Positions 1 to 28,450 are shown, counted from the first letter of the stretch. The stretch is 28,450 bases of DNA from Thermotogota bacterium (GCA_039679545.1 JBDKUT010000150.1:1-28450); one strand, 5' to 3'. Notes: generated by a model from the sequence alone, not told the origin. Translations and numbers: made by a program.

Positions 1-38
1 TCCGTCCTGGAAAGTTCCTCGATCGTGAAGTACGCCAC
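1..38 (-). CDS. 5' end of a CDS truncated by the window edge (MAYFTIEELSRT...), function unknown
   Basis: GTG at 38 with AGGGAGG RBS; frame open to the edge; TTGAAC-N18-TAGAAT promoter-like motif at 94-65. Confidence 0.55.
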   Translation of the reverse strand, partial: MAYFTIEELSRT

Positions 39-103
39 AATGACCTCCCTCGTCCTGACGTCGCATTCTACGGTTGCCCGGTGAGGGGGTTCAACGCGCC
101 CAG

Positions 104-137
104 AAAAGGGCGGTGGGGCCCTCGTAAGGGCCCCACC
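104..137 (-). terminator. Intrinsic terminator-like hairpin
   Basis: Perfect 11-bp stem GGTGGGGCCCT/AGGGCCCCACC (112-122/127-137) with 4-nt loop, followed on the minus strand by GCCCTTTT. Confidence 0.7.
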
Positions 138-281
138 TATCTAGAATGCTTCTTGTCGTCGGAGTTACGTCTTCCCTTCTGCTCTCGTACAACCAGGAGG
201 ATGCCGACGAATTGTGAAGGAACCGTGATCGAACCTTGGACTTCCCGTGTCGCCGGTGATCGCCGAGAAGCAGGCAGGCAT

Positions 282-602
282 CTACGCTTCAATTCGCTCG
301 ATCAGGAATGAGACGGGGCGCATCCCGTCCGAGCGGCAGGCGACGACCTTTCCGTTCTCCTTGAACCACGGAAAGTCGGCGTCGGAGTCAATGACGGCCG
401 CCGTGCATTGGATGTCCGTCCAAGCCCAGTCGCACGGGAAGTCGTCGGGCTTGGTCAGGAAGTCCCGTGCTGTGAACGTTTGGCCCTCCGCAAACAGCGA
501 GCAGAGCCCGAATCCCCTCGGGAAGAGCTCCGCGTGGATGTACCGGGCGGAGAGTTCCTTGTGGAGGATTCGCTTGACGATTGTGCTGCGCCCTGCTGCC
601 AT
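282..602 (-). CDS. TIGR04076-family-like Cys-motif protein (106 aa)
   Basis: CSLFAEGQTF, KPDDFPCDWAW and CRSDGMRPVSFLIERI match the family pattern; GAGGAG RBS before ATG 602 (shorter than the track ORF). Confidence 0.75.
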   Translation of the reverse strand: MAAGRSTIVKRILHKELSARYIHAELFPRGFGLCSLFAEGQTFTARDFLTKPDDFPCDWAWTDIQCTAAVIDSDADFPWFKENGKVVACRSDGMRPVSFLIERIEA

Positions 603-616
603 CGTGCTCCTCGCGA

Positions 617-2623
617 TTAACGGGTTGCCTTGTCTAGATACATGGTTCGGTCCGCTTCCTCGACAACGTTCTCCCAATTCCGCCCTTCGCTCGGATGCCA
701 GTGGGCGACGCCGATGGCAAAGGTGAGGGGCCTCGGCAGAAGAGAGGCTTCTTCGTTCCAGGTGGCGAGAGAGGTCTGCAGCCGGCGGAGGAGGGCTGTG
801 CTCTCCTCGTGGGCCGGCGACTCCGGAACGACGAGAAGGAACTCGTCTCCGCCGTAGCGGATGACGAGGTCGTACGAGCGGACATTGTCGAGCAGGACTC
901 GACCGATCTCTTGCAGCACGCGATCTCCAACCTGGTGCCCAAGGCGGTCGTTGACCTGCTTAAACTCGTCGATGTCGATCATGATGAAGGCGAGCGGGTA
1001 GTTCCGCCGCGTCGCGCGGGCGAGTTCCGCGGAGACGGCCTCGAGGAAGTGGTGTCGGTTGAGGGCCCCAGTCAGGGCGTCCCGCCGCGCCTGCTCGCGC
1101 AACTCCTCTTGCAGGCGGATCCTCCGCACGGCCTCCTCCACGTGCTGGGCGAACAGCTGAACCCAACTCACGTCTGCATCCCGGAACGCACGTTCGCCGA
1201 TTGCCAGGATCGTCAAAACTCCGGCATCACGCATCGGAGCGCAGATTCCCGATCGCCAGGGGAGAGGGACGGTACACCCCGGCGGAGCATCGTCGGGGGA
1301 GTTGAAGCGAAGAGTTGTGCCCGTGACGTACGCTGCGGCGCAGACGTGGGGGCCGGAGAGAGAGATCGAGTCGTGGACGTGGAGGATGCTCGCGGCGGCC
1401 GCTTCAAGTTCGTTCCCCTCTGCTGTGTAGACGACACACGTCGCGGCAGGGAACTCCCTCTCCGCCGTCGTGGTCGCGAACGCGTACACATCGGATTCCC
1501 GTTCCAACCCAGCCAGTCGGAGCGCGTGCTCGTGCAGCCGAACCATCCGTTGCCCGGTCTCGCCAAGCTCCCGCTCGATCTGTTTGCGCTCGCGGACGTC
1601 GAGAAGCGTGACCACGTACCCAATCCTCCGCTTCCGGAAGTCGGAAAGAGGCCAGCCGTGGATTTCCACGTCGACCGGATCTTCGCCGGGGCGAGCCGAC
1701 CCTTCGACGTGGAACGGCGCAACGTTTTCATTCGTGAGTTCCACGGCGTCGCGGAGAGCGGGAAGGACCTCCGTCAACACGCTTCCCACCAGCGTGCGGC
1801 GGTCGGTGCCGAGGAGCCTCTGCGCCGCCGGGTTCGCGTCAAGGACGGCGAGGTCGCGACTGACGAACAGCATTCCCTGGCCGATTTCGTGGATCGCCAG
1901 GTCGCGCGCGACAGGAAGGAGGTCGAACAACCCGGTGCGGCGGAGTCCCCAGACAAGAGCAACGGTCGACACGGAGAACGCGACCGGCGTTAGATCCAAA
2001 AGGGGGATGGGATTGATGCGGGCAATGTACAAGAGGTTGACGATCCACGGCGCGAAGATGGCCACGAGCAACGTGGCGGCCTGTTGCCGGTGCCGTCGGA
2101 GGGTTCTCGGGAATCCCCGTACGAGGACGTACGTCGCGGAAAGAAGGAGCAGGACAACGTAGCCGTAGTAGACCCAGAACCACGGTCCGTACGACTTTGC
2201 GATCGCTACGAACGGCCCGCTCGTGTCCAGTGAAACGCTCGTTTGCATGGCCCCGTGCCACTCGTTGGTCCACAAGAGCACACAGGTCGCGATCGGGATC
2301 ACGGTGAGGGCGAGGAGGCGCTTCGGGGTCAGCCACTTCCCATGGTAACTGTACTGAAGGATGAAGCAGAACCAGGCCAGCGGCGCTGAGGTAATTCCGA
2401 TGTACTCGAGGCCGGCCAGCCACAACTTGGCGCGCAGCCCCGGGGCTCCGATCTCGAGACCGTACCCGAACGTCCACCAGAGCGTCGCCAGCGAGAGAAC
2501 GAGAAGGGCCCAGCCCCCCGGAAGCCGCCTCTTCTGCCATGCAGCCGGTGCGACACCCACGGCAATCCCGACCGAGATGAGGATCAGCGCTACGGCATAC
2601 GGGTTTGGGGCCCACCTGAGCAT
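617..2623 (-). CDS. Diguanylate cyclase: HisKA_7TM membrane sensor + PAS + GAF + GGDEF (668 aa)
   Basis: N-terminal TM helices with LLWTNEWH and YGPWFW motifs; DALTGALNR, MIDIDEFKQVNDRLGHQVGD, RSYD I-site and RYGGDEF; GGAGG RBS before ATG 2623. Confidence 0.9.
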   Translation of the reverse strand: MLRWAPNPYAVALILISVGIAVGVAPAAWQKRRLPGGWALLVLSLATLWWTFGYGLEIGAPGLRAKLWLAGLEYIGITSAPLAWFCFILQYSYHGKWLTPKRLLALTVIPIATCVLLWTNEWHGAMQTSVSLDTSGPFVAIAKSYGPWFWVYYGYVVLLLLSATYVLVRGFPRTLRRHRQQAATLLVAIFAPWIVNLLYIARINPIPLLDLTPVAFSVSTVALVWGLRRTGLFDLLPVARDLAIHEIGQGMLFVSRDLAVLDANPAAQRLLGTDRRTLVGSVLTEVLPALRDAVELTNENVAPFHVEGSARPGEDPVDVEIHGWPLSDFRKRRIGYVVTLLDVRERKQIERELGETGQRMVRLHEHALRLAGLERESDVYAFATTTAEREFPAATCVVYTAEGNELEAAAASILHVHDSISLSGPHVCAAAYVTGTTLRFNSPDDAPPGCTVPLPWRSGICAPMRDAGVLTILAIGERAFRDADVSWVQLFAQHVEEAVRRIRLQEELREQARRDALTGALNRHHFLEAVSAELARATRRNYPLAFIMIDIDEFKQVNDRLGHQVGDRVLQEIGRVLLDNVRSYDLVIRYGGDEFLLVVPESPAHEESTALLRRLQTSLATWNEEASLLPRPLTFAIGVAHWHPSEGRNWENVVEEADRTMYLDKATR

Positions 2624-2756
2624 TGGCTTGTCCTCCGTCACCCACCGACGAGGGGGGTGAGTATAGCGAAGGGGTTTCCCCGCGTACACATCGCACCTTC
2701 TTGCCTTCCAGTCACGTGCGGCTCGTGCTAGGATGGCATGCAGGAGGTGATGAGGA

Positions 2757-3131
2757 GTGAAGGAGTTCTCCTTCTTGGTCGGCAACTGCCCCGGGGCGCT
2801 GGTGGACATCGCGGAGGCGCTCGGCGCCGAACACGTGAACATCGAGGGGATCGCCGGACTCACGGTTCTGGAAGAGGGTGTCGTCGGTCTCATCACCGAC
2901 GATTCGGGGAAGGCGCGTCGAGTTCTGAAAGACAAAGGAGTAGAGTTCGAGGAGAGGGAGGCACTCGTGATCGACCTCCCCAATCACCCCGGAGAGCTGG
3001 CGTCCATTCTCGCTCGGCTCTCCGCTGAGGGAATCAACGTCCTGTCTCTGTATGCGGTGATTGGGAAGCACCAAGCCGTCTTCACCGTCGATCAGCTCGA
3101 CCGGGCGAAGGGGGTCTTCCACTTGGCGTAG
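2757..3131 (+). CDS. Tandem ACT-domain protein (124 aa)
   Basis: Two ACT signatures (NCPGALVDIAEALGAEHVNIEGI; NHPGELASILARLSAEGINV); GGAGGTGA/GAGGA RBS. Confidence 0.85.
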   Translation: MKEFSFLVGNCPGALVDIAEALGAEHVNIEGIAGLTVLEEGVVGLITDDSGKARRVLKDKGVEFEEREALVIDLPNHPGELASILARLSAEGINVLSLYAVIGKHQAVFTVDQLDRAKGVFHLA

Positions 3132-3394
3132 CTCCCCCAGAGGACTCTGCAGCGCTCCGCAGTCGGGACCTTGTGCTTGCGTGGGTCGGCGAAGAACACG
3201 TGGGGGCCACGTTTGGAAAAGACTTCTGCCCTCGATTCCGTATTCCGAGGAGCGCGGCAGCACCTACGCTTTCGTTCTCGCTCACGGCACCCCTCCTTCG
3301 TTGATTCCTTTCAGCGCAAACCGGCTTGGCGCAACCGGCTGCTGTCACCCCCGCTTGCCGCGGCTCGCGGCAGCGAACGCGGGGGCGCAGGTGG

Positions 3395-3453
3395 ATGTAA
3401 AGATTCCTTGACATTCCATCGCGAGTCAGTACGATGTAAACCATTCTTGACAT
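3395..3453 (+). promoter_or_regulatory. Sigma70-type promoter with two palindromic operator boxes
   Basis: TTGACA (3408-3413)-N16-TACGAT (3430-3435); boxes ATGTAAA-N6-TTGACAT at 3395-3414 and 3434-3453. Confidence 0.75.
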
Positions 3454-3465
3454 CAGGAGGGCAGA

Positions 3466-3690
3466 GTGCTCCTGGAAAACAAGTTGCGCACGATGCGCGT
3501 AGATCGCGGCTGGACCCAAGAGGACCTCGCTCGGGCCGTCGGAGTCACGCGACAGACGATCCACGCCATCGAGAAGGGTGGCTACGAGCCCTCGGTCCGG
3601 CTTGCCCTCGAGCTGGCCAGGGCGTTTGGCGCGTCGGTGGATGACGTCTTCTGGCTTGTGAGGGCGAAGGGGGAGAAGAGTTTGACATGA
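3466..3690 (+). CDS. XRE/Cro-like HTH transcriptional regulator (74 aa)
   Basis: WTQEDLARAVGVTRQTIHAIEKGGYEPSVRLA HTH_3 motif; AGGAGG RBS. Confidence 0.92.
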   Translation: MLLENKLRTMRVDRGWTQEDLARAVGVTRQTIHAIEKGGYEPSVRLALELARAFGASVDDVFWLVRAKGEKSLT

Positions 3691-4073
3691 ACGTCCGATA
3701 CGTGGTCTTGCGGGCAGTGCTCGTTGCGGTGCTCGGCGTGGCGCTCTGGGCGGGAGGCCTCCCGTGGTGGGCGGCGACTCTGGCGAGCGTTGTGGCGTTC
3801 TTCTTCTTCGTTGCGGCGCCGTGGTCAGGGAGATATGTGGTCGAGAACGGAGGTGGGGTCGCGCCGCTTCGTCGAGACGAGCGATCTCGAGCGATTCGCG
3901 ACAAGGCGGCCCGGAACGCCTTCATCCTCACCATCCTCGGCGTGGCGGGACTGACGGTCGTCTACGGTCAGGTGCTCGAGGTTCCGGTGCCTGTTGCCGC
4001 GCTCGGTAGCCTTCTTGGATTGGCCACCGTCACGTACATCGCCTCTGAGCTCTGCCTGCGACGTCGGGCCTGA
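3687..4073 (+). CDS. DUF2178-like four-TM membrane protein (128 aa)
   Basis: Hydrophobic helices around DERSRAIRDKAARNAF; ATGA overlap with the XRE gene. Confidence 0.75.
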   Translation: MNVRYVVLRAVLVAVLGVALWAGGLPWWAATLASVVAFFFFVAAPWSGRYVVENGGGVAPLRRDERSRAIRDKAARNAFILTILGVAGLTVVYGQVLEVPVPVAALGSLLGLATVTYIASELCLRRRA

Positions 4074-4098
4074 AAGGCGTCGCAGCAGAGCGTTCGGG

Positions 4099-5553
4099 TT
4101 ACGGCGTGTCGACGCGGACGTACGTATCCGCTCCCGCCACGCAGCGCGAGGCCTTGCCGTCGGCGATGCAGTCGAAGGTCAAGATTTCGAACGCGAAGCT
4201 CGGCGGGTCGGAGCGGGATCGGCCGTCGCCGTCTTCAATGAGCGGCGTCTCGGCGTAGCCGCTCACCCACATCAAGACGAGCTGGCCTTTCCGTTCGATC
4301 ACTCGGAAGGTGCGCATCAGGGGCGCGAACGACCGGTAGTGGCCGGCGTACCGTTGCCAGTCTCGAGACACATCGAACGACGCTGGTCCGGCGTAACGGT
4401 TGCCGCGGAACCAGCTCCCACCATGGAGCGCCTCGGCAACCTTGCTGCCCTGGCGACGGAAGCGGAGGAGGAAGCGGGCGAAGCGCGGGTGGGGAACCTG
4501 GAACGTGTCACCCTCTAGGTGGATTGGTCGGATCTGCTCTCCGTCGTACACGAGGACGAGGGAACCGTCTTCGACGCGACACTTCAGGGTTCCGGATTCC
4601 GAGGCATATGTGCCGGCGTAGCCATCCAGGTCTACCGCTGGCGTCTCCGGCGTGGGTGGGGAGGGAAACTCTCCTCCCTCCGCGAGCGCCTGAAGAATGC
4701 GCAGTGTGAAGTCGGCCTCGGCCTCCGGCACCGCGAAGCGGTTGACGAAGAGAACGGCGCCGACGCTGGCATCCAGGTCGGCGACCATCGTGGCTTCGTA
4801 CCCCAGGTTTTCTCCTCCCATCCACACCGTGGTGTGCCCCGCGTGCTTCTTCAGTCGCCCCGCGAACAGCCCGAACCTCAGATATACTCAGGATCAAATG
4901 GCTCCTGCATCCGATCGCGGCTGATCAGTGCGTCGAAGCTCGTCTCGGACAGGTAGCGGCCGCCGGGCGTGTCGCCGCCGCACACCAGCATGCGTACGAA
5001 GGCCGCGAGGCCTCTCGCAGTGCATGTGAAGCTCGCACAGCCTGCGGTTACCTCGAACCACTCGGCGGACATCCACGGCTCCCTCGGAAAGGGCGGTCGG
5101 CCGTCGGAAAGCCCGTTCTTACGGCGTTCTCCAAGCGTACCCCCACGATGTCCCTACGTTGGAGGAATGGAATCGCTCGCCGGGCGGAAAGAGGGTTCTC
5201 GTGTCGCGGAGCATCCATGCCGTGTACTTCGACGCGGGCACCGAGTCGATGATGCAGATGGGGCCCGATGTGTGTGCGATCGGGTGCCGCACGGTGATCG
5301 GAGCGTAGTTCTTCGACGGCACCTGGAACCAGCCGAGGTACTGCGTGACCGAGGCGTCGAGGTCGAGGAGGCCTTTCTCCACGAGGCGGAGCGCGGTGAC
5401 ACCGAGGATGGCCTTTGTGATCGACCCGATCTGGAACGGTGTGTCGAGACCGGTGCCGGCGTCAGTGACCCCATACGCGAGCTCGCCGAAGCTTCCGTCG
5501 CGATTGGTGAGCGTGACGGATAGCCCGGGACCGAGCGGGTTCGCCTCGTGCAT
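4099..5553 (-). pseudogene. Disrupted serine hydrolase (beta-lactamase/AmpC-like family)
   Basis: FQIGSITK (SxxK), AHTSG and FPPGERFHSSNVG in 5119-5553; a middle piece in 4878-5072; GGENLGY and the C-terminal domain in 4099-4827; pieces separated by frameshifts or stops. Confidence 0.75.
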
Positions 5554-5704
5554 GAGTCGTGAGCGGTAGTAGCAATCGAGGCACGATCTTGCCTCTGCTG
5601 CCCGTGCGTTGCGGCACGGCTCCTTGTTGGGTCTCTAGCTCATGGCTGTTCCGCCTTCGGCAAGTGCGCGGTATGCACGACGCAGGCGGGCTCTGTGCAG
5701 GAGG

Positions 5705-5739
5705 GGCGTCCCCGGCCTATGAGGCCGGCCGGGGACGCC
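5705..5739. terminator. GC-rich hairpin downstream of the 5752-6078 gene
   Basis: 13-bp perfect stem GGCGTCCCCGGCC/GGCCGGGGACGCC with 9-nt loop; no U-tract. Confidence 0.45.
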
Positions 5740-5751
5740 GTGGCGGTGGCG

Positions 5752-6078
5752 TCAGGAGACGCATGCACCGAAATCAGCAAACACAGCTCGCTCGTCGGGT
5801 AGATCGGGGAGCAGGATCGGCCCACCTCGGATGAACTGACGATCCAGGGTGGCGAGGATCGGGAGCCCCGCGGGCTCGTCGAGCGGACCCCCGGTACCGC
5901 GGGCGAGGCATCGGAGAACCTCCTGGTGGATGTCCGGAGCTGCGTGCGCTAGCGCGGCAAGCAGCTCAGGGAACCCGGCCTCTCTGGGCAGGCGGATCGT
6001 CTCCTCCATTCGGGTCGGCACAGACGTTCCTGAGGTGTAGACGACGACCTTCACGTCTTTCCACAGGATCGCGGTCAT
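5752..6078 (-). CDS. Hypothetical protein (108 aa), possibly beta-grasp/MoaD-like
   Basis: AAGGAG RBS; ATGA overlap with the upstream ORF; VKVVVY...EETIRLP...ELLAAL pattern; no C-terminal GG. Confidence 0.6.
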   Translation of the reverse strand: MTAILWKDVKVVVYTSGTSVPTRMEETIRLPREAGFPELLAALAHAAPDIHQEVLRCLARGTGGPLDEPAGLPILATLDRQFIRGGPILLPDLPDERAVFADFGACVS

Positions 6079-6299
6079 GGCGAATCTCCTTTGATTCCTC
6101 TGGAGCGGGAGGCGCGGGCAACCGCGCGCTGGTCGACCCTGACGTAGACCGCGAGGGCAAGGTGCAACAGGATGGAGAGGAGAACGATGCGTTTTGACAT
6201 CTTCGTGACGGCCCTGCCGCGCTGCGTGCCGTGAGCGACAACCTCGATTCCAGCGACCGGGTGTCGTTGTGTCTTCGTCGGTGTTCTCTCTTGTCGCAT
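6075..6299 (-). CDS. Small single-TM hypothetical protein (74 aa, or 41 aa from MSKRIV)
   Basis: GGAGG RBS before ATG 6299; IVLLSILLHLALAVYV helix; stop codon overlaps the next start. Confidence 0.5.
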   Translation of the reverse strand: MRQERTPTKTQRHPVAGIEVVAHGTQRGRAVTKMSKRIVLLSILLHLALAVYVRVDQRAVARASRSRGIKGDSP

Positions 6300-6359
6300 T
6301 CCTGCCTCCTGTCGCCCCGTGGGGCTCTCCGCCCTGCGCGCCGTTATGGCGCGCAGGGC

Positions 6360-6387
6360 AAAAGAAAAACGCAGGTCTTTGCCTGCG
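6360..6387 (-). terminator. Intrinsic terminator
   Basis: CGCAGG-CAAAGA-CCTGCG followed by TTTTTCTTTT on the minus strand. Confidence 0.7.
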
Positions 6388-6559
6388 CTCTCGTCGGGTT
6401 CCTGTGCTCCGGGTCTCTAGCCGCTCACAGACTACCCGACGACATCCATGACGAGACGAAGGAGGGCCTGTCGATGCGTCGTGTGCTTCAAAGTCCCGCC
6501 CTTCGCTCGTCGAATCATGCGGACAGTCTAGGCCTCTGAGGGTGGATCGTCAAGACCTG

Positions 6560-7939
6560 CTACGGCGCCAGGCGCGGAAACGCGGTCTCCGAGCGCCATT
6601 CGACCCTACCGCCGAGGATCGTCAGCAAGACCTGGATGCCGGAGACGTTCTCCGGACTTGCAAGGAGGGGATTGGCGGAGAGGACGACGACATCGGCCAG
6701 CTTCCCCGGCTCGAGTGTTCCCAACTCGCTCTCGCAATGCAGGGCGTACGCCGCCTCGGCCGTCATCATCCGGAGACCCTGCCAGACCGAGACGAGTTGA
6801 GCCGAGGAGAGGGGCTTGCACGGTTCCCACGATGCGTACGCGGGGCTCGCGTTGCTCGGCGAGACAAGGTTCGTGAGCCGGACAAGTGGGCTCAGGAACC
6901 CGGGATCGCACCACGGCCAGTCGCTGTCGGCGACGACATGGGCCCCGCTCGCAAGGAGATCGCCCCACCGGCGCGCGAGAGATCCGCGGTGCGTGGGCAG
7001 AAGGTCGTTGTAGACATCGACAAAGCATGCGTTCGTCGACTCCACCCCGGCGACAACGCCAAGCTGCGCGAACTTCGAAAGAAGGTCATCGCGAAGGAAC
7101 AGGTTGTGGAGCAGCATCGGGCGGAGCGTCCGAGCCTTCTCTCCGGCCAGGTCCAACGCCGCAAGAGCGGTTTCCACCGCTGCGTCACCGATCGCATGGA
7201 TTGCCGTCGGGAACCCTGACTCTGCCGCATCACGCACGATGGCGGCGAGTTCGGGAGCGGTGAACAGCGGCCGGTCCTCCCCGTACCAGAAGGCGCCGGC
7301 GGGCGACAGGAGCGGACGGAGCGCGTCGCTGAAGGAGATCGCCGCTCGCTCGTCGCCACACGAGGACCGTTCGGCAAAGACCTTCACGCCGGCGATTCGC
7401 AGTCGTGGTGCGATCTCGGCAAACGGCTTGTAGTCGATGTACCACGGGCCGAGGACGGTACCGCAGAGGTCGTTGTACGCGAGGTAGAGGCTCGTGCGAA
7501 GGCGTACCTCGCCGTGCTCGGCTGCAGCGACGAACGTCGGCAGCTCGCTCGGGCGGACGAGCATCTCCGCCGCGGAGGTGATTCCGCAAGCCAGGGCTTG
7601 GCTCTGAGCCGCGGCGATGGACAGGCCTTCTTTCGACGCGTCGGCAAGGAAGTGGGTGTGTGGGTCGATGAACCCCGGGAGCGCAATTCCTCCGTCAAGG
7701 TCGATCGCCTCGGTCTTGGGGCCGGCGAAGGCGAGCATCTCCTCGTTCGTTCCGAGGGCGAGGATCCGGTCTCCGGCGATGGCGATGGCCGCGTAGGTGA
7801 CGCCGACGTCGGTCAGGGACATGATGGTGCCTCCGAAGAGAATGAGCGTGGCCGGACCCGAAGCTGTTGCACCCCCTGCGGCGACCAGGACAGCCCCCAG
7901 CATCGCAAGAGCGGCCGCCATCGTCCTGGACTTCACCAT
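6560..7939 (-). CDS. Secreted metal-dependent amidohydrolase (Amidohydro_3/YtcJ-like, 459 aa)
   Basis: PGFIDPHTH, IHAIGDAAV, DSDWP and GTLEPGKLADVVVLS motifs; signal peptide; GGGAGG RBS before ATG 7939. Confidence 0.88.
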   Translation of the reverse strand: MVKSRTMAAALAMLGAVLVAAGGATASGPATLILFGGTIMSLTDVGVTYAAIAIAGDRILALGTNEEMLAFAGPKTEAIDLDGGIALPGFIDPHTHFLADASKEGLSIAAAQSQALACGITSAAEMLVRPSELPTFVAAAEHGEVRLRTSLYLAYNDLCGTVLGPWYIDYKPFAEIAPRLRIAGVKVFAERSSCGDERAAISFSDALRPLLSPAGAFWYGEDRPLFTAPELAAIVRDAAESGFPTAIHAIGDAAVETALAALDLAGEKARTLRPMLLHNLFLRDDLLSKFAQLGVVAGVESTNACFVDVYNDLLPTHRGSLARRWGDLLASGAHVVADSDWPWCDPGFLSPLVRLTNLVSPSNASPAYASWEPCKPLSSAQLVSVWQGLRMMTAEAAYALHCESELGTLEPGKLADVVVLSANPLLASPENVSGIQVLLTILGGRVEWRSETAFPRLAP

Positions 7940-8110
7940 GTTGCCTCCCAACGAAGAGAATATCCGAGCCGCAGGACCCCGATGCGCCCATGTCATCCAC
8001 GGGCGATGTAGCGGGTGTCCTCGCCTTGTCCACCCGATTCCCTGGCCGGGGTCTCCCGCCTAGAATCCTCGCGTCGGCTCGTCTGTCGTGAGCGAAGGAG
8101 GCTGGCCGGG

Positions 8111-9052
8111 GTGCGCGCTCTGCACAGCGTTGCGGCGGAGCTTCGCGAGGCGTTCGGCGACGGCGGGATCGAGCCCCTCTACCGGGCGCATCTCGCCGCG
8201 CTCAAGACGAGCGTCTCCTACGGCTTCTTCTATCGCCTGGCCAACCTCTTCCTTCCGATCTCGCCTCTGCTTGCGATCGCCCAAGACGCCGACGAGTTGG
8301 TGGGTCGGCTTGGAACCTGCGATGCATGCAAGGTGCTGCTTGCGCGCCCGCCGATCCCGTGGCATTCCGTCTGGTCGAAGAAGGAGGCGCGTGATTTGAT
8401 CCGAACGTCGCCGATCCTTGCCTACGGGCGCCACGGGTCACTCTTGACACCACCGCTCCTCGCGGCGGCCATCGATCGGCCCGACGTGAAGATGGTGACG
8501 GCAAGCTACATCGCGAAGCTCGGGCCGCATATCTCGCGAACCATGTTTCCTGTCTATGTTACGACACCGCTCACCGCGAGGACGTCGGGGCGGAAGGGGC
8601 TTCTCCCGCGCGCCATCGGGTGGTTGGCCTACAAGCTCGACCCGCCGCCGCCTCGGGACGTCGCGCGTACGGCGAATCAGGCCACGTTGCTTCGAGCCGC
8701 CGACCACGTGCGCGGCGGAGGTCTGCTCGCCATCGCTCCAGATTCCAGAGATCCTCGGCAACCTTGGCGTCCAGGAGTAGGAACGCTTGTGGCGATGCTT
8801 GCCCAAGAGCCCGGTGCGGGGCCGTGCTACCTCGTCCCGTGGCGGATCTGGGGAGCCTCGGTCACCGGGATCTTCCACCTTCTGTCGCGAAATCCCTTCT
8901 TGCGAGCCCTGGGTCGATTCCGGTTTCGGCATCCGGTGCGGGTCGAGTTCGGCGAGCCGATGGCGCTTCAAGCGGTCGTCGCGGAAGTCGGGCTCGATCC
9001 GGCGAAGATCACCGCGTATCTTGAGGCCCACTACAAGGGACTCGGATACTGA
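8111..9052 (+). CDS. Putative glycerolipid acyltransferase-like protein (313 aa)
   Basis: AAGGAGG RBS before GTG 8111; GRHGSLL, GGLLAIAPD, WRPGVG, LVPWRIWG and VRVEFGEP resemble PlsC blocks. Confidence 0.6.
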   Translation: MRALHSVAAELREAFGDGGIEPLYRAHLAALKTSVSYGFFYRLANLFLPISPLLAIAQDADELVGRLGTCDACKVLLARPPIPWHSVWSKKEARDLIRTSPILAYGRHGSLLTPPLLAAAIDRPDVKMVTASYIAKLGPHISRTMFPVYVTTPLTARTSGRKGLLPRAIGWLAYKLDPPPPRDVARTANQATLLRAADHVRGGGLLAIAPDSRDPRQPWRPGVGTLVAMLAQEPGAGPCYLVPWRIWGASVTGIFHLLSRNPFLRALGRFRFRHPVRVEFGEPMALQAVVAEVGLDPAKITAYLEAHYKGLGY

Positions 9053-9159
9053 GTCGGACGTGTTCACCCGAGGACGCGGGCGTTTCATCTTTGGCGCGTG
9101 GACGTCTCCCCGCGGACCCCGTACCCTGTCCCGCTTGCAGAGGAGGATCTACCTAGATC

Positions 9160-10446
9160 ATGGCCAAGGCATCGTTCCCCGCACCGTCGATCGTCCTCGA
9201 TCCGTCGCACGCGCGCCGATTCCTCCTCCTGCACCAGCGGTTGCTTCCACCGCGTCGGCTCGTCGGGAAGACCGGAGTGCTCAAGCTCTTCGAGCACCTG
9301 GGCTGCATTCAGTACGACCCGATCGACATCGTCGGCCGCAACCCTGACCTTGTCCTGCAGTCTCGCATCGCGCGGTATCGGCCGGCCGTGCTCGACCGCC
9401 TCATGCACACCGAGCACCGCGTCTACGTCGGCTGGGACAAGATGTCGGCCATCGTCCTGCGTGAGACGTGGCCGTCGTTCGCTCGGCACCGCGCGCTGAT
9501 GACGCGCCAGCATGGCGGCCCGGAGGCGCAGGCCATGAAGGTGGCGCCCTACATCCTTGACGAGATCCGCCGGCGCGGCCCGCTCTCGTCCGTCGACATC
9601 GAGCACGAAGAGAAGGTTGACTGGTGGTGGGGCCGTCCGACGCGCCTCGTCCACGCATCGCTCGAGATCCTTTCGTCGATGGGCGTCATCCTGCCGCACC
9701 ACCGCGTGCGGAGTGTCCGCTACTTTGACCTCGCCGAGCGGATCCTTCCTGGGGAGATCCTCGAGGCGCCCGATCCCCACCCCGACGATGAGTCGTACGA
9801 GGACTGGCACGTGCTGCGGCGGATTGGCAGCCTTGGCCTCTCGCCGTCGAACGGCGCCGCCGAGTACTGGTGGGGAATCAGGGGTGTCAAGGGCGGCGAG
9901 GCGAGGGCCAAGGTTCTCACGCGTCTCGCCGAACGCGGCGACGCTGTCGCCGTCGGGGTCGAAGGGGTTCCGAAGAGGACCTTCTTTGTGCGTACGGCCG
10001 ACCTCCCGACCCTCGAGGCAGCGGCGGAGCCCGACGGGAGGCCGGCCGAAGCCGCGTTCCTCGCGCCGCTCGACAACATCACCTGGGATCGCGAGCTCCT
10101 TCGACAGGTCTTCGAGTTCGACTACTGCTGGGAAATCTACAAGCCGAAGGAGAAGCGCACCTACGGCTACTATGTCCTTCCCGTTCTGTGCGGCGAGCGG
10201 TTCGTCGCTCGCACTGAGCCGGCGTTCGACAAGAAGGAGCGCGTCCTCTCGATCAACGGCTGGTGGTGGGAGCCGGGCATTCGCCCGGACGGCGAGATGG
10301 CGGCGGCGCTTCGCGCCGCTCTAGCGGAGTTCGCTGCCTACCTTGGTGCCGTCGAGGTCCGTCTCGGCGACTCTCTCGCGTCGAACCGCACGCTACGGCG
10401 CACGCTCGGAATCTCGTCACGGCGGCGAGCGTCGGCGGCACGCTAG
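9160..10446 (+). CDS. YcaQ/AlkZ-like crosslink-repair DNA glycosylase family protein (428 aa)
   Basis: LGCIQYDPIDIVGRNPDLVLQSR (QxD), FLAPLDNITWDR and WEIYKPKEKRTYGYYVLP. Confidence 0.88.
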   Translation: MAKASFPAPSIVLDPSHARRFLLLHQRLLPPRRLVGKTGVLKLFEHLGCIQYDPIDIVGRNPDLVLQSRIARYRPAVLDRLMHTEHRVYVGWDKMSAIVLRETWPSFARHRALMTRQHGGPEAQAMKVAPYILDEIRRRGPLSSVDIEHEEKVDWWWGRPTRLVHASLEILSSMGVILPHHRVRSVRYFDLAERILPGEILEAPDPHPDDESYEDWHVLRRIGSLGLSPSNGAAEYWWGIRGVKGGEARAKVLTRLAERGDAVAVGVEGVPKRTFFVRTADLPTLEAAAEPDGRPAEAAFLAPLDNITWDRELLRQVFEFDYCWEIYKPKEKRTYGYYVLPVLCGERFVARTEPAFDKKERVLSINGWWWEPGIRPDGEMAAALRAALAEFAAYLGAVEVRLGDSLASNRTLRRTLGISSRRRASAAR

Positions 10447-10583
10447 AGCTTGCGGCCGTGACACCCAGTGGAAGAGCACCTGCCGTGGGAGCAGCACCCG
10501 GGACTGTGTCAAACCTGCGGGCGGGAGTGAACCGGCGTGCCCCGGGGTGCCACATACAATGGACAGAGCGCAAAGGAGACTGA

Positions 10584-11339
10584 ATGGACACGAACCGCCA
10601 GTACCTGAGAAACCCGTCGCGTGAAGCGCTCATGACCCATACGCCGGATCAGCAGAAGGGGGTCACCCCACCGCCGTTCGAGAAGCCGGCGGCTCCCGGC
10701 GCCAAGCTCATCCCCCTCGTCCCGGCCGACCGGATCGCGCTCGGCCGAATGCCTCTGGTCAACGCGATTCGCGACCGCGAGAGCCGCCGGGAGTTCACCG
10801 ACGAGGCGCTCTCCCTCGAGGAGTTGTCGTTCCTTCTCTGGGCGACGCAAGGGATCCGCCGCGTCAGCCCGAAGGGAACGTGGGCGATGCGCAACGTCCC
10901 GTCGGGCGGTTGCCGCCATCCGTTCGAGACCTACCTCAGGGTTCGCCATGTGGAGACGCTGGCGCCGGGCCTGTACCGCTACCTTCCCGTCGAGCACGCG
11001 CTCGTCGCCGTCGACGCTCCGGGCGCGGACCCCACGATCAGCCTCGCGGAGGCCTGCTACGGGCAGCAGTTCGTTGACACCGCCGCCGTCAGCTTCGTCT
11101 GGACCGCCATTCCGTACCGAACGGAGTGGCGCTACGGCCCCGACTCGCTCAAGGACATCCTTCTGAGCTGCGGGCACATCTGCCAGAACCTATACCTCGC
11201 CTGCGAGTCGATCGGCGCCGGGACGTGCGCCATTGTTGCCTACGACCAGGATGAGCTCGACACGTTCCTCGGCGTTGACGGAAAGGACGAGATCTCGCTC
11301 TATGTCGCGCCTGTGGGGAAGGTCGCCGGGAAGAAGTAG
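10584..11339 (+). CDS. SagB/ThcOx-family flavin-dependent oxidoreductase (nitroreductase fold, 251 aa)
   Basis: RESRREF, LSLEELSFLLWATQG, RNVPSGGCRHPFETY and GHICQNLYLACE; AAGGAG RBS. Confidence 0.9.
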   Translation: MDTNRQYLRNPSREALMTHTPDQQKGVTPPPFEKPAAPGAKLIPLVPADRIALGRMPLVNAIRDRESRREFTDEALSLEELSFLLWATQGIRRVSPKGTWAMRNVPSGGCRHPFETYLRVRHVETLAPGLYRYLPVEHALVAVDAPGADPTISLAEACYGQQFVDTAAVSFVWTAIPYRTEWRYGPDSLKDILLSCGHICQNLYLACESIGAGTCAIVAYDQDELDTFLGVDGKDEISLYVAPVGKVAGKK

Positions 11340-11410
11340 ACCGTGGCGTGAAGCCGCTCGCGCCGAGGCCCAGAGGGTTCCGGGCCCGCGGGCCGGTGCG
11401 CCGTCAGGCT

Positions 11411-12133
11411 CTAGACGCCGAGCTCGCCGAGCTTTGCGCCGATGAGGGTGAGTGTTTTCTCGATCAGTTCTTCGCCGTAGGCCGTCGTGCTGTCGCGAGG
11501 ATCCTCCCCGAACACGCCAAGGGGCTTCTCCTTGCGCGACCTTGGCAACTGCGAAAGGTCCACGAGCTCGGGCGCAACCGCCATCAAGATCGACGTCTCG
11601 TTCCGCCCCGCGTGGTCGTTCTGCGTCGCCCACGCGCCGGGGAAGTCCGCGGCGGAGATCAGACGGAGCTTGTACTGGTGCCTCCAGCGCCTGGCCTCAC
11701 GGCCCCACGCGTCGCGAGAGGGCCCGTGGCCCTCGACGACAATGCACCGGAAGCCGGCCCGCTCGGCCTGAACGAGGATCGCCTCCATCATCATCAGGAA
11801 GAGGCCCTCTGGGACCCAGTAGAGGCTTCCGGGCAGTTGGCGGGGAGCACTCGGATCCAGGTCCATGCCCATGAGGGAGCGGCCGTTGTCGGCCGTTGCG
11901 ATGTCGTCGGGGCCGAGCCAAATCGGGGGGAAGACGATTCCCCCGAAGCGCTCGGCCGCGCGTTCAAGGATCGCGCCGGCTTGGATGAAGTCCGCGCCCA
12001 ACGGGTTCTGGGGGCCGTGCCACTCGAGCGTACCGATGGGGATGTACCCGACAGGCCGCTCCTTCAGGCGAGCCTCGAACTCGTGTGGCAGGAGATCGGC
12101 GTACCGAACCTTCGAGACAAGATGTGTGCGCAT
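11411..12133 (-). CDS. Creatininase-family protein (240 aa)
   Basis: PIGTLEWHGPQNPLGAD, EGHG and DHAGRNETS; GGAGGTG RBS. Confidence 0.9.
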   Translation of the reverse strand: MRTHLVSKVRYADLLPHEFEARLKERPVGYIPIGTLEWHGPQNPLGADFIQAGAILERAAERFGGIVFPPIWLGPDDIATADNGRSLMGMDLDPSAPRQLPGSLYWVPEGLFLMMMEAILVQAERAGFRCIVVEGHGPSRDAWGREARRWRHQYKLRLISAADFPGAWATQNDHAGRNETSILMAVAPELVDLSQLPRSRKEKPLGVFGEDPRDSTTAYGEELIEKTLTLIGAKLGELGV

Positions 12134-12209
12134 CGGCCACCTCCCGGACGACCATCGACATCCCGCGTTGCGGAAGCGTCTCGATGACGGAGAAGCGCCG
12201 GGTGCCGTG

Positions 12210-12353
12210 CTAGGCGCGTGGTGACTTGCGGAGCTTGAGGAATCGGGCCGTCGCCCAGATGGCGACGACGGCGATCAGAGCGTCGAGGATGAGGCACGCG
12301 AACGGCGACAGGTAGAGCGCGATCCACTCTCCGCCGGCGGCGGCTTCGTGCAT
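12210..12353 (-). CDS. Small membrane protein (47 aa), absent from the ORF track
   Basis: AAGGGGG RBS; MHEAAAGGEWIALYLSPFACLILDALIAVVAIWATARFLKLRKSPRA has one TM helix and a basic tail. Confidence 0.6.
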   Translation of the reverse strand: MHEAAAGGEWIALYLSPFACLILDALIAVVAIWATARFLKLRKSPRA

Positions 12354-12479
12354 GAGACCCCCTTCGACCAAGCCGAGCGTACACCAGGCGCCCTAGCGGT
12401 TCCAGGCGCCGGACGCCGCTCTGCCGTCCTGGCAAAGACCTGCTTGGAGGAAGGGCACTGAATTAGGCACCATCTACTC

Positions 12480-13523
12480 ATGCTTCCGGCGAAGGTCTAC
12501 GTCGAGCCGACCACGCGCTGCAACCTCGCCTGCGCGATGTGCGTTCGCGCCTCATGGAGCGAACCCGTCGGGGACATGGATGGGGCGACCTTCGACTGCG
12601 TGATCGGCCTCGCAGTTGCCGCACGTGGGGCGATTGCGATTAGCTTTGCCGGTGTTGGCGAGCCGCTCCTTCATCCGCTGATCGTGGAGATGGTCGAACG
12701 CGCGGCGCAGACGGGGGCGCGCACGGAGCTGACGACGAACGGGACCTTGCTGGATCGAGCAACCGCGGAGGCACTCCTCCGGGCGGGCCTGTCACGGCTG
12801 TGGGTTTCGCTTGACAGCGGGCCGACCGGTGACGGCGCGTGCTCTCCGACGGTGGGCCACGCGGAGAACGACCGCGTGCGCGAGAACGTCACCGCGTTTG
12901 CTGCCCTTCGAAGGGGCCACTCCGTCGAACTCGGGCTGGCCCACGTCGTCTCGCGGGCCAATCGGGACGGGCTTGACGTCTTCCTGGGGTTCGCGCGAAA
13001 GCTCTCGGTCGATCTCGTCCACCTGAGCCACCTCATCCCGTACACGGCGGGCCAGAACAGCGAGTCGCTCGTTCCCGCTTGGTACGCTCGCCGCAGCGCC
13101 GAACCCGCACTTCCCTGGATCGGCGAGGCACGGCTCGCCGCAGACAGGTTTATCCCTGTCTCATTGGCGCCCGAGCGCGGGCGGTGCCCGTTCATCGACG
13201 CCGAGGCGGTTGCCGTCGCCTGGGACGGGCGTGTCGCTCCGTGCCCTCCGCTTCTCCGATCGCACGAGACCCACCAACCGGGCATGGCGCGAGTCGCGGG
13301 CGCGTATGTCGTCGGACGGCTCTGTGATCGGTCGCTCGCCGACCTCTGGCGCGACCGTGAGCACCAGGACTTCCGCGCGCGGATGAAGGGCGGAGTGTTC
13401 GCGCCGTGCGGCTGGTGCGGCGCGTGCTCGTTGTCCCTCGACAACCAGGCCGACTGCTACGGGATCCCGTTCCCCGCTTGTGGCGGGTGCCCGTGGCTTC
13501 AGGGGACCGTACGGTGTCCGTAA
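12480..13523 (+). CDS. Radical SAM/SPASM protein resembling tungsten-cofactor oxidoreductase maturases (TIGR04317-like, 347 aa)
   Basis: CNLACAMC, GVGEPLLHP, CPFI..AWDGRVAPC and C-terminal CGWC..C..DC..CGGCPW..RCP. Confidence 0.8.
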   Translation: MLPAKVYVEPTTRCNLACAMCVRASWSEPVGDMDGATFDCVIGLAVAARGAIAISFAGVGEPLLHPLIVEMVERAAQTGARTELTTNGTLLDRATAEALLRAGLSRLWVSLDSGPTGDGACSPTVGHAENDRVRENVTAFAALRRGHSVELGLAHVVSRANRDGLDVFLGFARKLSVDLVHLSHLIPYTAGQNSESLVPAWYARRSAEPALPWIGEARLAADRFIPVSLAPERGRCPFIDAEAVAVAWDGRVAPCPPLLRSHETHQPGMARVAGAYVVGRLCDRSLADLWRDREHQDFRARMKGGVFAPCGWCGACSLSLDNQADCYGIPFPACGGCPWLQGTVRCP

Positions 13524-13583
13524 CGCCTCGTGTGGGCGCAGTTCGCGTTGGCGCCCAAGAACACGGCCTCGCCAGACGAGGAC

Positions 13584-14588
13584 TCACTCTCCCGGCCGTG
13601 GGCGCAAGTCGATGCCCGGGCGAAGGACCCTCTCGTACCGATTGACCTGCTCGACCGCGCGCATGCCGACCTTCTCATACAGGCGCAACGCTCCGGTCGG
13701 GCTCGTCGCGTCGACTCCCAAGCGTGCAGCGCCATACCCCTGCGCGTGGAGCGCCTGGAACGCCGTCTCAAGCAGAGCGCGCGCGACTCCGCGTTGTCGC
13801 CACGCCGGGCGAACGCCGAGGTAGCTGACAAGACCGATGGCCGGGTCGCCTCGGTAGTTGTCCTCGCAGAGGACGTACCCGACGACGGCTCCGTCGGCCA
13901 CGGCGATGTAGCTGAAGTCGGAGCGCTGTCCGATCGTGTCGTGTCGCCACTCCTCGACGAAGGCCTCCGACGACCGCTCGGCGTAGCCCCAATGATCGCG
14001 GAACGCCTCGGTGTGGGCCCGCGCGACGTCGAGCAACTCGCGTTCCATGTCGATTCGACGGATCACGACCCCGGTCGGAGGCATCGACGCCTCCACGTTG
14101 CCGTCGAAGTCGATACGCATGCGGAAGAAGATTCGCGAGCGCTTGAACCCGGCACGAGTGAGTGCGGCCGTCCGCGGCGCATCGGCCTCGACGGCCTCCG
14201 CCATGAGATTGACTTCCGCGTTGGGCGGCGCCAGGTCAACGTTCGCCGCGGCCCGTTCGATAACCCAAGCAGAGAGCGCGTCCCACAACTGTTCGTGGTC
14301 CCAGTGGTCTGGGCCGACGCTGACGTTCGCGAATACGATCAGAAACGGCTCGGTGGCGGGCTCTACACTCGCGAGGCCGACGACCCGTCCTGTGCCGTCA
14401 GCCGCGACGAGGTTGTCCCGGGCGAGACTCGCCGCTTGAGACGCCCACCAATTCCTCCAACCGTCGCGCGTCGTGCGCGTCGGGCTGTTGAGTCTGTCGG
14501 CGCGGGCCTCGGCCATCGCCACAACCCCGTCGAAGTCCTCGGGGGTCGGAGCTCGTAGTATCCACTCGGACAGGCTAGATTCCGCCAT
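13584..14588 (-). CDS. Tandem GNAT acetyltransferase (MshD-like, 334 aa)
   Basis: AFRDHWG, LGVRPAWRQRGVARALL and LGVDATSPTGALRLYEKVGM; AAGGAG RBS before ATG 14588. Confidence 0.88.
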   Translation of the reverse strand: MAESSLSEWILRAPTPEDFDGVVAMAEARADRLNSPTRTTRDGWRNWWASQAASLARDNLVAADGTGRVVGLASVEPATEPFLIVFANVSVGPDHWDHEQLWDALSAWVIERAAANVDLAPPNAEVNLMAEAVEADAPRTAALTRAGFKRSRIFFRMRIDFDGNVEASMPPTGVVIRRIDMERELLDVARAHTEAFRDHWGYAERSSEAFVEEWRHDTIGQRSDFSYIAVADGAVVGYVLCEDNYRGDPAIGLVSYLGVRPAWRQRGVARALLETAFQALHAQGYGAARLGVDATSPTGALRLYEKVGMRAVEQVNRYERVLRPGIDLRPRPGE

Positions 14589-14728
14589 AGGGCTCTCCTT
14601 CTCCGAGCGTCCGCCGCCCCGCCGGCCGCCGCAGCCAGAGTGGGCCCGCCACGTCTCCACCTCGTCTCAAGGCGCGAGAGGCTTGTCTTGGCCGATGGAG
14701 GAGATGCGACGACTCAAGGACTCCTGCG

Positions 14729-15526
14729 CTACTGCCGTGCCGAGAGGACGACCCGCTCTTTGTTCGAACGGAGCAGGAGCACGATGACAGCGAGCCAGAG
14801 GGCTCCGGCAGCACAGAGCTGGTATAGGCAGAAGACCCAGCTTCCGATCGCGATCGCGCCCGTTCCGATGGCCACCGGCAGCCCGATCATCGCGCCCATG
14901 CCGATGAGGAACGACGGCAGGAGCGAGGCATCCGCGTCCTTCACGAGGGCGATGAGGATGATGAGCGCGCACATGCCGGAGAAGAAGAGCGGGTTCAGGA
15001 GCGCCGCCACGGCGGCGGGCGCCGAAACGAGCAGAACGAAGCGCGACAGCGCGACCGCGACGATCGCATGGGCGGAGACGAGCGAAAGGACCCCGCACAG
15101 CCCTCCGATCCCCGTCGACACCGCGGCGAGGGCGAGGGTCTTTCCGAGCCAGATCTCGGAGAGGCCGAGCGGGGTAGCGAGAAGGGTCTCGAGGTTCCCC
15201 GTCAGCTTCTCCCGCATGACGAGCGCGCTCGCGAAGACCCAGACGACGAGCGAGAACGGAAGCATCGTGACGGCGTAGACGGAGTTCTCGACGAGGAGCC
15301 CGCCGACGACGCTTCTGACGATCCCGTCGACCGCCGGTGCATCGAGGCCGGCAGCCTGGCGCAGCACGCTGCGAAGCAGAAGGCCTGTGCCGACCGAGAT
15401 CCCGACGACGAGCGCTCCGAACACCGCAACGATGACGGTGAACGCGGGGCTCTTCCGAAGCTCCTCGAGATCCCTTCCGCAGACCGCGCCGACGCGGCTC
15501 GCCGCTGTGCGGCGCGACGAGGTCAT
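14729..15526 (-). CDS. ABC-2 type transporter permease (265 aa)
   Basis: REKLTGNLETLLATPL..IWLGK motif; about 6 TM helices; ATGA overlap with the upstream permease. Confidence 0.85.
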   Translation of the reverse strand: MTSSRRTAASRVGAVCGRDLEELRKSPAFTVIVAVFGALVVGISVGTGLLLRSVLRQAAGLDAPAVDGIVRSVVGGLLVENSVYAVTMLPFSLVVWVFASALVMREKLTGNLETLLATPLGLSEIWLGKTLALAAVSTGIGGLCGVLSLVSAHAIVAVALSRFVLLVSAPAAVAALLNPLFFSGMCALIILIALVKDADASLLPSFLIGMGAMIGLPVAIGTGAIAIGSWVFCLYQLCAAGALWLAVIVLLLRSNKERVVLSARQ

Positions 15527-16269
15527 CGCTTGCATGAGAGCACGATCCGCTCCTTCGTCACGCCGCGGCCCACGGCCGCGATGATCCCCGCGACGACGAC
15601 CGTCAGCCCGAGCTGCACGAGCGCCAGATCCAGCCTCGTCACCGCGACGACGCCGCGGGCGCCGAGGTTGATGATGAGCGAGGAGTAGACCGGCAAGAAG
15701 ACCTGGGCGATGACGGCGCCGGACGTCACCCTACCCGGGACGCTGATGGCGTGGACGAGGAACGCGAGCGCGAGGTAGACGCTCGGCAACAACACGAAGC
15801 AGTTGACGATCATCCACGGCGTCGCGACCGGGATCCCGTTCGGAGCGAGGTACAGGACGCCCAGCACGACGGCTGCGACCACGCCTGCGCCGACTCCCGC
15901 AAGGATCCCCGGAAGGATCGACGCGATCGACAAGGCGAACCACAGATCCCGCGCGGCGACCGGCGTCGCGAGGAGCGATTCGATCGAGCCGGACGCCTTG
16001 CCCCGTATGAGCGGCTGCGTCGAGCTGATATCGAGGGAGAGCCCTGTGATGATGAGCACGGTGCAGTAGACGAGGCCGGTGGCCGCCCCCGCCAGGAGTT
16101 CGCGATCCAACGCCGGACTCGAGAGCAGCGGAGTGATAAGCAGGCGGACGCCGATCACGTAGAGGATCGCAACGAAGAACAGGGAGATCACGACGAAGGC
16201 GACCCTATAGCTGCGCGACCGCGCCAGGTCGCGGACGGCGGCCTTCGTAAGCACAGAGAGGACGCTCAT
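15523..16269 (-). CDS. ABC-2 type transporter permease (248 aa)
   Basis: KASGSIESLLATPV motif; about 6 TM helices; ATG immediately after the ATPase stop. Confidence 0.85.
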   Translation of the reverse strand: MSVLSVLTKAAVRDLARSRSYRVAFVVISLFFVAILYVIGVRLLITPLLSSPALDRELLAGAATGLVYCTVLIITGLSLDISSTQPLIRGKASGSIESLLATPVAARDLWFALSIASILPGILAGVGAGVVAAVVLGVLYLAPNGIPVATPWMIVNCFVLLPSVYLALAFLVHAISVPGRVTSGAVIAQVFLPVYSSLIINLGARGVVAVTRLDLALVQLGLTVVVAGIIAAVGRGVTKERIVLSCKR

Positions 16270-16270
16270 C

Positions 16271-17203
16271 CTACGCCTCCCGTTCCTTGAGGATCGCGGC
16301 GTACAGCTCCTCGAGCGACGTATGCTTCGTGGCGACGCCCTCAACTCCGACGCCGTGCGCGGCGAGGAAAGAAACGATGTCTGCGTTTCCCACTCCGCTC
16401 GGCAGCTTCAGGTCGAGCGTCGTCGATCCTCCGCCGCTTGTCTCCCCGCCGAAGCGATCGCGAATCTCGGTGAGCATCGCCGGAGCGACGGGAGTCGAAG
16501 TCGTGATCGTGACCCGTCCCTCGCTCCCCACGCCGAGAAGCTGCTTCAGATCCCCCGTGACGCGGATCTCGCCCTTGTCGATCAAGGCGATGCGATTGCA
16601 CAGCCGCTCGATCTCATCGAGATCGTGCGAGCTCAAGAGGATCGTCTTGCCGCGCTCGCGTACCAGGTCCTGGATGATCGCGCGGATCTCGATCTGCCCG
16701 GTGGGGTCGATCCCCGACATCGGCTCGTCGAGGATCAGGACCTCCGGGTTGTGGACGAGGGCGCGCGCGAGCGCAAGCCGCCGCCGCATCCCCTTCGAGT
16801 AGGTGCCGGCGCGGTCGTTCGCCCGTTCGGACAGGCGCACCGACTCGAGCAGCGCCGTGATCTCTCCCGCGCTCGGGGCACAGCCGTACAGCTTGGCGTA
16901 GAACTGGAGGTTCTCGACCGCCGTGAGCTGGTCGTAGAGCCCGTCGGCGTCGAGCATGAATCCGATCTTGCGGCGCGTCTCGACGCGGTCGGTCGGATCG
17001 CCGAGGACGAGCACCTTTCCGGAGTCCGCTCGGAGCAGATCGAGAAGGATGCGGATCGTTGTTGTCTTCCCGGCGCCGTTCGCGCCGAGGTACCCGAAGA
17101 TGTCGCCTCGCTCGACCGTGAAGGTGACGCCGTCGAGTGCCTGGAGAGCGCCGAAGCGCTTCTTCACACCTTCGAGCTCGATCACCGTCGTGTTAGGTCC
17201 CAC
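16271..17203 (-). CDS. ABC transporter ATP-binding protein (310 aa)
   Basis: Walker A GANGAGKTT, signature YSKGMRRR, Walker B LILDEP and SSH switch; GGGAGG RBS before GTG 17203. Confidence 0.95.
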   Translation of the reverse strand: MGPNTTVIELEGVKKRFGALQALDGVTFTVERGDIFGYLGANGAGKTTTIRILLDLLRADSGKVLVLGDPTDRVETRRKIGFMLDADGLYDQLTAVENLQFYAKLYGCAPSAGEITALLESVRLSERANDRAGTYSKGMRRRLALARALVHNPEVLILDEPMSGIDPTGQIEIRAIIQDLVRERGKTILLSSHDLDEIERLCNRIALIDKGEIRVTGDLKQLLGVGSEGRVTITTSTPVAPAMLTEIRDRFGGETSGGGSTTLDLKLPSGVGNADIVSFLAAHGVGVEGVATKHTSLEELYAAILKEREA

Positions 17204-17213
17204 AGCTTCCTCC

Positions 17214-17510
17214 CTACCCTTTGCCACGCACAACCCGCTCCAACTCCCGAATGTACCCGAGAAGCACCTCTCGGCCTCGTGACGTCAGACTGAGCCACGT
17301 CTTCGGCTTCCGATTCACGAATGCCTTCTCGACCTTCACGAGCCTCGCCTCCTCGAGTTTGGCTAGATGAGCGCCGAGGTTCCCCTTCGTCAATTCCAAC
17401 TCGTCTGCGAGAAGCATGAAGTCGACCTTCGCGCCGTCCTCGAGCGCGGCGAGCGCCGCCATGATCTTGAGGCGCGTCGGCTGATGAATAAGGAGGGTGT
17501 CGTCGTTCAT
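17214..17510 (-). CDS. Winged-helix transcriptional regulator (HTH_34/ArsR-like, 98 aa)
   Basis: IHQPTRLKIMAAL, LTKGNLGAHLAKLEEA and KPKTWLSLT; ATGA overlap with the upstream gene. Confidence 0.9.
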   Translation of the reverse strand: MNDDTLLIHQPTRLKIMAALAALEDGAKVDFMLLADELELTKGNLGAHLAKLEEARLVKVEKAFVNRKPKTWLSLTSRGREVLLGYIRELERVVRGKG

Positions 17511-18070
17511 GCCTCGCGCCGCAAGAGAAACGAGATCCCGACGGCGAGGAACGCGACTCCCCCGGACAGCGCGACCACCAGCGGTAGGTACGACGGCACG
17601 GCCAGGCGGCCGACGAGCGTCGCGCACCACAGGAACACGCCCAGGAGTTGAGCTTTGTACGACCCGACGGAGCCCGCGACGAAGAAGCTGAGCCCGGCGG
17701 TCAGCGCGATCAGGAGCGTGATGTCCTCGGGTGCCGTCAGTCCGAGCAAGAGACCGAGCATCACGTCGAAGATGGTCGCCCCGACGAACCAGAGTCCCAT
17801 CCGTCGCCCGACCGCCGGAACGATCTGCTCTCCACGCTTTCCGAAGAAACGCCTGGCAAGGAGCGCGCACACGCCGATTCCGATGACGTTGAGCCCGATC
17901 CACACGAAGCGGGAGTCGTTGCCGAGCCATTGCGTCGTGACAAAGCCGGCGGTCCAGATGACGGCGGCGGCGAGAAAGAACCAACCGGCGTGTCGGCCAA
18001 CGCGCGTCGCCGTTCCCTGCACGGCCGCCTTGATGTCGGCGATCTCCTTCAGAGCATCTCGCTCGTTCAT
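17507..18070 (-). CDS. Six-TM membrane protein leading the wHTH-ABC operon (187 aa)
   Basis: Amphipathic N-terminal ALKEIADIK followed by TM helices; GGGAGG RBS. Confidence 0.8.
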   Translation of the reverse strand: MNERDALKEIADIKAAVQGTATRVGRHAGWFFLAAAVIWTAGFVTTQWLGNDSRFVWIGLNVIGIGVCALLARRFFGKRGEQIVPAVGRRMGLWFVGATIFDVMLGLLLGLTAPEDITLLIALTAGLSFFVAGSVGSYKAQLLGVFLWCATLVGRLAVPSYLPLVVALSGGVAFLAVGISFLLRREA

Positions 18071-18075
18071 GAACC

Positions 18076-18132
18076 TCCCGCAGACCAGTCTGTCAAGCAG
18101 TGTAGTCTGCGGGATGGCGTGCTCGCTGTCAA
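18076..18132 (-). promoter_or_regulatory. Promoter with inverted repeat upstream of the wHTH-ABC operon
   Basis: TTGACA (18132-18127)-N17-CAGACT (18109-18104); perfect 10-bp inverted repeat TCCCGCAGAC/GTCTGCGGGA at 18076-18085/18105-18114. Confidence 0.6.
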
Positions 18133-18336
18133 GACTCAGCTTCTGCCAGCCGCCTGCCGATCTCTGAGGCTTCTGCGCCCATCTCTGAGTTCACGCACGT
18201 GGGGGAGTCGGTTCGCGCGCGGCACACCCTCCTAAGTTCAGACTATTGGACAACGCACGGGACGGCCTCCGCTGCTCTGAAGTGGGCGGCGGCCGTCCGA
18301 ATCGGCGCGAGCCCGCGCCTTTGGCTCCCATTCCGC

Positions 18337-18864
18337 CTATCCTTCCGGCTTCGCGCAGACCTCAATGCGCCGTGCGGGCACGCGCTCCGAGTACATCGTG
18401 GCGAGTTGCGACTTCGGGTCCGGGAAGCCCGAGCCGGTGTAGACGGCAACGACGTCCAGCTCGTCCTCGCTCTGGATCACGAAGTAGCCCTCGAAGAACA
18501 CGCCTCCCGGGATCTGCGGGTACGTCGGCATGGTGTAGAAATAGGCGCCGTCGTACTCCGTGACTCCATCAGCGATCAGTGGCTGCCTCGGATCTACCCA
18601 GCTTGGGACAGGACCCAAACCGCCGCCATACCCAGCGACGGCGAGCTTGATTCTGTAGTGCACTGCTTGGCACTGCCACGGGTTGTGGATGTTGACAGTG
18701 GTGAAGAACATTCCCCACCCAATGCCTTCGTTGTCGCACGGTCCCTGGACCACCTTGACGGAGTACTCGTACCTGTACACGAGGTCCGTCTGTGCTGCGC
18801 CTGTCAGAGCTAGCATGGAGATGCCGAGAGCCACCGTAGCGAGTACTGCCACTAGCCTTCTCAT
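18337..18864 (-). CDS. Secreted hypothetical beta-rich protein (175 aa)
   Basis: AAGGAGGGAGG RBS; signal peptide; YSVKVVQG, TTVNIHNP and EGYFVIQS..LDVVAVYT. Confidence 0.75.
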   Translation of the reverse strand: MRRLVAVLATVALGISMLALTGAAQTDLVYRYEYSVKVVQGPCDNEGIGWGMFFTTVNIHNPWQCQAVHYRIKLAVAGYGGGLGPVPSWVDPRQPLIADGVTEYDGAYFYTMPTYPQIPGGVFFEGYFVIQSEDELDVVAVYTGSGFPDPKSQLATMYSERVPARRIEVCAKPEG

Positions 18865-19046
18865 GTCCGCCTCCCTCCTTGGTTCGCTGGCTGGCGCGAC
18901 AGGCCGCAGCCAAGAGTCATCTTCGGCTCGACCACGAATCGGGTGAGCGTTGGTTCTGTGCGTCGCGCAACCGGCTATGCAATGACCTGACAACCAAGGA
19001 TACGATAGAGTAATACCAGACGACATGTCAACATGCATCTCGCGAA

Positions 19047-19877
19047 CTAGTGCGAACTAATGTCGTGCGCGGTGACGTCGGGATGGCGGTAGCGGTAGTC
19101 TGAGCTGGCGAGCGGCCCGTGGATGGCGTTCGCGGGACACCAGTTGAAACAGGCGAGGCAGTTCTCGCAGCGGTTCTGCCAGATCGGCTTCTTGTTCACG
19201 ATCTCGATATTGCCGACAGGGCAGACCCGGGCGCACGTCCCGCACCCGTTGCACTTCGCGTCGACCGTGAACGAGCTTCCGCAGAGCGGCATGAGCTGCT
19301 CGACCGTGAGCCCCGAGGGGGAGGGAGTGCTCGAGGCTTTCTCCAGGGCCAGAGACGTCATGTGCCGGATCCATCCCTGGAACGGCGTCATGATTGCCTG
19401 GATGACCACGTTGGAGTAGAAGACCCCCGTCCTTCTTGCCTCGACCGATCGGACGATGAAGTCGATCCTCTTCAGTGCCTGCCTGTAGGCCAGCGACTTG
19501 ATCTCCCAGGGCTTGTGGAACGCGTTCTGCGGCATGTGGATCCCGAAGCCCGCCGACAGCCCTGCTCCGCGCGATCTCAGGATGCCGTCCAGCGTCTTGA
19601 ACGAGTCGCCGGCCCCTCCTCCGTAGTTGCAGACGGCGAAGATGTACTTCCCTTCCGTGTTGCCGAGCTTCTCCGCGAAGCGCCGGACGATGTTGGGAGC
19701 GTCAGCGTAGTAGACCGGGAATGTGATGCCTATCACATTCGCGTCTGGCTCGATCGTCTCCCTGTCGGCCACCGAGGCGATCGGGATCAGCTCGCCGTGC
19801 AGCCGCCCGGCGATGCCCCTTGCGACGATCAATGAGTTCCCCGTTCCGGAGAAGTAGTACACCTCGGCCTTTCTCAT
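19047..19877 (-). CDS. EFR1-family protein: flavodoxin-like domain + 2x[4Fe-4S] ferredoxin (276 aa)
   Basis: YYFSGTGNS, FPVY, MPQN, CNGCGTCARVCP and CENCLACFNWCP; GGAGG RBS. Confidence 0.92.
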   Translation of the reverse strand: MRKAEVYYFSGTGNSLIVARGIAGRLHGELIPIASVADRETIEPDANVIGITFPVYYADAPNIVRRFAEKLGNTEGKYIFAVCNYGGGAGDSFKTLDGILRSRGAGLSAGFGIHMPQNAFHKPWEIKSLAYRQALKRIDFIVRSVEARRTGVFYSNVVIQAIMTPFQGWIRHMTSLALEKASSTPSPSGLTVEQLMPLCGSSFTVDAKCNGCGTCARVCPVGNIEIVNKKPIWQNRCENCLACFNWCPANAIHGPLASSDYRYRHPDVTAHDISSH

Positions 19878-19981
19878 GACTATCCTCCGCAAGTTCAAAG
19901 TCACAGACTACAGCCCTGGCGGGAGATACGGTATCCGTCTCCGGGAACCTTCGGCTTGTCACTACTGGCAGGCTTCAACCA

Positions 19982-20025
19982 CCTGCCTCCGGTCCTTGAC
20001 AGCCCTGCCTCCGGTCCTTGACAGC
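19982..20025. repeat. Perfect 22-bp tandem duplication CCTGCCTCCGGTCCTTGACAGC
   Basis: Identical copies at 19982-20003 and 20004-20025. Confidence 0.95.
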
Positions 20026-20161
20026 AAGGAGCAGAACCCGACCCCATCCCCCCTGATGCAGCACGGGTCCACCGCATATCTGATCGACTCCAAGGTGGGC
20101 GCCTACTCCGACGCTCTGGTATGCTATCATTATCTCACCCAGACACAGAGGAGGGATTACC

Positions 20162-20317
20162 ATGGAAGACAAAGCACAGAACGAAGTAGCGCCGCAGTCC
20201 TCAGAATTGAAATGCGCACACTGTGGCACCAAGCTGCCGCAGGTCACGTATAGGTGCACGAAGTGCGGCTACAGGGTCTGCAAGAAATGCGGCGAAGGCA
20301 ACTGCCCGAAGCCGTGA
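20162..20317 (+). CDS. Cys-rich zinc-finger-like microprotein (51 aa), absent from the ORF track
   Basis: GAGGAGG RBS; upstream TGcTATCAT extended -10; three CxxC motifs plus a terminal CP; double stop TGATAG. Confidence 0.75.
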   Translation: MEDKAQNEVAPQSSELKCAHCGTKLPQVTYRCTKCGYRVCKKCGEGNCPKP

Positions 20318-20382
20318 TAGGAGGAGAGGGCGGGATCTTCACGACATGAAGCAGGATTCGACCTCACAGCCCTGAAGACAGC

Positions 20383-20754
20383 TCAGCCTATGTAGGCAAA
20401 CGACTGGGGTGCACGGAATCCGTCAAACACCTCTTCCGGATCCACGGGCTCAGCGTACTTCGTATAGCTATCGACCTTCAGAGCGTAGCCGTTTGTACAC
20501 CCGGCGAAGTAGTGGGAAAACTGCTCATACGTGATACCGCCCTCTGCAGCAGTTGCTAGCCACAGCTTATCCGGATGGTCGGACAGGACTTCGCCCAGCT
20601 GGAACTCACCCACGAGCTTCCTCATCGGGCTTGAGGCGTACAGGACGACGCAGGTCACTTCTTGTCTAAATACTCGCCGTCTGTACTCAAACCGTTTCTC
20701 ACCATCGAGAATCCTGGCCGCATGCTCAGGCCTAATTGACAACAAGACTCGCAT
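20383..20754 (-). CDS. ASCH (PUA-like) domain protein (123 aa)
   Basis: LLSIRPEHAARILDGEKRFEYRR (GxKxxExR), YASSP..LVGEF and APQSFAY. Confidence 0.9.
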   Translation of the reverse strand: MRVLLSIRPEHAARILDGEKRFEYRRRVFRQEVTCVVLYASSPMRKLVGEFQLGEVLSDHPDKLWLATAAEGGITYEQFSHYFAGCTNGYALKVDSYTKYAEPVDPEEVFDGFRAPQSFAYIG

Positions 20755-21787
20755 CGACTCCTCCGAGTTTCAGGATCGCCTCTAGCTGTTGGTCGGTCAA
20801 CTCAAGGAACCCTGGGTAGGCGTCCCTGGCGACACCCACATCCTCGACAAGCGTTTTTCGGATCAGCCGCTTGGTAAGGGCTGCATTGTAGAGCATTCTG
20901 ACTACGACCATCTCCTGCTGTCTCACAGCGTCCCACATGCTGAGGAGCTCCCCGCGGTCGAAAACGCTTGCCTTCTCGGAGTACTCGAGGAACTCATCTC
21001 GGCTGACAAACGACCTCTTGAACCGGATGTCCTCTGCAGTGCAGATCGAGGTCACGACCGACCGATACTCCGCTGGTCCTCTGCTGTCTGAGGTTCGATA
21101 GATCACGAGGAGGTCACCTGGGCTCACCTCGCTCGCGTCCATGAAGCAGATATAGCACTTGTCAATACTGTTCGTATGTGCTACGTCTGCCACGACGTCA
21201 TAGCTCTCACTGGCCAGGATGGAGTCCGGGAACAGCTGCGTATGCCACTTCGGCTGGATGGGAAGAATGAACTTCCGGTTGCCAAGGATCCGGAAGCGTG
21301 GGTAGTCGAGTCGGGGAGAACCTGTTAGGGAACTGAGCGATTTCACGAGCACGACCTCAGTGCCGTTCGCCGAGGTCTTGGCTCCGTACTGAGTGAAGCC
21401 AAACTCTTGGAGTAGAGCAATCAGTGTGAAGTGCTTTGGGAAGACCGTGATGTAGAGCTCGGTGACCCCTTCGGAGATCGCGTGATCGAGTGCCTTCTTG
21501 ATGAAGCGTTGCCCGAGTCGCGACCCGTGCGCATCGATCTTCAGGGTGCCCACTTTCAGGCGGCGCGCGGCAGGCATCTGTGGCTCGACGTCGGTGACCG
21601 GCCCGCTCTCCAGCTTGAGGTACATGAAACCGAGCAGCGTGGCTTCGTCCTGCATGACGTATGCCTGCTCCTTGCCCTTCGTGCGGAACCAGTCAGCGAA
21701 CTCCAGGTAGTCCCGCTTGAGGCTATCGAAGAATGCACTCTTGATATCCACCTCCGCAAACCGCACGCGTTCAAGCCTTGCCGTCAT
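20732..21787 (-). CDS. GNAT acetyltransferase fused to a PUA/EVE-like domain (351 aa)
   Basis: FFDSLKRDY.EF..WF, LKVGTLKIDAHGSRLGQRF, LYITVFPKH..LI.LL.EFGF; C-terminal PI.P.WHT.LFPD, NSI.K.YI and PGDLLVIYRT; GGAGGGAGAAGG RBS. Confidence 0.85.
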   Translation of the reverse strand: MTARLERVRFAEVDIKSAFFDSLKRDYLEFADWFRTKGKEQAYVMQDEATLLGFMYLKLESGPVTDVEPQMPAARRLKVGTLKIDAHGSRLGQRFIKKALDHAISEGVTELYITVFPKHFTLIALLQEFGFTQYGAKTSANGTEVVLVKSLSSLTGSPRLDYPRFRILGNRKFILPIQPKWHTQLFPDSILASESYDVVADVAHTNSIDKCYICFMDASEVSPGDLLVIYRTSDSRGPAEYRSVVTSICTAEDIRFKRSFVSRDEFLEYSEKASVFDRGELLSMWDAVRQQEMVVVRMLYNAALTKRLIRKTLVEDVGVARDAYPGFLELTDQQLEAILKLGGVDASLVVN

Positions 21788-22592
21788 CGCCTTCTCCCTC
21801 CTTGATTCCTTGTGGATAGAGCGGACTCCGGAACTGATTCACGGCCAACCATTCCAGATACCTGTCGATTGACGGTGCCCCCATGTCGATCGCGTACTCA
21901 TCACCGAAGAGTGCCAGGATGAAGAATAGCGAGTTCGCGTCGGTGAGCACGAATGTCCACTCGTGCAGTACCTGATACTGAGGCTGACCAGGCACGCCGA
22001 AGATTCGGTGCGGGGGATACAACCTCCGCGAGTGATACGGCCACGTCTCTGGGCCACCGCGGCGTGCATAGACGCGCAGCGGGTCCAGTTCGCGCATGCG
22101 CGCCATCCCGGCAAGTTCACTGCTTACGGCGAGTAAGCGCTGAGCCAGCGCCTCAATTGCCGTCTTGGCGAGAAACCTGGACATCTCGCCCTCTTCTGGC
22201 CAGTCCACCTTGGGAAATACAAGCATTCCCCGTGGGCGGGAGCGGAGGGCCTCTACCCAGCGAGACTCATCCTTCTCCCGTAGCGCTAGCACGGAGAAGC
22301 CCCCGGACTTGAGATCGGGAGCGATCTGAACCGGGACCAGGCTCTCTCGGTGGATGGCCGTGATCCGCGGAGGTCTTCCTCGCTTGGTGGGAATGGCAAG
22401 TCCTACTACTCGCTCACGAACGTACAGCGACTCCACGAGAGGTTTCTCGACCTCTCGAGAGAAGTAGTTGTTGCATGTGTCGCATACCACTCCCGGAGGC
22501 AGGACGTGTTCGATATTGCCCAATGATTGCGGGATTACGTGTTCCGCAGAAACGCAGTCATCACTAGGGCACCTGCAGAAAACACATTCCAT
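21771..22592 (-). CDS. HNH endonuclease (HNH_5-like) with a C-terminal domain (273 aa)
   Basis: CVFC, EHVIPQSLGN and VCDTCNNYFS; likely start is ATG 22592, as the upstream part of the track ORF is antisense to another gene. Confidence 0.85.
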   Translation of the reverse strand: MECVFCRCPSDDCVSAEHVIPQSLGNIEHVLPPGVVCDTCNNYFSREVEKPLVESLYVRERVVGLAIPTKRGRPPRITAIHRESLVPVQIAPDLKSGGFSVLALREKDESRWVEALRSRPRGMLVFPKVDWPEEGEMSRFLAKTAIEALAQRLLAVSSELAGMARMRELDPLRVYARRGGPETWPYHSRRLYPPHRIFGVPGQPQYQVLHEWTFVLTDANSLFFILALFGDEYAIDMGAPSIDRYLEWLAVNQFRSPLYPQGIKEGEGDDGKA

Positions 22593-22883
22593 GGGTTCAG
22601 CGGATTCTTGCCTATGGCGACACTCGGAGTCAAGCGATGTTCGTCCACGGCCGCGATCTGCGGTTTGGGCGCGAGTGGTGTGGTCAGACGCTGGGTGGGG
22701 CTGTTTCTGTTCGGTTCCGACGGCGGGGGCATACCCTGTCACGCGAACGCAGCGGCTTGGTCGAGTGGCGCGGGCGCCGCTGGACTGCGGAAGGCTGCCA
22801 TGTCGCACGCACGCCATGTGCAGTACTTCGCCGAGGAACTCATCTCTTGCCGGGGAGTGGCGTTCCCCGTACGATCGCTCACG

Positions 22884-23669
22884 ATGGCCATCGAGTTCAC
22901 TTTCCGCATCACCAAGGACGAGATCCGCGTTCGGGACAAGGAGACGGGGTTTGACCGCGCGCTCGTGAACCGTGTGGGAGCCCACGACAAGCGGGGGATC
23001 ATCGTTTCCCTGGGTGAGCCGGAGGACAAGGCGAAGGCGCGTCTGGGCGCGTGGTACCTGGAGCACGCGAGCGAGGTTCGCTTCGCGACGCTCTTTGGCG
23101 CAGAGGGTCCGGATCTCCGCTACGAGATCCGATTGCTCGAGTACCTGACGCGGCAGCTCCATCGCCAGTCGCAGGAGAGCCGGCGGTTTGGGCACATGAC
23201 GGCGAAGTTCGCAAGCGCCTTCGACTACGTGCTCGAGATCCCGGGCTACGAGGCGTTCCCCGAAGAGCGTCGCCACGCGCTCGAGGAGAGCATTCAAGCG
23301 CACCTGCGACTTCGACGGCTTCTGATCAACGGGCGCGAGGTGCAGATCTCGAAGGCGCGGAGGACAACCGATCACTGGCTGCGGCGCCTCTTCGTGTGGG
23401 TGGTCCCCGTCGCGGCGACGATGGCCGGCTATGCGACGGTTCCAACGACGGTCCTCGAGAACCGTCTCTACCTCTTCCTCTATCTCCTAGCCATTGCACT
23501 TGCCTTCTACTACGGCGGCAAGGTCTTGTGGATGCTGTGCGCCCGTCGGCTCGTCCCGCCCACGTACCGCCTACGCATGCTCCAAGGCCTGCGCTATCGT
23601 CTGCCGCTGATTGACAAGTGGTTGGCGAAGGTCTTGTGGGGAGCGACCGAAACGAGCCCGCGTACCTAG
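22884..23669 (+). CDS. Hypothetical protein with two C-terminal TM helices (261 aa)
   Basis: TTGCCG-N17-TACGAT (22847-22875) lies 8 nt before ATG 22884; protein-like composition from MAIEF onward. Confidence 0.7.
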   Translation: MAIEFTFRITKDEIRVRDKETGFDRALVNRVGAHDKRGIIVSLGEPEDKAKARLGAWYLEHASEVRFATLFGAEGPDLRYEIRLLEYLTRQLHRQSQESRRFGHMTAKFASAFDYVLEIPGYEAFPEERRHALEESIQAHLRLRRLLINGREVQISKARRTTDHWLRRLFVWVVPVAATMAGYATVPTTVLENRLYLFLYLLAIALAFYYGGKVLWMLCARRLVPPTYRLRMLQGLRYRLPLIDKWLAKVLWGATETSPRT

Positions 23670-23706
23670 CTCGCCCGCCTACCTCGCGGTTTCTCATGGC
23701 CTCGTT

Positions 23707-24135
23707 CTAGAGGCGTCCCAGGAGTTCGAGCGTCCTTCGGTCCGGCACGCCAGCGAAGCAGCGGTCGATTGCCTCCGCGAACGCCTCTGCTCCGTGCGAG
23801 CACTGCGCGAAGAGGGTCATCGACGATCGGAACTTCATCCAATCCGGATTGCCGAAGATCGCCTGAGGGTCTGGATTCGGGATCGCGAGAACGAGCCGAG
23901 TGCACCCGACAAGCCGCGGCCCAAGGATCTCATGGGCCAAGTAGCGCTCCGCTCGAGGCACGGAGTCGAGCGCGTAGCGCTCAGCCATCGCGCTGCGCCC
24001 GAGCCCGCGGAGCTGCGGGAAGATGAACCACATCCAGTGCGTCTGCTTCCGTCCCTCCGCCAGTTCTCGCAGCACCTGGCCGTAGACAGGCTCCTGCGCA
24101 CTGACGAAGTGGGCGAATTCCGTCGCGTGGGTCAT
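23707..24135 (-). CDS. DUF1810 family protein (142 aa)
   Basis: FVSAQ, ELAEGRKQTHWMWFIFPQLRGLGRS, YLAHEILGPRL and KFRSSMTLF. Confidence 0.9.
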   Translation of the reverse strand: MTHATEFAHFVSAQEPVYGQVLRELAEGRKQTHWMWFIFPQLRGLGRSAMAERYALDSVPRAERYLAHEILGPRLVGCTRLVLAIPNPDPQAIFGNPDWMKFRSSMTLFAQCSHGAEAFAEAIDRCFAGVPDRRTLELLGRL

Positions 24136-24382
24136 TGCGCCCGATTGTCGCTCGCACCAACGACAATGTGGAGTTCTTGAGTGCCGTGCCGGCGATCGAA
24201 ACCAGGTCGCCGGGCCGAGCGCCTCACCGCAGGCAACCGGTGTCCCCTCGTCCGAGGCCGTGCGGGGTCGCGTCGGGCGCGGGGATCCGCGACAAACGAG
24301 ACAGCCCTGGAAGCAGCCACTGCCTCCGCCAAGGCAGAACCCCGCAGACGAGACGGGAGTTGGCTTCAAAGGAGGGGTTGTC

Positions 24383-24547
24383 ATGAATAAGGAGCCGCTT
24401 CAAGCGACCGCACGCGACGCGTGTGGGAGAGCCGACACGACATCGACGCATCGGCCGGAACGAGGTGCGTGGCTGATCCGCGCTGCCGCGGTGGTGTACC
24501 TCATCGCCACCGCAATCATCGCGTACTGCGTTCTTTCGGCAGTTTGA
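24383..24547 (+). CDS. Small protein with a C-terminal TM helix (54 aa)
   Basis: AAAGGAGG RBS before ATG 24383; ends WLIRAAAVVYLIATAIIAYCVLSAV. Confidence 0.55.
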   Translation: MNKEPLQATARDACGRADTTSTHRPERGAWLIRAAAVVYLIATAIIAYCVLSAV

Positions 24548-24673
24548 GCCGCCCGTCTGGACTTCGGATTGTCGCCTAGAGTCGCGAGACTGAGTTGTCT
24601 AACCTGCGTGCCTCGCCCGTACAACTGCAGGACTTGATACCATCGGCGTTGTGCTGAGCAGGAAGGAGGCGGC

Positions 24674-25573
24674 TTGAGTCGACGAGGGGCGCTGGCCTGT
24701 ATCGTGAGCGCTTTCGTGTTCTGCGTGGGAGCGGTGGCCGCACCGACGGGATGGATCCTGTTCGAGTCGGAGCGCAGCGGCGGCCTCGACATCTTCGCCG
24801 TTCGGCCGGATGGGTCCGAACTGCGGCAACTCACCGCGAACGCAGGGGCGAACTCCTCTCCGTGCGTGTCTCCCGACGGCACCACGATCGCATTCACGTC
24901 GACCCGCGACGGGAACAGTGAGATGTACCTCATGAACCTGGACGGCAGCGAGCCCAGGCGTCTAACGAACACGGCCGCCGACGAGTCCTACCCGTCGTGG
25001 TCTCCCGACGGTACACAGATCGTCTGTTCGCAGCACGATTCCCACGACGCGGAGATCTGCCTCGTGGACGTCTCCACCGGCGAGACGCGGAAGATCACCG
25101 ACAACGACGTCGACGACTGGGCCCCGAGCTGGTCTCCAACCGGCGACCGCATCGCGTTCGCGCGCGGCGCGTTCCCGAACATCTGTATCTGCGTCATGGC
25201 TCCCGACGGTACCGGGTTGGTCACCCTGACAGCCTGTTCCGGGTACCGCGGTGCGCCCGAGTGGTCGCCCGATGGGGCGTGGATCGCGTACTACCAGGAG
25301 GTCGCGGCCGGCAACACAGAGATCTTCATCATGGCCGCCGACGGATCGAACCCTCGCCGTATGACGAGTCACCCGCAGCCCGACGAGTTCCCCGTTTGGT
25401 CGCCCGACGGCGCCTACCTCGCGTTCGCCTCACTCCGCGCTGATGGGTACGCCGACGTCTACGTCGTGAGCGTCGCGAGTCCACTCACCGAGATCCGGAG
25501 CGTGTCCCCGGCGCCGCGGGGATGGGATTGCCCCGGAGCGTGGATCGCCGACGGCTCCGCGCCGACATCCTAG
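24674..25573 (+). CDS. Secreted TolB-like PD40 beta-propeller protein (299 aa)
   Basis: Five SPDG/SPTG repeats; signal peptide; AAGGAGG RBS before TTG. Confidence 0.9.
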   Translation: MSRRGALACIVSAFVFCVGAVAAPTGWILFESERSGGLDIFAVRPDGSELRQLTANAGANSSPCVSPDGTTIAFTSTRDGNSEMYLMNLDGSEPRRLTNTAADESYPSWSPDGTQIVCSQHDSHDAEICLVDVSTGETRKITDNDVDDWAPSWSPTGDRIAFARGAFPNICICVMAPDGTGLVTLTACSGYRGAPEWSPDGAWIAYYQEVAAGNTEIFIMAADGSNPRRMTSHPQPDEFPVWSPDGAYLAFASLRADGYADVYVVSVASPLTEIRSVSPAPRGWDCPGAWIADGSAPTS

Positions 25574-25748
25574 AGAGGGCTGCCTGCCCCCGCCGCTCGT
25601 CTGGCGCAGCTGAACCCAACCATTGGGCGGCAGGAAGCCGGCTTGCACGGGATCCTCACGTTCCAGTACGGTTGCCGAGACAGCCAACACTCGTGCGGCG
25701 ATGCTTGCCGGTCCCCCCACGGCGGTCACAGCGGGAGGTCACGATCTG

Positions 25749-26405
25749 ATGAAGTCGAATGCCGAGATCGTCCGCGAAGTCCTCGAGCAGGTCGTCAATA
25801 GGAAGAAGATCGATGCCTGGGATCTGTACTTCAGCCAGGACTACGTCGCGCGGGGAGCCCCATTCATCGGCATGGGTTTCTCTAGAGACGCCGCAGGGAA
25901 CAAGCACGTCATCAGCGCCATCACCCCCGGCAGTCCTGCGGAGGGGAAGCTCCAAGTGGGAGATGAACTCCTCTGGGTGGAGGATGAACGCCAGCGCTGG
26001 GCTACCTACGAGGACATCTCGCAGGGCCTCCAGTGCTACCGGGGCAGTACGCTCAAGCTGGGCGTACGCCGAGGCAAAGAGACCCTCGAGGTAGAACTGA
26101 CCCGAGGCCCCATCCGGGGCTTCGACACCGACTGCGCTCAGGCGAAGTCGGAGATGCGCAAGTTCATGACGAACGAGATCCCCGACTTGAGAGTCGACGT
26201 CAAGCTGACTCTCGCAGATGGGGACAAGGTTGCCTGTCTCATGGAGTATCGCGGCACCCACGCTACCTACAAGCGCGAGGCGCTCTGGAGAGAGATCTGG
26301 GTTGTACGCCTCTCGGAAGGCAAGATCGTCGAGAGCTGGCCTCTTCCCGATGTAGATGCCTACTTGAGGCAGCTCGGCTACCAGAGCATTCCGCCCAGCC
26401 CCTGA
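25749..26405 (+). CDS. SnoaL-like (ester cyclase/NTF2) protein with an inserted PDZ domain (218 aa)
   Basis: SnoaL N-part NAEIVRE..EQVVN..YFSQDYV; PDZ FIGMGF..VISAITPGSPAEG.LQVGDELL; SnoaL C-part PDL...ADGDKV..RGTH..RLSEGKIVESW...QLG; GGGAGG RBS. Confidence 0.8.
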   Translation: MKSNAEIVREVLEQVVNRKKIDAWDLYFSQDYVARGAPFIGMGFSRDAAGNKHVISAITPGSPAEGKLQVGDELLWVEDERQRWATYEDISQGLQCYRGSTLKLGVRRGKETLEVELTRGPIRGFDTDCAQAKSEMRKFMTNEIPDLRVDVKLTLADGDKVACLMEYRGTHATYKREALWREIWVVRLSEGKIVESWPLPDVDAYLRQLGYQSIPPSP

Positions 26406-26430
26406 GGCATTCAGGGCGTACTCCGCGCAA

Positions 26431-27354
26431 TGGGGTCAGGTCTTCACTTTCCGATCGCGTTCTGACGAGAGACTCGTACTGCAATGGTGCTGATTGTGGA
26501 TGGTCGCAAACCGATGAAGTCTGCAACCTCCCGCAGCGTGTACTCGTGGATGCGCGTGGCCGCATGGATCTGACGGTCTCGTGCCTCCTTGTCGCACACA
26601 GCTGCAAACAGCTCTGTCAGGCTCGGGCGAGCGGCAAGTCGCTCTCGTCTCGGAAGCTCTCGCGTTGTCTGGTAGTCCAAGAGCAACGGCTTGAGCTCTC
26701 CGACGAACTCCTCGCTGCCCAAGAGAACGCCGCCGTGCAACTCAGTCCATACGTCAACCCCTCGACCTTGCTTGACGAACTGACGGTACTGCGCCGACGC
26801 CCTACGACGATCACACTGGAGCTGCTCGAGAATCCAGCCGACAGTTAGGAAGTGTGGTACCTCTGCTAGACCCGCCGTTGCACGGTAGCTTGACCATGGC
26901 CAGTCCTTCGCCGAGCGGACCATCCGCGCACGCACAGGGTTCAAGACGACGTACCGTGCCAGCTCGAGCAGGTGGCTCTCCTTCTCAACCACGATCGCCT
27001 TGAACCGTCCCTGAAGGACATGCCCCGAGCGCATGTGCCGGCGATTGAACGCCTGCGTGTACACCCCGTTGAGGTGCCGCATCCCACGCGACAGATTCGC
27101 TTCGGGCGTCTCGATCAGCAGGTGGTAGTGATTCGACATCAAACAGTAGGCGTGGCAGAGCCAGCCGAAGCGCTCGACGGTGGCGCCAAGAACGCTGAGG
27201 AACAGCTCGCGGTCCGGGTCGACAAGGTAGATGTCTTGTCGAGCGTTGCCGCGGCTTGTGATGTGGTAGACAGCGCCTTCGTACTCCAGACGGAGAGGTC
27301 GTGCCATGGCGCCAGTCTACTCAGTTCGTGTCGGAAAGTGAAGATCTGACCCCA
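26431..27354. mobile_element. RAYT element bounded by 24-bp terminal inverted repeats (TIRtron-like)
   Basis: TGGGGTCAGGTCTTCACTTTCCGA (26431-26454) versus the reverse complement of 27331-27354, TGGGGTCAGATCTTCACTTTCCGA (23/24 identical). Confidence 0.85.
26444..27307 (-). CDS. REP-associated tyrosine transposase (RAYT, Y1 HUH) with C-terminal HTH (287 aa)
   Basis: MARPLR, YHITSRGN, YCLMSNHYHLL (HUH), QGRFKA, RYVVLNPVRA, WPWSSY; HTH YTLREVADFIGLRPSTIS. Confidence 0.93.
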   Translation of the reverse strand: MARPLRLEYEGAVYHITSRGNARQDIYLVDPDRELFLSVLGATVERFGWLCHAYCLMSNHYHLLIETPEANLSRGMRHLNGVYTQAFNRRHMRSGHVLQGRFKAIVVEKESHLLELARYVVLNPVRARMVRSAKDWPWSSYRATAGLAEVPHFLTVGWILEQLQCDRRRASAQYRQFVKQGRGVDVWTELHGGVLLGSEEFVGELKPLLLDYQTTRELPRRERLAARPSLTELFAAVCDKEARDRQIHAATRIHEYTLREVADFIGLRPSTISTIAVRVSRQNAIGK

Positions 27355-27397
27355 CCGCCCTGACCCTCGCGCCCCATCGCCTGACCCCATCGCCCCG
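27346..27397. repeat. Three CTGACCC(C/T) direct repeats at and beyond the right TIR
   Basis: CTGACCCC at 27346, CTGACCCT at 27360, CTGACCCC at 27381, with repeated CCCCATCGC. Confidence 0.8.
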
Positions 27398-27475
27398 CTC
27401 TAGGGGGGCTGGTTCTTCCCGGACATCTCTCCAGATAGTGCACACGGCAAGCATCTTGAGTACTCTAGGAAATGG

Positions 27476-28321
27476 ATGAAGCAGTATAGGTGCAGACTCG
27501 CTACGACACACGTAGATCTCGACGGGGACCGACTTGCATTGTCTGGTCTGGAAGCAATGGTGCGCCAGATAGATGCGCAGCACATTCCAGTTGGAGTGGA
27601 GCACGATCCCCGTATCCCCCCGGCAGGCCGGATTGCATCTGCCGAGCTTGTCGAACTCACGGATGGGGACTACGCGGTTGATGGCGTGATCGAAGTGTTC
27701 GAAGCGGGGGACAGACCGGCGTTGGAGACTGCGAAAGGGTGCATGCCCTTGCAGCTGACCCCGTCAGGGAAGTTCGCGGTGCTGTTTGATCGCGGGTTTC
27801 GTGACGAGGAGAGCAGGGCCCTGGTCGATGCCGTGGGCACAGCTCTTGGGGTACAGCCAAGACCCTACATCAAGAAGTCCTTGGACCCCATCAGCGTCCT
27901 CACCATTGGCGTAGGGTTCGCTCTCGGAGCTGTTGCCACAGGCTTCCTTCGCCAGCTCGGCGAGGATTCATATGCGACTCTCAAAGGCAGACTAGCAGAG
28001 CTCTTCGCTCGTCAGACCGGCAGACGAGAGGGCACGTCGATCCTGTCGTTGGACGTGACGGTGGAGAAGGATGGGAAGCGCATGGTCATTCAGGTGCTGG
28101 CCGAGAATCCTGGCAAGGGTGAGATTGACGCGCTCCTGGGTGATGGGTTGGCGCAGGTTGACGCAATCAGTGAACGTTTCTTCGCGACCGCAGAAGACGT
28201 CCCGAAACTCGTCTGCCGGCTCCAGGATGGGCGTGTCACGCCAACTTTCGGCGTTAGAAGAGACTGCGTCCCCCTCAGCCCTGCAGACAACCCTTCCGAG
28301 GAAGGCACGCCGCCGGAGTGA
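27476..28321 (+). CDS. Hypothetical protein; N-terminus resembles phage prohead protease domains (281 aa)
   Basis: TTHVDLDGDRL and IPVGVEHDPRIPPAGRI; central hydrophobic helix; AGGA RBS. Confidence 0.7.
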   Translation: MKQYRCRLATTHVDLDGDRLALSGLEAMVRQIDAQHIPVGVEHDPRIPPAGRIASAELVELTDGDYAVDGVIEVFEAGDRPALETAKGCMPLQLTPSGKFAVLFDRGFRDEESRALVDAVGTALGVQPRPYIKKSLDPISVLTIGVGFALGAVATGFLRQLGEDSYATLKGRLAELFARQTGRREGTSILSLDVTVEKDGKRMVIQVLAENPGKGEIDALLGDGLAQVDAISERFFATAEDVPKLVCRLQDGRVTPTFGVRRDCVPLSPADNPSEEGTPPE

Positions 28322-28333
28322 GTCGACTGCCCC

Positions 28334-28450
28334 ATGACGCAAAGGACTGCTGGTGGCAACGTGTCGGCGGAGGCTTCTGGCTACCTGTGGGCCGCAGATG
28401 AGTTCCTCGTTGCCTTGGCCCAGGTGTCGGGGTCTATGCTGGCATCGATC
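28334..28450 (+). CDS. Possible 5' end of a CDS running off the window (MTQRTAGG...)
   Basis: ATG 12 nt after the previous stop; 39 open codons to the edge. Confidence 0.4.
   Translation, partial: MTQRTAGGNVSAEASGYLWAADEFLVALAQVSGSMLASI

Follow-up and report, generated by a model that had tools for sequence, protein, structure and literature searches.

A candidate accessory HNH nuclease encoded beside a GNAT-PUA/ASCH pair in a Thermotogota bacterium

Described counterparts of the GNAT-PUA/ASCH pair

GNAT-EVE proteins are found with or without a PIN domain and nearly always with an ASCH protein, and the PIN-less form occurs in prophages, according to the sections of PMC7641849 that treat this family; PIN-less operons are also recorded in the corresponding part of PMC5499597. 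The pair described here comes from a Thermotogota bacterium, in a stretch of 28,450 nucleotides analysed as a whole and called the window below (GCA_039679545.1 JBDKUT010000150.1:1-28450). It is built like the (PIN)-GNAT-EVE + ASCH operons in those sections (PIN_15/PIN_17 in PMC5499597), having likewise a GNAT with a C-terminal PUA-like fusion and a second PUA/ASCH gene, and differs from them in lacking AAA_17 and HTH and in lying outside any recognisable prophage. In the same sections of PMC7641849 an HNH domain appears only as an EVE-HNH fusion and never as a neighbouring gene, whereas the HNH protein of the window has a gene of its own. The pair matches both profiles of the PADLOC candidate system PDC-M11 over their full length and in adjacent genes, while the HNH protein matches no PADLOC model. 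M11 is not mentioned in the main text of the preprint that is the source of PDC-M11 (Payne, 10.1101/2024.01.29.577857), taken apart from its supplements. Judged from these sequence matches, the pair is already known, as candidate PDC-M11 and as the PIN-less GNAT-EVE/ASCH operons that Bell 2020 and Matelska 2017 describe. The original prediction, made from the window alone, is supported in expecting a defence context; treating the PIN-less form as unusual is not supported, since this form is found in the cited parts of PMC7641849 and PMC5499597 and has a PADLOC model. The novelty that it proposed to check against PADLOC stands for the HNH protein and falls for the GNAT-PUA and ASCH proteins.

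Homologues of the pair in Escherichia phage PhiR47_2 (GenBank PV340567.1) are labelled 'GevT toxin' and 'GevA antitoxin' by the depositor. They are 41% (353 columns) and 39% identical to the GNAT-PUA and ASCH proteins over the full length, and have in common with them the gene order, the 23-nt overlap and the absence of a PIN. In this lambdoid phage the two genes lie directly after cI and without an HNH gene (L215:3980-5408), whereas the window has one. In lambda this is the place of rexAB. The GevT/GevA pair is present at 80% query coverage or more in 310 of 5426 E. coli genomes. A literature search, beyond which most subscription papers lay, found neither a paper for the GevT/GevA name nor experimental work on the pair, nor any reference to a link with this HNH. 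What is new is the HNH family, which stands outside the catalogues and is found repeatedly with such modules and less often with other predicted base-modifying modules.

The three genes, their products and their insertion site

Three co-oriented ORFs were confirmed on the minus strand of the window in the order HNH, GNAT-PUA and ASCH, overlapping by 17 nt (HNH/GNAT-PUA) and 23 nt (GNAT-PUA/ASCH), as originally predicted (Table 1). Where ribosome-binding sites had been claimed within the preceding genes, Shine-Dalgarno-like GGAGG was located ahead of both the GNAT-PUA and the ASCH start; inspection of the sequence upstream of the HNH ATG found no Shine-Dalgarno-like motif. The predicted promoter TTGACT..AAGAAT is present at 22633-22604, but its score is at chance level (one such site found versus 0.9 expected in shuffles), and we rejected it as evidence. 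The three genes are probably made from one transcript. Their GC content is below that of the flanks, as had been noticed, at 57.6% versus 65.0% for the genome, and is equalled by 0.5% of 983 equal-sized genome windows.

Table 1. Features of the cassette, in window coordinates.
Feature	Position	Strand	Length or basis
HNH nuclease gene, Zn-binding (predicted)	22592-21771	-	273 aa
GNAT-PUA(EVE-like) gene, PDC-M11A / GevT homologue	21787-20732	-	351 aa
GNAT domain of GNAT-PUA gene	about 21787-21329	-	fold searches
PUA-like domain of GNAT-PUA gene	about 21283-20750	-	fold searches
ASCH gene, PDC-M11B / GevA homologue	20754-20383	-	123 aa
GEKRFEYR octapeptide of ASCH gene (K20, E23, R25)	about 20703-20680	-	sequence
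Shine-Dalgarno-like GGAGG for GNAT-PUA gene, within HNH gene	21797..21801	-	sequence
Shine-Dalgarno-like GGAGGAG for ASCH gene, within GNAT-PUA gene	20758..20764	-	sequence
Promoter-like TTGACT-N18-AAGAAT	22604..22633	-	9/12 consensus matches; chance level
Lineage-specific low-GC block with cassette	19860..22883	.	congener comparison and GC

The flanks of the low-GC block (19060-19859 and 22884-23669) have matches in the congeners G001, G003 and G004, where 0.7-2.4 kb of unrelated DNA lies between the same flanks in place of the cassette; read from its translation, the small gene at this site appears to be GNAT-like. Among 184 genomes of the phylum, the GNAT-PUA gene occurs in two and the HNH gene in this genome only. 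In the other GNAT-PUA genome (G550, completeness 85%) the pair is 70% identical at the DNA level and has a different upstream gene of 495 aa that matches RNase_H_2 and, weakly, Cas4. As congeners have other DNA at the site and the genes are rare in the phylum, the block is lineage-specific, a recent insertion where congeners have another gene. A repeat search found no repeats bounding the cassette, and Rfam gave no match. Close to the left edge of the block is an exact 22-nt tandem duplication (19982-20025), and within the block a 51-aa zinc-ribbon ORF (20162-20317, plus strand; Pfam E 2.6e-6) is convergent with the ASCH gene. The plus-strand gene at 22884-23669 (~261 aa), divergent from HNH and common to the congeners, has no Pfam or PHROG match, and a gene with a Y1/IS200-like transposase domain lies at 26444-27307 on the minus strand.

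The original domain calls were supported, with the PUA-like domain placed at the level of the PUA superfamily. The HNH gene product is a predicted DNA-cutting enzyme with an intact His-Me motif: Pfam HNH_5 matches residues 3-55 (E 4.9e-9), and the acid-His dyad, CxxC pairs and metal-binding Asn that are hallmarks of HNH (His-Me) enzymes are present (C3xxC6, E17-H18, C37-x-x-C40-N41, E49), followed by a region of ~210 aa. In an alignment of 148 sequences, E17 and H18 are each conserved in 132/133, C37 and C40 in 145/145 and N41 in 144/145. The C-terminal region has invariant residues of its own (R139, K143, E147, R177, W184, R189 and E211). The AlphaFold model has a pLDDT of 94.7. Fold searches, all with the full model, gave no match in the PDB at E 0.001, a best Z of only 3.8 among 48,161 chains and an HNH as the top match among viral structures (E 3.1e-3); with searches of this kind, an absence of matches is no proof of a new fold. 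The profile had one chance match only among PDB sequences, ESM Atlas matches were solely to HNH-named clusters, and no PHROG family was matched. The family has 353 representatives with an E of 1e-30 or lower, and no homologue was found in 50,697 phage records. Predicted complexes of the HNH protein with GNAT-PUA and ASCH scored 0.08 and 0.17 (mark 0.32). A homing endonuclease was considered and rejected, because the neighbours would be too diverse for one common target. At L033:2-1609 and L169:3998-5586 the family is present as two tandem genes, of which one is close and the other distant.

The GNAT-PUA protein matches PDC-M11A (PDLC04419) with an E of 8.6e-129 over residues 4-351. It has no N-terminal PIN, its GNAT fold starting from residue 1 (residues 1-153 of the model: Z 15.6, rmsd 2.5, 145 aligned; Pfam E 1.9e-4), and residues 169-346 form a PUA/ASCH-like fold (5guq, ZmASCH: Z 13.2, rmsd 3.4, 143 aligned). 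For the latter domain a Pfam EVE match is absent, an ASCH comes nearest among the structures listed, and one homologue is annotated as EVE. The canonical acetyl-CoA motif A (Q/RxxGxG/A) is also absent; in its place is H87-G-S-R-L-G92, conserved across 118 homologues, with R or K at position 90, the canonical central Gly, in 113/118. Since motif A is non-canonical, though residues around the cofactor loop are strongly conserved (K78, G80, T81, K83, H87, G92, R94, K97 and K98), acetyl transfer is something that we infer. The top fold matches of the GNAT are protein and small-molecule N-acetyltransferases. Related PIN-fused GNATs are described as missing motif A and probably inactive in the relevant part of PMC5499597, while passages of PMC7641849 relay a proposal that GNATs of the GNAT-EVE type acetylate a DNA base and suggest aminoacyl-tRNA as a target. 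A scan of the genome collection with the single GNAT protein gave one weak locus only.

The ASCH protein matches PDC-M11B (PDLC04425; E 9.6e-45), its gene adjoining the M11A match. The octapeptide G18-E-K-R-F-E-Y-R25 fits GxKxxExR, and K20, E23 and R25 are invariant (48/48). Its closest solved relative is ZmASCH (PDB 5GUQ, E 1e-8), with which it has the GKER motif in common and whose Tyr47 and Ser128 align with Y39 and S118; it is not YqfB-type, as Glu replaces Thr24. In the portion of 10.64898/2026.02.27.708502 that reports the assays, all 19 ASCH proteins assayed, including ZmASCH, remove tRNA ac4C in vitro, with the Lys and Glu essential; ZmASCH had no activity on free ac4C and left tRNA ac4C in cells undiminished. 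In that portion the erasers were assayed without a partner GNAT, whereas the ASCH protein here has one. ZmASCH is a weak ssRNA nuclease by the account of its activity in PMC5615036.

Linkage of the HNH family to GNAT-PUA/ASCH modules

A metagenome survey returned at least 443 HNH relatives; the best 80 were retained, and linkage was counted with GNAT-PUA/ASCH profiles built independently of the surveyed loci. Among these best 80 of at least 443, 20 lie no more than 2.5 kb from a GNAT-PUA or ASCH gene (18/68 clusters at 80% identity), spread over many lineages, so the predicted synteny of HNH with the pair does recur elsewhere; profiles built from the same loci gave 22-23/80. Requiring 2.5 kb of flank on each side left 18 of the best 80, with a module in 8. 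With 2 kb on both sides (n=21, the long-flank loci), 12 have no module within 2.5 kb. Of those 12, one carries a module further off, at 2.8 kb; DarT1-NADAR, DUF488 or QatC-like genes are present at four, and the remaining seven are without any of these. DUF488/PDC-M19 neighbours were seen at L009, L011, L034, L065, L075 and L179, QatC-like genes at L050 and L070, and DarT1-NADAR was flanked by the HNH family once (L040). Counted together, GNAT/ASCH, DUF488, DarT1-NADAR or QatC-like modules lie within 3 kb in 14/21 long-flank loci and are absent in 7/21. No further neighbour family approaches the frequency of GNAT-PUA/ASCH.

In the 20 linked loci the HNH gene follows the module in nine, precedes it in two, and is convergent in seven and divergent in two, thus pointing opposite to the module in 9/20. 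The gap is -26 to 167 nt in 11/12 co-oriented loci with a measured gap and 248 nt in the twelfth. The order HNH-GNAT was seen again in L046, L058 and L222; the exact trio of HNH and PIN-less GNAT followed by ASCH occurs, among the loci surveyed, in the window only. Linked partners include PIN-GNAT-EVE, a ~700-aa GNAT-PIN protein, ASCH-GNAT and HTH-ASCH, and most of the HNH-linked modules retain the PIN. The HNH protein therefore does not replace the PIN, and this part of the original prediction was rejected. The ~700-aa GNAT-PIN-...-PUA-like protein is paired with ASCH at L017:301-2403, L022:1360-3552, L204:3448-5529 and L222:4381-6438; PDC-M11A profiles match it weakly, and it has a canonical motif A in L017.

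In the plasmid collection, HNH was found in eight records, and a module was adjacent in three of the six examined. Five HNH matches were found in 401 genomes of another phylum, one of them a close match directly following GNAT-PIN and ASCH and the other four weak, with no module within 1.5 kb. Among 15 viral HNH loci, two almost identical ones have a split HNH ahead of the long GNAT, and one follows a DUF488 pair. In an HNH tree of 84 rows (without rows <200 aa or the four weak matches), linked loci are interspersed among long-flank unlinked ones, with at least 8 changes and no clustering (61/500 shuffles were as low). The nearest HNH relatives of the window (L007-L009), on short contigs, have no GNAT/ASCH neighbour, and the HNH gene at L023 stands amid housekeeping genes.

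Viewed from the module, the HNH gene is found in 0/80 viral GNAT-PUA loci (in 42 clusters, with flanks of at most 4 kb), in 0/11 of the genomes with a GNAT-PUA gene among the 401, and in 2 of 34 plasmid records. By these counts the linkage of the HNH family to GNAT-PUA/ASCH modules, though recurrent, is one-way. An obligate three-part system is not supported, in view of the 0/80 viral modules, the 12/21 long-flank HNH loci without a module within 2.5 kb and the opposite orientation in 9/20. The linkage nevertheless appears enriched over background, judging from the rarity of GNAT-PUA (11/401 and 2/184 genomes, with the long GNAT-PIN form outside these counts), and we consider it reasonably likely to be functional.

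Several unannotated neighbours were noted in passing. A family of 300-385 aa, whose scanned members have no Pfam, PADLOC or PHROG match (L031:2861-3784, L046:7048-8202, L078:5822-6775, L115:2829-3965 and L159:2903-3964), recurs with GNAT-PUA/ASCH modules in 8 of the best 80 HNH loci and in 10/80 viral loci, often between cI-like and integrase-like genes, and is a second candidate accessory. A ~260-aa family is found at the corresponding place, upstream of GNAT-PUA, in other prophage loci (L134:3216-3998, L135:3210-3992, L141:3210-3989 and L155:3211-3990). A cluster of HTH-IrrE peptidase, QatC-like and PIN-like genes lies beside HNH at L050:1852-4855 and L070:6883-10122.

Candidate mechanism and rival explanations

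We favour, with the balance about level, a two-layer anti-phage cassette in which a GevT/GevA-type (PDC-M11) toxin-antitoxin pair is joined by an optional accessory HNH nuclease. The PUA domain would dock the GNAT on nucleic acid, and the GNAT would acetylate a base, most plausibly cytosine N4, in RNA or DNA. The ASCH protein may strip the acetyl group via its K20/E23 dyad, restraining the toxin; whether it reverses the acetylation in this way we rate as evenly poised. DarTG offers an analogy, in which the base-modifying toxin DarT is reversed by the enzyme antitoxin DarG; such systems resemble the writer/eraser logic predicted here, although folds and chemistry differ and there is no homology. 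With a base acetylated and the mark erased by ASCH, the pair would act as a toxin-antitoxin, as the GenBank label implies, and that it is one seems very probable. Phage infection would tip the balance between toxin and antitoxin, leading to cell arrest. The HNH protein would be a self-sufficient DNA nuclease that does not need the pair, adding protection against the same invaders; selection, not a role as subunit, would keep it beside the modules. The original reading of GNAT as writer and ASCH as eraser is thus supported at the level of predicted activities, and of its proposed modes of action toxin-antitoxin is favoured, the pair being so labelled in GenBank, while restriction-modification loses ground with the HNH often lacking a module within 2.5 kb (12/21 long-flank loci).

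The chemistry assigned to the pair could be wrong whichever role the HNH protein has. It is rather doubtful, though worth weighing, that the GNAT is catalytically degenerate or takes protein or aminoacyl-tRNA as its substrate, with ASCH a binding antitoxin or RNase instead of a deacetylase; this concerns the pair only and is compatible with the other alternatives. The non-canonical motif A and the protein and small-molecule N-acetyltransferases among the top folds point that way, as do the aminoacyl-tRNA targets and the ZmASCH RNase activity in the cited passages of PMC7641849 and PMC5615036, whereas the strong conservation around the cofactor loop and the invariant K/E/R motif of ASCH argue against it. 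A passenger role for the HNH protein is unlikely: here an independent defence nuclease would have only its variable islands in common with PDC-M11, and the window operon would be a chance juxtaposition. Its absence from viral modules (0/80) and module-bearing genomes (0/11), its presence in only 2/34 plasmid records, the other 495-aa gene upstream of the orthologous pair in G550 and the opposite orientation in 9/20 linked loci would all suit such a passenger; yet GNAT-PUA is rare (11/401; 2/184) while a module stands beside ~40% of long-flank HNH loci, and no other neighbour family comes close in frequency.

Tighter coupling is also conceivable. The HNH protein could be a mark-dependent nuclease that cuts DNA bearing a bulky base adduct written by the enzyme next door (an acetyl group by GNAT-PUA, or ADP-ribose by DarT or DUF488), so that a reversible mark ends in breaks. 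The diversity of its neighbours, with GNAT/ASCH or DUF488/PDC-M19, DarT1-NADAR and QatC-like modules within 3 kb in 14/21 long-flank loci, would fit, and so would a C-terminal region with invariant residues (R139 to E211) and no known fold, and an HNH that is apparently harmless without a protective partner. No reader domain was found in it, however, 7/21 long-flank loci have no such module, one nuclease for chemically unlike marks finds no support here, and the ASCH evidence favours RNA at least as much as DNA; we regard this reading as improbable. Equally improbable is its fuller form, in which the HNH protein founds a new-fold family of nucleases that read adducts, and the cassette is a writer-eraser-cutter immunity working via DNA acetylation. 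Least credible, and very unlikely indeed, is an acetylation-based restriction-modification in which the GNAT shields host DNA and the HNH protein cuts unacetylated DNA. With an eraser encoded alongside the GNAT the protection would be undone, the GNAT homologue is labelled a toxin in GenBank, 12/21 long-flank HNH loci have no module within 2.5 kb, and L023 has its HNH gene amid housekeeping genes; set against this are the tight coupling of the genes in the window, the HNH-GNAT order in L046, L058 and L222, and the proposal of DNA-base acetylation by these GNATs, as relayed in PMC7641849.

Returning to the two-layer reading, even as a stand-alone enzyme the HNH protein would be an anti-phage nuclease candidate that PADLOC lacks and for which the structure searches gave no solved relative. 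If it does need the GNAT mark, DNA-base acetylation would be an immune signal with a nuclease reading it. GNAT-EVE/ASCH modules are widespread, and a nuclease recurrently beside them offers a direct way into the question whether they act on DNA or RNA.
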